NCBI GenBank assembly: GCA_045651525.1
Contig: JAZRSO010000002.1
Coordinates: 4,837-68,836, forward strand
Source: Candidatus Enterousia sp.
GTDB lineage: Bacteria > Pseudomonadota > Alphaproteobacteria > Rs-D84
Direction: 5' to 3'
DNA length: 64,000 bases
The notes under the pieces are model-generated. The model was given only the letters and a program-made list of their open reading frames with translations, did not search any database and had not been told where the DNA came from. Both the position numbers and the translations under genes were made by a program. This document shows positions 1-64,000 of this stretch, one piece after another (the stretch's first letter is position 1; every line of letters starts with the position of its first letter).

Positions 1-828
1 TATCAAATCATAATTCAGGCGATATTTATCCAAACCTTCGAAACTGGCGGTTTCGCCTGTCCATAATTTGCCATCAAAAGACAATGGAATACGTTTATAG
101 AATACAGACAGAATTTCTGTATCAGACATACCACGGATTGATGTTTTACGTGGTTCTGCCAACCATTTCTTTTCATCTTCGGCCGCAGGTAAGCAACGCA
201 ATAATACAGTGGCTGGAACCTTGCGACGACGATCGATACGTACATAGATAACACCCTTGGATTCTTCAAAATCAATCCAAGAACCGTGTTCTGGAATAAT
301 ACGCGCAGTGTATGTGATTGGGTTTCCAGCAACTTTTGCTTCTTTTGTTGTTGCAAACACAACGCCCTGGGCGCGATGCATCTGTGAAACGATAACACGT
401 TCAACACCAGCTGCGATAAAGCTGCCACGTTCTGTCATCAGTGGCACTTCGCCCATAAATATTTCTTGTTCCTTGATATCGCGAAGGGTCTTTTTGCCAT
501 CTTCTGCGACGTCCCATAAAATCAATCTCAGCTTCAATTTCAACTTGCTGGAATATGTCAAGTTACGCAACATGCATTCTTTTACATTGTAAACTGGCTT
601 ATCCAGTGTATATTCCACAAATTCCAGGTCGGCAATGCCGGCATAGTCTTTGATTGGGAACATAGAAGAGAATACATTTTGCAATCCCATATTTTTGCGG
701 GATTGTGGTTCAACATCTGCCTGCAAGAAATCTTTGTAGGAATCATATTGAATTTCAACTAAATCAGGAAGCGGAGTTTGCAAAAAACTTTTACCAAAAG
801 ATTTTCTAAATTTCTGGATAACTGCCAT
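1..828 (-). CDS. rpoB: RNA polymerase beta subunit, 5' part (runs off window start)
   Basis: Manual translation from ATG at 828: MAVIQKFRKSFGKSFLQTPLPDLVEIQYDSYKDFLQAD; later GEVPLMTERGSFIAAGVERVIVSQMHRAQG; lies downstream of rplL. Confidence 0.97.
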   Translation of the reverse strand, partial: MAVIQKFRKSFGKSFLQTPLPDLVEIQYDSYKDFLQADVEPQSRKNMGLQNVFSSMFPIKDYAGIADLEFVEYTLDKPVYNVKECMLRNLTYSSKLKLKLRLILWDVAEDGKKTLRDIKEQEIFMGEVPLMTERGSFIAAGVERVIVSQMHRAQGVVFATTKEAKVAGNPITYTARIIPEHGSWIDFEESKGVIYVRIDRRRKVPATVLLRCLPAAEDEKKWLAEPRKTSIRGMSDTEILSVFYKRIPLSFDGKLWTGETASFEGLDKYRLNYDLI

Positions 829-1015
829 CTGTTTTAATCCTTTTTTTTGTGCGTTTTGTGCAAACGGTTGCGACATGTTATGTCACGACTTTTTGTGTTT
901 GTGCCTTTTTACGCCTTTGTGCCCGTATGGGAAATTATCCCACACGGGCGGCGTTTTGTTGTATTTTCATACAACTTATTTTTTCAGAACCATTCGGTTC
1001 TGGGGGTGCGTTGAA

Positions 1016-1381
1016 TTATTTCAATTCAACTTTTGCACCTGCTGCTTCTAACGCTGCTTTCAATTTTTCAGCTTCGTCTTTTGCAACAGCTTCTTTAACT
1101 GCCTTTGGTGCAGATTCAACCAATGTTTTTGCTTCACCTAAGCCCAAGCCAGTTGCTTCTTTAACAGCCTTGATAACTGCCAATTTGTTTGCACCAACTT
1201 CTGCCAAGACAACGTTAAATTCTGTCTTTTCTTCTGCAGCAGCAGCAACAGGACCAGCAGCAACTGCAACAGCAGCGGCAGCACTTACGCCCCATGTTTC
1301 TTCTAATGCTTTGGACAGTTCAACTGCTTCCAAAACAGTCAATTTTGACAATTCTTCAACTAATTTTTGAATGTCTGCCAT
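1016..1381 (-). CDS. rplL: 50S ribosomal protein L7/L12
   Basis: [23 protein letters not shown]...[24 protein letters not shown]...[11 protein letters not shown]. Confidence 0.99.
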
Positions 1382-1431
1382 TTTATTTACTCCTATTCTT
1401 TAGGTAGGTCAGAATATTTGATATTCTGAGT

Positions 1432-1911
1432 TTATTGTTCTTTTTTTCCATACTCTGCTGAAACGCGTGCAAGACGTGAACCTGGTTCAACCAAGATACG
1501 CGCAATAGTGCCACGGATTTCCAACAGGGAAGGAAGCTTGGATAATTGCAATACGCCGTTCACATCCAGAACGTCTGCATCCATTTTACCGCCCAAAATT
1601 GTCAAATTTGGATGTTCTTCTGCAAATTTGGCCAAAACTTTGGTTACTGCCAAACCGTCAGTTGCAACAGCAACAGCTGTTGGACGTTTCAGCATATCAG
1701 ATACAGGTTCAAAGTCAGTGTCTTTTAACGCCAACTTCATCAAACGGTTTTTGACCACTTTGAATACAGAAACCAATGGGCGCAATTCATTACGCAGGGT
1801 TTCAAATTCTTTTACAGTCAAACCATTGTTTTCAATAACGAAAACACCGTTTGCATCTTTCAGGGACGACTGCAACGCTGAAATCAAATCTGATTTTTCT
1901 TCGCGTCTCAT
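1432..1911 (-). CDS. rplJ: 50S ribosomal protein L10
   Basis: GLTVKEFETLR, KVVKNRLMKLA, LSKLPSL motifs; between rplA and rplL. Confidence 0.97.
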   Translation of the reverse strand: MRREEKSDLISALQSSLKDANGVFVIENNGLTVKEFETLRNELRPLVSVFKVVKNRLMKLALKDTDFEPVSDMLKRPTAVAVATDGLAVTKVLAKFAEEHPNLTILGGKMDADVLDVNGVLQLSKLPSLLEIRGTIARILVEPGSRLARVSAEYGKKEQ

Positions 1912-2004
1912 CTATTTTTCCTTCAAGCTTCTGTTTTGTTTAACTTTCCATCCAAGGTCGCCCTTGGGTGGGGCTTTGGTTCCTGCCCCAAAGAATTTTT
2001 TCTT

Positions 2005-2050
2005 TGTCTATGATGGAAATTAAGTGTTGCCACACCATCAGTCTTGGACA
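2005..2050 (-). promoter_or_regulatory. L10 leader (rplJ autoregulatory RNA)
   Basis: Minus strand TGTCCAAGACTGATGG...TTAATTTCCATCATAGACA resembles the L10-leader hairpin pattern; located in the rplA-rplJ spacer. Confidence 0.8.
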
Positions 2051-2096
2051 GAAATCTTGTTTTGCGACCAGAGCATTATGCCCCAATCGCATTTAA

Positions 2097-2771
2097 TTAT
2101 TTTGCATCTACTTTCAGACCTGGGCCCTGTGTTGTTGCAACAGAAATACCCAAGATATATTGACCCTTGGCGGATGCAGGTTTAATTTTCTTTAACTGGT
2201 CAATCAAGGCAGTTGCATTTTCAACCAATTTTGCGGTTTCAAATGACATTTTACCAATACCAGCGTGGATAATACCTTTCTTTTCAGCACGGTATTCAAT
2301 TTGACCAGCCTTGGCTGTTGCAACAGCGTCTGCAACGTTGTTTGTAACAGTTCCCAATTTTGGATTCGGCATCAAGCCCTTTGGTCCCAAAACACGTGCG
2401 ATTTTGGACATTTTTGGCATCATGTCTGGTGTTGCGATAACACGGTCAAAGTTGATATTGCCAGCAGCCACAGAATCAATCAATTCTTCGCCACCAACAA
2501 CGTCTGCACCGGCTTTTTTTGCTTCTTCAGCTGCGTTTGCTGTAAATACTGCAACGCGAACTGATTTACCAGTGCCATTTGGCAAGGACAACATACCACG
2601 AATATTTTGGTCAGCCTTGGTTACGTCAATTCCCAAACGAATTGCGATTTCCAATGTTTCATCAAATTTCTTGGATGCATATTCACGCAAAACTTCAATC
2701 GCATCAGCCAAAGCATATACTTTGTCTGTGTCCAAGTTTTTCCAAGTTTGCTGTTTCTTTGTCAGTTTCAT
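2097..2771 (-). CDS. rplA: 50S ribosomal protein L1
   Basis: KFDETLEIAIRLG, LPNGTGK, LGPKGLMPNPKLGTVT. Confidence 0.99.
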   Translation of the reverse strand: MKLTKKQQTWKNLDTDKVYALADAIEVLREYASKKFDETLEIAIRLGIDVTKADQNIRGMLSLPNGTGKSVRVAVFTANAAEEAKKAGADVVGGEELIDSVAAGNINFDRVIATPDMMPKMSKIARVLGPKGLMPNPKLGTVTNNVADAVATAKAGQIEYRAEKKGIIHAGIGKMSFETAKLVENATALIDQLKKIKPASAKGQYILGISVATTQGPGLKVDAK

Positions 2772-2775
2772 GATA

Positions 2776-3207
2776 TTATTCCTCCACCTTTACGCCCATT
2801 GAACGGCATTGACCTGCAACGATATTCATAGCAGATTCAATGGCAGAGCAATTTAAGTCCGGCATTTTTGCTTCGGCAATTTCTTTGATTTGTGCCTTGG
2901 TCAATGTACCAATAAAATCACGGCCTGGTTTATGAGAACCGATTTTTGCCTTTAATGCTTTTTTAATATAATATGATACAGGTGGCAATTTCATAATGAA
3001 TTCGAAACTGCGATCTGTGTAAACAGTGATAATACATGGAATTGGCATTCCAGGTTCTTTATCAGATGTTTTATCATTAAACTGTTTGCAGAATTCTGCG
3101 ATATTTACACCAGCAGCACCCAACGCTGGACCAATTGGTGGCGCAGGATTCGCTTGTTTTGCAGGGACGACCAACTTGACCAATCCCTTAACTTCTTTTT
3201 TTGCCAT
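2776..3207 (-). CDS. rplK: 50S ribosomal protein L11
   Basis: ANPAPPIGPALGAAGVNIAEFCKQFN, KMPDLN. Confidence 0.99.
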   Translation of the reverse strand: MAKKEVKGLVKLVVPAKQANPAPPIGPALGAAGVNIAEFCKQFNDKTSDKEPGMPIPCIITVYTDRSFEFIMKLPPVSYYIKKALKAKIGSHKPGRDFIGTLTKAQIKEIAEAKMPDLNCSAIESAMNIVAGQCRSMGVKVEE

Positions 3208-3233
3208 TTTTCACTCCGTTTTTTTCGTTTGTG

Positions 3234-3262
3234 TCGTGGTACGATATGGCGTATCTACCACG
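3234..3262 (-). promoter_or_regulatory. Putative L1-binding leader hairpin upstream of rplK
   Basis: Minus strand CGTGGTAGATACGCCATATCGTACCACG hairpin with internal loop, about 30 nt before the rplK start. Confidence 0.5.
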
Positions 3263-3309
3263 TGTTGCTGTGATTTTACTGCATTTTTTTCAGAAAACCA
3301 CAAAAAACT

Positions 3310-3504
3310 TTATCTATTTCTTACCGCCCTGTATTCTTCTAACATCTTGAACGAAGTAGCGATAATCTGTTCTCTATTTTGTTGAATACGTCGTTCTGTT
3401 TCTGGCGACAAAGTAAAACCTTTTGCCATTTTTTCAACAAAATCCAAAGAACATTTAACTTCTAACTTGCCGTCTTTTGTTCTTATTATCTGAACACCAC
3501 TCAT
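3310..3504 (-). CDS. Hypothetical small protein (64 aa)
   Basis: GAGAGG RBS before ATG; co-oriented within the nusG-rplK block. Confidence 0.6.
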   Translation of the reverse strand: MSGVQIIRTKDGKLEVKCSLDFVEKMAKGFTLSPETERRIQQNREQIIATSFKMLEEYRAVRNR

Positions 3505-3526
3505 TTTTACCTCTCATGGAACACAA

Positions 3527-3679
3527 TTACTTCATTACTTTGCTTCCCAGTTCTTGCCACGCACGTATTTGATTTTTTCTCGCCTTGTCCCAGCACTTTT
3601 CCAAATACGCACTATACTCTGTCGGTATCTGTATTCTTTCTTTTACAGAACTATCAGAAAACGACAGAAATTTTTGCAT
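3527..3679 (-). CDS. Hypothetical small protein (50 aa, not in ORF track)
   Basis: ATG 1 nt after the nusG TAA; MQKFLSFSDSSVKERIQIPTEYSAYLEKCWDKARKNQIRAWQELGSKVMK. Confidence 0.5.
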   Translation of the reverse strand: MQKFLSFSDSSVKERIQIPTEYSAYLEKCWDKARKNQIRAWQELGSKVMK

Positions 3680-3680
3680 C

Positions 3681-4220
3681 TTATACCCTTTCTACCTGAC
3701 TAAATTCCAGTTCCATACTTGTTTCACGACCAAACACCAGAACAGTTACAGTCATTTTTTGTTTTACATTATCAACATCAGACGCAACACCGTTAAAGCC
3801 AGCAAATGGTCCATCGATAACATGTACTTCTTGACCAACTTCGTACATAACATCATCTGCAACAACAGAACCTTCTTCGACCTGTTTCAACAGACGACGT
3901 GCTTCTTCTTCGCTGACCGCGATTGGTTTTTGTCTGGCGCCCAAGAACATTACAACCTGAGGAATCTGTTTAACCAATGTAAACGTTTCATTGTTCATAA
4001 CCATTTGAACAACGATATAACCCGGGAAAAACTTTTTTTCCGTTTTTACACGTTTACCCGCCTTGATTTCTGTAACCTCACGCGTTGGAACCAAGATTTC
4101 CCCAAACAACGCGTTTAAACGACGCTTGTCAATTTGTTCACGCAAGCCACGTGCGACCTTGTCTTCGCACCCAGTATGAACATTTACAACAAACCACTGC
4201 ATTTTTTCTTCCATTTGCAC
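3681..4220 (-). CDS. nusG: Transcription antitermination factor NusG
   Basis: WFVVNVHTGCE, KKFFPGYIVVQM, KOW motif VHVIDGPFAGFNG, VFGRET. Confidence 0.98.
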   Translation of the reverse strand: MQMEEKMQWFVVNVHTGCEDKVARGLREQIDKRRLNALFGEILVPTREVTEIKAGKRVKTEKKFFPGYIVVQMVMNNETFTLVKQIPQVVMFLGARQKPIAVSEEEARRLLKQVEEGSVVADDVMYEVGQEVHVIDGPFAGFNGVASDVDNVKQKMTVTVLVFGRETSMELEFSQVERV

Positions 4221-4230
4221 TTCCTTTTCC

Positions 4231-4410
4231 TTAGAAAATCCAGCCTACGATTGTGTTTAAGATACTATCAACAACAAAAAAGAACAATGTCGCCAGACCA
4301 GAAAATACCAATATTCTGATAGTTGCACTGATAACATCGTCGCGTGTTGGCCATACAATTTTAAACCATTCACTGCGAACAGACTTTAAAAATTCAAGTA
4401 TTTTCTTCAT
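4231..4410 (-). CDS. secE: Preprotein translocase subunit SecE (59 aa, not in ORF track)
   Basis: MKKILEFLKSVRSEWFKIVWPTRDDVISATIRILVFSGLATLFFFVVDSILN: E..KIVWPT motif plus TM segment; between tRNA-Trp and nusG. Confidence 0.95.
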   Translation of the reverse strand: MKKILEFLKSVRSEWFKIVWPTRDDVISATIRILVFSGLATLFFFVVDSILNTIVGWIF

Positions 4411-4451
4411 AAAAACTGCCTAAATTACGTAATTTATTTCAACCATTATCT

Positions 4452-4627
4452 TGGCAGGAGCAGAAGGAATGTTCGTTTACACTCACCACTCGTACTGATT
4501 TCGCGTCGCAATTGCTTGCAAAATCAAACTCGTATGCGAACCCAACATTTTATATATCCGGGTTCGATTCCATCAGCCAGACACCACCGCCATATTCCAA
4601 AACGCAGCGCATCTGCGTTTTGGAATA
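4452..4627 (-). repeat. tRNA-linked repeat unit downstream of tRNA-Trp
   Basis: 4452-4470 copies the tRNA 3' end 4628-4646 (18/19 nt, offset 176); perfect 19-bp inverted repeat at 4589-4607/4613-4631. Confidence 0.75.
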
Positions 4628-4701
4628 TGGCAGGGGCAGAAGGAATCGAACCCTCATCCGCGGGTTTGGGGACCGATATTCTACCGTTGAACTATGCCCC
4701 T
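4628..4701 (-). tRNA. tRNA-Trp(CCA), atypical anticodon arm
   Basis: AGGGGCA-TA-GTTC-AACGGTA-GAAT-A-TCGGT-CCCCAAA-CCCGC-GGAT-GAGGG-TTCGATT-CCTTC-TGCCCCT-G-CCA; canonical position before secE. Confidence 0.92.
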
Positions 4702-4932
4702 TTGAACACACTTATACCTGTCCGATGTACTGCATGCCAATACAACAGTCTGTGAAAGATTAGCACACGAATACAAAAAATCAAGCGGAAATATTATAAT
4801 ATTTTTCATTTAGTCTGGCAAGAACATTTTTATATGTAAATATTTTTATTTACTAAACTAAATTCATAAATTTTTACTTGCATGACACGTACTTTTTTTT
4901 CTACAATCAACATAATCAAGGGGGAGAAAATC

Positions 4933-5616
4933 GTGCAAAACCGCGTAAAACCGCCAATTTTACTATCCAGACTGTTGACCTTTGTCTTGGCAACGGCGTT
5001 GGTTGTGCTGGGCACATTGGCATTTACCATATATAAAATGTTCCCTTTGAACCGTCCGCAGATATTCTTTTTGACGACGACATTGGCAGACAATCAGGAT
5101 GTAAAACTGGTCGAAATGCAGCCTGCTAGTGAAAATTTGGATAACTATAAAAAGACTTTCGTCCAAGAATATATCAGATACAGAAATGAAGTCAGGGCCG
5201 ACGCATCAGAAATGCACAAAAAATGGAACGCAACAAACGGTATTGTTCGCACAGCATCAACAGACGAAGTCTATTCTGATTTTGCAAAAACAACATTATT
5301 TAATGATATTATGAGCAGTAGCGTACCAAATATTCCCGTACAATGTGCGGTCAGTTTTCACGGCGCACCAATGAATTTACTTACCAACGAAATAAACAAA
5401 GACACATATCAAACAAAAATTATGTATTTTTGTGCAGATAATACTGGACGACAGACCAGAAAAGATTATACAATACGTATGAAACTTATACAAGATGGCA
5501 CACAAATAAGATGGGCCGACCGTATTGAAAACCCACTTGGATTAAAAGTAGATGAATATACGGTTATGTCAGGGAACGGTGATCCGCTGGATACAGGTTT
5601 CTTGGCAATAGAATAA
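4933..5616 (+). CDS. VirB8-like type IV secretion protein
   Basis: N-terminal TM, 'FVQEYIRYR', C-terminal 'ENPLGLKVDEY' VirB8-type motif; GTG start after GGGGAG. Confidence 0.8.
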   Translation: MQNRVKPPILLSRLLTFVLATALVVLGTLAFTIYKMFPLNRPQIFFLTTTLADNQDVKLVEMQPASENLDNYKKTFVQEYIRYRNEVRADASEMHKKWNATNGIVRTASTDEVYSDFAKTTLFNDIMSSSVPNIPVQCAVSFHGAPMNLLTNEINKDTYQTKIMYFCADNTGRQTRKDYTIRMKLIQDGTQIRWADRIENPLGLKVDEYTVMSGNGDPLDTGFLAIE

Positions 5617-5639
5617 AAGCACAGGAAAGGATTGGTACG

Positions 5640-7166
5640 ATGATTTCGAAAAAGATTGGTTTAAATTTAACTGTATTCTGTTTGGCAGGTCTGTTGTCTT
5701 TGCCTGCATATACCGCTACTGAATACGGCGTACAAAGCGCATGGGACAACCCAACCGCAAATATGGCCGCCGGCAGCATTAAACCAGGGTACGCACAATT
5801 ATCTTGGTCTGCGGGGTCTGTATTACCAATCAAACTGCGAAACGGTATGGTTACAATGGTAACATTACCAAATGGTGAAAAAATTTCTGATGCCGTTGTT
5901 GGAAATACAGGTTTATTTGATATTGATGCAACCCAGGGCGACCGAACAATGTTCATTTCCCCAAAAACAGACAACCAAGGTTCTGATACTAATTTAATTG
6001 TAACCGGTGCATCTGGAAATAAATACATATTCTATTTACGCAGCGAACCATCAAATTCCAGTGAAATCACATATTCTCAGGTTGATATTACATTGGATGG
6101 CAATGGCGCATTACCAATGGCTGGCGCTGCAAGCACACCATCAGGTGGCGCAAAATCAATATTCCAAAAAAGCACACCAAAAACCGCAACTGTTGGCGCA
6201 GATGGCGAAGATTATGGTTGGATTAAGTCAATGAAGATTGACCCATCTGAATTCCGTTTTGATTTGGACATATTTGTTCCAAACCCAGACGATTATGTTA
6301 TTGCGCCTGAACGCGTTTGGCGTGACAGAATATTTACATATATCGACTTTGGCGACAAGGTTATATCTATGACCCAGCGTCCTGTTGTTTCATTGATGGT
6401 CGAAGGTGGCGAATCCCCTGTTGGATTCCGCACAGATGGCGAAGACGGCAGATTGCTGATTGTAGAGGCGGTTGGCGACATGGTTCTGCGCAGCGGCCAA
6501 AGAATCGTATGTATCAAAAAACGCGAAAAGCCATTCTTGATTGCAGATACCGCGTCCGTTATGGCATTGGCAGAGGCAAACGTTGCACAAAGTATGTTAT
6601 CTGGTCAGTCGCTGAACAATATCGCATATACAGACAGTATGGCCGCAATGAGCATGGGCGCATCATACACAGGCACACCAATGTATGTCGGTAACACTGC
6701 AACTGTTAACCCAACAACTGGCGCAGGCTATTATATGCCAGCAGGCTTTACTGTTCCACAGGCATTACCTGCGTCAAACAGTGTTGTAAATATGTTGCCA
6801 CAAGAACGAAATACTGCGGGCGCATATCTGCCACAATCTAATATTCCATTGATTACAAGCAATCAGTCGGGCGTTGCAATTGAACTAAAATCAGACACCG
6901 AAGTAAAAGCATTGGCAGATTATTGGACAAGCTTGCTGGCAAAATTTAGCGGCGAAGACGGTCAGGGTTTGTTGACACCTTATAAAGATATGGCATTCTT
7001 TGCTGTGGATGAACAGGGCGTTGGCGACCTGGGCGCACAATCTGCAACTGCGCGTCAATACCGCCTGCGTGTTGGGCCATTCGCAGATATAGATACAGCA
7101 CAAACACTGTGTGACAAACTGTTGAAATTCAGTGGCACCAGTTGCAGTGTTGTTCGTATGCAATAA
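5640..7166 (+). CDS. VirB9/TrbG-like protein with C-terminal SPOR-like domain
   Basis: Signal peptide; 'TNLIVTGASGNKYIFYL', 'IAPERVWRDRIFTYIDF..RPVV'; C-terminal 'YRLRVGPFADIDTAQTLCDKL..CSVV'. Confidence 0.8.
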   Translation: MISKKIGLNLTVFCLAGLLSLPAYTATEYGVQSAWDNPTANMAAGSIKPGYAQLSWSAGSVLPIKLRNGMVTMVTLPNGEKISDAVVGNTGLFDIDATQGDRTMFISPKTDNQGSDTNLIVTGASGNKYIFYLRSEPSNSSEITYSQVDITLDGNGALPMAGAASTPSGGAKSIFQKSTPKTATVGADGEDYGWIKSMKIDPSEFRFDLDIFVPNPDDYVIAPERVWRDRIFTYIDFGDKVISMTQRPVVSLMVEGGESPVGFRTDGEDGRLLIVEAVGDMVLRSGQRIVCIKKREKPFLIADTASVMALAEANVAQSMLSGQSLNNIAYTDSMAAMSMGASYTGTPMYVGNTATVNPTTGAGYYMPAGFTVPQALPASNSVVNMLPQERNTAGAYLPQSNIPLITSNQSGVAIELKSDTEVKALADYWTSLLAKFSGEDGQGLLTPYKDMAFFAVDEQGVGDLGAQSATARQYRLRVGPFADIDTAQTLCDKLLKFSGTSCSVVRMQ

Positions 7167-7196
7167 AATAAACATTACTACATTGTGGGTTCGCGT

Positions 7197-9602
7197 ATGT
7201 CAAAAATAAAACAACAATTTATAGACTTGAAAAATAGTACACCAAAGCATATTCAGTGGCTGTTACTGGCGGCGGCGTTTATTGTTGTTTTAATAATGAT
7301 GACTTTGCTGTTCAGTGGCGATAAAAAATCAAAACTGCCAGATACAGACAAAGCGGTCGCAGAACTAAAAATTTCACCAGATTCTGTCGATTGGGCAGAC
7401 GTTACTGTGGGCGATAAAAAAACACAAAAGATCAATGTGTCCGCAAATACACAGGTAAAAATAAAAGACGTCAGATGGCACAAGGAAGTCGCCGGTTTTA
7501 GCTTTAATGCTAACTGCAAACAAATACAAACTGTAACCCCAACTATTGGATGTGCAATATATGCAACATATGCACCAACAGTTGCGTCCGATACAGAATT
7601 GGCCACAATCTTTATTGATTGGTACGACGCGGCAAAGTCTGAGGATATGATACAACACAGCAAAATCGTGTTCACACTGGGGGCAAAAAATCCTGTGGTA
7701 ACACCCGCACCAATGCCAGAACCAGAGCCTGAGCCAGAGCCAGAACCGGAACCGGAACCGGAACCAGAACCTGTGCCTGAACCTGAGCCAGAGCCTGAGC
7801 CAGAATCAGAACCGGAACCAATAAAACAGGAAATAAAAGAACAAATTGAAATTATTGCACCTGCAATAGACTTTCAAGAACAGGAAGACACAGATATCCC
7901 TGCACCAGAGGCATGCTCGGACTTTGCATTTCCTGGATATGACAGTTATGGACAACAAATCGGATGGATAAAACCCGAAGGTGGCGCATACAAATTCCAC
8001 CCATTTTCTGATACAGAATGCGACAGCCCGACTGGCATTTATAACCCCGACAATGGCATTATCACAGATATAAACAATCGCGGAAAACGTATCGGCACAG
8101 ACGCAGAACATATCGGTTATAACGCCATCGCGAATGGTACATTACCAGAATTGTCAAACCCACCTGCCATCAAGGTGGTAAATCGCGCAAGACAGCTGGA
8201 AACAGATGAATTACCAGACAGTGGGGGCATGGGTAAAACTGACGATATGGGCAACAGTATTGTAAAACCTGCGCCAAAACCGGATGTTTCTTATCAATCA
8301 ACAGGCGCTGTTGTTGTTTCTTCAGAAATACACGACCGTCAATTCTTGTTGCGCCAATATAAACCAATTCCTGCGACAATTGTGTCCGACATTCGTGCAG
8401 ATATTGATGCGTTAAGTCGTGGGGTCCCAGTTCGCGCAACTGTAGACAGAAATGTTTATTCCGACAATGGCCGCAATGTTATTATTCCAACGGGTACATT
8501 ATTACTGGGTTATGTAACAGGCGAAGTCCCGGGCCCATACAAGGCAATTGGTCGCATGAATATAAACTGGTATCAATTTATATTGCCAAATGGTGTCGAA
8601 TTTAATTTCAGTGGCAACAAGGAAAGCGACCCATATTCTGGCGACTCACAGGGTCGTATTGGCGTCCCAGGCCGTGGCAGTACAGATTATTTGGAACAAT
8701 TCTTTATGCCAATGCTGACCGCGTTTGTGCCAGCGGTAATCAACCTGATAAACCCTGTGGCAGACGCATTTGTAAATCAAATTGATTTAGACAATAATAC
8801 TGTTGTACAAAGTGGTACAATGCGTTCATCAGAATTGGCAAAAAATGAAATTATTACCGCGTGGAATCAGGTTGCACAAAAACTGATGGTTGATATGATG
8901 GATAATACCGTACCACCATTTACAATTGCCGCTGGCACACGTATTACCGTATATTCACCGGTTGATTTGATGGTAACATGCGGCAATCCGAACGACGAGA
9001 ATGACCCAAATCGATTTAAGAAATGTGCAGTTCATGAATATGGTAGTGCCCCCCGTGCAAAACCTGGCTTTAATGACATACGCCCCGCAAATGATGATTC
9101 ATGGGTTGGTCAGTCACGTTCATTCGCGGTTGGTCAGTACTGCGTAGAAATAGATGGCCTGTGGCGTGTCAAAGAAGAATGCGCTGGGGCATCCGATGGT
9201 AAATTAAATTCATGTGGTGGACATTCATACAGCACGCTGAAAATGTATTGTGATTCGCTGAACTATCAATCAAAGAAGGCGTTGCAGTATGAAGCGTATA
9301 GAGAAGACCAAAAAGCGCAATATGATAAAAAAGTGGAAGATTTGGGTGGTGTTGGTTCACAACAATTTAATGAAGAAATCATCGGCATTAAATACGATGA
9401 CGAAGGAAATGTTAAAAACCCATACGAGGCACCATCTGAACCAGCCGCACCCGCAGAAGAAGTTATTACTTGTTTTGATGGCTCGATCCCAGATGCAAAT
9501 GGTTGCTGTGCCGGCGAAATATATACCGATATGGGCGACCAAGGCTTTAACTGTTGTCCAGAAACAGGGGGCGATTGTTTCCCACCAATTGTGGTCAATT
9601 AA
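7197..9602 (+). CDS. VirB10/TrbI-like protein with (PE)n linker and Cys-rich extensions
   Basis: N-terminal TM; 'PVRATVDRNVYSDNGRNVIIPTGTLLLG', 'GDSQGRIGVPG', 'PPFTIAAGTRITVYSPVDL'. Confidence 0.82.
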   Translation: MSKIKQQFIDLKNSTPKHIQWLLLAAAFIVVLIMMTLLFSGDKKSKLPDTDKAVAELKISPDSVDWADVTVGDKKTQKINVSANTQVKIKDVRWHKEVAGFSFNANCKQIQTVTPTIGCAIYATYAPTVASDTELATIFIDWYDAAKSEDMIQHSKIVFTLGAKNPVVTPAPMPEPEPEPEPEPEPEPEPEPVPEPEPEPEPESEPEPIKQEIKEQIEIIAPAIDFQEQEDTDIPAPEACSDFAFPGYDSYGQQIGWIKPEGGAYKFHPFSDTECDSPTGIYNPDNGIITDINNRGKRIGTDAEHIGYNAIANGTLPELSNPPAIKVVNRARQLETDELPDSGGMGKTDDMGNSIVKPAPKPDVSYQSTGAVVVSSEIHDRQFLLRQYKPIPATIVSDIRADIDALSRGVPVRATVDRNVYSDNGRNVIIPTGTLLLGYVTGEVPGPYKAIGRMNINWYQFILPNGVEFNFSGNKESDPYSGDSQGRIGVPGRGSTDYLEQFFMPMLTAFVPAVINLINPVADAFVNQIDLDNNTVVQSGTMRSSELAKNEIITAWNQVAQKLMVDMMDNTVPPFTIAAGTRITVYSPVDLMVTCGNPNDENDPNRFKKCAVHEYGSAPRAKPGFNDIRPANDDSWVGQSRSFAVGQYCVEIDGLWRVKEECAGASDGKLNSCGGHSYSTLKMYCDSLNYQSKKALQYEAYREDQKAQYDKKVEDLGGVGSQQFNEEIIGIKYDDEGNVKNPYEAPSEPAAPAEEVITCFDGSIPDANGCCAGEIYTDMGDQGFNCCPETGGDCFPPIVVN
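7715..7820 (+). repeat. Coding hexamer repeat (Pro-Glu)n
   Basis: CCNGAR tandem units encoding PEPEPE... Confidence 0.9.
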
Positions 9603-9606
9603 ACAC

Positions 9607-9632
9607 AAAACCCACCAAATGGTGGGTTTTTT
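9607..9632. terminator. Intrinsic terminator after the VirB10-like gene
   Basis: AAAACCCACC-AAAT-GGTGGGTTTTTT. Confidence 0.85.
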
Positions 9633-9692
9633 AATATAAACAAAAAGGATATAAAACATAACTGATATCTGATACAATATAATTTACATTAC

Positions 9693-9716
9693 AAAGTACG
9701 CACATTTGCGTACTTT
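9693..9716. promoter_or_regulatory. Palindrome (operator or second terminator)
   Basis: AAAGTACGCA-CATT-TGCGTACTTT followed by a T run. Confidence 0.5.
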
Positions 9717-9883
9717 TTTTATCCGAGAAAAGATAAAAATACCGATTCGATTAAAATATATTTTTTTCGCAACCCGAATCTGTTTTCCGATTCAAGCTGC
9801 AACCGTTGGTTGTAAGGTTTTACAGGAATCTTTTCTTATATTATAACTTTAATACCCAACAAAAAGAAAAAGGAGAAAGAAAA

Positions 9884-10225
9884 ATGAACGCAACAAACGC
9901 ACTGACAGCAACAGAAAAATTTCAATCCGCAGAACAATTGTGGTTCTGGTTTTTATATTCTAAATCTGTAAGAAATGATTTTTCAAGAATCCGTACAAAC
10001 CCAACAAAAAGACCTTGTGAAATACTGGATGTTGAAACAATGATTACAAAACTGTATCTGTCTGGAAAACTGACAGACGAACAATTGTGCGTTATGAAAA
10101 AATTTGGTGATAAAAGACGCGCACCACATCAACATATTTGGTCTGAAAATCGCGCAGCCGCACAATGGAAAAGCGCAATGGATGTAATCAGTGTTGCCGC
10201 ACAAAAACATGGTTGGATATATTAA
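9884..10225 (+). CDS. Hypothetical protein
   Basis: AGGAG RBS; FQSAEQLWFWF...RPCEILD...KLYLSGKL; resembles a conserved alphaproteobacterial unknown family (from recall only). Confidence 0.75.
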   Translation: MNATNALTATEKFQSAEQLWFWFLYSKSVRNDFSRIRTNPTKRPCEILDVETMITKLYLSGKLTDEQLCVMKKFGDKRRAPHQHIWSENRAAAQWKSAMDVISVAAQKHGWIY

Positions 10226-10242
10226 AATTTGGGGTACGAAAT

Positions 10243-10578
10243 ATGATTATTATCGCTTTTTCTGATAAAACATCGAAAATCTTGCCAAGACTGATTTGTC
10301 GTAAATTTAAACACGTGGCGCCAATCGCTGTACACAATGACAAATTAATTATGTATCAATTTATACGGCGCAATATATGCGTCAAAGTACATTTACGTAT
10401 GAAAGATATAAAAATACTGAATCAAAATGGTTGGAAATTTATATATTTAACAGGCGATATTCCGCCAGATTTTAATACGAAAAACGTACGCACTTGCGTT
10501 GAATTGACCAAACGTGCAATCAGATTAAACAAGTGGCATATACAAACACCAAACGCATTATATAAATATTTGATTTAA
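10243..10578 (+). CDS. Hypothetical protein, possible permuted papain-like fold
   Basis: FKHVA (His) precedes TCVE (Cys); ends TPNALYKYL. Confidence 0.6.
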   Translation: MIIIAFSDKTSKILPRLICRKFKHVAPIAVHNDKLIMYQFIRRNICVKVHLRMKDIKILNQNGWKFIYLTGDIPPDFNTKNVRTCVELTKRAIRLNKWHIQTPNALYKYLI

Positions 10579-10604
10579 AAAAATCCCCCAAACGGGGGAT
10601 TTTT
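10579..10604. terminator. Bidirectional intrinsic terminator
   Basis: AAAAATCCCCC-AAAC-GGGGGATTTTT between convergent genes. Confidence 0.9.
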
Positions 10605-10622
10605 ATTTAGCACAAATAAAAA

Positions 10623-10910
10623 TTAGCGTGATTTTGTATTCTTACCACCAAGAACCACACCTAAAGAAATCGCACCACCAAGACCCAAGAAGCACAACAT
10701 TCCCGCTTTTTGGTTTGCGTTTGCTTTTTCTGTAATATCATCAGGCACAATACCGTAATTGTCATATTCGTATCTTTCGCTTGGTGACATATACGCCAAA
10801 TCACTTGGGCTTGGTTCTACATCACAGCTGCTTAATGTCAATGCAAGTGCAAGACCGAACAATGACTTTGATGTCACATTCGCCATTTTTCGTTTTAAAT
10901 CTTTTTTCAT
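10623..10910 (-). CDS. Putative small lipoprotein with C-terminal TM helix
   Basis: Lipobox-like LSSC after a hydrophobic stretch; GAGGAG RBS. Confidence 0.65.
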   Translation of the reverse strand: MKKDLKRKMANVTSKSLFGLALALTLSSCDVEPSPSDLAYMSPSERYEYDNYGIVPDDITEKANANQKAGMLCFLGLGGAISLGVVLGGKNTKSR

Positions 10911-11040
10911 ATTTAACTCCTCTGTATCTGTTATATTAATATATAGTACTAAATATATTGTTTGTCAATATAAAAATAAATTTTTCTTTTGTAATTTAAA
11001 ACCCCTTTGTTTGCAAAGAGGTTTTAAAGTTTTGTAATAT

Positions 11041-12606
11041 TTATTTACTTTGCTTTTTTATTATCTGCATTTGAATTATGCCGAATATATTTGATACTGT
11101 CCAATACAAGACCAACCCCGCTGGCATCCATGCGAACATTATTGTAAATAATATCGGCATCCAACGCATCATCTTTTGTGTCTGGGCAGTAATATCATTT
11201 GCATTTGAACTTTTTGTTGCCGGTGTTTGTAAATACTGTTGCAACCACATTGTCGCCCCCATCAATATCGGCAAGATAAAATATGGATCCATCGCAGATA
11301 AATCAGATATCCACAAGAAATGTGCATTACGCATTGGAACCGATACCAGTAACGCCTTGTACAATGCAAAGAAAATCGGAATCTGGATCAACATTGGCAG
11401 ACAGCCTGGCATTGGCGATGTCTTGTGCGTTTGATACAGTTTCATCATTTCCATCTGCAAACGCATTTTGTCATTTGCGTACAGCTTTTGTATGCGTTGC
11501 ATTTCTGGCTGCATCTTTTGCATGGCGACCATATTTGTATATGATTTGCGTGTCAATGGCCACATCAATAAACGCAGTAATATCGTCATAATTATAATCG
11601 CCACACCATAGTTCATAACAATATGATGAATACCATTTAACACCCATAACATTGGACGCGCCAAGAACCAGAACCAACCATAATCAACCGATTCTGATAT
11701 GCCTGCTATCTTTTGTTCTGCCACATCCAGTACATGTTGTTCACGTGGGCCGGCGAACAGGTATGCAACCAAACTTTTTGTTTCCCCTGCCCCAACCGAT
11801 ACAGCAGATGACGCAACGTCTGAACTGTATGCATCGCCCGTCTTTTTAACACGAATTGTTTGATCAGGCCTGTCAATTGATACGACTGTCTGCCAGTACT
11901 GGTCATTAAAGCCTGCAAAACCAGATGTTGTTGAATATGCGTATGACTTCTTATCCAGTTTATTCCACGCACGTTGTTCAATATCAGAATTTGCATAAAC
12001 AATTGAACCGTTTGCCACCGCAGCAGATTGCGCACCAGACTTGTTTTCACGTACAACACGCGCATATGGCGATACAGATACAGCAGACTTGGAATTATTC
12101 TTTATTGTGTCTGTTATTGTTATAACATAGCCGTCTGTATCCAAGGTACGTGTAAATTCAACACCATCTGAATTGCGCCAAGTATAAGTGCCGTCTTTTT
12201 CGCGCCACACAGTATTTGCAACAGGTGCTGTTGTGCCAGTGGTCAGGAATCCAACCTCTATATAATCATTATCGCCTGACAATAATGCAACAGGTTCCAC
12301 AGAATCAGACGACACTGGAAATTCATTTAATAAAATATCTGAAATACGCAAACCTTGGACATTTGCAGAAACCTTGTCTGATTTAATTGTCTGCGTTGGA
12401 ACAGATGACATATCAACAGTATTTGTTTCAACAGGCGCATCTGTTACAACCTGTTTTGGCGCCATAATAGAGCCAACCATCCACCACGCCGCCATAAACA
12501 CCAATAACCACCACAAGAAACCAGAAAAACCAGACTTCTTAGTCGCGGCATTACGATTTGCATTCCACTGATTAAACCCAGAATTATTATTCATATACTG
12601 AACCAT
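11041..12606 (-). CDS. yidC: Membrane protein insertase YidC
   Basis: VDYGWFWFLARP, NYGVAIIIMTILLR, GCLPMLIQIPIFFALY, PAGLVLYWTVSN. Confidence 0.97.
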   Translation of the reverse strand: MVQYMNNNSGFNQWNANRNAATKKSGFSGFLWWLLVFMAAWWMVGSIMAPKQVVTDAPVETNTVDMSSVPTQTIKSDKVSANVQGLRISDILLNEFPVSSDSVEPVALLSGDNDYIEVGFLTTGTTAPVANTVWREKDGTYTWRNSDGVEFTRTLDTDGYVITITDTIKNNSKSAVSVSPYARVVRENKSGAQSAAVANGSIVYANSDIEQRAWNKLDKKSYAYSTTSGFAGFNDQYWQTVVSIDRPDQTIRVKKTGDAYSSDVASSAVSVGAGETKSLVAYLFAGPREQHVLDVAEQKIAGISESVDYGWFWFLARPMLWVLNGIHHIVMNYGVAIIIMTILLRLLMWPLTRKSYTNMVAMQKMQPEMQRIQKLYANDKMRLQMEMMKLYQTHKTSPMPGCLPMLIQIPIFFALYKALLVSVPMRNAHFLWISDLSAMDPYFILPILMGATMWLQQYLQTPATKSSNANDITAQTQKMMRWMPILFTIMFAWMPAGLVLYWTVSNIFGIIQMQIIKKQSK

Positions 12607-12608
12607 GA

Positions 12609-13145
12609 TTATTTACCACCCTTTACTGATTTTAGACATTTACGACGCGCAATATACCAATTCAACAGGTATAAACCAACGCCAACAACAATACATATAT
12701 CTGCAATATTAAATGCAGGCCAATGTATTCCACCAATATGAAAATCCAAGAAGTCAACAACCGCACCAAAACGGATTCTATCTATTAAATTACCAATTGC
12801 ACCACCTGCAATCAATGCTAATGGTACACGCTCATACCCCTTGGCACGTGCGAACAGGTAATGCAAGATAAATCCAATGATTACACCTGTTGCAATAATA
12901 ATTATCAATGGTAATGATTCACCCAGCCCACGGAACATTGAAAAAGATGCCCCTGGATTCCAAGTAAACACAATATTAAATATATCGCATACATGCGCCA
13001 TTAAATACGGCACAGGAACAATTTCCCACGCGCCACCAAACAATGGGACACCACCTGTGATTAAATACAGCAATACGCCCTTGGACAATTGGTCTAAAAC
13101 AACTGCGCCAAAAATTATTGATAAAATTAAACCTGTTTTTTTCAT
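12609..13145 (-). CDS. lspA: Lipoprotein signal peptidase II
   Basis: LDQLSK, NPGASFS, GGAIGNLIDR, VVDF, WPAFNIAD. Confidence 0.97.
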   Translation of the reverse strand: MKKTGLILSIIFGAVVLDQLSKGVLLYLITGGVPLFGGAWEIVPVPYLMAHVCDIFNIVFTWNPGASFSMFRGLGESLPLIIIIATGVIIGFILHYLFARAKGYERVPLALIAGGAIGNLIDRIRFGAVVDFLDFHIGGIHWPAFNIADICIVVGVGLYLLNWYIARRKCLKSVKGGK

Positions 13146-13235
13146 AATGACCTTTCCCAATTATATAGGTTGAAATATAACAATATACAACACTAAAATC
13201 AAATAAAAAGTCCCCAATTTTTTGGGGAATTTTTA

Positions 13236-14945
13236 TCAGTCTTGTTTATCAGAAATAACCGTTGACAATGCAGCATAATTATCAGCACGCATACTGTGCA
13301 ATAATTCTTCGATATCGCTGTCCAGAACACCTGCATGTTCCAAAACACCATAACCCAAATACAACGAGGATTCAATCGTTTCAGGCAACGCAATATGCGC
13401 ACCCTGGGCAGATAAAATCTGGGAATCAGCCAAGTTTCTGGCACGGGCAAATATTTTAATGCGTGGCGCAATTGATTTAGTCATTATAATCGTACGCTTT
13501 GCAGTTGTTGCATTGTCAAGCGCCACAACAACACTTTTAACCTTTCTGGGCGCCAGACCAAACTCACACAGCACATCGCGGTTCGTCGCATCGCCATATA
13601 CAACATTAAATCCCATTTCACGTCCCATCATAACCGCATTTACATCCATATCTATTGCAACATATGGAATACGTCGTGCGTCCAACATCTGGCATATAAT
13701 TTGCCCCACACGACCAAAACCACATACAATTACATCTGGCTTTATTTTTTTATCTATATCTGAATTTGCACGATTTGCTGATGCAGATAATATTCTGCCT
13801 GTACGCTGCAAATAATCATATAAACATAACAACAATGGTGTTACCATAATAGACAACACAATCACAGCTGTTAAAATATCTTTGTGTTCAATTGGAATAC
13901 CAGAAATACCACTGGACTTCATCGTCTGCAACATCAACAGTGCGAATTCGCCACCTTGGGCCAAAATCAGCGCAATCATTGTCGCATCTGGAATATTCAC
14001 ATTACGAACACGCGCAACCATAAACAAAGCAACAAATTTTACCAAAACTAACCCAATCACACCACCCAACACAATGTACCAATTAGATGCAATTAAATCT
14101 AGGTTCAGCCCCATACCCAGTGTTATAAAAAATAGTGATAAAAATAGTATGGCATATGGTGATATTTCAGCAGTAATTTGATGACGATATATCGTTTCTG
14201 ACATCAACATACCAGCCAAGAATGCACCAAGTCCTGCTGGCAAACCCATTAAATCCATCAGCACCGCCCAAATAACAATATTCAGCATAACAGCCAGTAA
14301 AAATGCCTCTTTGGATTTTAATTTTGCAACGCGACGTAACAATGGTGTCATTATAAAACGACCAATCACAATAACAGATACAATCAATGCCACAGATATA
14401 ACCGCAACATCAATCGCAGCCGCCCCCATATTAAATGTTTTGCCAGACAACACCGGCAACATTGCCAACAACGGAATCGCCAATAAATCTTGAAACAATA
14501 ATATTGAAAATGTCTGACGTCCCATATCTGTATTTAACTGATTTCTGTCTGTCAATATTTGCAAATCCGCAGATGTACTGGACATCGCCAATAACATCGC
14601 AACCATTATACAGCCCATAATAGACCAACTGGTAAACCCAACCAGCATTGGGAACAACATAACCGCAACCATTAAAACCTGAGCCGCTCCAAATCCGAAT
14701 ATCGTACGACGCAAACGCCACAGGCGCGTTATATTAATTTCCAGACCAATATTAAACCACAAAAACAAAATACCTAAATCACCCAAAAACTTCCACGTTT
14801 CTGTCAATTCAAACAAATTAAAAACATATGGCCCTGATAATACACCTGTCAAAAAGAACGCGACCAATGCACCAATCTTGGCGGTACGCAATAAATAAAC
14901 CAACACAAACACCGTTGCAAAAAACAGCAATATAGATATTGACAT
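13236..14945 (-). CDS. CPA2 (KefB/KefC-type) cation:proton antiporter with KTN domain
   Basis: ILLFQDL, LGAFLAG, LAQGGEFA, CGFGRVGQ, YGDAT. Confidence 0.92.
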   Translation of the reverse strand: MSISILLFFATVFVLVYLLRTAKIGALVAFFLTGVLSGPYVFNLFELTETWKFLGDLGILFLWFNIGLEINITRLWRLRRTIFGFGAAQVLMVAVMLFPMLVGFTSWSIMGCIMVAMLLAMSSTSADLQILTDRNQLNTDMGRQTFSILLFQDLLAIPLLAMLPVLSGKTFNMGAAAIDVAVISVALIVSVIVIGRFIMTPLLRRVAKLKSKEAFLLAVMLNIVIWAVLMDLMGLPAGLGAFLAGMLMSETIYRHQITAEISPYAILFLSLFFITLGMGLNLDLIASNWYIVLGGVIGLVLVKFVALFMVARVRNVNIPDATMIALILAQGGEFALLMLQTMKSSGISGIPIEHKDILTAVIVLSIMVTPLLLCLYDYLQRTGRILSASANRANSDIDKKIKPDVIVCGFGRVGQIICQMLDARRIPYVAIDMDVNAVMMGREMGFNVVYGDATNRDVLCEFGLAPRKVKSVVVALDNATTAKRTIIMTKSIAPRIKIFARARNLADSQILSAQGAHIALPETIESSLYLGYGVLEHAGVLDSDIEELLHSMRADNYAALSTVISDKQD

Positions 14946-14982
14946 TTATAACTCTCTCTCGCTTTTATTAAGACTGATATTA

Positions 14983-15807
14983 TTATATCAGATTTTGTGC
15001 CAATTCTGCAAACTTTTCTGGCGATAAATTTTCTGCGCGTTCAGTTCCAGTCAAACCAAAATGCGACCAATCAACATTTGGCATAATTGCACGTATCATC
15101 TTGCGACGCTGACCGAATAATTTTGCAGTTATTTTTTCAATCTTGGATAAATCTTGGATTAAAGAAATCTTTGCAGTGTTTGGAATAATTTGAACAACCG
15201 CACTTTGCACCTTGGGGCGCGGAACAAAGGCAGTATTTGGAACATCAAATAAAATTTTTGCATCTGCCAACAATGATGTCAAAACCGCCAAACGACCATA
15301 ATGTTCGTCACCTGGTTTTGATGTGATACGCAATGCAACCTCGCGCTGGAACATCAGTGTCATAGACGAAATTTGTTCGCCATTTGCAATTTTGTGCAAC
15401 CATCCAATCAGCAATTCCGTTCCAACATTATATGGCAAATTTGCACAAATCGCATAATTATCAAACCCAAGTTTTGAAAAATCAACGCACAACGCATCGT
15501 CATAAATCACACTTAAACGACCATCAGACACATCAATAATCTGCGATAATATGGGCTGGGTTGTTTTATCTTTTTCAATCGCAATTACGCGTTTGGCCCC
15601 AGCCATCAATATTGCGCGGGTAAGACCGGCAGGACCGGGGCCAACCTCTACCACTGGGGTTGTGTCAATATCTGGGACACTGCGTGCGATACGACCTGTT
15701 AAATTTAAATCAAACAAGAAGTTTTGACCAAACTGCTTTTTAGGTTCCAATCCGCATTCGCGCATCATTTCTGATACAGGTGGCAAAAATGCAATTTTAT
15801 CTGTCAT
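14983..15807 (-). CDS. rsmA: 16S rRNA adenine dimethyltransferase
   Basis: KQFGQNFL, EVGPGPAGLT, ANLPYNV, MFQREVA, QRRKM. Confidence 0.97.
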   Translation of the reverse strand: MTDKIAFLPPVSEMMRECGLEPKKQFGQNFLFDLNLTGRIARSVPDIDTTPVVEVGPGPAGLTRAILMAGAKRVIAIEKDKTTQPILSQIIDVSDGRLSVIYDDALCVDFSKLGFDNYAICANLPYNVGTELLIGWLHKIANGEQISSMTLMFQREVALRITSKPGDEHYGRLAVLTSLLADAKILFDVPNTAFVPRPKVQSAVVQIIPNTAKISLIQDLSKIEKITAKLFGQRRKMIRAIMPNVDWSHFGLTGTERAENLSPEKFAELAQNLI

Positions 15808-16403
15808 ACTGATTTACGCCCCCCAAACGCCAATGTCAATGTACCATCGTCCAGATAATCAAGATCACCACCCAATGGCACACCAGATGCAAGTTCTGTA
15901 AATGACACACCGTCCACACCATCAATAACAGACATGATATAATGCTGGGTCGTTTTGCCTTCAACAGTATTAGGCAATGCAAATATAACTTCGCCTACGG
16001 CTTCTTTTTCTATTCGTTCTGGCAGACAGGAAACGTTTAAATCCTGGGGCAATACACCAGACGCACCTGATAACAGACCACCAATAATATGATAACGACC
16101 ATGAAATACGCCTGACTTTTCCAAAACCCATACATCAGATAAATCACGAACGATACACAGCTGGCCATTTTGGCGTGAAGAATCACGACAAAATTCACAC
16201 GCCCCTGCCCCACGTTCTGTTAAAACACCGCAATTTGGGCATGGCGCAATGTTTTCCATCGCATCATTTATCGCGTTTGCCAGTGCCACACCACGACCCG
16301 TTTTGTCCTGCAACAGTGCCAGTGCAATACGCTGACCGCCACGGTTACCAACGCGTGGTAATTTTGCAAATAACTTTATCAACTTTTCAATTTTTGGATT
16401 CAT
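15804..16403 (-). CDS. recR: Recombination protein RecR
   Basis: KLPRVG, CxxC...CxxC zinc finger, TOPRIM 'TVEGKTT', GVPLGGDLDYLDDGTL. Confidence 0.96.
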   Translation of the reverse strand: MNPKIEKLIKLFAKLPRVGNRGGQRIALALLQDKTGRGVALANAINDAMENIAPCPNCGVLTERGAGACEFCRDSSRQNGQLCIVRDLSDVWVLEKSGVFHGRYHIIGGLLSGASGVLPQDLNVSCLPERIEKEAVGEVIFALPNTVEGKTTQHYIMSVIDGVDGVSFTELASGVPLGGDLDYLDDGTLTLAFGGRKSV

Positions 16404-16419
16404 AGTGTTTTATAGAATA

Positions 16420-17574
16420 CTAATGAAAAACATAACTGTCAATGCCATGATTGGTTGCAGACGCTTTTATTTTTTTGGCATCAGATTCTGTCAGGTTATA
16501 TTTGCGAACACGATACATACCGTTTCCTGTTGGTTCAACAACTGTATCGATTCCCAATTTATTTTTTATATTTTTCACATGACTTTCTGCTGCGCCCACA
16601 GAACCGAACGCACCAAATTGAACACCTGCGTTACCAGATGTTTTTGCAACAGGTTTTGACGCAGTATATTTTGGCATTGTATTTGCAGTTGCCAAATTAT
16701 ATGCCGCCGCCATTGTGGTTGCAGGCGCATTATTCTGAACCACAGGCGCAACAGGCGTTGAAACAGAAACAGGCGCAGCACCAGAATTTAACATTGAAAA
16801 ACCACGATTTAGCATTTGGGCCGCAATATTTGCACGAACATCTTTGTTTTCTGCACCCAAGACAACTGAAATTAAATGCGCATTACCACGATGTGCCGTC
16901 GCAACCAATGAATACTTGGACTTTTTGGTATAGCCTGTTTTCATACCATCACAGCCATTAAATGAAGTCAGCAAACGATTTCCGTTTGTGTATGTCTTGC
17001 CATTATACACCCACGATTTAATACCAAAGAAATGCCAATATTGTGGAAAATGCTTGTACACAGCCATAGACAACAATGCAATATCACGCGCAGTGGACAT
17101 ATGATCATCATTTGGCAGACCAGACGAGTTTTCAAAATTGGTATTTGTCAGTCCAATTTCACGCGCAACACGTGTCATTAAATCTGCAAAGGATTCTTCT
17201 TGGCCGCCTTTGAGATTTTCTGCCAAAACGCGCGCAACGTCGTTTGCACTGTACACCGCAACGGCCTTTATCGCGTCTTCTACTTTGATTTTAGAACCGG
17301 CCGCCAGCCCCAGTTTTACTGGTTCTGCATTTGCAGCAGACTGTGACACAATTAAATAATCATCCAACGCCAGACGTTTGTGTTCCAGCGCATCAAATGT
17401 CAGATACAATGTCATAATTTTTGTTAAACTGGCGGGGTAATTTAATTCAGTTGCGTTCTCTTGATATAACACACGACCTGTATTCATATCAGCCACCAAC
17501 GCCGCACGATATTGCGCCGCAGACGCAGACGCACAAATAAACAATGATAATAAAAGAGTGAACATTCTTCTCAT
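16420..17574 (-). CDS. D-alanyl-D-alanine carboxypeptidase (S11) with SPOR domain
   Basis: PASLTK (SxxK), SAN, KTG motifs; C-terminal VQFGAF...YRVR. Confidence 0.93.
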   Translation of the reverse strand: MRRMFTLLLSLFICASASAAQYRAALVADMNTGRVLYQENATELNYPASLTKIMTLYLTFDALEHKRLALDDYLIVSQSAANAEPVKLGLAAGSKIKVEDAIKAVAVYSANDVARVLAENLKGGQEESFADLMTRVAREIGLTNTNFENSSGLPNDDHMSTARDIALLSMAVYKHFPQYWHFFGIKSWVYNGKTYTNGNRLLTSFNGCDGMKTGYTKKSKYSLVATAHRGNAHLISVVLGAENKDVRANIAAQMLNRGFSMLNSGAAPVSVSTPVAPVVQNNAPATTMAAAYNLATANTMPKYTASKPVAKTSGNAGVQFGAFGSVGAAESHVKNIKNKLGIDTVVEPTGNGMYRVRKYNLTESDAKKIKASATNHGIDSYVFH

Positions 17575-17660
17575 AAAAATAATATTAGTAAAAAAATACT
17601 AATCGGGTCAATATATAAAACACCTTGAAAAACAAAACTTTCTATAATACCATATTTTAC

Positions 17661-17876
17661 GAACTTGAAACACAGGTTCGGGGTTCCCAAGACCCATAAA
17701 GCGTGAGATGTGACAAGCGACACATCAAAAAAAAGTAATGAACACAATGAAAATTGTGCGCCTGACCAAAACGGTCGGGCTACTGTGATTATACAACAGG
17801 CGTCACGCCAAAAATCACAGAGTCATTCGCTTTATGACCTTGGAAATGCCCGACCGTCATTTATTGACGGTTTTTT
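17661..17876 (+). ncRNA. Putative structured ncRNA or cis-regulatory leader of unknown family
   Basis: TTGAAA(17625)-17nt-TACCAT promoter; 5' hairpin; long closing stem 17679-17706/17823-17852 enclosing four hairpins; terminator 17853-17876. Confidence 0.65.
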
Positions 17877-17903
17877 GTTGGCATAATAAACAAGGGAAAA
17901 ATA

Positions 17904-18044
17904 ATGACGAATAACAAATATCACACTACATTGAAAATTTCTGTATTAAACGTACCAATTTTTTCAATCAAACAAAAAATACCACACAAAGAATACAAAA
18001 TATATCTGTTTGGAATAATACCAACATTTAAATTCACAACATAA
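17904..18044 (+). CDS. Small protein (46 aa, not in ORF track)
   Basis: AAGGGA RBS; MTNNKYHTTLKISVLNVPIFSIKQKIPHKEYKIYLFGIIPTFKFTT; followed by a terminator. Confidence 0.65.
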   Translation: MTNNKYHTTLKISVLNVPIFSIKQKIPHKEYKIYLFGIIPTFKFTT

Positions 18045-18069
18045 AAAAACGCCCGATTGGGCGTTGTTT

Positions 18070-19440
18070 TTAATCCAATGTTCGCAGACTTATTTTTTCT
18101 TCGTCTACGATAACCAATTTACCAGAATTTATATTGAAACGACGGGCGGCATTAAAACCTTCGCGCATACCAAACAACTGATTATCATAAATTGGAAATA
18201 CACCACGTAACAGGCATAACTGATTTGCAATTACAGATTCATTACATACTGCAATCACAGGAATATCAGGTTTGCGACATGAAATTTCTGTTGTTGCAAC
18301 TGTATCACGTGCAAACACAACAATTGCAGACGCCTTGTTCAAGTATGCCATTGACGCAACAGAACGCGACCAATCATTTTCTGGGATATTTTCAACACGT
18401 GACCAATCGTATGGATTTGCAATCGCATCTGCGTCTGCATGCTTTAAAATATTCGCCATTGTTTCAATAGTATTCACAGGATTTACACCGATTGTTGTTT
18501 CTTCGGATGTCATTGTTGAATCAGCACGCAAATATGCAGCATTTGCAACATCTGTAATTTCTGCACGGGTTGGGAATTCACTGTTTACCATTGAACCCAG
18601 CATTTGTGTCGCAACGATAACCGGCTTGTTCATCTTTCTGCACTCACGAATTATATGACGAGAAATTGCAGGAACTTCGGCATATGGAACTTCGACCGCC
18701 AGGTCGCCACGCGCAATCATAATACCATCAGCCGCCGATGCAATTTCTGTAATTCTGGCAACTGCATTTGGACGTTCAATTTTTGCAATAATTTTAATTG
18801 GGTGTGATGTATGCTGAGATATAAAATCACGCACTTCGGCAACATCTTCGGGACGCTGGACAAAAGAAATCGCAACATAGTCTGGATTTTTTGTAACAGC
18901 ATACGCCAAATCTGCCCTGTCTTTTTCAGTTAAAACAGATGTTGAAATTTCTGTATCTGGCAGATTAAAACCACGTCTGGACCAGATTTCATTTCCACGA
19001 ACAACAGTTGCATCAACACGATTTGGCGCAACACTGTCCACAGTCATTTCAATTTTGCCATCATTTAATAAAATTCTGTCGCCAACATTTAATGACGCCA
19101 ACACATCAGAATCTGGCAACTGAACACGCGTTGCGTTACCAGGCGTAGCATCTGTATCAAATGTAAACTTTTGCCCAATAGTCAGTGGGTATTTATCTTC
19201 TGTTTCAAAGTTACCAATACGATGTTTTGGTCCCTGCAAGTCAATCATAATCGCAACAGGCGTGTTTAATTCTGCAGAAATTTCACGTATCAAATCAATT
19301 TTATTTCCCTGAACATCGCCTGTATCATGACTAAAATTCAAGCGACACATATTAACCCCCGCCTGAATCATACGTGTTAATGTTTCCCTGTCTTCGCATT
19401 TTGGACCAATTGATGCAGTAATTTTTGTATATTTATTCAT
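18070..19440 (-). CDS. pyk: Pyruvate kinase
   Basis: TKITASIGP, RLNFSH, DLQGPK, IIAKIE, GIMIARGDL, ATQML, PTRAEITDVANA; likely start MNKYT. Confidence 0.97.
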   Translation of the reverse strand: MNKYTKITASIGPKCEDRETLTRMIQAGVNMCRLNFSHDTGDVQGNKIDLIREISAELNTPVAIMIDLQGPKHRIGNFETEDKYPLTIGQKFTFDTDATPGNATRVQLPDSDVLASLNVGDRILLNDGKIEMTVDSVAPNRVDATVVRGNEIWSRRGFNLPDTEISTSVLTEKDRADLAYAVTKNPDYVAISFVQRPEDVAEVRDFISQHTSHPIKIIAKIERPNAVARITEIASAADGIMIARGDLAVEVPYAEVPAISRHIIRECRKMNKPVIVATQMLGSMVNSEFPTRAEITDVANAAYLRADSTMTSEETTIGVNPVNTIETMANILKHADADAIANPYDWSRVENIPENDWSRSVASMAYLNKASAIVVFARDTVATTEISCRKPDIPVIAVCNESVIANQLCLLRGVFPIYDNQLFGMREGFNAARRFNINSGKLVIVDEEKISLRTLD

Positions 19441-19529
19441 ATTCTTTTTCCTGTGTAATTTTGTTTTTCTTGATTTTTGTCTTTTATTGTATATCATAAA
19501 GTCATCAAATAAACAAGGGGAAAACAGAA

Positions 19530-19778
19530 ATGAAACAAGCAAATCACGGTGCAATTGATAACCAACAATTGGTCAGCATTATTGAAAGAATTGAAAAATT
19601 AAACGAAGACACAGCCGCAATCGCCGCTGATATCAAAGAAATTTATAGCGAGGCAAAATCCGCAGGATTTGACCCCAAATATATCCGTCAGATGATACGC
19701 CTGCGCAAACTGGATCCAGATGAACTGGACGAAGCAGACGAACTGACACAAATGTATCGCAGCGCATTGGGTCTGTAA
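19530..19778 (+). CDS. gapR: DUF2312 / GapR-family nucleoid-associated protein
   Basis: QLVSIIERIEKL..DIKEIYSEAKSAGFD..IRLRK..YRSALGL. Confidence 0.88.
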   Translation: MKQANHGAIDNQQLVSIIERIEKLNEDTAAIAADIKEIYSEAKSAGFDPKYIRQMIRLRKLDPDELDEADELTQMYRSALGL

Positions 19779-19816
19779 TAAAACAGATTTTAAAAAAGCC
19801 CCGTTTGGGGCTTTTT

Positions 19817-21388
19817 TTATTTCCTGTTCTTGGCCGCTGCAACAAAGGCATTAAACATAGGATGTCCAGAATATGGACTGGACTGAAATTCTGGATGGAA
19901 TTGTCCTGCAATAAAGAAAGGATGATTTTTTAATTCAACTATTTCTGGCAGACGACCATCAGGACTGCGCCCCGATATTATCATACCTGCAGATGCAAAC
20001 TTTTCTTCCAGCGATATATCCATTTCATATCTGTGACGATGACGTTCGCTGATTTGTGTTGCGCCATATATTTTGTGTGCCAATGTATCTGGTGTTATAT
20101 CACATGGATATGCCCCCAAACGCAATGTTCCACCATAATTTTCAGAATCACAATCTGCGATTATCCCAATCACAGGCGTACAGTCTTTTTTAAATTCAGA
20201 TGAATTTGCATCAGTAATACCCAAAACATTTCTGGCAAAGTCAATTACAGCGACCTGCATTCCCAAACATATTCCCATATATGGAACCATATTTTCACGG
20301 GCGTATGTCGCAGCAGCAATCTTGCCGTCAACACCACGTTCGCCAAAACCACCCGGCACCAAAATACCGTCCAAGTCCGCACATTTATCAGCGCTGAAAT
20401 CTTCGGCATTTATCTTTTTAATTTTTACATGCACATTATTTTGAACGCCTGCGTGGAACAGCGCTTCGTTTAATGACTTATACGCATCTGGAACATCAAA
20501 ATATTTACCAACAACACCAATATTGACAGTTGGAATATCGGCAGACAAATATTTTTCAATTCTTTCAAATCTTGTCATATCGCCGCGCGCATGTGGCAGA
20601 CCAAAATGGTCGGCGATTATGTCAAAGACATGTTGCGCTTCGTACGCCAATGGGATTTTATAGATATTATCAACATCAATTCCACTGATTACACTTTTTG
20701 CCGGCAAGTTACAGAACATACCAATTTTATCACGTTCGCTTGCTGTCAACATACGTGGTGTACGCACAATCAGCATATCTGCCTGAATACCATTTTCCAG
20801 CAAATTACGCACAGACATTTGTGTTGGCTTGGTCTTTAATTCGCCAGACTTTTCCAAATACGGCGCCAATGTTAAATGAATAAACATAACATTTCTGCGA
20901 CCGACATCATTTGCAAATTGACGAATAGATTCCAGGAATATTTTTCCTTCGATGTCGCCAACTGTACCGCCAATTTCACACACAACAAAGTCTGTATCAA
21001 CAGGCGCAGATATGTATTCTTTGATTTTATTAGAAACATGCGGAATCATCTGAACAGTGCCACCCAGATATTCCCCGCGACGTTCTGCATTTAATACATC
21101 CCAATAGATACGACCACCAGATACCGAATCGTTGCGCGATAATTTTGCACCCAAGAATCGTTCATAATATCCCAAATCAAGGTCTGTTTCATGACCATCA
21201 TTTGTAACGTACACTTCGCCATGCTGAATCGGCGACATTGTACCAGGGTCAACATTTAAATACGGGTCAAATTTACGCGCATGAACGCTGTACCCCCTGG
21301 ATTGAAGAAGGGCGCCACACCCTGCTGCTGCGACGCCCTTGCCTAAACTGGAAACTACACCACCTGTGATAAATATATACTTTGCCAT
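19817..21388 (-). CDS. pyrG: CTP synthase
   Basis: KYIFITGGVVSSLGKG, DPYLNVDPGTMSP, GICLGMQ, ERHRHRYE, QFHPEF. Confidence 0.99.
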   Translation of the reverse strand: MAKYIFITGGVVSSLGKGVAAAGCGALLQSRGYSVHARKFDPYLNVDPGTMSPIQHGEVYVTNDGHETDLDLGYYERFLGAKLSRNDSVSGGRIYWDVLNAERRGEYLGGTVQMIPHVSNKIKEYISAPVDTDFVVCEIGGTVGDIEGKIFLESIRQFANDVGRRNVMFIHLTLAPYLEKSGELKTKPTQMSVRNLLENGIQADMLIVRTPRMLTASERDKIGMFCNLPAKSVISGIDVDNIYKIPLAYEAQHVFDIIADHFGLPHARGDMTRFERIEKYLSADIPTVNIGVVGKYFDVPDAYKSLNEALFHAGVQNNVHVKIKKINAEDFSADKCADLDGILVPGGFGERGVDGKIAAATYARENMVPYMGICLGMQVAVIDFARNVLGITDANSSEFKKDCTPVIGIIADCDSENYGGTLRLGAYPCDITPDTLAHKIYGATQISERHRHRYEMDISLEEKFASAGMIISGRSPDGRLPEIVELKNHPFFIAGQFHPEFQSSPYSGHPMFNAFVAAAKNRK

Positions 21389-21466
21389 AAGAATACCCCC
21401 TTATGGGAATGTATCATAAGAAAATTTTCGTTGCAGTGCAATTAAATAAATTCCTATACTGACAAT

Positions 21467-23386
21467 ATGAAGGATTGGATTGAAAATCAGTGGCAAAATA
21501 TGTTCTTGTACGCACCGTTTCTTATGGCATTTGGTGCGGCGGTGTACTTTGCAATGACGAACGAGCCGAATTTGTTTTTAGCGCCTCCTATAACCTTGAT
21601 TTTATTTATGGGTTTATTTATTAAAAAGATTCCACAACTCATTCGTGGTGCATTGTTGATATTGTTCGGCTTTTATTATGCAGCAGCATTTACAAATATC
21701 ATAAATACACCACAGATAAAACACAACTTGCATGACATAGAAATTTTAGGCACCGTTGAAAACATTGATTATACATACGATAAAAACAAACTGACATTAT
21801 CTGTAAACGCAAATGACATAGGTGCAGGCGACGGATACGCAAAAGTCAAAGTATCTTTATCACCAGACACACCAACACCAAACATTGGCGATACGGTACA
21901 AATTAATGGCGGAATATATAAACCAAAACCTGCCGTGGCACCCGACACATTTGATTATGCACGATGGTCTTACTTTAACAATTTGACCGCAACAGGATAC
22001 GCAGATGAAATAAAAATAATAAAACAAAATCACGCAAATAATATCAATAATATGCGTCAATACCTGCACACAAAATCAAATTCATTTTTATCAGACACAT
22101 TAATACTGGGGTATAAATCTGCAATATCACAAGACGTAAAAGACACCTGGGCCGCCACAGGCGTTGGACACATTTGGTCAATTAGTGGATTTCATATGAC
22201 ACTGGTCGGCGGTTGGATATTCGCGCTGTTTTATTTGATATTTCGCAGCATTCCATACATAACCCGACGAATCCCTGCCAAGATTCCCGCAATAATATGT
22301 TCATGGTTTGGATTGCTGTTTTATTTATTTTTATCCGACATTGATGTTGCGACCATACGCGCGTTCTTGATGACCAGTTTAATATTCTTGGCATTTATAT
22401 TTGGGCGCAACGCAATTTCAATGCGTAATATTGCACTGGCGTTTTGCGCGATATTTTTAATCAATCCGCACTATGTCATGCAGGCAGGTTTTCAATTATC
22501 TTTTGCCGCGGTATTTGGACTTGTCTGGCTATACACAGATATAAAACCAAAAATGCCACGCAACAAATTATTAAAAGTTTTATACATATCTGTTTTAACA
22601 TCACTGGTCGCAACAATATTTACAGCACCATTTGTTGCAATGCACTTTGGCAAATTTCCATTATACAGTCTGATTGGCAATTTGATTTTCTTGCCTATAT
22701 TTTCTGTTGCACTTATGCCACTGATACTGATTGGAACACTGACTGCAACATTTGGTTTTACCGCGCCCAATGATTTAGCACATACAATCTATGACTACGC
22801 ATATCAAATTGCCATATGGATTTCAGATTTACCATACGCCACAATATCTGTGCCTCATATTTCAAACACATCTGCAATATTATTTATAATCGGATTTATG
22901 TGTTTGATTTTAATCAAACCAATTAAAATCAAAGTAAACTATATTTTATTTTTTGTATTTATGACACTTGGGATACTTTGCGTTTATATGACGCCAAAGC
23001 CAATATTCTATACAACATATGACAATGAACTGATTGGAATTTTGGATACTGATGGAAAATTAAAGTTTAATAAGTCACGTGCATCAAATCACTATTTTAC
23101 ATTTGACACTTGGAAGCAAATGAATAACGAAGAAACACAAACTAAAAATATCAGATTAAAGCACGACAACGGCGTTTATCGTCACGATAATATTGTATAT
23201 ATACAAAAGTTTGTACCACTGATGAAAAATATTTCACAACTGTGTAATGACGACAGTGTTGAATATATCGTATCTTACTTTGATATAAATTCAAAAAAGT
23301 GCGACAATAAAATCCTGCGTGGCGGATTTGTTATCTATCCAAATAATTCCGTAAAACTTACCCCATCAAAACGCAAGTGGCACTAA
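21467..23386 (+). CDS. comEC: ComEC/Rec2 competence membrane protein (no recognisable C-terminal MBL domain)
   Basis: TGVGHIWSISGFHM, ATIRAFLM, GFQLSFAAV; OB-like segment with 'TFDYARW'. Confidence 0.92.
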   Translation: MKDWIENQWQNMFLYAPFLMAFGAAVYFAMTNEPNLFLAPPITLILFMGLFIKKIPQLIRGALLILFGFYYAAAFTNIINTPQIKHNLHDIEILGTVENIDYTYDKNKLTLSVNANDIGAGDGYAKVKVSLSPDTPTPNIGDTVQINGGIYKPKPAVAPDTFDYARWSYFNNLTATGYADEIKIIKQNHANNINNMRQYLHTKSNSFLSDTLILGYKSAISQDVKDTWAATGVGHIWSISGFHMTLVGGWIFALFYLIFRSIPYITRRIPAKIPAIICSWFGLLFYLFLSDIDVATIRAFLMTSLIFLAFIFGRNAISMRNIALAFCAIFLINPHYVMQAGFQLSFAAVFGLVWLYTDIKPKMPRNKLLKVLYISVLTSLVATIFTAPFVAMHFGKFPLYSLIGNLIFLPIFSVALMPLILIGTLTATFGFTAPNDLAHTIYDYAYQIAIWISDLPYATISVPHISNTSAILFIIGFMCLILIKPIKIKVNYILFFVFMTLGILCVYMTPKPIFYTTYDNELIGILDTDGKLKFNKSRASNHYFTFDTWKQMNNEETQTKNIRLKHDNGVYRHDNIVYIQKFVPLMKNISQLCNDDSVEYIVSYFDINSKKCDNKILRGGFVIYPNNSVKLTPSKRKWH

Positions 23387-24114
23387 TAATCAGCACGAAT
23401 AAAATACAAACCATCTGCCGGCGCAGTTGGACCCGCAGCACTGCGATTTTTTGCACTTAAAATTTCATCGATATCGTATGGCTTGCCCAGTCCAATTTCA
23501 ATAAGTGTACCAACAATATTACGTACCATATGATGCAGGAAAGAACGCGCAGAAAATTCAAAAATAATTTCATCGCCGTTTTGTGTAATTTCTATTTTAT
23601 CAAGTGTTTTTACAGGTGACTTGGCCTGGCATTCAGATGCGCGAAAACTGGTAAAATCATGATTGCCAAGCAATTTTTGCGCCGCCACACGCATCGCATC
23701 AATATTCAATTTTCGTGGCACCCAATAAACACGATTTTTATTCAGCACAGGTGACGCACTGCGATTAAGAACAATATATTTATAGTGACGTGCAACACAA
23801 TCGAACCGCGCATTAAATTCATCAGATACAATTTCGCAATTCAGAACAGATACAGGTTTATTATTCAAATAAAAATTTAATGCGCGCATTACTGTATTTG
23901 CATCAAATTCGCCATCAATATCAAAATGTGCAGTCATCGCAACCGCATGCACACCTGCGTCTGTACGACCAGCGCCGACAACATCTGGACGCGCGCCACA
24001 AAATCCATATATCGCATCTTTCATAATAGACTGCACAGATGGTCCTTGGCGATTTTCCTGCCAGCCAATCAAATCTGTACCATCATATTCCAAGATCACT
24101 TTATATCGTGTCAT
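23383..24114 (-). CDS. truA: tRNA pseudouridine(38-40) synthase
   Basis: EYDGT, GAGRTDAGVHA, HDFTSFR, SFLHHMVRNIVG, TAPADGLY. Confidence 0.98.
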   Translation of the reverse strand: MTRYKVILEYDGTDLIGWQENRQGPSVQSIMKDAIYGFCGARPDVVGAGRTDAGVHAVAMTAHFDIDGEFDANTVMRALNFYLNNKPVSVLNCEIVSDEFNARFDCVARHYKYIVLNRSASPVLNKNRVYWVPRKLNIDAMRVAAQKLLGNHDFTSFRASECQAKSPVKTLDKIEITQNGDEIIFEFSARSFLHHMVRNIVGTLIEIGLGKPYDIDEILSAKNRSAAGPTAPADGLYFIRADY

Positions 24115-24120
24115 GTGTTA

Positions 24121-24294
24121 TTATCGTGTTTTTGGATTAAAATTAATACATGTATTTTCTGGATTAATACTTCTTGGACCAACAAGAAACAATTCTATAA
24201 GTGGTCTGCGATAACATTTATAATCATCATAACCTGTACAATTTTTGCATTTTCGTTCTTTTTTACAAGTTTTAACATTACTTTTTAATTTCAT
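24121..24294 (-). CDS. Small Cys4 protein, HiPIP-like paralog 3 (57 aa)
   Basis: MKLKSNV...KCKNC-x7-C...INPENTCINFNPKTR; AAGGG RBS. Confidence 0.65.
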   Translation of the reverse strand: MKLKSNVKTCKKERKCKNCTGYDDYKCYRRPLIELFLVGPRSINPENTCINFNPKTR

Positions 24295-24307
24295 TTTATA
24301 TGTACCC

Positions 24308-24460
24308 TTATCTTGACCCTCTGCCAAAGCGATTACACCAACCATTTTTTGGTACATTATACATTGGCCCAAAAAGTTTTATAAACCACTTTGGTCCATA
24401 ATAACAAGCGCCCGATTTGTACGATGGACAATATTTACAACTTTCTGTGATATTAGGCAT
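24308..24460 (-). CDS. Small Cys4 protein, HiPIP-like paralog 2 (50 aa, not in ORF track)
   Basis: GAGGA RBS; MPNITESCKYCPSYKSGACYYGPKWFIKLFGPMYNVPKNGWCNRFGRGSR. Confidence 0.7.
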   Translation of the reverse strand: MPNITESCKYCPSYKSGACYYGPKWFIKLFGPMYNVPKNGWCNRFGRGSR

Positions 24461-24481
24461 AACATATTCCTCAATCTGCAT

Positions 24482-24682
24482 TTAACGTGTTTTTTGCGCA
24501 CCAATCGCACCAAAGCGCTTGCACCAACCATTGGGCTTTACAGGACGTCTGCCAAAAATGATACGAACCAAGCGGCATGGCCAACCACATTCTAAACCAC
24601 TTGCGCTATTAATACTATAAGTATGTTGACAATTTATACAATTTTCAGATTTTGCTACAACCTCAATAACATTAACTGACAT
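24482..24682 (-). CDS. Small Cys-rich protein, HiPIP-like paralog 1 (66 aa)
   Basis: NCINC...ECGWPC...VKPNGWCKRF; starts 4 nt after the fmt stop. Confidence 0.7.
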   Translation of the reverse strand: MSVNVIEVVAKSENCINCQHTYSINSASGLECGWPCRLVRIIFGRRPVKPNGWCKRFGAIGAQKTR

Positions 24683-24686
24683 TTTA

Positions 24687-25493
24687 CTATACTCCTATTT
24701 TTACTGTTTCGCCACGCAGGCCATTTACAAAACTGCGCCAATCCATTGGCTTTTTGCCGGCGGGCTGTAATTGTAATATATCCAGTTTATCGCCATCAAG
24801 TTTTGTTGATAAAATTTTTACATCAACCCCATTTATTTTTGTACGACCCGAACCCAATGCACGAACCTGATTATGAACCGCCACATTTCCACGTGACCAG
24901 TCAATAATTTCGTCCGCACCTGTCCATTTCTTGGTAAATGTAGGCGCACCATGTTGAGGCGTTGCAACATACACATCTGGATTGTCCAAGAATTTAATCA
25001 ACATATCAGACGCAATTGTTGATACGCGCTGTTCAACCGTATCGTTGGTATCATTTATATCAATTTCAAATTCACGACATTCGTATATATCGCCTGCATC
25101 CATTTCTGGCGTTACCTGCATCAGGCAAACACCAGACGTTTTATCGCCATTATAAATCGCGCTGCGTATCGGAGATGGCCCACGATACAACGGCAACAAA
25201 CTTGGGTGAATATTTACAACAGGTGCAGAATTCAATACATTATCCCGCAAGATTACACCGTATGAAATTACAACAACCATATCTGGCGCGTAATTATATT
25301 CATTGATATTTGTATGCAACGTCAGATTATTTTCAACCGCCCAATTATGCACAGGCGATGGCGTTAAAATCTGTTTGCGACCAACAGGTTTTGGCGCACG
25401 CGTAAACACCGCCATAATTTCATGACCAGAATTTCTGATTGCTTCAAAGATTGGAACAACAAATTCATTTGTTCCCATTAAAACTAACTTCAT
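24687..25493 (-). CDS. fmt: Methionyl-tRNA formyltransferase
   Basis: LMGTNEF, NIHPSLLPLYRGPSPI, MDAGD. Confidence 0.97.
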   Translation of the reverse strand: MKLVLMGTNEFVVPIFEAIRNSGHEIMAVFTRAPKPVGRKQILTPSPVHNWAVENNLTLHTNINEYNYAPDMVVVISYGVILRDNVLNSAPVVNIHPSLLPLYRGPSPIRSAIYNGDKTSGVCLMQVTPEMDAGDIYECREFEIDINDTNDTVEQRVSTIASDMLIKFLDNPDVYVATPQHGAPTFTKKWTGADEIIDWSRGNVAVHNQVRALGSGRTKINGVDVKILSTKLDGDKLDILQLQPAGKKPMDWRSFVNGLRGETVKIGV

Positions 25494-25494
25494 G

Positions 25495-25995
25495 TTACTT
25501 GCGCTTTTTAACTTTTCTCATAACCATTTCACGACGCACAGATGGCAAATGATCAACGAATAACTTACCGTCCAAGTGGTCTGTTTCATGCTGAACAATA
25601 CGGGCAGGAACACCGGACATTTCTGCCATTTTCGCATTACCGTTTTCATCTGTCCATTCAACAACAACAGATTTTGGACGCGTCACATTCGCATACACCG
25701 GCAGACCATCGTTCCCCAACACAGACAAGCACCCTTCTTCCATTGTGCAGGTATCATCACTGTACGACACAATGTTTGGATTTATCATGCGATATATTGT
25801 TTCTGTATCTGGGTCCATCATAACCAAAAAGCGCGACAAAATTCCAACCTGGGGGGCTGCAAGCCCAACACCATTTTGTTCACGCATCATTTTTACCATT
25901 TCATCCATGGTACCCAATAATTCTGGTGCAATATCAGATACAGGCGTACATACAGTACGCAAAACCAAATCACCACAAAGTTTCATTTGCAACAT
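25495..25995 (-). CDS. def: Peptide deformylase
   Basis: GVGLAAPQVG, EEGCLS, QHETDHLDG. Confidence 0.98.
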   Translation of the reverse strand: MLQMKLCGDLVLRTVCTPVSDIAPELLGTMDEMVKMMREQNGVGLAAPQVGILSRFLVMMDPDTETIYRMINPNIVSYSDDTCTMEEGCLSVLGNDGLPVYANVTRPKSVVVEWTDENGNAKMAEMSGVPARIVQHETDHLDGKLFVDHLPSVRREMVMRKVKKRK

Positions 25996-26036
25996 TTATA
26001 AAACCTCTTATAATTATCATAGCAAAGGATTATCAA

Positions 26037-26915
26037 ATGACAACTTATATTTTCGTATTATTGGGAATAATTATCATTTTACTGATTGCAATACTGATGC
26101 GCAAACCAACGGTTGATATATCGGCACTGCGCGAAGACAATGCACGTCTGCGCGAAAGATTGGCAGAAAGACTGGGGGCATTATCACAGAACGCAATTGA
26201 ACTAAAAAATATCAGTGGCGACATTGCAAACTTTAAAAACATACTGATGGGCAACAAACAGGCACGCGGAACATTTGGCGAACGCCAACTGGAAGATTTG
26301 GTCCGCGACATAATGCCACCAGAAACATACGCATTTCAAAGTGTACTGGAAACAGGTGTCAGACCAGACTGTATAATTCGTCTGCCATATCCGCCCGGCG
26401 ACATGATTATTGACAGCAAATTCCCACTGGAAAGCTATAACCGTATGATAAATGACCCAAACGATGGATTCGCACGCAAGCAATTCGAACTGGACGTACG
26501 CAAGCATATTGATGCAATTAGCGAAAAATATATTATCGCAGGTCAAACTGCAGAATCTGCAATGATGTTTATTGCGTCTGAATCAATATTTGAAACACTG
26601 CATCGTGAATTTCCGAATACAATTGAATATGCCGCACGCAAGAAAGTATTTATCGTATCGCCATCAACACTGTGGGCGACACTGAATACAATTCGTGCAG
26701 TATTATCAGACATAAAAATCAAACGCGTTGCCGCAAAAATCAAAAAAGAACTGGATTTATTACTGACTGATTTGGGGCGTTTATCCGACAGGGCAGGAAA
26801 CGTTGCACGTCATTTTGGTCAGATTGAAAATGACATTGAACAGTTACAAACATCTGTATCTAAAATTACACCACGTGCAGAAAAGTTACGCGACATGGAT
26901 TTTGGTGAAGATTAA
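26037..26915 (+). CDS. rmuC: DNA recombination protein RmuC family
   Basis: RGTFGERQLE, RPDCII, IDSKFPLE, HIDAISEKYI, VSPSTL; ATG at 26037 after AAGGA. Confidence 0.92.
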   Translation: MTTYIFVLLGIIIILLIAILMRKPTVDISALREDNARLRERLAERLGALSQNAIELKNISGDIANFKNILMGNKQARGTFGERQLEDLVRDIMPPETYAFQSVLETGVRPDCIIRLPYPPGDMIIDSKFPLESYNRMINDPNDGFARKQFELDVRKHIDAISEKYIIAGQTAESAMMFIASESIFETLHREFPNTIEYAARKKVFIVSPSTLWATLNTIRAVLSDIKIKRVAAKIKKELDLLLTDLGRLSDRAGNVARHFGQIENDIEQLQTSVSKITPRAEKLRDMDFGED

Positions 26916-26941
26916 AAAATCCCCAAATCGGGGATTTTTTT

Positions 26942-27874
26942 TTAACGCATACGTGAAATACGCGACATCTTCATTTGTGCTTTTATTTTTTCCAATTTTC
27001 TTGCTTCGTCTATTTTTTTCTGTCGCTGTGCATGACTTTGATAGAAAGCATTTATCTTGTCACGCTGGGTGCGCAGTAATTCAGAACGTTCTTGTTCCTG
27101 ACGACGCAACAAGTTTTGAAATTCTGCAAAATTTGTGACACCTATTTGTTCTTCTTCGTGTCTTTTGCGCATTCCGGCCATTTCGTTATCATGCAACTGA
27201 CGTAATAAATCGCGCGTTTTTTTATGATTTGATTCTGCCCGCGCTGTAATATCACGTCTGGCAGTGACAGCATTAGAAACAGTACCAGCAGATGCGTACA
27301 AATTATATTCCTGCAACATTTGCACAGAACCTGTTTTCATAACATCACGTGCAACTTTTGGCACCATACAAACACGTGTCATAGATACAAGCTGCTGCAA
27401 TTCTTTATACAATTCCGACACAACAGGTAACAACGTATTTTCTGATGGAATTGATGCAATTCGTTCAAAATATCGGAATATGGCAGCAACTTTTCTGTAC
27501 TGCGCCATATACTGTTGCGACATACCGCGCATTGGTTTTACAATAAACAGTCTGTCGTATGGATGTTTATATTTTTTTGTCTGTTTATCTATCACACCAT
27601 GCAAATATTTTGGAATCACAGCACCCGGAAGATACAAATCATTACATACATCGTGTATTTGTTTTGCGTATATTGTGTGCGGTCTGTCTGTTGAATACAT
27701 ACCAAAAACAGCATAAGCAAAGCGAATGATTTTCCCCAAAGAACTGCTGCCTGCGAAAATATTATCGTGCATAAATTTGATATATTCATACCTTGACCGA
27801 GTGTCCATATTCGCAGTCAGTTCATTAAATATTTGTTCTGGTGTTTTGTTTAAAATATTTTTATCTGTTTCCAT
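26942..27874 (-). CDS. Hypothetical protein with C-terminal coiled coil
   Basis: Long ORF, start METDK; ends SRISRMR. Confidence 0.75.
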   Translation of the reverse strand: METDKNILNKTPEQIFNELTANMDTRSRYEYIKFMHDNIFAGSSSLGKIIRFAYAVFGMYSTDRPHTIYAKQIHDVCNDLYLPGAVIPKYLHGVIDKQTKKYKHPYDRLFIVKPMRGMSQQYMAQYRKVAAIFRYFERIASIPSENTLLPVVSELYKELQQLVSMTRVCMVPKVARDVMKTGSVQMLQEYNLYASAGTVSNAVTARRDITARAESNHKKTRDLLRQLHDNEMAGMRKRHEEEQIGVTNFAEFQNLLRRQEQERSELLRTQRDKINAFYQSHAQRQKKIDEARKLEKIKAQMKMSRISRMR

Positions 27875-27934
27875 TTTACTACCTATATCAAAATTATATA
27901 AAAAAAGCCCCATATTTACAAGGGGCTTTTCGCT

Positions 27935-30900
27935 TTACTTACGAAATTTTGGTTTCCATCTGCGCGCACGTTCAACCAGTACAAACAACGCAGGTGTAAG
28001 TGTAAATGTGAACAACAAACTTGCCAACATACCACCAATCATAACCGCACCCATCGCAACCTTCATTCCGTCCACAGACCATAACTGTGGCACCATACCC
28101 GCGACAACCGCGATTGATGTCATCAAGACCATATTCTTTTTATCTTTTAATTCTGACCACAGCGCTTCAAATGGTTTTTCACCACTGTTCACACGGTTGA
28201 TTGTTGGTTCCAGCACCAAAATATTATTATTTACCACCAAACCAACCAACATAACGAACGCCAACATCGCACCAATATTTGTGGTAGCACCCGTCAAGAA
28301 CATCATTACAAACACGCCTGAAAAACTGGTAAAAATAGATGTCGCAATCGTAAATGGATGCGCCAAAGAATTCAGAATCGCAGCCAATAACATATACGTC
28401 AAAATCGTTGCCAACAAGAACGCCTTGCCAATTTCAGACGCTGCTTCGGCCTGATATTCAGACATACCACCAAATTCATAATAATAACCTGGTTTCCAAT
28501 CTATTTTTGCCAGTTCTGATTCAATTTTTGCCTGAACAGGCCCCATCGTAGATTTACCGATGTTTATGTCAACTTCGGTCAATCTGTTTTTATTTTGACG
28601 ACGAATATCAGGTGTTGCAGGCACTGTTTTAATTGTACCCAACTCAGACAATGGAACCATACCTTTGTACGAATTTACATACACATTATCAAACAAAGCG
28701 GCATTTTTAAATGGTTTTGCAAATTCCAATATTATTGGATATTCTTCACCTTTTTCTTTGTATTTATATGTGTCATTTCCATACAATGCTGTACGCAAAG
28801 TTGTACCAGCATACGCATTTTGCACACCCCAGAAATTCATCTTTTCTTGGTCTGGCACAAATTGAGTTTCCATTGCAGGCAACTGTTGCGCGCGAACAGC
28901 AGATTGGACTTCGGATATATTGTTTGCAATTTCAATAATTTTATTTGCATAACCTTCACGAATTGCGTCATCTTCACCGTACACATTCAGTACCAAGTCT
29001 GCACTGACACTGTTAGAGCGTGCTTCGCCTGCACGAATTTGAATTTCTGCATCTGGAATTTCAGACAGTACAGGCAACATACGTTGAACCAATTTTTTAT
29101 CTGATATATCACGTTCTGATGCATCAACCAATTCAACAATAACAGTGATATTCTGCATACCGCGTTCACCGATTTTTACAGTGGTTGCAGATACTTCGGG
29201 GAATTGTTTTAAAGTGTCTTCAATTTGTATCGCAATGGATTCTGATTTTTCATAAACAGACCCCATTGGCGCACGCGCAGTAATTACAATTTCATTTGCA
29301 TCAATTGATGGCGAAAATTCATTACCAACAAATTTCATCAGCATACTTGACCCAATAAATATCGCAACCGCCATACCAACAACGCGCCAAGGATGCGCAA
29401 ACTGAAAACCAAACCAGCGATACAACCAACTGTGTTCAAGTGTTGCACGTTCGGCCTTGACAGTTTGTTTTTTCTCTTTCTTTTTATCACCTGTCAAACG
29501 CAAGAACACAGCAATCATCATCGGTGTCAATGTAAACGAGAACATCAAAGACAACAGCGTCAAATACACAACAGTCATACCAAACTGAACCATAAACTGA
29601 CCGATAATACCTGCCATAAACGCCAGTGGCAAGAACACAACAACATTCGTTCCAACACCCGCCAAAACAGATACTGCAACTTTCTTGGTTCCGTCAATTG
29701 CGGCATCTTCTGGTTTTTTGCCAGCGTGCATTTCTTGCAAGGCAGATTCAATCAAAATAATCGCATTAGATACCAATGTACCCAGCGCCGAAGAATACGC
29801 CAACAATGTAAGTGCGTTAATTGTAAAATTACTTTTATCCATAAAGAAGAAACCAGCAATCAATGACGCAGGAATAACAACACCTGCGATAACCGTTGAA
29901 CGCCAGTTGCGTGTAAATGCCAACAATACCAGTACTGTCAACAATACACCCAGTATAATACCATTGATTGTACTGTCTGTTTCATCAGATATCGCAGTTG
30001 AAGAATCAGATGCAATCAACATCGTTGTATCCGGGAATCTGGATTTCACATCCGCTTCCAGTTCTGGCATTTTTTCGCGCAACGCACGTGATATATTTAT
30101 CGCATTACCATCCGAAGATTTAACAACAGATGCAACAACAACAGATTCACCGTTGTATCGCGCGCCTGTTTCAATATCACGCGCACCATCTGTAATTGTC
30201 GCAATATCAGACAGTTTAAATTTGTTTCCTTCGACGGTGGTCAATTGCAGATTTTTTATTTCTTCAATAGATGCAAATTCACCAACAAAACGAACATTCA
30301 AAGAATTACGACTGGTTTCTATCTTTCCACCTGGAACATTCAGGTTATAAGATCCCAATGCAGAAACAACATCCATTACTGTTACGCCATTTGCCGCCAT
30401 TGTATCAGGATTCATCGCAATACGAATCGCGCGTTGCAGACCACCAAAAACAGATACGCTTGCAACACCAGGGATAGCTGTTATTTTATTTGACAATATA
30501 TCATCAACATATTCTTCCAAGGCACGTTTATCAGAACCTTGTAAAACAATATCAACAACCGACTGTTGCAATGGGTTCAACTTTTCAATAATCGGTTGTT
30601 CCATATCCTGTGGGAATTCAGATACCAGCGCATCGATTTTTGTTTTAACTTCATTTGCCTTGTCAAAAACGTTGACCCCCAGGTTAAATTCCGCCATAAC
30701 CATCGCACTGTTTTCATAAATATACGATATTGTACGCTTTAATTCAGACACTTCGGAAATAGCATCTTCGGCACGCTTCACAACCTGAGATTCTAATTCC
30801 TGGGGGGCAGCACCTGGATAAATAAATGTCGCAGTCACCATTGGAAAATCCAACGCAGGCGTACGTTCAATATTCATATTTGGGAAAGACACTAATCCCA

Positions 30901-30964
30901 ATACAACCCATACCAAGACAAACATCAATGTTGTAATTGGTCTGCGAACAAAAAACTTTAACAT
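27935..30964 (-). CDS. RND (AcrB/AcrD/AcrF family) efflux permease
   Basis: RRPITT, YPGAAPQELE, NVPGG, two sets of TM helices, GLVVNNNILV. Confidence 0.95.
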   Translation of the reverse strand: MLKFFVRRPITTLMFVLVWVVLGLVSFPNMNIERTPALDFPMVTATFIYPGAAPQELESQVVKRAEDAISEVSELKRTISYIYENSAMVMAEFNLGVNVFDKANEVKTKIDALVSEFPQDMEQPIIEKLNPLQQSVVDIVLQGSDKRALEEYVDDILSNKITAIPGVASVSVFGGLQRAIRIAMNPDTMAANGVTVMDVVSALGSYNLNVPGGKIETSRNSLNVRFVGEFASIEEIKNLQLTTVEGNKFKLSDIATITDGARDIETGARYNGESVVVASVVKSSDGNAINISRALREKMPELEADVKSRFPDTTMLIASDSSTAISDETDSTINGIILGVLLTVLVLLAFTRNWRSTVIAGVVIPASLIAGFFFMDKSNFTINALTLLAYSSALGTLVSNAIILIESALQEMHAGKKPEDAAIDGTKKVAVSVLAGVGTNVVVFLPLAFMAGIIGQFMVQFGMTVVYLTLLSLMFSFTLTPMMIAVFLRLTGDKKKEKKQTVKAERATLEHSWLYRWFGFQFAHPWRVVGMAVAIFIGSSMLMKFVGNEFSPSIDANEIVITARAPMGSVYEKSESIAIQIEDTLKQFPEVSATTVKIGERGMQNITVIVELVDASERDISDKKLVQRMLPVLSEIPDAEIQIRAGEARSNSVSADLVLNVYGEDDAIREGYANKIIEIANNISEVQSAVRAQQLPAMETQFVPDQEKMNFWGVQNAYAGTTLRTALYGNDTYKYKEKGEEYPIILEFAKPFKNAALFDNVYVNSYKGMVPLSELGTIKTVPATPDIRRQNKNRLTEVDINIGKSTMGPVQAKIESELAKIDWKPGYYYEFGGMSEYQAEAASEIGKAFLLATILTYMLLAAILNSLAHPFTIATSIFTSFSGVFVMMFLTGATTNIGAMLAFVMLVGLVVNNNILVLEPTINRVNSGEKPFEALWSELKDKKNMVLMTSIAVVAGMVPQLWSVDGMKVAMGAVMIGGMLASLLFTFTLTPALFVLVERARRWKPKFRK

Positions 30965-30976
30965 AACTACACCCCC

Positions 30977-31576
30977 TTATTTATTAATTTTAACTTTGTC
31001 ACCTGATTGAACATTAGACAAGATTACAATGTCACCAGTATTCAAACCTGATTTAATATATGCGTTTTCAGAATCTTGACGCGCAACCACAATATTACGC
31101 GCAACTGCAACACCATTTTCAACAACAAAAACAGAATTATCTGCGATTGCATATAACGGTACAAAGATTCCATCTGTGGTAAATTCTGCAAAATGCAAAC
31201 CGTCAGACACGCCCGATGTGCGAACCAAGAACATACCCGTATTTAAATCAAGACTTTTAGACACAAATGTGATTTTTCCGTTTTCTATTTTTTGACCTGC
31301 ACGCAATTTTTCTGCACGGTCGCCAGACACATATGCGCGATTATTTTTTACAGACAATGGTTCGTATAATGTTCCCTGTGCAACCTGGACTGTCATTGTT
31401 TCAACAGGTGCGCCAACCGCCATCGCCGCGCGCGACGCATTAAAGACATGACGTTTATTTTCTGCAGCAAATGCCACAAATCTAAATATTACCCAACAGG
31501 TCATTATTGCAACCAGCGCAATAAAAAACGCGTGTTTAAATTTCTTTTTTTGAAGAACCTTTTGTATCTTATCCAT
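30977..31576 (-). CDS. Shortened periplasmic adaptor (MFP-like)
   Basis: Between TolC and RND genes; N-terminal TM; 'VPLYAI..VFVVENG..GLNTGDIVI' membrane-proximal pattern. Confidence 0.75.
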   Translation of the reverse strand: MDKIQKVLQKKKFKHAFFIALVAIMTCWVIFRFVAFAAENKRHVFNASRAAMAVGAPVETMTVQVAQGTLYEPLSVKNNRAYVSGDRAEKLRAGQKIENGKITFVSKSLDLNTGMFLVRTSGVSDGLHFAEFTTDGIFVPLYAIADNSVFVVENGVAVARNIVVARQDSENAYIKSGLNTGDIVILSNVQSGDKVKINK

Positions 31577-31578
31577 TT

Positions 31579-32910
31579 TTATTCACCTAGCTTTTTTACC
31601 GATTCCGCAGACATTAAAATTCTGTACTTTGTATTTAACAATGCAATATCTAACTGATACAAACCAGCAGACACATCCGCCAATTCAATCGCAGATGTTT
31701 GACCAGACGCAAAACGATTTTGCGACAATTTGTATGTTTGTGATGCCAAATCACGTGCCTGAGTCAACGTTTCCAAATTACCACGCAATCTGTCGTATTG
31801 CGCGATTGCATTGTTATATTGTTCTGTTGTCAGTTTCTTGGCCTGGTCCAAGTCTTGTTGGGCGGCGATCGCGTTCATCGCCTCAACAGTGGCGTTGGCA
31901 CGATTTAGACCGCCGCTGAACAACGGCACTTGTAATGCCAATCCCCAGTATGCAGACTGACTGCCTTTTTTATCAAACATGTGACCCACATCTTCGGACA
32001 TTGACATATAACTGTAATTCGCAGTTGCCGCCAATGTTGGATATGCGTTTGCACGTTTTGACCGCGCCAAGCGTTCGTACATATTTACCTGTTCGCCAAG
32101 TATTTCCCACTGTGGCGTTGTTTTTAATTCGCCTGCATTTAATTCGGCAAATTCTGATGGAAATTCGTCTGTCAAAACCAACGGTTCAGAAACATCGATA
32201 CCTGCCATAATTTTCAACATTCTGTGGGCGGTATCACGATTAAATTCTGCATCAGAAACGTTGATTTGTTTTGATGCGATATCAGATTCAATTTTCAACA
32301 AATTACTGCGATTTGCGCGCCCTGCAGATGTCAAACTTTTTTTGGCTGCGCGCGCATTTGCCAAATCTTGTTTTGCCAGTTTTACAATTTCATCTGTCAT
32401 TTTGGCAGTCCAATATAAATCTGTGGCCGCATATGTTACTTCGCGACGTGTCATTTCTTTGGACGCCTGGGACATTTTAATCGCAGACTTTACAGATTTT
32501 ACCGCGTTACCAATTTTACCAAATGTATAAATTGGCTGTGTCAAAGACAGACCCGCCTGGAAAATATTATCAGGAATAGATATGCTGACTGATTGGTCTT
32601 TTAAGCTTTCTGAAATAAATCCACCCAATGCCGGTGGCAAATCAATAGTCTTGGATTCTGATGGATTTTCCAAATTTACCAAGTTCATATAAGACACAGA
32701 ACCATCCAACTTAAACCAACGGTTGGCGTTTGCGGCATCCAACGAGGCCTCGGCCTTTCTCAGGTTTGCATCGGCCTTTTTCAAATCATGCGATTCTGAT
32801 ACAATTTTTTCAACCGCATTTGCCAGCGACAAATCCATCGCACCTGCCGGCAATATAAAAGCACCTGCAAAAACAGATGCAATCATTATCATCAATTTTT
32901 GTTTATTCAT
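31579..32910 (-). CDS. TolC-family outer membrane efflux protein
   Basis: Signal peptide; LTQPIYTFG, YPTL, LQVPLFSGG, RFASGQTS. Confidence 0.93.
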   Translation of the reverse strand: MNKQKLMIMIASVFAGAFILPAGAMDLSLANAVEKIVSESHDLKKADANLRKAEASLDAANANRWFKLDGSVSYMNLVNLENPSESKTIDLPPALGGFISESLKDQSVSISIPDNIFQAGLSLTQPIYTFGKIGNAVKSVKSAIKMSQASKEMTRREVTYAATDLYWTAKMTDEIVKLAKQDLANARAAKKSLTSAGRANRSNLLKIESDIASKQINVSDAEFNRDTAHRMLKIMAGIDVSEPLVLTDEFPSEFAELNAGELKTTPQWEILGEQVNMYERLARSKRANAYPTLAATANYSYMSMSEDVGHMFDKKGSQSAYWGLALQVPLFSGGLNRANATVEAMNAIAAQQDLDQAKKLTTEQYNNAIAQYDRLRGNLETLTQARDLASQTYKLSQNRFASGQTSAIELADVSAGLYQLDIALLNTKYRILMSAESVKKLGE

Positions 32911-33352
32911 TATTCAACTCCACATTTTCAAGGACAGAATTTAATGTACGCAACGCTTCTGTCAGGCGTTTTTCGTCGCCTTTGGAAATATTTGCGAATA
33001 TTTTTTCTGCACCATCGCGAAACAATTCCATCGCATGAATAGATAATTCTGCACCACGTGGCGACACACAATACCAGGTATTGCGTCTGTCTTCGTCATC
33101 AGTGGTACGAACAACCAACCCATCGTGTTCCAGCTTGCGAAATGCCGCACACAAATTTGGCGTTGATACATGTTCACGACGCGCAATATCTTTTAATTTT
33201 GCACGACCACCATTATGCAAACGCACCAATATAGACAATAATTGACGTGGATAGCCGGTTGCCTCAGCCCGATCCAGGCGCAGTTTATCTGCCAGTCTGT
33301 CCAACGTCCAAATATTATTTTCTAAAAGCGTAACAAATTCCTTGCGCGACAT
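32903..33352 (-). CDS. MarR-family transcriptional regulator
   Basis: KLEHDGLVVRTTDDEDRRNTWYCVSPRG winged-helix motif; heads the efflux operon. Confidence 0.9.
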   Translation of the reverse strand: MSRKEFVTLLENNIWTLDRLADKLRLDRAEATGYPRQLLSILVRLHNGGRAKLKDIARREHVSTPNLCAAFRKLEHDGLVVRTTDDEDRRNTWYCVSPRGAELSIHAMELFRDGAEKIFANISKGDEKRLTEALRTLNSVLENVELNNE

Positions 33353-33462
33353 TTTTATCTCCTATATAATAGGGTTGATTGGTAAAATTATTACAAATTT
33401 TAATGATTATAAAATTTAATAAATTTAATTTCAAGTAAAAAATTCACATCGGGGGTAAAAAA

Positions 33463-34074
33463 TTGTTAAACGAACGCATAAAATACACAAAATTATTCTT
33501 TGATGATATTCTGCCAAAGATTCAGCAAATAACAAATCAGTCGCGTTATGGATATCATGGACTGTCACACACAATTCAGGTTGCATTGTTCGCACTTGAT
33601 ATTGCATGCCACATAAACCAAGACCCATTACCTGTACTGTTGGCGGCCGGTCTGCACGACTGTGCCAGAACGAATGATGCATGGTGTATAAATCATGGCC
33701 CAGACGCCGTGCCAATTGGCAGAAAATTCTTGGCCAAACATTATCCGCACCTGTCCCAGGGAACGGTTGAACAAATATTGAACGCCGTTAAAAATCACAC
33801 CACAGGCCGCAACGCAACAGACAATGTATCTGCGTGTCTGTGGGATGGCGACAGAATTCGCCTGTCGTGGGAACGCGGATATAGGGCGGATTTCTTTTCA
33901 ACAGAACGCGGTATGCAGATTGCATCGCTAAACCGGCAAAAACGACCAGAATATATCGCAGAACAAGAAGAATTCTTGGTGCAACACAATATTCGCACCC
34001 GCGACCAAATAGAATTTGACAAATTACAAGATATGATTCAAAACAGCACACAATTTAAATTGCACACACGATAA
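33463..34074 (+). CDS. HD-domain phosphohydrolase
   Basis: HGLSH...LHDCAR...HG...NHT...WDGDR. Confidence 0.85.
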   Translation: MLNERIKYTKLFFDDILPKIQQITNQSRYGYHGLSHTIQVALFALDIACHINQDPLPVLLAAGLHDCARTNDAWCINHGPDAVPIGRKFLAKHYPHLSQGTVEQILNAVKNHTTGRNATDNVSACLWDGDRIRLSWERGYRADFFSTERGMQIASLNRQKRPEYIAEQEEFLVQHNIRTRDQIEFDKLQDMIQNSTQFKLHTR

Positions 34075-34122
34075 AAATGTTATTGCAATTTGTTAAAAGA
34101 TGTTTATAATCATTGACGCAAT

Positions 34123-34196
34123 TGGGGTGTCGTCTAATGGTAGGACAAGAGATTTTGGTTCTCTTTATCATGGTTCGAATCCGTGCGCCCCAACCA
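34123..34196 (+). tRNA. tRNA-Gln(TTG)
   Basis: TGGGGTG...AGAGA-TTTTGGT-TCTCT...GGTTCGAATCC...CGCCCCA-A-CCA; TTGCAA/TATAAT promoter upstream. Confidence 0.97.
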
Positions 34197-34369
34197 AGAT
34201 TCAAACGCCCCTTTTTGGGGCGTTTTAATATTGAATGGGGCCACGGTTCGCAATCTGCAACGCCAGTTGCCGGTTCGACAATGAGTAGATTTGATAAACA
34301 ACGTGCAATCAAATCGTCAGGAATGCCCCGCAGGCATTTATGACGAGGGAATTGAGTGCGCCCCAACCA
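34197..34369 (+). repeat. tRNA-linked repeat unit downstream of tRNA-Gln
   Basis: GTGCGCCCCAACCA (34183-34196) recurs at 34356-34369 (offset 173). Confidence 0.75.
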
Positions 34370-34497
34370 AAATAAAACAATGCCCACAAGGGGCATTTTT
34401 TATTTTGCTATTCGTCACGTATTGTACAATCAGTTACAGTGATTGTACTGCAAAACATTATCAATGTTTTGTATACGTTTCAGAAAATTGCAAATTT

Positions 34498-34527
34498 TTG
34501 ACATTTTCGAACCCTTTGTGTTATAAT
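34498..34527 (+). promoter_or_regulatory. Sigma70-type promoter
   Basis: TTGACA-18nt-TATAAT upstream of 34550. Confidence 0.75.
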
Positions 34528-34549
34528 TGGCGTTGAAAGGGAATACAAT

Positions 34550-35206
34550 ATGGTGATTAATTTTGGAAAACCTGAAATAAAAATAGAGCATGGTAAATGG
34601 GGTATAGGAGACATGAATGTTCATTTTTATGTTTCGCCAGCAATATCCGAAGAACACAAACAAGCTGTACAGGAAGCGATAGATGAGTTCTTTCGTTTAT
34701 TTCCAGATAAAAAAGATTGGTTCAAAATAAAAGAGATGTCATATTCAAACGTAGCAGACATTGTCAAAAATCAACCGGCAACGACAAAAGAAATTACAGA
34801 CCTGCATTTTCATTATTATTGGAATAAGTTTGACGAAATATACAAAGACAACAAGTCGCCATTAACAACTATTTTGGTAATTCCGTATATCTTTGGTTCT
34901 GGCAATAATGGTACTGGTACCAGACAACATTTTTCTACTATTGTACTTGATTTGCAGAATAAAGAACATTTAAAAAGTACAGTTAAGCACGAATTAGGAC
35001 ACCGTTTTGGTGTTGATGAACATTGCACAGATGATCATTGCATTATGAATGCGAGTGGAGTTGGAACACATTTTTGTCCGAAATGTATGGAGATAATGAA
35101 ACTAAGAATTGCACTTATGTTCATGAACAGCAGGCCTTATACTTTTGGCACACCAAAAAAAGAACAAAAAAATTCGTTTGTTTTTGGTGAACCGATAAAA
35201 CGATAA
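34550..35206 (+). CDS. Archaemetzincin-like zinc metalloprotease
   Basis: HELGHRFGVDEHC...CIMN...FCPKC. Confidence 0.8.
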   Translation: MVINFGKPEIKIEHGKWGIGDMNVHFYVSPAISEEHKQAVQEAIDEFFRLFPDKKDWFKIKEMSYSNVADIVKNQPATTKEITDLHFHYYWNKFDEIYKDNKSPLTTILVIPYIFGSGNNGTGTRQHFSTIVLDLQNKEHLKSTVKHELGHRFGVDEHCTDDHCIMNASGVGTHFCPKCMEIMKLRIALMFMNSRPYTFGTPKKEQKNSFVFGEPIKR

Positions 35207-35573
35207 ATTTAATAACTCTAATTTATCATTCAACCTATCAATTTCTTGTCCAATATCTAACAATTCGGCTCGCGAATTGTACATATGACACAATCAAAAA
35301 CAAAACAATGCCCACAAGGGGCATTTTTTTATTTGGATTGCTTGGGTTGCAAAAGTTCGAAAGTTTATTTTTAAAAATCCATGTTCTTTTTTACACTTTC
35401 GAACTTTTGGTTGTTCTTGGCTATATCAACATATTTACATTAATGAAAACAAGTTTGTATCAATACCACAAAAAAAACTTTCGAACTGGTAAAAAGGTTA
35501 GATTTGCAACAATAATATACCCCGCACGACATTACCGTTCAATGTGGTTGTGGTCGGCGGGCGAAACAAATCG

Positions 35574-36851
35574 TTATACCTGTAACATGTTGGTGTTGTT
35601 ATAAATTAACTTATTTTTTGATATATTCTGCCTTAATTGATTATTTGCCATTTCTATCGCTTGTTTTTTATAAACTTCGTATTTAGCAATATTAAAATTA
35701 GACAACTGTTTGCAGTCTGGACATCTTTTTATCAATTCAATATCATTGGTATACTTCACACCTGTTTTATTATCTTTTGCTATATATAATCCCATCTCAT
35801 CAATTTTAATTGATGTCACAAGTTTTCCTTGATTGTCATAATTTTCAAACACAAACGTATTTTCGTGATTTTTGATTTGCTGCTTTTTTACAATACTAAA
35901 TCCACCGGAAGCTCTCGGTATTTTGACACCAATAGACAATATGTTTTCTATATAATTTTGTATATTTAAACTCTCAAAAATATCTTTATATATTTTAAAC
36001 TGCCCGAAACTTAATGGATGTCTCTTAGTCGTGTTGTTTAGAATTGATGTCAAATGGTTTGCCAATCTAGGATAGATTATTTGTAATTGCTTTACTATAT
36101 TGTCAATATCATTTCTATCTGGCTCTTTATCCGCGGAGTACAATCCTGGACCTATTCGGTTTCCATCCAACAAATTATCACCTTTTTTCCGCACATATGG
36201 TGAAATTATACCCTTTAAATCTTCAACTTGTTGATTAAATCGCTCATCTGCTGTATATATAACAATAGAATCTGGTCGATTATATGCTATGTTTTGACTT
36301 TCAGCAACCTTATAACTACATCCGTATTTTACAGCAAACTTATCAAGTCTATTCAGCAAGGTCAAATTTGGGTCTACATTGAGTATAAAACGATGCAATT
36401 CTTTGTTTTGTTTTTTTGCTTCATGATATCCAGAACTTGTTTTAAAAATCCAGCCATCTGGACTTTTAGTAGGATCACCCCCGCCTAATATTTCCAATTC
36501 AGGATTCATAGTTTTCCATTGGTTTATCATCTCAAAGTATAAATACTCATCAGAAATCGGGGCATTTTTCACCGTTCTTCTGAAATCATATATTACACCC
36601 TCCAAAGCTAGCAAAGAAATACCATTAACTGCAATTTCATATTCGTGATAAAGAACAGAATTCAAATTTTTTCCATCTTTAAAATCTGCTTTTGTACTTA
36701 ACCATGTATAATATAAATAAATTTTTGTTATAAACAAATCTTGAAACCCGATGGTTAACCTACGTTTTTTTAAATAATTATCAAAACCATCAAGATACTC
36801 CAATGCTTCCTTTGTAATCCCAGAAAATATTGGATATAAAGTATAATCCAT
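35574..36851 (-). CDS. HopA1-like (phosphothreonine-lyase-fold) protein
   Basis: RFILNV...YKV...RPDSIVIY...GLYSADKEP...SFGQ motif order. Confidence 0.6.
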   Translation of the reverse strand: MDYTLYPIFSGITKEALEYLDGFDNYLKKRRLTIGFQDLFITKIYLYYTWLSTKADFKDGKNLNSVLYHEYEIAVNGISLLALEGVIYDFRRTVKNAPISDEYLYFEMINQWKTMNPELEILGGGDPTKSPDGWIFKTSSGYHEAKKQNKELHRFILNVDPNLTLLNRLDKFAVKYGCSYKVAESQNIAYNRPDSIVIYTADERFNQQVEDLKGIISPYVRKKGDNLLDGNRIGPGLYSADKEPDRNDIDNIVKQLQIIYPRLANHLTSILNNTTKRHPLSFGQFKIYKDIFESLNIQNYIENILSIGVKIPRASGGFSIVKKQQIKNHENTFVFENYDNQGKLVTSIKIDEMGLYIAKDNKTGVKYTNDIELIKRCPDCKQLSNFNIAKYEVYKKQAIEMANNQLRQNISKNKLIYNNTNMLQV

Positions 36852-36931
36852 ATAACAAGCCCTTTGACAAAATTATACCATATTGCTATTGCACTTTCAA
36901 TTCATTATTCTCGCGTTTCGCCCACACACCA

Positions 36932-37002
36932 CAACCAAGATTCAAACGCCCCTTTTTGGGGCGTTTTAAGATTGCGTATAGTCACGGTTCGCAATCCGCA
37001 AC
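36932..37002 (+). repeat. Second copy of the tRNA-Gln 3' end and flank
   Basis: 36932-36969 is identical to 34191-34228 (38 bp); similarity continues through CACGGTTCGCAATC.GCAAC. Confidence 0.9.
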
Positions 37003-38279
37003 ATCGGATTTGTATTTTCTTTTGGGGCGGAACCATTTTGCAAAATGCTTGCTCTGGTTTTTAATCGTGATTTAATTTCTTCTTTTTTTTCTTGTATATA
37101 CGCAGCTCTGGATTTATCTGACATTTTTTGCGGTTGTTTTTCGTAATCAAGAATAAACATTTGCTTTTTGTTTAATTTGTTTGACATCGATTCAAGATGA
37201 TATTTTCCGTCTTTGCCTGTGACAAAATAATCTTGACCTGAAAATTCACCGCGCTCATTAAAAAATGCGCAACTGGCGGGCTTGCCATCCTTAAACATTA
37301 CCCTTGCAGTTAAGCGCCCATTATTGAAAAATGTGCACTCATACGGCTTGCCGTGATTATATCTTTTTTCCGCAATTTTACCTTTATTTATATGGCCTGA
37401 CCGCGCAAAGAAATGCGAGTAATATATCTCGCCAGATAAAAATTCTTGAACACAGGCAATATCGTCTGTTGGAAACAGAAACATATATTTTGTATTACCA
37501 TCACTATCCTTGGTTTCAAACATTTCATTCCAATGGCGTTTGCCGGCACGTTTGTTTAATTCTTGTAAAAATTCTTCTTTTGACAGAAACCGCAAATCAG
37601 GAACCATTCTATCAAAATTTATCGCGTCATCATAATAAAACGGTGGCAGAAACGCAATACCTGTGATTTGTTCTGGGGTTATATGATGGCGCGTTCTAGT
37701 ATCACTGTTATCGTCTATTATTATTTCACTATCTGGGACATCAAATTTAATCAATATTGGAAAATCTATGGCATAATTTCCATCTGTATAAAAATTCAAT
37801 TTTCCATCAGGTTTTATATATTCTGGTTTTGCATTGTCTTTCAATAAAGTCAAAAAATCTTTATACTGCAAGGCTGCGCCATCTGTTTTTGCAAAATCTT
37901 CTAATCTTTGTTGTATAGTATTGAGAAATCTAACAATTCCATATTCAAACTCCCCAGCACCCCAACTGGTTGTTGCCTTGGCATATTCTGGGGCAGCATA
38001 ATATTTTGGCCAATATGAAGAATCCGCTTCCAAAACCCCAAACGGACCATTTCCTTGCTGTGCCTGTTTTTTACGAATATATATACTAGAAAAAGACCCT
38101 GAATCAATAAAACCAGCATATTTATCAAAAAATTCATCTGTTAAAATATCCGGTTTTATATATTTAGACAAAATATTTCTAATTTCTGCATACTTGCCAG
38201 CAGTGTCCGAAACACCCAAACCATTTTTTATTATATTACTTATAAATCTGGAACTGGTTCCATGATATAAAGTCGCCAT
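36966..38279 (-). CDS. ADP-ribosyltransferase-like N-terminal domain plus MORN-like repeats
   Basis: LYHGTSSRFISNIIKNGL start motif; C-terminal YNHGK/FNNGR/FKDGK/FNERG repeats. Confidence 0.6.
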   Translation of the reverse strand: MATLYHGTSSRFISNIIKNGLGVSDTAGKYAEIRNILSKYIKPDILTDEFFDKYAGFIDSGSFSSIYIRKKQAQQGNGPFGVLEADSSYWPKYYAAPEYAKATTSWGAGEFEYGIVRFLNTIQQRLEDFAKTDGAALQYKDFLTLLKDNAKPEYIKPDGKLNFYTDGNYAIDFPILIKFDVPDSEIIIDDNSDTRTRHHITPEQITGIAFLPPFYYDDAINFDRMVPDLRFLSKEEFLQELNKRAGKRHWNEMFETKDSDGNTKYMFLFPTDDIACVQEFLSGEIYYSHFFARSGHINKGKIAEKRYNHGKPYECTFFNNGRLTARVMFKDGKPASCAFFNERGEFSGQDYFVTGKDGKYHLESMSNKLNKKQMFILDYEKQPQKMSDKSRAAYIQEKKEEIKSRLKTRASILQNGSAPKENTNPMLRIANRDYTQS

Positions 38280-38412
38280 AAAAATCCCCTTGGTTATGTA
38301 TAAATCATATCACAAAACAGCACTTTTTTCAACCGGGGGGGCTTTTATAAAATAGACTTTTTTTCAATTTTATGCTATAATTTCAACTAACAAGAAAATA
38401 AAAACAAAGCAA

Positions 38413-39141
38413 ATGAATACAACAATTGAAAAATTAAAATCCGCAACAGATAAGATAAAATCAAAAGAAATTATCTTATACCATGTCATTACACCAATAG
38501 ACGATGCGACCTTTAATCAAATTAAACAATCAGGTTACTTTAATCCATCACACAATGCGTTGGGCGGACAAAGTAACGGATATTATTTTTTCACCAATCG
38601 TCAGGCCGCAGAATATCACATTGAAACAATGCAAGATACGTGGGAAACAGACCCTGCAAAACGCGCATACTTGGCCGAATGTAAAATTAATCTTGCTGAC
38701 GTTAAATATCCAGATTGGCAACTTGATTACGAAGCAATGCAAGATTTTCTGTTCGATATGATTTTAGATGCGGCAAAAAATAACACCATCTGTTTTGACG
38801 ATATAAAAATCAGCGCAAGTGAAAATAAAACAATGCAATTATCTGTAAATGGAAAATTTTCACGAATAAAAAGCTTTAACGCAAGTAGTCATTCAGGAAT
38901 TGTAGAACGTATTTCAGATTTTTTATACCAAAGCAACAAAGAATTCCGCAGAAAATATGATGATTTATTAAATGAAGTATTCTGTGGCACTGGCGAAAAT
39001 CAAAACCTGTATGCGGTAAAAACAAAGACAAAACAAAAAATTACAAATATTACAAAAATAGAACAAAAGCCAACTGTGGCTGTCGCACCCAGTTCACAAA
39101 TAAGCAAATTTTTATCACGCTATAAAAAAAGAGGCATTTAA
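38413..39141 (+). CDS. PARP/ART-like protein
   Basis: ILYH...IKQSGY...GGQSNGYYFFT..AAEY (H-Y-Y pattern) and LDYE. Confidence 0.6.
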   Translation: MNTTIEKLKSATDKIKSKEIILYHVITPIDDATFNQIKQSGYFNPSHNALGGQSNGYYFFTNRQAAEYHIETMQDTWETDPAKRAYLAECKINLADVKYPDWQLDYEAMQDFLFDMILDAAKNNTICFDDIKISASENKTMQLSVNGKFSRIKSFNASSHSGIVERISDFLYQSNKEFRRKYDDLLNEVFCGTGENQNLYAVKTKTKQKITNITKIEQKPTVAVAPSSQISKFLSRYKKRGI

Positions 39142-39144
39142 ATT

Positions 39145-39903
39145 ATGAATAAAACACATCAAGAAATGACCGAACTGCTTGACGCAATGGAATCCACAGA
39201 AAAATGGAACAAAATAACACGTGCCAAAAACGAAGTTTTTCGCAAAAAATTAGACAAAGATGCAGCAGAAAAATTTTCCGACTATGTCACACAAAGACTT
39301 ATTGACACATGCAATGACAAATCTATATTCGGCAGTTTTTATAATTGGGAATCAAAATCAATCGCAGAAAAAATATCTATAACTGAAAAAATCGTAAAAG
39401 TCTTTACACGCAATATTAAAGACGACATTTTAAACAATCGCGTACAATTACATAATCGTGATGGCAGTGATTATAAATACACCAATGACACAATTGATAC
39501 CGCATTCAAAGAAGATATTATCAACAGCATCCCAAGTCTGGACGTACAAGACAGAGATGTCCCAGGTGCAATGATGGGCGTATCACGCGACAGAATTTTA
39601 TATATAAACTATCAATTTATATTATATCAAAATGCTGCGTTATTCTTTTTAATGGATTTAAAACATGAACTGACACACTTTATAGACATATTCATACCAT
39701 CAATCAGCATTATAGACCCAGACATAAATCTTGACGCGCAAATGTTTTATGCAAACCCACAGCGCGACAGACAGTTGTATGATGAAAATCCGCTGGAATT
39801 AAACGCAAACCAAAAACGCAAAGACGTTCGTCTAAAATTAAAACAAATGCTGGAAAACCAAGAATCGGTAATTCTTGCAAACAGTAAAGATAATACAAAA
39901 TAA
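39145..39903 (+). CDS. HEXXH zinc metallopeptidase-like protein
   Basis: LYIN...LKHELTHFID...YDENPLELNA. Confidence 0.7.
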   Translation: MNKTHQEMTELLDAMESTEKWNKITRAKNEVFRKKLDKDAAEKFSDYVTQRLIDTCNDKSIFGSFYNWESKSIAEKISITEKIVKVFTRNIKDDILNNRVQLHNRDGSDYKYTNDTIDTAFKEDIINSIPSLDVQDRDVPGAMMGVSRDRILYINYQFILYQNAALFFLMDLKHELTHFIDIFIPSISIIDPDINLDAQMFYANPQRDRQLYDENPLELNANQKRKDVRLKLKQMLENQESVILANSKDNTK

Positions 39904-39929
39904 CAAAACCGCCAAAATGGCGGTTTTTA

Positions 39930-40472
39930 TTACTTTGTTTTTTGCAAATTATACGTATCTATAACACGGCGCATATTTTTTGTTTCTTCATAGATTTCAG
40001 AATAATCTATTTCGGCTTGCGCGTGCTGTGGATGCTGTTCTGAGAAACTTTTTTCACGCAAAAACTGTGCATCAATAATGTTCTTGCGTTTTAATTTATC
40101 AAAATACCTTTCTGCAATTTCTATATTTTGTCGTTCTTCTTGGGCAGACTTTAACCTGATTTGGAAATCTTCGCGATTTTTTAAAGTAGACAACCATGTT
40201 GCAATTTCATAATAAGGTACAGATTTGCTGGTCGATGCGCGTTCGGACACTTCTTTTTCATATTCCGCCACCAATTCTTCTAAATTTAATTGTTTGTCAG
40301 ATATAAATTCTTGGCTTGTTTTTAAAACTTCTTTGGCTGTACGGCAATTTTGTCTGGAAAAAATTTTACATTCTTTGCCAAGTGACATTTTTGCAATCGC
40401 GTTATAAACATTTAACACAATATTATAAAAATCACGTACTTTCGCATTTTGTTTAATTGGGAACAACTTCAT
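39930..40472 (-). CDS. Hypothetical protein
   Basis: AAGAGG RBS before MKLFPIK; ends NLQKTK. Confidence 0.7.
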   Translation of the reverse strand: MKLFPIKQNAKVRDFYNIVLNVYNAIAKMSLGKECKIFSRQNCRTAKEVLKTSQEFISDKQLNLEELVAEYEKEVSERASTSKSVPYYEIATWLSTLKNREDFQIRLKSAQEERQNIEIAERYFDKLKRKNIIDAQFLREKSFSEQHPQHAQAEIDYSEIYEETKNMRRVIDTYNLQKTK

Positions 40473-40580
40473 TTTCAACCTCTTTTTTGTGCATAGGGGC
40501 AGAACACTATCAAACAATCGTTTGAATATCAATATATTTTTTTGTTTGCAAATTAATTTGCATTCGTATATCGTGCAAAT

Positions 40581-41693
40581 ATGAATAAAATCCTAGATAA
40601 AAATATATTGATTACGTTATGGTATGCAGACGGCTTGCATGGTGGCGTGAAGTATTCTGCAGAGCTTGGTAATTTTTTTCATTCTATTGGTTATAATGTA
40701 TATCTATGTGCTGTAAAAACCAAAGATGATACAAAAAAATTTCTTGCACAAAATCACATAACAGTATTTGATATTCACAACGATTTACCAGATGTTGATT
40801 TCGACATTGTTTGGGCGCACCATTGGCCAATATTTCCATATCTGATACGCAAAGGATTGCGATATAAAAAACTGATAAATTCATGTATATCTAGTGTTTT
40901 GTTTTTGGAACGTCCGATTATGTTAGATAATAATATTGATATGTATTTATGTCTGACACAATCAATGAAAGAAACACTTGCAACACAATATAATATTACA
41001 GACAACAAAATACATGTTTTACCAAATACTGCACCAGATGAATTCTTTATACAAAAACCGCAAAACAAAAATATTACCAATATCGCAATCGTTTCAAATC
41101 ATGTACCCCAAGAATTATTAGACGCTGTTAAAATATTTGAACACAACAAAATTGCAGTGACAATTTATGGCGGTAAAAATCCCGTAAATATAACACCTGA
41201 TGTTTTGGCACGGCATGACGTAATCATATCAATTGGAAAAACAGTTCAATATTGTCTGGCAATGGGCAAACCTGTATATAACTATGACTATTTTGGTGGC
41301 AGTGGATATATTACCCCAGAAAATATTGACATAGAAGAAAAACAAAATTTTTCAGGGCGCAGTTTTTACACCAAGAAAACAGCACAACAAATAGTTGACG
41401 AAATCATAAATCAATATACATATGTTGTTAGCCTGCAAAACGACCTGAGAAAAATAGCAGATACACGATACAAACTGTCAGTACAAATAAATCGCATTTT
41501 AAATAAACTGGCAAAAACACCATACAAGGAACCATTAACAGAAAACAACGATTGCAGATTACTTATTGATTATTGCTGTTTGGTTGTTGATGGTACCAGT
41601 GCATCTTCTTTGCAAGATTTTCCAAAGACACCTAAACAAAAAGAAAAACCATTAAAACGCCTGATAAGACATATAAAACATTTAAAATTTTAA
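40581..41693 (+). CDS. GT-B (GT4-like) glycosyltransferase
   Basis: LHGG..YSAEL, DIVWAHHWP, VIISIGKTVQYCLAMGKPVY. Confidence 0.75.
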   Translation: MNKILDKNILITLWYADGLHGGVKYSAELGNFFHSIGYNVYLCAVKTKDDTKKFLAQNHITVFDIHNDLPDVDFDIVWAHHWPIFPYLIRKGLRYKKLINSCISSVLFLERPIMLDNNIDMYLCLTQSMKETLATQYNITDNKIHVLPNTAPDEFFIQKPQNKNITNIAIVSNHVPQELLDAVKIFEHNKIAVTIYGGKNPVNITPDVLARHDVIISIGKTVQYCLAMGKPVYNYDYFGGSGYITPENIDIEEKQNFSGRSFYTKKTAQQIVDEIINQYTYVVSLQNDLRKIADTRYKLSVQINRILNKLAKTPYKEPLTENNDCRLLIDYCCLVVDGTSASSLQDFPKTPKQKEKPLKRLIRHIKHLKF

Positions 41694-41826
41694 TCCAATA
41701 CATAATAAAATTTAACCAAACCCCAAAAACAGACTTATGAACCTGTTTTTTGCGTATATCAAAGGTTGCTTTTCTTTTTTTTAATACTATAATGTCAATT
41801 CAGAATCAAAAAAACAGGAAAAAACA

Positions 41827-42756
41827 ATGTCTAAGCGGCTATTTATTTTTGCGGGATACGACAAAGACTGTATCGTAGATGAAACACTGTTGCATTATTT
41901 AAAATCACTGTCTGAATTGGGTGACATTATTTTTACAATGGATAACAGTCTGTCAGATACAGAAGCAAGCAAAATAAAATCCATAAAAAACATATTGTCT
42001 GTAACAGCTGTAAATCATGGCGAATATGATTTCGGTTCATACAAACGTGGTTTTCAATATGCAAAAAAGAATAAACTGCTGGATAAATATGACTGGGTTT
42101 ATTTTGTAAATGACAGCGTTTATGGTCCGTTGTTTGATATAAAAAATATATTGGAAGATTTGGAATCCCGTGGCGTGGATTTAATCGGTATGACAGACTT
42201 TCAAAACAAACCAACACCACTGCAGGTGCAATCTTGGTTTGTCGGAATAAGTCAACGCGTCGCAAACGAACAGTTCTTATCCGATTTTATGAACAATGTC
42301 ACACACGAAGTTGCAAAACAACTGATTATTTTAAAATACGAAGTAGGTTTATCACAGACTATTTTAAAGCACGGCTACAAAATGGCCACGTTTATATCAG
42401 GACAAGACGGCGAACGTTCGCACGACATGTATCAACAACCGATTGAAATGTTAAAACACGGAATTCCTTTTGTAAAAAAAACCGCATTAGAGGCGCTGGG
42501 TGGTTTGCAATTCTTGTACCCATACACAACATTACAAATCGTTGATAATATTTACAAACATGCTGTACGCAATAAAATTCCGCTAACATTGGCGACAGAA
42601 AATGCTAAATATAAAAAATGTTTCAGATTAACATTATTCAGCATCCCCTTTATCACTATTCACCGTCAACACGCAAACGGCAGTAAACACACAAGCTATA
42701 AAATGTATTTGCTTGATAAGTTGCCTATTTTAAAAATAACAACTACAGAGGTATAA
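41827..42756 (+). CDS. Rhamnan synthesis (RgpF/WsaF-like) glycosyltransferase
   Basis: KRLFIFAGYD, EYDFGSYKRG, VNDSVYGP, VQSWF, KYEVGLSQ, PFVKK. Confidence 0.8.
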   Translation: MSKRLFIFAGYDKDCIVDETLLHYLKSLSELGDIIFTMDNSLSDTEASKIKSIKNILSVTAVNHGEYDFGSYKRGFQYAKKNKLLDKYDWVYFVNDSVYGPLFDIKNILEDLESRGVDLIGMTDFQNKPTPLQVQSWFVGISQRVANEQFLSDFMNNVTHEVAKQLIILKYEVGLSQTILKHGYKMATFISGQDGERSHDMYQQPIEMLKHGIPFVKKTALEALGGLQFLYPYTTLQIVDNIYKHAVRNKIPLTLATENAKYKKCFRLTLFSIPFITIHRQHANGSKHTSYKMYLLDKLPILKITTTEV

Positions 42757-42762
42757 CAAAGA

Positions 42763-43746
42763 ATGCGTTTTTTTAAACAGCGACGTTTAAAAAAAGAATA
42801 TAATACCGTCAAGAATTCAAAGTTGTTTGATTCTGACTGGTATTTAAAAACATATCCTGATGTTGTTGATGATAACACAGACCCAATTGTACACTATTTA
42901 AAGTTTGGATGGCGCGAAGGACGTAATCCAGGGCCAAACTTTAATACATCAATATACACTTCACAAATACCAGAATGTTTATCCAAAAACATTTGCCCAC
43001 TGATTCATTACGAAACACACAAACCGAAAAATATTCAGCTAACAGAACAATCTTGTGATGATATTGCGTTCTCAGTAATCGTTCCAACATACAACAGATG
43101 TGCAATGTTGTTAAAGGCGATTTATAGCTTGCTGGCACAAACGCATGAAAATTTTGAAATAATTATTGTTGACGACGGTTCAGACGATGATACGAAAGGA
43201 ATGATACACGAACTGTTTGCAGAACACATTAAAACCAATAAAATAAAATACATATACACCACGAATTCTGGTGTTTGTGCCGCACGAAATACAGGATTAC
43301 AGCACGCACAAAACGATTGGATTGCATATCTTGACTCTGACAACAGTGTGTTTCCTAATTTTTTAAACACTTTTGCAAAGGCAATTAAAACGAATTCCCA
43401 AGAAAACAAGATTTTCTATTGTATGGGGAAAACTATGTTGGGCCGGACAATAGGTCAAGATTTTAACTTTAAGCAATTATTGATTGGAAACTATATTGAT
43501 CTTGGCACGTTGGTACATCACAAAGATATTTTTAATGAACTGGGGGGATTTGATGAAAATATGACCCGCTTGGTTGATTGGGAACTGATTGTCAGATATA
43601 CAAAACATCATAAACCTGTTTTTATCAAAGAAGTTTGTATGCTGTACAACGATTCCGATGACCAATCAAGAATAACAAATCGTTGCGATTTGTGTAAAAA
43701 CATCGCATACGCAAAACAAGTTTTTAAGAAAAACCGTTTAATCTAA
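42763..43746 (+). CDS. GT2 glycosyltransferase with N-terminal 'YLxxYPDV..EGRNP' repeat
   Basis: FSVIVPTYNR, VDDGSDD, ARNTG, YLDSDN, GGFDE..DWEL. Confidence 0.9.
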   Translation: MRFFKQRRLKKEYNTVKNSKLFDSDWYLKTYPDVVDDNTDPIVHYLKFGWREGRNPGPNFNTSIYTSQIPECLSKNICPLIHYETHKPKNIQLTEQSCDDIAFSVIVPTYNRCAMLLKAIYSLLAQTHENFEIIIVDDGSDDDTKGMIHELFAEHIKTNKIKYIYTTNSGVCAARNTGLQHAQNDWIAYLDSDNSVFPNFLNTFAKAIKTNSQENKIFYCMGKTMLGRTIGQDFNFKQLLIGNYIDLGTLVHHKDIFNELGGFDENMTRLVDWELIVRYTKHHKPVFIKEVCMLYNDSDDQSRITNRCDLCKNIAYAKQVFKKNRLI

Positions 43747-43759
43747 AGGACAAAGTAGC

Positions 43760-44509
43760 ATGTTTTGGTTAAAATTGAAAAAAGCACTTGGATTAATTAG
43801 AACAAAAAAGTACGAAGAAATCGTATTATTCAATAAAATTCGTAATTCTGGTATGTTTGATGAACAATACTATTTACATAAATACCCAGATGTAAAACAG
43901 GCAAAATCACACCCAATACATCACTATATAACCCACGGCTGGCGCGAGGGACGAAATCCGTCAACACATTTTGATAACGATGCGTACCTGTCGGACAATC
44001 CAGACGTCGCATCTGCAAACGTTTGTCCACTGGTGCACTATATAAACTATGGAAAATTAGAAGGGCGCTCTGTTCGCGAATTACCCTCGGCTCCACAAAA
44101 CAGAACAATTACCCAAGGTGCATACAAGGCATTAAAAAAATCAAAATTATTTAATAAAAAGTGGTATCTAAAAACATACAATGATGTTAAACGCGCAAAA
44201 GTTGACGCGATTGAACACTATATTGTTCACGGTGCAAACGAAGGACGCAATCCATCAAAATATTTTAATACATTATACTATTTGAAATCTAATCCTGATG
44301 TGAAACAGGCCGGCATGAACCCATTATATCACTATATAAGATACGGCAAAGGCGAAGGCCGCACAATAAGAACAGTGTCCGGCAAAACAATAAAACCAAA
44401 GCGCACATTAAAACAAAAAATTAAATACGCATGGGAATATCCTGTACGCGTACACGATGAATATCATCGTCTGAAAGACGAAATCAAAAAAATTAAAAGC
44501 GGCAAATAA
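43760..44509 (+). CDS. Protein built from four 'FD..YL..YPDV..P..HY..G..EGR' repeats
   Basis: Repeats visible in the translation; same repeat in the upstream GT2. Confidence 0.8.
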   Translation: MFWLKLKKALGLIRTKKYEEIVLFNKIRNSGMFDEQYYLHKYPDVKQAKSHPIHHYITHGWREGRNPSTHFDNDAYLSDNPDVASANVCPLVHYINYGKLEGRSVRELPSAPQNRTITQGAYKALKKSKLFNKKWYLKTYNDVKRAKVDAIEHYIVHGANEGRNPSKYFNTLYYLKSNPDVKQAGMNPLYHYIRYGKGEGRTIRTVSGKTIKPKRTLKQKIKYAWEYPVRVHDEYHRLKDEIKKIKSGK

Positions 44510-44524
44510 TACAGGGGTTGGGTT

Positions 44525-47500
44525 ATGGTAAAGAAAATTACAAAAAAGTTAGTAAAATCAACAAACGCACGCACAGGTAAAAACATTAAAACCATTACCG
44601 TAAAAAATGCGGACGGCGAACCTGATACAACAGCAACAATTTTGGTTCAAAATAAGATTTCTTATACACCAAAAGTATCCGTAATTATTCCTGTATATAA
44701 CGTTGAAAAATATTTGCGCGAATGTTTAGACAGTGTTTGCAATCAAACATTAAAAGAAATTGAAATAATATGCGTAGACGATGGATCCACAGATTCTTCT
44801 TTGGACATTTTGAAAGAATACGCAAAAAAAGACAATCGTATAACTGTGATTGGCCAGCAAAATCTGCACGCAGGCGTCGCCCGCAACGCAGGTCTGGCAG
44901 TTGCACGCGGGGAATATTTATCGTTCCTGGACAGTGATGATTTCTTTGAAACAAATATGTTTGAAAAAATGTATAACAAGGCAATTGAAACATCTGCTGA
45001 AATATGTACCTGCCATGTACGCATATATAATATGTCAAAAAACACGTATGAAAATTGTTCGTGGGGATTACATGATGATTTGATTCCAGTCAAACAACCT
45101 TTTGCCGCAAAAGATATCTATGAAAAAATATATCAATTCAATCAAGGGTGGGTATGGGATAAAATTTACAAAAAATCGTTTGTACAAAAAAATAAAGTAC
45201 GTTTTCAATCCCAAAGATCTTCAAACGATGTGTTTTTCTGCTTTTGCAATCTGACTCTTGCTACAAAAATTATTGTTATTCCAGACGCTTTGGTAACACA
45301 CAGATTACATGTAAAAGGTTCACTGGAAAACACAAGAGAAAAATCTTATTTCAATATTGTGAACGCTGTAACAAAAATTAAAGGGTTCTTAGAAGCAAAA
45401 GATCTGTATAAAAGTGTCAAAGTCAGCTTTGTTAACTTTGCCATATCTAACATTATATGGAATTATGAAACATTAAAAGAACCTATAAAAACTTTTCTAC
45501 TGGAATATATCAATAAATTTTATAAAGAATTATTTAATAGCATAAATACGAAACAATACTTCAATCAGGCCAATTATGAAAAAATGCAAAACATATTAAA
45601 TAAAAGACACATGGGAAATCCCGCAGACTATATACCTGTTGTACTTGCGACAAATAAAAACTATTGTTTGCCATGTGTTGTAACGATAAACAGCATAATT
45701 CAAAATGCGGACAAAACAAAAAAATATGCTGTATTCGTATTACATTCAGAATTGGACAATACAGACATAGAGCATTTAGAAAGCATGTGTACAGACAACG
45801 TCTTTGTACATTGTATTTCTGTCGATATAAACAGATTAGTTGGCAATAACTTTGACTATACAACTGCACATTATTCAAAAGAAATGTATTATCGCATTTT
45901 AATCGCTGACATGTTTGGCATATATAACAAAGTTATTTATATTGACTGCGACTTGGTCTTAAATACAGACATAGCTAATCTGTATCAAACTGATTTATGT
46001 GACAATGTTATTGCCGCTGTAATTAACCCTGTAATATATTCAACTGATTATATAAAAAACACATTGGGCGTTGAACCGGAAAAATATTTTAATTCCGGCG
46101 TCTTGATTATCAACATAAAAAAGTTCAAAGAGCTAAAAATAAAAGAACGTTGTCTAAACCTATTACAAGAAATTAAATCATTGCGTTTTCCAGACCAAGA
46201 TGTGTTAAACATAGCATGTCAGGGTTCTGTCCTTTATTTAGATATAAGATGGAATTATCAGTGGTTTTTCAAGATAGACAATATTCAATTGCCAACATAT
46301 TGCAAAGAACAATACGATATGGCAAGTTCAAACCCATACATAATACATTATTCATCGGGGAAAAAACCCTGGAAAATGCGTAATTTACGATACGCTGAAT
46401 TATGGTGGAAATACGCCAAGGGGACACCAGCATATATGTTCTATGCGAAACAAATTGATTACAAACAAGAACTATGCGATTGGTATTTACGTCTAAAGAA
46501 AGAAAATCTGAACCTTGACAACCCACAAACATTTAATGAAAAGATACAGTGGTTAAAACTTTATAATTCTACACCAGAAAAGACACTGTTGGCGGATAAA
46601 TATTTGGTACGCAACTGGGTTGCTGAAAAAATCGGTAAAAAATATTTGATTCCAATCTTGGGGGTTTACGATTCTTTTGATGAAATTGATTTTGACAAAC
46701 TGCCAAATCAATTCGTTATAAAATGCAATCATGGTTGCGGATACAATATAATTATAAAAGATAAGTCCAAAATAGATTTGTCAGCTGTAAAAATAAAGTT
46801 AGATAAATGGATGAATGAAAACTTCGCATTTCGTGCGGGTTGTGAGTTACACTATCTAAACATTCCACCAAAAATTATTATCGAAAAATATATCGAAAAC
46901 AAGCAATCAGTTGGTGGCGATTTATATGATTATAAGTTTTGGTGTTTTAATGGTCGTGTTCACTATATTCAGTTCTTGTCTGAACGCAATACAGACGGCT
47001 TAAAAATGGCGTTTTATGATAAAAATTGGAAAAAACAAGATTTTGTGTATTCTTATCCGCTGGACACAAAAACTATCGAACGCCCAGACAATCTTGATGA
47101 AATGATTGAATTGGCAGAAAAGCTATCTGCTGGCTTTAACCATGTGCGTGTTGATTTTTATCGCATGGATGATGGAACAATATATTTTGGGGAAATGACA
47201 TTTACATCAGCATCTGGAACGTGTAAATGGAATGACGAAAGTATAAATCATTATTTTGGCAAATTAATCGAGTTGCCAAAACTGGCATACAATATTGATA
47301 CTGGAGAATATTATAAACTGCCCAAAACTACACCTATCAAGAACAAGAAAAATAAAACAAACCGCATAAAACCATATTTGTTGTTCCCGTATTATTTATT
47401 ACAGAACATACATTTGAAACGAATTGCATATAATTGCAAAAAAATCAACAATCTGCCAGACATACACGCAGATGCATTTATACCTTTGGGCAACAAATGT

Positions 47501-57085: not shown

Positions 57086-57150
57086 TGCGTTGCAAGGGTG
57101 GGACAGCACCGCACAGGGGAAATAAAAAAATCCCCAAACGGGGATTTTTT

Positions 57151-57519
57151 TTATTTTGTATTGCCAATATACTGTCGCAGTTTTGCTGTCAATTCTGCTT
57201 CCTTGGCCGCAGTCTTTTCCTTGGATTGTTCTGAGTAACGTGCATGGAAAGCGTCATATAAGGCCTGTGCTTGTTCACCTGTATAACGAATGGCATCAGA
57301 ACCAATATATAAATCACAATAATCTGTTTTGCCGTTGCCTGCATTATACAAATCAATTGAAATATCTGTATTCAGTACTTCAAATGCAATCGATTTATTT
57401 TTTTCATAATTATTAATACGCGTAACCCGATTAGACCTAAGAACCTGTTTTATCATATTTATGGTCGCTCTTTCAAATTCTTCTGTTACGTAAACATGAT
57501 TTTTATTTGGACGTGTCAT
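57151..57519 (-). CDS. Hypothetical protein
   Basis: AGGGG RBS; own terminator at 57125-57150; ends IGNTK. Confidence 0.75.
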   Translation of the reverse strand: MTRPNKNHVYVTEEFERATINMIKQVLRSNRVTRINNYEKNKSIAFEVLNTDISIDLYNAGNGKTDYCDLYIGSDAIRYTGEQAQALYDAFHARYSEQSKEKTAAKEAELTAKLRQYIGNTK

Positions 57520-57591
57520 TTATTACCCCTTTTTTTATTTATCTGACAAGGCAATTATATCAAAAAAATGGCTAAAAGCAAATAGTATCTA

Positions 57592-58692
57592 CTATGCGGC
57601 TTGTTTCATATCTGACTTGATACGTCTGATATATTGACGCAATTCATCAATCGCAACCAATGTGCCGTCTTGTTTCTGGGCAGACCAATAATCCCATCCG
57701 TTAAAGCTGACACTGCGCTGTAATTTTGCCGCCATAACGTGAATTGACGCCTTGCCATACAATTGATGCGTTAATTGCCCGTCATGCGTTATCATTACGC
57801 GTTCGCCACGCGGGCTGACCAATGTTTGACCAACGAATAATAAGCCTGCGTCTATCAATTCGCGGAATGCGACACGAACTTCGTCACGTTTTGGTTTGGA
57901 TACTTCGATATCTGACAAGTCAATCGGCGATACATTTGCAATTCTGGCACGTGCCGCAGAAACATAACTTTCTTCGCGTTCAATGCCAATAAACTGACGC
58001 CCCAGTTCAATCGCCGCAGCAGCCGTCGTACCAGACCCCATAAATGGATCCAAAATAATATCGCCAGGTTTCGTTGATGCCAATATTACACGGTGCAATA
58101 AATCCAGTGGCTTTTGCGTGTTGTGCAGGCTTTTTCCGTTGCTGTCTTTGACGCGTTCTTCGCCCAGACAGATATTCAAATCCCAATCCGAACGCATTTG
58201 CTTGCCACCGTTTAATTTCTTCATCGTTTCGTAATTAAAGGTATATTTTCCTGTCTTGGTAGGCGTTGCCCAAATCAATGTTTCGTGCGCGTTGGTAAAG
58301 CGTGTACCACGGAAATTCGGCATTGGGTTTGTCTTGACCCAGACAACATCGTTTAAAATCCAAAAGCCCATATCTTGCAAAATGCTGCCCACACGGAAAA
58401 TGTTATGATAACTGCCAATTGTCCACATAGCGCCGTTTGGCTTTAACACGCGTTTGCATTCTGCCAGCCAGGCACGGGTAAATTCGTCATATTCGGCGTT
58501 TGATTCAAACGAATCCCATGAATCGCGCACCGCACGGGCAGCTGTTTGATCTTCGGGTCTGTATAATGTCTTTGCGCCTAATTGTAAATTATATGGGGGG
58601 TCTGCAAATACCGCATCAACAGACGCGTCTGGAATGCCACGCATTATTTCCAGACAATCACCTAATAAAATCTGATTAAGGTATTTGTTCAT
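57592..58692 (-). CDS. ccrM: CcrM-like DNA adenine methyltransferase (beta class)
   Basis: FADPPYNLQL, GSYHNIFRVG, NPMPNFRGTRFTNAHETLIW, QMRSDW, TQKP, LDPFMGSGTT, C-terminal SIH..NGWDYW domain. Confidence 0.9.
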   Translation of the reverse strand: MNKYLNQILLGDCLEIMRGIPDASVDAVFADPPYNLQLGAKTLYRPEDQTAARAVRDSWDSFESNAEYDEFTRAWLAECKRVLKPNGAMWTIGSYHNIFRVGSILQDMGFWILNDVVWVKTNPMPNFRGTRFTNAHETLIWATPTKTGKYTFNYETMKKLNGGKQMRSDWDLNICLGEERVKDSNGKSLHNTQKPLDLLHRVILASTKPGDIILDPFMGSGTTAAAAIELGRQFIGIEREESYVSAARARIANVSPIDLSDIEVSKPKRDEVRVAFRELIDAGLLFVGQTLVSPRGERVMITHDGQLTHQLYGKASIHVMAAKLQRSVSFNGWDYWSAQKQDGTLVAIDELRQYIRRIKSDMKQAA

Positions 58693-58860
58693 CTCTCCTG
58701 CTGTCCCTGTATGCATATTTTATCATATTTCTAGGTATAAAATTTTATGTTTCATGATTTTTTTTCAAATAAAGCACTTGATTTTTATAAAAATCACTAT
58801 TTTTCGTTGCTTAAAATATACTTGCCAAGTATGGATTTGATTGCTAACCTATGTATCACT

Positions 58861-59361
58861 ATGAGATGTCCATATTGTAATTCTACTGACAGTCGTGTAA
58901 CAGATTCGCGCCCAGATACCGAAGACGCAATTATTCGTCGTCGCCGTGTTTGCGAACAGTGTGGCGCAAAATTCACAACTGTTGAACGTATTCAAATGCG
59001 CGACCTGATGGTTCGTAAAAATAGCGGCAAGTTAGAGGCTTTTGACCGTGAAAAACTGCGTCGCAGTATTAAACTGGCATGCAGAAATCGCGATGTAGGC
59101 GATGAACAAATTGAAAAACTGGTTACATCTATCCATCGTCGCCTGGAAACAGAAACCGCAGACGATACAGTAAGCAGCGCACAAGTTGGACAGATGGTGT
59201 CTGATTCTTTGCTGAATCTGGACCCGATTGCGTTTGTACGATTTGTTTCTGTATATCGCAAGTTTTCACGCATATCTGACTTTAAAAAGATTATTGATAA
59301 AATACCAGAAGATGAAGATGATGCAATTGTATGTAAATTGCCAAAAAATTCGCTGTTCTGA
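58861..59361 (+). CDS. nrdR: Transcriptional regulator NrdR
   Basis: MRCPYC..DSR..IRRRRVCEQCGAKFTTVE, ATP cone, AFVRFVSVYRKF. Confidence 0.97.
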   Translation: MRCPYCNSTDSRVTDSRPDTEDAIIRRRRVCEQCGAKFTTVERIQMRDLMVRKNSGKLEAFDREKLRRSIKLACRNRDVGDEQIEKLVTSIHRRLETETADDTVSSAQVGQMVSDSLLNLDPIAFVRFVSVYRKFSRISDFKKIIDKIPEDEDDAIVCKLPKNSLF

Positions 59362-59367
59362 TAAATT

Positions 59368-61092
59368 ATGAAAAAAATCTTGGCATTTTTATCAGTTCTT
59401 TTCTTGTCGCCAATCGCAATGGCGGCGGATTTGCCACAAATTTTATCCGATATTGATGCGGGTTTGTATAAACAAGTTTTCCTGTTGCAAGATAATGAAA
59501 AAATCACACCTGCAATAAATGTGCAATCTCAGATCGCAGACCAGTTGTTGATGAACGAAGTTTTATATCAAAGATATATATCTAAGACATATCATACACG
59601 CGGCGCAGAAATCGCACAGTGGATGACAAAATACTATGATATGCCTGGCGCAAAACGTATGGAAAAGTTGGCCAACATCAAAAAAGCAAATGTACGCAAG
59701 TCCAAAACACCAAATATGATTAGTGGTTCTGAATCAATCGAAACAGCACAATCTGAGACATGGACAGAAAAAAAATATACCGGCAAAACAGATAAAAAAA
59801 TTAATGAATTTAAACGCGCAATACGCACAGGTTCTACCAAGATTGCGCGACAAATACTGGAAGACAAATCTTTCAAAAAGAATCTGACAGAATCTGACTA
59901 TGGTCGTCTGTCCGGACGTTTATCATACCTGTATTATACAAATGGCGAAATGGAATTGGCAAAAAAATGGGGATTTGTTGCGTCTGACGCACGTTCGGAA
60001 TACGGCCTGTGGGCAATGGGTTTATTATATTTCAAAGAAGAAAACTATATTGAATCACAAAAATATTTCAGTCGTATCTTAGAATTACCCCAGATAAACA
60101 ATGCCCGCAAGACCGAGGCTGCATTCTGGGCCGGTCGCGCGGCTGATTTCAAGGGCGATACAGAAAGCGCAAAAAAATACTGGCGTGTTGCCGCAACGTA
60201 TCCAATGGCGTTCTATGGTGCGTTGTCTGCAACAATGTTGGGTCAACAACCAAAATATGAATTCTTTGAGAGCGAGGCCACAGACGCAGACTTAACAGAA
60301 CTGGCAAATACAAAATACGGTAAAATGGCATTGGCATTGTTACAAGTCGGACGCAAAGACAGGGCCGAAGAATACCTGCGCTATTTAATCACACCAAAGG
60401 CATCAGACAGGGTCTTACACGCGGTAAATTCATTGGCGTCTGAATATAATATGCCACGCGTTTCTGTGCAATCTGCCAGCGTTATCAAAGACCGTGGTAT
60501 TTTGGAAATTGATGACAATATTATCTATTCTGCACAATATCCACTGCCCGACTGGGAACCAATGGGCGGCTGGTCAATCGACCGCGCATTATTGTTCGCA
60601 ATAACAAAACAAGAAAGTAATTTTAGAACAACTGCACAATCTGGCGCAGGCGCAAATGGTGTTATGCAAATTATGCCCAGCACCGCAAAACGCGTCGCAC
60701 GCGAAAACAAGATAGATTTTTCACAAATGGATATGTCAAATCCAGAACACAATATGTTCTTGGGGCAGCAATATATCGTTGACCTGTTACAACATCAAAA
60801 TATTGAAAACAGTATTATTAAAATGCTGGCGGCGTATAATGCTGGGATGGGTACTGTGGTTAAATTTGAAAAGTCTTTTTATACATACGACCCATTGTTA
60901 TATATCGAAAGTTTTCCTGCATACGAAACACGCAGCTATATCAAGCGCGTAATGTCAAATCTGTGGCTGTATCGCGCACGATTAAATCAACCACTGACAT
61001 CTATGAAAGAACTGGCGCATGGGAACTGGCCACTGTATAACAGCGAAGACGCATATGTTCAACAGCAAATTGCAGAACGTATGATGATATAA
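59368..61092 (+). CDS. Soluble lytic transglycosylase (Slt-like)
   Basis: Signal peptide; KQESNF, GANGVMQIMPSTA, AAYNAG, ETRSYIKRV. Confidence 0.93.
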   Translation: MKKILAFLSVLFLSPIAMAADLPQILSDIDAGLYKQVFLLQDNEKITPAINVQSQIADQLLMNEVLYQRYISKTYHTRGAEIAQWMTKYYDMPGAKRMEKLANIKKANVRKSKTPNMISGSESIETAQSETWTEKKYTGKTDKKINEFKRAIRTGSTKIARQILEDKSFKKNLTESDYGRLSGRLSYLYYTNGEMELAKKWGFVASDARSEYGLWAMGLLYFKEENYIESQKYFSRILELPQINNARKTEAAFWAGRAADFKGDTESAKKYWRVAATYPMAFYGALSATMLGQQPKYEFFESEATDADLTELANTKYGKMALALLQVGRKDRAEEYLRYLITPKASDRVLHAVNSLASEYNMPRVSVQSASVIKDRGILEIDDNIIYSAQYPLPDWEPMGGWSIDRALLFAITKQESNFRTTAQSGAGANGVMQIMPSTAKRVARENKIDFSQMDMSNPEHNMFLGQQYIVDLLQHQNIENSIIKMLAAYNAGMGTVVKFEKSFYTYDPLLYIESFPAYETRSYIKRVMSNLWLYRARLNQPLTSMKELAHGNWPLYNSEDAYVQQQIAERMMI

Positions 61093-61113
61093 AAAAATCC
61101 CCAAACGGGGATT

Positions 61114-61512
61114 TTATTGCAATAAATTTCGCGCCGATTCTAAAAAGCTTATCGCCATATCAATATCAGAATTATTTATCGGCGATTGCTGTGGCACAGT
61201 CGCAGTAACCGTTTCCACAGGCGCAGATACAGAAATATTTTCAACCACCACCTGTTGCGGTGCAGATGGCAAATTGCCATCACGCAGCATCTTTTTTACA
61301 CCAGCAATTGTCATACCATGCGTATACAACAAATCTTTGATAACAAATAATTTATCAACTGTTTCACTGCGATAATATCTGCGACCGCCCGCACCTGTGG
61401 TCGGTTTTATCGCAGATGGAAATTGCTTTTCCCAATATCGCAACGTATGTGCCGGAACATTTAAACGTTTCGACACATCGTTGATTGATGAAAAATATTC
61501 TTTGTTTTCCAC
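61114..61512 (-). CDS. MerR-family transcriptional regulator
   Basis: SINDVS..VPAHTLRYWEKQF..GGRRYY..GMTIAGVKK. Confidence 0.9.
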   Translation of the reverse strand: MENKEYFSSINDVSKRLNVPAHTLRYWEKQFPSAIKPTTGAGGRRYYRSETVDKLFVIKDLLYTHGMTIAGVKKMLRDGNLPSAPQQVVVENISVSAPVETVTATVPQQSPINNSDIDMAISFLESARNLLQ

Positions 61513-61527
61513 AGTATCACCCCGAAA

Positions 61528-64000
61528 TTATTCTGCAACAGGTTCTGTTGCGTCTGCTGTTTCTTCTTCGTCGGACGCGCCTTCGATTGCAATTGCAGAA
61601 ACAACTTTTTCGTTTTCAGCAGTACGGAACAATGTCACACCTGCGGTTGAACGACCTGCGATACGAACGTCATGTACAGGTGTGCGGATAATTTTTCCAC
61701 CGTCTGTCACCATAATAACATCTTGGTCATCTGTCACAGGGAATGAACCCGCAACAGCAGTATTTTTACCGCCCAGTTTAATGTTTGTAAATCCGCCACC
61801 ACCACGGTGTGTTAAGCGATATTCATAAGAACTGGTGCGTTTACCGAATCCGTTTTCTGAAATTGTCAGGATAAATTCTTCGGATGCCGCCATTTGTGCC
61901 ATTTTGACATCGTCCAACACAAGTGTTGTTTCTTCTTCGTCAGCAGATGCTTCTTCTTCGATTCCTGTTTCTGCACGACGTGCGGCGCGAGATTGCTTGA
62001 TATACGCTGCACGAACAGCAGAATCAGATTCGCCATGATTCAGCATCGCCATACCGATAATTCTGTCGTCTTTGCCCAATGTTATACCACGAACGCCTGT
62101 TGAATTGCGACCTGCGAATACACGAATTTCCGGAACCGCAAAACGGATTGCACGACCACGATATGTTGTCAGGAATACATCTTGATCTTCGGTACATGGC
62201 AGTACAGAAATCAAACTGTCACCTTCGTCCAATTTCATCGCAATTTTACCATTTGCACGGATTGAATCAAAGTCACTCATACGGTTACGACGAACTGTAC
62301 CGGATGCGGTTGCAAACATCAAGAAATGTTCTTTGCCTGATTCTTTGACGCGTTCCATATCTTCTTCTGGAACTGGCAAGATAGCAGTAATTGTTTCACC
62401 CTGTGCCAATGGTAACAGATTTATCAATGGACGCCCCTTGGCTGCGGCGGCAGCTTCTGGTAATTTGTATGTCTTTAATTTATAGCACAATCCCTTGGAA
62501 CTAAAGAACAACAATGGTGTGTGTGTATTTGCAACAAACACTTGGACAACATAGTCGTCTTCTTTGGTTGCCATTGCATTACGTCCCTTGCCACCACGTT
62601 TTTGTGCGCGATATGTATCCAACGCAACACGCTTGATATAACCTGTATTAGATACAGTTACAACCATATCTTCACGTGCAATCAAATCTTCGATATCAAT
62701 ATCAATTTCTGCGTCAGAAATTTCTGTACGACGTGGAGATGCCCAATTATCACGAACCGCTGTGGTTTCTTCACGAATAATTTGAACAATTCTTTCATGA
62801 CTGCCCAATATTTCTAATAAATCACGAATTGTCGCACCCAAAGACGTCAAATCATCATGAATCTTGTCGCGTTCCAGTCCTGTCAAACGATGCAGTTGCA
62901 ATTCCAAAATTGCACGCGCCTGATCTTCGGACATATAGAACATACCGTCTTTGTATTCTGTATTTGGATCATCAATCAGTTGAATATATGATTCAATATC
63001 AGATGCACGCCAACCACGCGCAATTAACGCTTCACGGGCAGCTTCTGGATTTGGACTGGATTTAATCAATTCAATAACCTCATCCAAGTTGCCAACCGCA
63101 ACAGATAATCCCAATAATGTATGCGCACGATTACGCGCCTTGTTCAAATCAAAGATTGTACGACGGCGTATAACTTCGGCCCTAAATTCAATAAATGAAT
63201 CAAGCACGCCACGAACATTGAACAACATCGGACGACCACGATTCAACGCCATCATATTTACAGGAAAACTGGTCTGCATTTCTGTATATTGAAACAGATG
63301 ATTCAATACAACATCTGCAATCGCATCGCGCTTTAATTCAATAACGATACGCAAGCCTTCTTTGGATGATTCGTCACGGATTTCAGAAATACCTTCGATT
63401 CTTTTGTCTTTTATCAATTCAGCAATTTTGATAATCATCTGTGCCTTGTTGACCTGATAAGGAATCTCATCAACAATAATCGCAGTATGATCACGAAAAT
63501 CTTCGGTATGTGTTTTTGCACGAACAATGATTGAACCACGCCCTGTTGTATGCGCCTTGTACGCGCCGGCGTGTCCCATAATCATCGCACCTGTTGGGAA
63601 ATCAGGTCCTGGGATAATTGTAAACAATTCATCATCAGATATATCTTTGTTATCCAATATCGCCAAAATACCATTGCAAATTTCACCCAAGTTATATGTT
63701 GGAACATTTGTCGCCATACCCACAGCAATACCAGAACCACCATTTACCAAGAAATTTGGGAACTTTGCAGGCAAAACCACCGGTTCCTGTAACGAACCGT
63801 CAAAGTTCGGCTGCCAATCAACAGTATCTTTGTCCATATCATCCATCAAAGACGCACCAAGTTTTGAAAGTCGCGCCTCGGTATAACGCATTGCAGCAGC
63901 CTTGTCCCCGTCACGAGAGCCAAAGTTACCCTGACCCTGAACCAGCATTTCACCCATTGAAAAATCCTGACCCATACGAACCATTGCTTCGTATATAGAA
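61528..64000 (-). CDS. gyrA: DNA gyrase subunit A (5' end beyond window)
   Basis: [34 protein letters not shown], GyrA box QKRGGKG. Confidence 0.98.

Follow-up and report, generated by a model that had tools for sequence, protein, structure and literature searches.

A multicopy leader RNA with two exclusive folds and a copy-specific pairing code in Candidatus Enterousia

The accessory unit between dacA and pyk

The window is a stretch of 64,000 nucleotides from contig JAZRSO010000002.1 of a Candidatus Enterousia genome, and it contains, on its plus strand, a unit (17621..18039) that consists of a promoter, a switch RNA and a gene for a 46-amino-acid protein. The unit lies between the promoter of dacA (16420-17574, minus strand) and the terminator of the pyruvate kinase gene pyk (18070-19554, minus strand), both neighbors being named from their translations. 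This terminator (18048..18065) is bidirectional and is shared with pyruvate kinase; it is host sequence and is also present where the unit is absent.

The initial annotation described a single multi-branched RNA at this site, and the elements that it listed lie where it placed them. The sigma70-type promoter (17625..17653) consists of TTGAAA (17625-17630) and TACCAT (17648-17653) separated by 17 nt, and the predicted transcription start is at approximately 17659. Taken alone the promoter is weak, being a 9/12 match in a region that has four promoter-like sites where 1.7 +/- 1.4 are expected. Across the family of leader RNAs to which this copy belongs, a promoter occurs in register in 188 of 212 copies versus 20 of 362 control positions.

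The predicted transcript opens with hairpin P0 (17660..17680), which is formed by GAACTTG (17661-17667) and CAGGTTC (17673-17679) and corresponds to the first hairpin of a c4-a1b1-like target module. It is followed by the antisense target (17681..17703), which supplies the 5' side of the copy-specific code and where b1 is held in a small hairpin (17681-17695) and a1 is single-stranded (about 17695-17703), the names a1 and b1 being borrowed by analogy from the C4 literature. The variable middle (17707..17758) is made up of hairpin GATGTG/CACATC (17707-17726), a tract of eight A residues (17727-17734) and hairpin CACAAT/ATTGTG (17743-17758), after which comes hairpin P3 (17760..17780, with CCTGACC/GGTCGGG at 17761-17779). 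The 3' domain is an 83-nt cloverleaf of the sRNA-Xcc1/C4 type (17773..17855), identified from a full-length match to Rfam family RF02221 and from covariation. Its acceptor helix pairs 17773-17780 with 17848-17855 and encloses P4 (17783-17820; CTGTGATT/AATCACAG with an ATACAA internal loop and a GGCG/CGCC cap), P5 (17822-17838), whose loop is the antisense segment a', and a linker (17839-17847) that carries the segment b'. The cloverleaf is followed by GTCA (17856..17859), which occupies the position that RCCA would have after a putative RNase P substrate. The intrinsic terminator (17853..17876, with ACCGTCA/TGACGGT at 17853-17871 and a T run) begins with ACC, and these three bases are also the last three of the acceptor helix. 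A ribosome-binding site, AAGGGA, and the 46-codon open reading frame (together 17892..18044) complete the unit.

The open reading frame (17904-18044) is conserved in a locus from another species, L062 (L062:1280-1417); it matches no Pfam family and nothing else in the genome. Its product may resemble the short YLFG-type repeats found at the C-termini of some glycosyltransferases. In L062 the unit occupies the same site and has the same code, and it is 89% identical to that of the window while the flanks are 86% and 91% identical; the two reading frames differ by 13 synonymous and 7 non-synonymous codons. In all 15 relatives in which dacA and pyk are adjacent, including the closest one, the site is empty, and the gap between the two genes is 70-177 bases versus 499 in the window. 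The element was found at none of 29 other pyk loci, and a contig from sequencing run X3 joins position 17620 directly to 18040. The simplest reading is that the unit was gained in a common ancestor and lost later. A recent transfer was considered for contigs in which identity was high in the unit and lower in the flanks, and was rejected since mixed strains explain this pattern and the L062 unit is as diverged as its flanks. Another record (run X2, record 13) has other sequence upstream of the terminator at 18040-18075; another insert may use the same terminator site, or the terminator may recur elsewhere.

At gathering level, the only Rfam matches in the window are three tRNAs located elsewhere in it, with no significant match over the unit. 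The initial annotation had seen no tmRNA or RNase P hallmark in the RNA. RNase P RNA and a two-piece tmRNA lie on other contigs of the genome. A search for ssrS and rnpB elsewhere in the genome, which it had also proposed, recovered the RNase P RNA but no Rfam 6S RNA.

Distribution and structure of the family

The RNA was initially taken for a lone element, and its multicopy nature was overlooked: the 1.05-Mb genome has leader RNAs of this kind at 28 loci. A covariance model, R1, was built from 33 copies and contains the rod fold only. It gave 28 own-genome matches; dropping two weak ones, merging one copy split over contig ends and adding three short variants found by other means again gave 28 loci. 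The weak matches, C5:3110 and C32:147, sit on tRNA or tRNA-like sequence and were not counted. Two extra RF02221 matches were suspected of being tRNAs and turned out to be short copies of the leader element. The sequence at C32:147-317 is a degenerate tRNA-like repeat located immediately after tRNA-Tyr with the same acceptor sequence at its end, and it received no call from ARAGORN. Two units stand in tandem 479 bp apart at G000:C36:3085-3771, with nearly identical 64-amino-acid open reading frames and promoters and different codes.

BLAST searches with the stretch gave matches in 19 of 61 related genomes and at several other sites in the same genome. When 101 genomes of the order Rs-D84 were searched with R1, 91 had matches and none was found in the other 10; up to 22 candidates were taken from each genome, so the numbers per genome are lower bounds. 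Deeper searches of six genomes gave 33, 40, 29, 42, 39 and 10 matches, hence up to 42 per genome, and sequences were fetched for 110 of these 193 matches. Among 150 genomes drawn from the class, 20 had R1 matches, 18 of them outside the genus, and the layout of the unit was the same in all 10 loci from outside the genus that were read. Matches to a sequence pattern came from records of Candidatus Enterousia and gut Alphaproteobacteria. One pattern scan indicated related elements at six of seven viral-contig loci, a strict pattern search of viral contigs gave no match, and no phage record matched the window copy, which sits between dacA and pyk. In family f3 (L109, L114, L119, L121, L124, L128, L131, L136, L138) many copies end at contig ends just past the terminator, so the sequence beyond it is probably variable or repeated within the population. 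No description of the leader family was found in the literature covered; the primary papers on C4 processing, on the P4 CI targets and on sRNA-Xcc1 homologues may cover part of it.

The order of parts is the same throughout: promoter, P0, b1 hairpin and a1, variable middle, P3, a domain of 66-108 nt, terminator, ribosome-binding site and gene. These parts can adopt two mutually exclusive folds. In the rod, the 3' part of the domain is taken up by b1 and a1, the closed P3 hairpin sequesters what would be the 5' side of the acceptor helix, and the terminator stays free. In the cloverleaf, that same strand, the 3' side of P3, pairs instead with bases just before the terminator and with the first few bases inside it. 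P0 and P4 are common to both folds. The rod is the fold that was initially drawn, with a long closing helix joining 17679-17706 to 17823-17852, and it is the minimum-energy fold of the window copy (-89.3 kcal/mol, z -7.15, with none of 200 shuffled sequences equally stable). The initial annotation had suspected a switch, which the two exclusive, covarying folds support; it missed the main competitor of the rod, GGTCGGGC (17773-17780) with GCCCGACC (17848-17855). The competing pairing of AAAGTAATGA that it proposed appears in folds with the target blocked and is kept in the single orthologue, but was not seen in the other copies read.

The 33 copies were aligned with MAFFT, and covariation scored on this unfitted alignment, with slid controls, supports both folds. 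The rod is 88.4% paired with two-sided changes at 36 of 61 pairs, and the cloverleaf state is 89.5% paired with two-sided changes at 30 of 47 pairs, compared with 35-43% paired in the slid controls. By helix, two-sided changes occur at 7 of 8 pairs in P0, at 3 of 4 in P5, at 4 of 6 and 5 of 6 in the two code helices, and at 4 of 10 in the acceptor helix, which is 96% paired. R1 contains only the rod, and yet 213 of 234 distinct R1 matches parse with at least 7 of 9 acceptor pairs kept. G-U pairs outnumber A-C juxtapositions by 115 to 7 in the acceptor helix and by 61 to 7 in the terminator, so the structure is selected as an RNA of the plus strand, as had been suggested from the G-U pairs of the window copy.

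The overlap between acceptor helix and terminator is itself conserved. Three shared bases can pair both ways in 143 of the 213 parsed copies, two in 69 and one in a single copy, and the overlap is kept through three-way changes among ACC, GCC, TCC and ATC. At least five U residues lie within 8 nt after the terminator in 195 of 213 copies. The middle region has a further U run, a possible pause site or early terminator, in 133 of 213 copies; the other 80, including the window copy, lack it. P3 has a mean pairing probability of 0.95 in the rod state. The window cloverleaf taken by itself folds as a cloverleaf (-31.7 kcal/mol), and over the whole leader the rod is 8.7 kcal/mol more stable. Unpaired bases of P4 are conserved, with ATAYAA in 122 and a 3' RAA in 206 of 213 copies, and 116 copies, the window copy not among them, have a GGA in the P0 loop that resembles a CsrA site.

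The nucleotides that follow the acceptor helix are R in 211, C in 161, C in 171 and A in 149 of 213 copies, amounting to RCCA in 92 and RYCA in 136. An RYCA or RCCA end after an acceptor helix fits the recognition rule of RNase P. As regards the predicted release of the cloverleaf by RNase P, the window cloverleaf starts with GGT and RNase P RNA is present in the genome; the first pair is mismatched in about one-fifth of copies.

These data bear on whether the RNA is a divergent 6S RNA (RF00013), as the initial annotation had offered. The long closing helix suits such an RNA, and Rfam scans of this genome and of 40 genomes of the order detected no 6S RNA, which may have been lost or become highly diverged there. 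A 6S RNA would not be expected at about 28 copies (from 1 to 42 per genome, and no match in 10 of the 101 genomes), always ahead of a gene, at a site that is empty in close relatives, with a second covarying fold and without the central-bubble rod, making this identity extremely improbable.

In 10 genomes, no two parsed copies of the same genome share an antisense segment. For 137 of 139 copies from these genomes the segment pairs strictly better with the target of its own leader than with any other, a result for which pairing in cis alone suffices. The own upstream target ranks first or second of 30 in 178 of 201 copies. The leaders have no second, downstream target like that of C4: sites of this kind near the ribosome-binding site occur in 22 of 201 copies versus 13.4 by chance, with a mean rank of 11 of 24 in the window genome. 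Copies of similar backbone within a genome avoid each other's codes. Among pairs with backbone identity of at least 85%, none of 19 within-genome pairs cross-reacts at 90% of cognate strength, 15 of these pairs being from the window genome and the pairs not being independent, versus 42 of 92 between-genome pairs, 33 of which have identical segments. Gene conversion that spares the paired code could give a similar contrast. In a matrix of binding energies for 24 of the 26 own-genome copies (two with an unparsed 5' part were left out, and the C19 copy was mis-parsed), folded cloverleaves bound their own leaders with a predicted net energy of 0 to -10 kcal/mol, and the own leader was the best partner in 12 of 24.

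Relationship to C4, CI and sRNA-Xcc1

The initial annotation considered the RNA a possible new class of noncoding RNA. This stands insofar as no Rfam family matches at cut-off, but the 3' domain is distantly related to sRNA-Xcc1 (RF02221), and the parts as a whole are arranged as in the C4 and CI antisense systems. The cloverleaf aligns with RF02221 over its full length (model positions 1-87, AUACAA internal loop included) and shares its three-way form with a closing helix and a second hairpin. The leader copies for which a score was obtained reached 27-44 bits, compared with a gathering threshold of 53. A targeted scan of 141 nt gave 36.9 bits for the window copy; scores were 27.2-41.7 bits for 10 of 20 own-genome loci and up to 43.8 for 4 of 11 distant loci. 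The likeness had been missed in a 1-kb E-value scan and emerged from homologous loci and the post-hoc 141-nt scan, and no RF02221 match in the genome exceeds the cut-off.

Members of RF02221 were compared at 30 loci, which came from 29 of 150 proteobacterial genomes and of which 25 score over the cut-off. In 21 of the 30, the best or second-best partner of a' and b' is the upstream sequence of the same locus, as in the leader family. In 15 of 30 there is an own target downstream or at the ribosome-binding site, which is the layout of C4 and differs from that of the leaders, and several members precede phage-type regulatory genes, as read from their N-termini. The leader family differs further in its extra 5' hairpin, in P3, in a U-tailed terminator that overlaps the acceptor helix and in the surface and glycan genes that it precedes. 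R1 weakly matches 8 of the 30 loci at the RF02221 site, with nine matches in all. Upstream of typical RF02221 loci (L289-L318) lie a promoter, a cognate target and a U-run hairpin, and the target often recurs past the ribosome-binding site, ahead of the start codon. From these sequences, sRNA-Xcc1 appears to be the part set free from a C4-type leader; the parts of the RF02221 literature that were covered contain no description of it as a self-targeting leader.

C4 of phages P1 and P7 (RF01695) is likewise a three-stem RNA that is cut from a longer transcript. It is excised by RNase P at GGW, and its variable a' loop sets specificity (PMC5320573). The c4-a1b1 rows in PMC2864571 show a hairpin followed by a short hairpin, resembling the 5' part of the leader. 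RF01695 had no match in the genome at E <= 1. In contrast to C4, the leader family lacks an a2/b2 site, with a U-tailed terminator in its place, and its output is a terminator before a chromosomal gene, whereas C4 acts on how an anti-repressor operon is translated. Two further RNAs, CI of satellite phage P4 and IsrK of Gifsy-1, are processed from leaders, act on complementary sites in their own transcripts and control termination, CI causing early termination and IsrK activating in trans (PMC4825925). Unlike the leader family these are single-copy phage loci, and CI has targets on both sides; Rfam scans gave no sequence match between CI or IsrK and the leaders. The Group 1 C4-like sRNAs of Acinetobacter baumannii are similar in having 21 chromosomal copies that vary only in the a' loop and are apparently processed at GGW, and differ in that they are described as sRNAs with unknown trans targets; the part of the report covered (PMC5320573) mentions no self-target, overlapping terminator or common class of downstream gene.

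These comparisons make it very likely that the RNA is a structured leader of the C4/CI/sRNA-Xcc1 kind. The leader family would share with these RNAs a releasable cloverleaf, its release being predicted, together with a self-target. It sets itself apart by its copy number, its chromosomal cargo, the loss of the second target and the terminator that overlaps the acceptor helix.

The kinship with sRNA-Xcc1 raises the alternative that the unit is a small-RNA gene, which would yield the cloverleaf to act on further RNAs of the host, a partner cell or an incoming phage, while the downstream gene is expressed by constant leak-through. An 88-nt sRNA-Xcc1 was confirmed by Northern blotting (PMC2996969), and the 21 C4-like RNAs of A. 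baumannii (PMC5320573) and the Xylella sXFs (PMC12189769) have been read as possible trans regulators. Such a product would leave little reason for the code to match the target in its own leader as often as it does (the 178 of 201 copies above), or for 191 of 213 copies to lead directly into an open reading frame, and this alternative is regarded as quite improbable.

Proposed control of the downstream gene

The initial annotation had included a leader of the downstream gene among its proposals, and this one is supported by the two covarying, exclusive folds and by the position of the RNA ahead of a ribosome-binding site in 180 of the 191 copies that lead into an open reading frame. By a crude rule, 127 of these 191 products have a signal-like N-terminus, versus 156 of 620 background open reading frames of the genome. 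Among 67 hand-picked downstream products, 27 have Pfam matches: nine outer-membrane or autotransporter beta-barrels, seven glycan enzymes (GT2, GT8, Stealth, sulfatase), three restriction-modification proteins, three cysteine-rich repeat proteins, one PLD-like protein, one HTH protein and three others. Surface, glycan and restriction-modification genes are the usual phase-variable classes.

The arrangement suggests a self-addressed antisense attenuator with an activating, heritable loop for each gene, a reading that is put forward tentatively and with somewhat less than even confidence. The attenuator would be derived from a phage RNA of the C4/CI/sRNA-Xcc1 kind that has multiplied on the chromosome. 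By default, the 3' code (a', b') of the nascent leader would pair with its own 5' target (a1, b1) to form the rod, which would leave ACC free, allowing the terminator to form and keeping the gene off. Occasionally the 3' domain would fold as the cloverleaf, the acceptor helix of which would take the base of the terminator and permit read-through into the gene. RNase P would excise the cloverleaf as a stable RNA of about 85 nt, and the released cloverleaf would bind a1 and b1 of new transcripts from the same locus and block the rod, giving more cloverleaf and more read-through. This positive loop would hold the gene on across divisions, and with a separate code for each copy some 30 loci would switch independently.

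When leaders were folded to just before the 3' arm of the terminator, the probability of the acceptor helix exceeded 0.5 in 5 of 213 free leaders versus 123 of 213 with the target blocked. Since blocking the target raises the probability of the acceptor helix, a released cloverleaf would be expected to favor the same fold in the transcript that follows, and because the cloverleaf takes the terminator base while the rod does not, the simplest sign for the effect is activation with positive feedback. Two further points in favor of activation are that the ribosome-binding site has no second target and that IsrK provides a precedent for activation in trans. Several results count against it. The terminator re-forms at equilibrium in 196 of 213 free and 189 of 213 blocked leaders, so antitermination would have to be kinetic and would rest on 2-3 base pairs. 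Blocking the target of the window copy brings its acceptor helix to a probability of only 0.21, and its rod is the more stable fold by the 8.7 kcal/mol given above. The net binding of cloverleaf to leader is modest, and the characterized relatives C4 and CI repress (PMC5320573, PMC4825925, PMC8198154). A relay by which the middle region opens P3 is not supported, a drop in P3 being seen in 4 of 213 copies. A search for transcripts in assembled contigs of three runs found one metatranscriptome contig over the unit, which begins at 17634, upstream of the predicted start, and therefore may be DNA and says nothing of expression; transcription of the unit is a prediction.

In the main rival reading, the same parts operate with the opposite sign, as in C4 of phages P1 and P7 and in CI of P4. 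A released cloverleaf would then bind a1 and b1 and pair into the first middle hairpin, triggering early termination; the gene would be expressed in a burst on acquisition and then damped, the 3' terminator would be the leaky end of a small RNA, and codes would diverge like immunity groups. In 131 of 213 copies the predicted duplex invades that hairpin by 4-6 nt, most copies have the internal U run, and the RF02221 loci that have the same upstream target in 21 of 30 cases have a U run after it in 25 of 30. Units that come and go between genomes are in keeping with such a phage-like element, as is the position of 6 of 27 copies within 1 kb of a tRNA, versus 2.0 expected (p about 0.01). C4-like repression is made somewhat unlikely by the 80 of 213 copies that lack the internal U run, the window copy included, for which the 3' terminator is therefore the sole visible output, and by the absence of the downstream target that C4 uses. 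An equilibrium test detected a switchable early terminator in 22 of 213 copies and in only 1 of 30 positive controls, so it is uninformative.

A further alternative to the activating attenuator is a switch that works only in cis, where a ligand, a protein or the speed of transcription selects the rod or the cloverleaf and the code is a freely drifting helix. The conserved unpaired bases of P4 and the GGA in the P0 loop of 116 copies speak for such a switch, and a closing helix that overlaps a terminator is typical of ON riboswitches. Neither the window copy nor the homologous loci match a riboswitch aptamer in Rfam, however, and a search of the genome, which is 96% complete, found no CsrA over cut-off, no GGDEF protein and no Hfq, and a single NusG. 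A CsrA site in the P0 loop was dropped as a candidate, the best CsrA match being below cut-off and inside a 572-amino-acid frame, and a c-di-GMP riboswitch was dropped as well. The downstream genes have no common metabolic theme, and a switch confined to cis would leave both the RYCA end and the avoidance of shared codes within genomes unexplained, so that this explanation appears improbable.

Members of the order Rs-D84 have reduced genomes and are probably dependent on a partner (PMC12306168). It is possible, if doubtful, that in this order a phage immunity RNA has been turned into 10-40 orthogonal, self-propagating switches, a form of phase variation based on RNA only. If this is true, surface, glycan or methyltransferase genes would be inherited in an on or off state with no change in DNA and no protein regulator, and each cloverleaf RNA would template the folding of its own nascent leader. 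A bacterium with a 1-Mb genome, probably host-dependent, in which no CsrA, Hfq or c-di-GMP synthase was found, keeps dozens of elaborate leaders with non-overlapping codes. If these codes act in trans, nature would have provided a collection of RNA regulators that are orthogonal to one another, and possibly a means of varying the cell surface heritably with no protein involved. Beyond this order, the comparison suggests that the widely annotated sRNA-Xcc1 may be a fragment released from a self-targeting leader of the C4 type and not a trans regulator of general scope.
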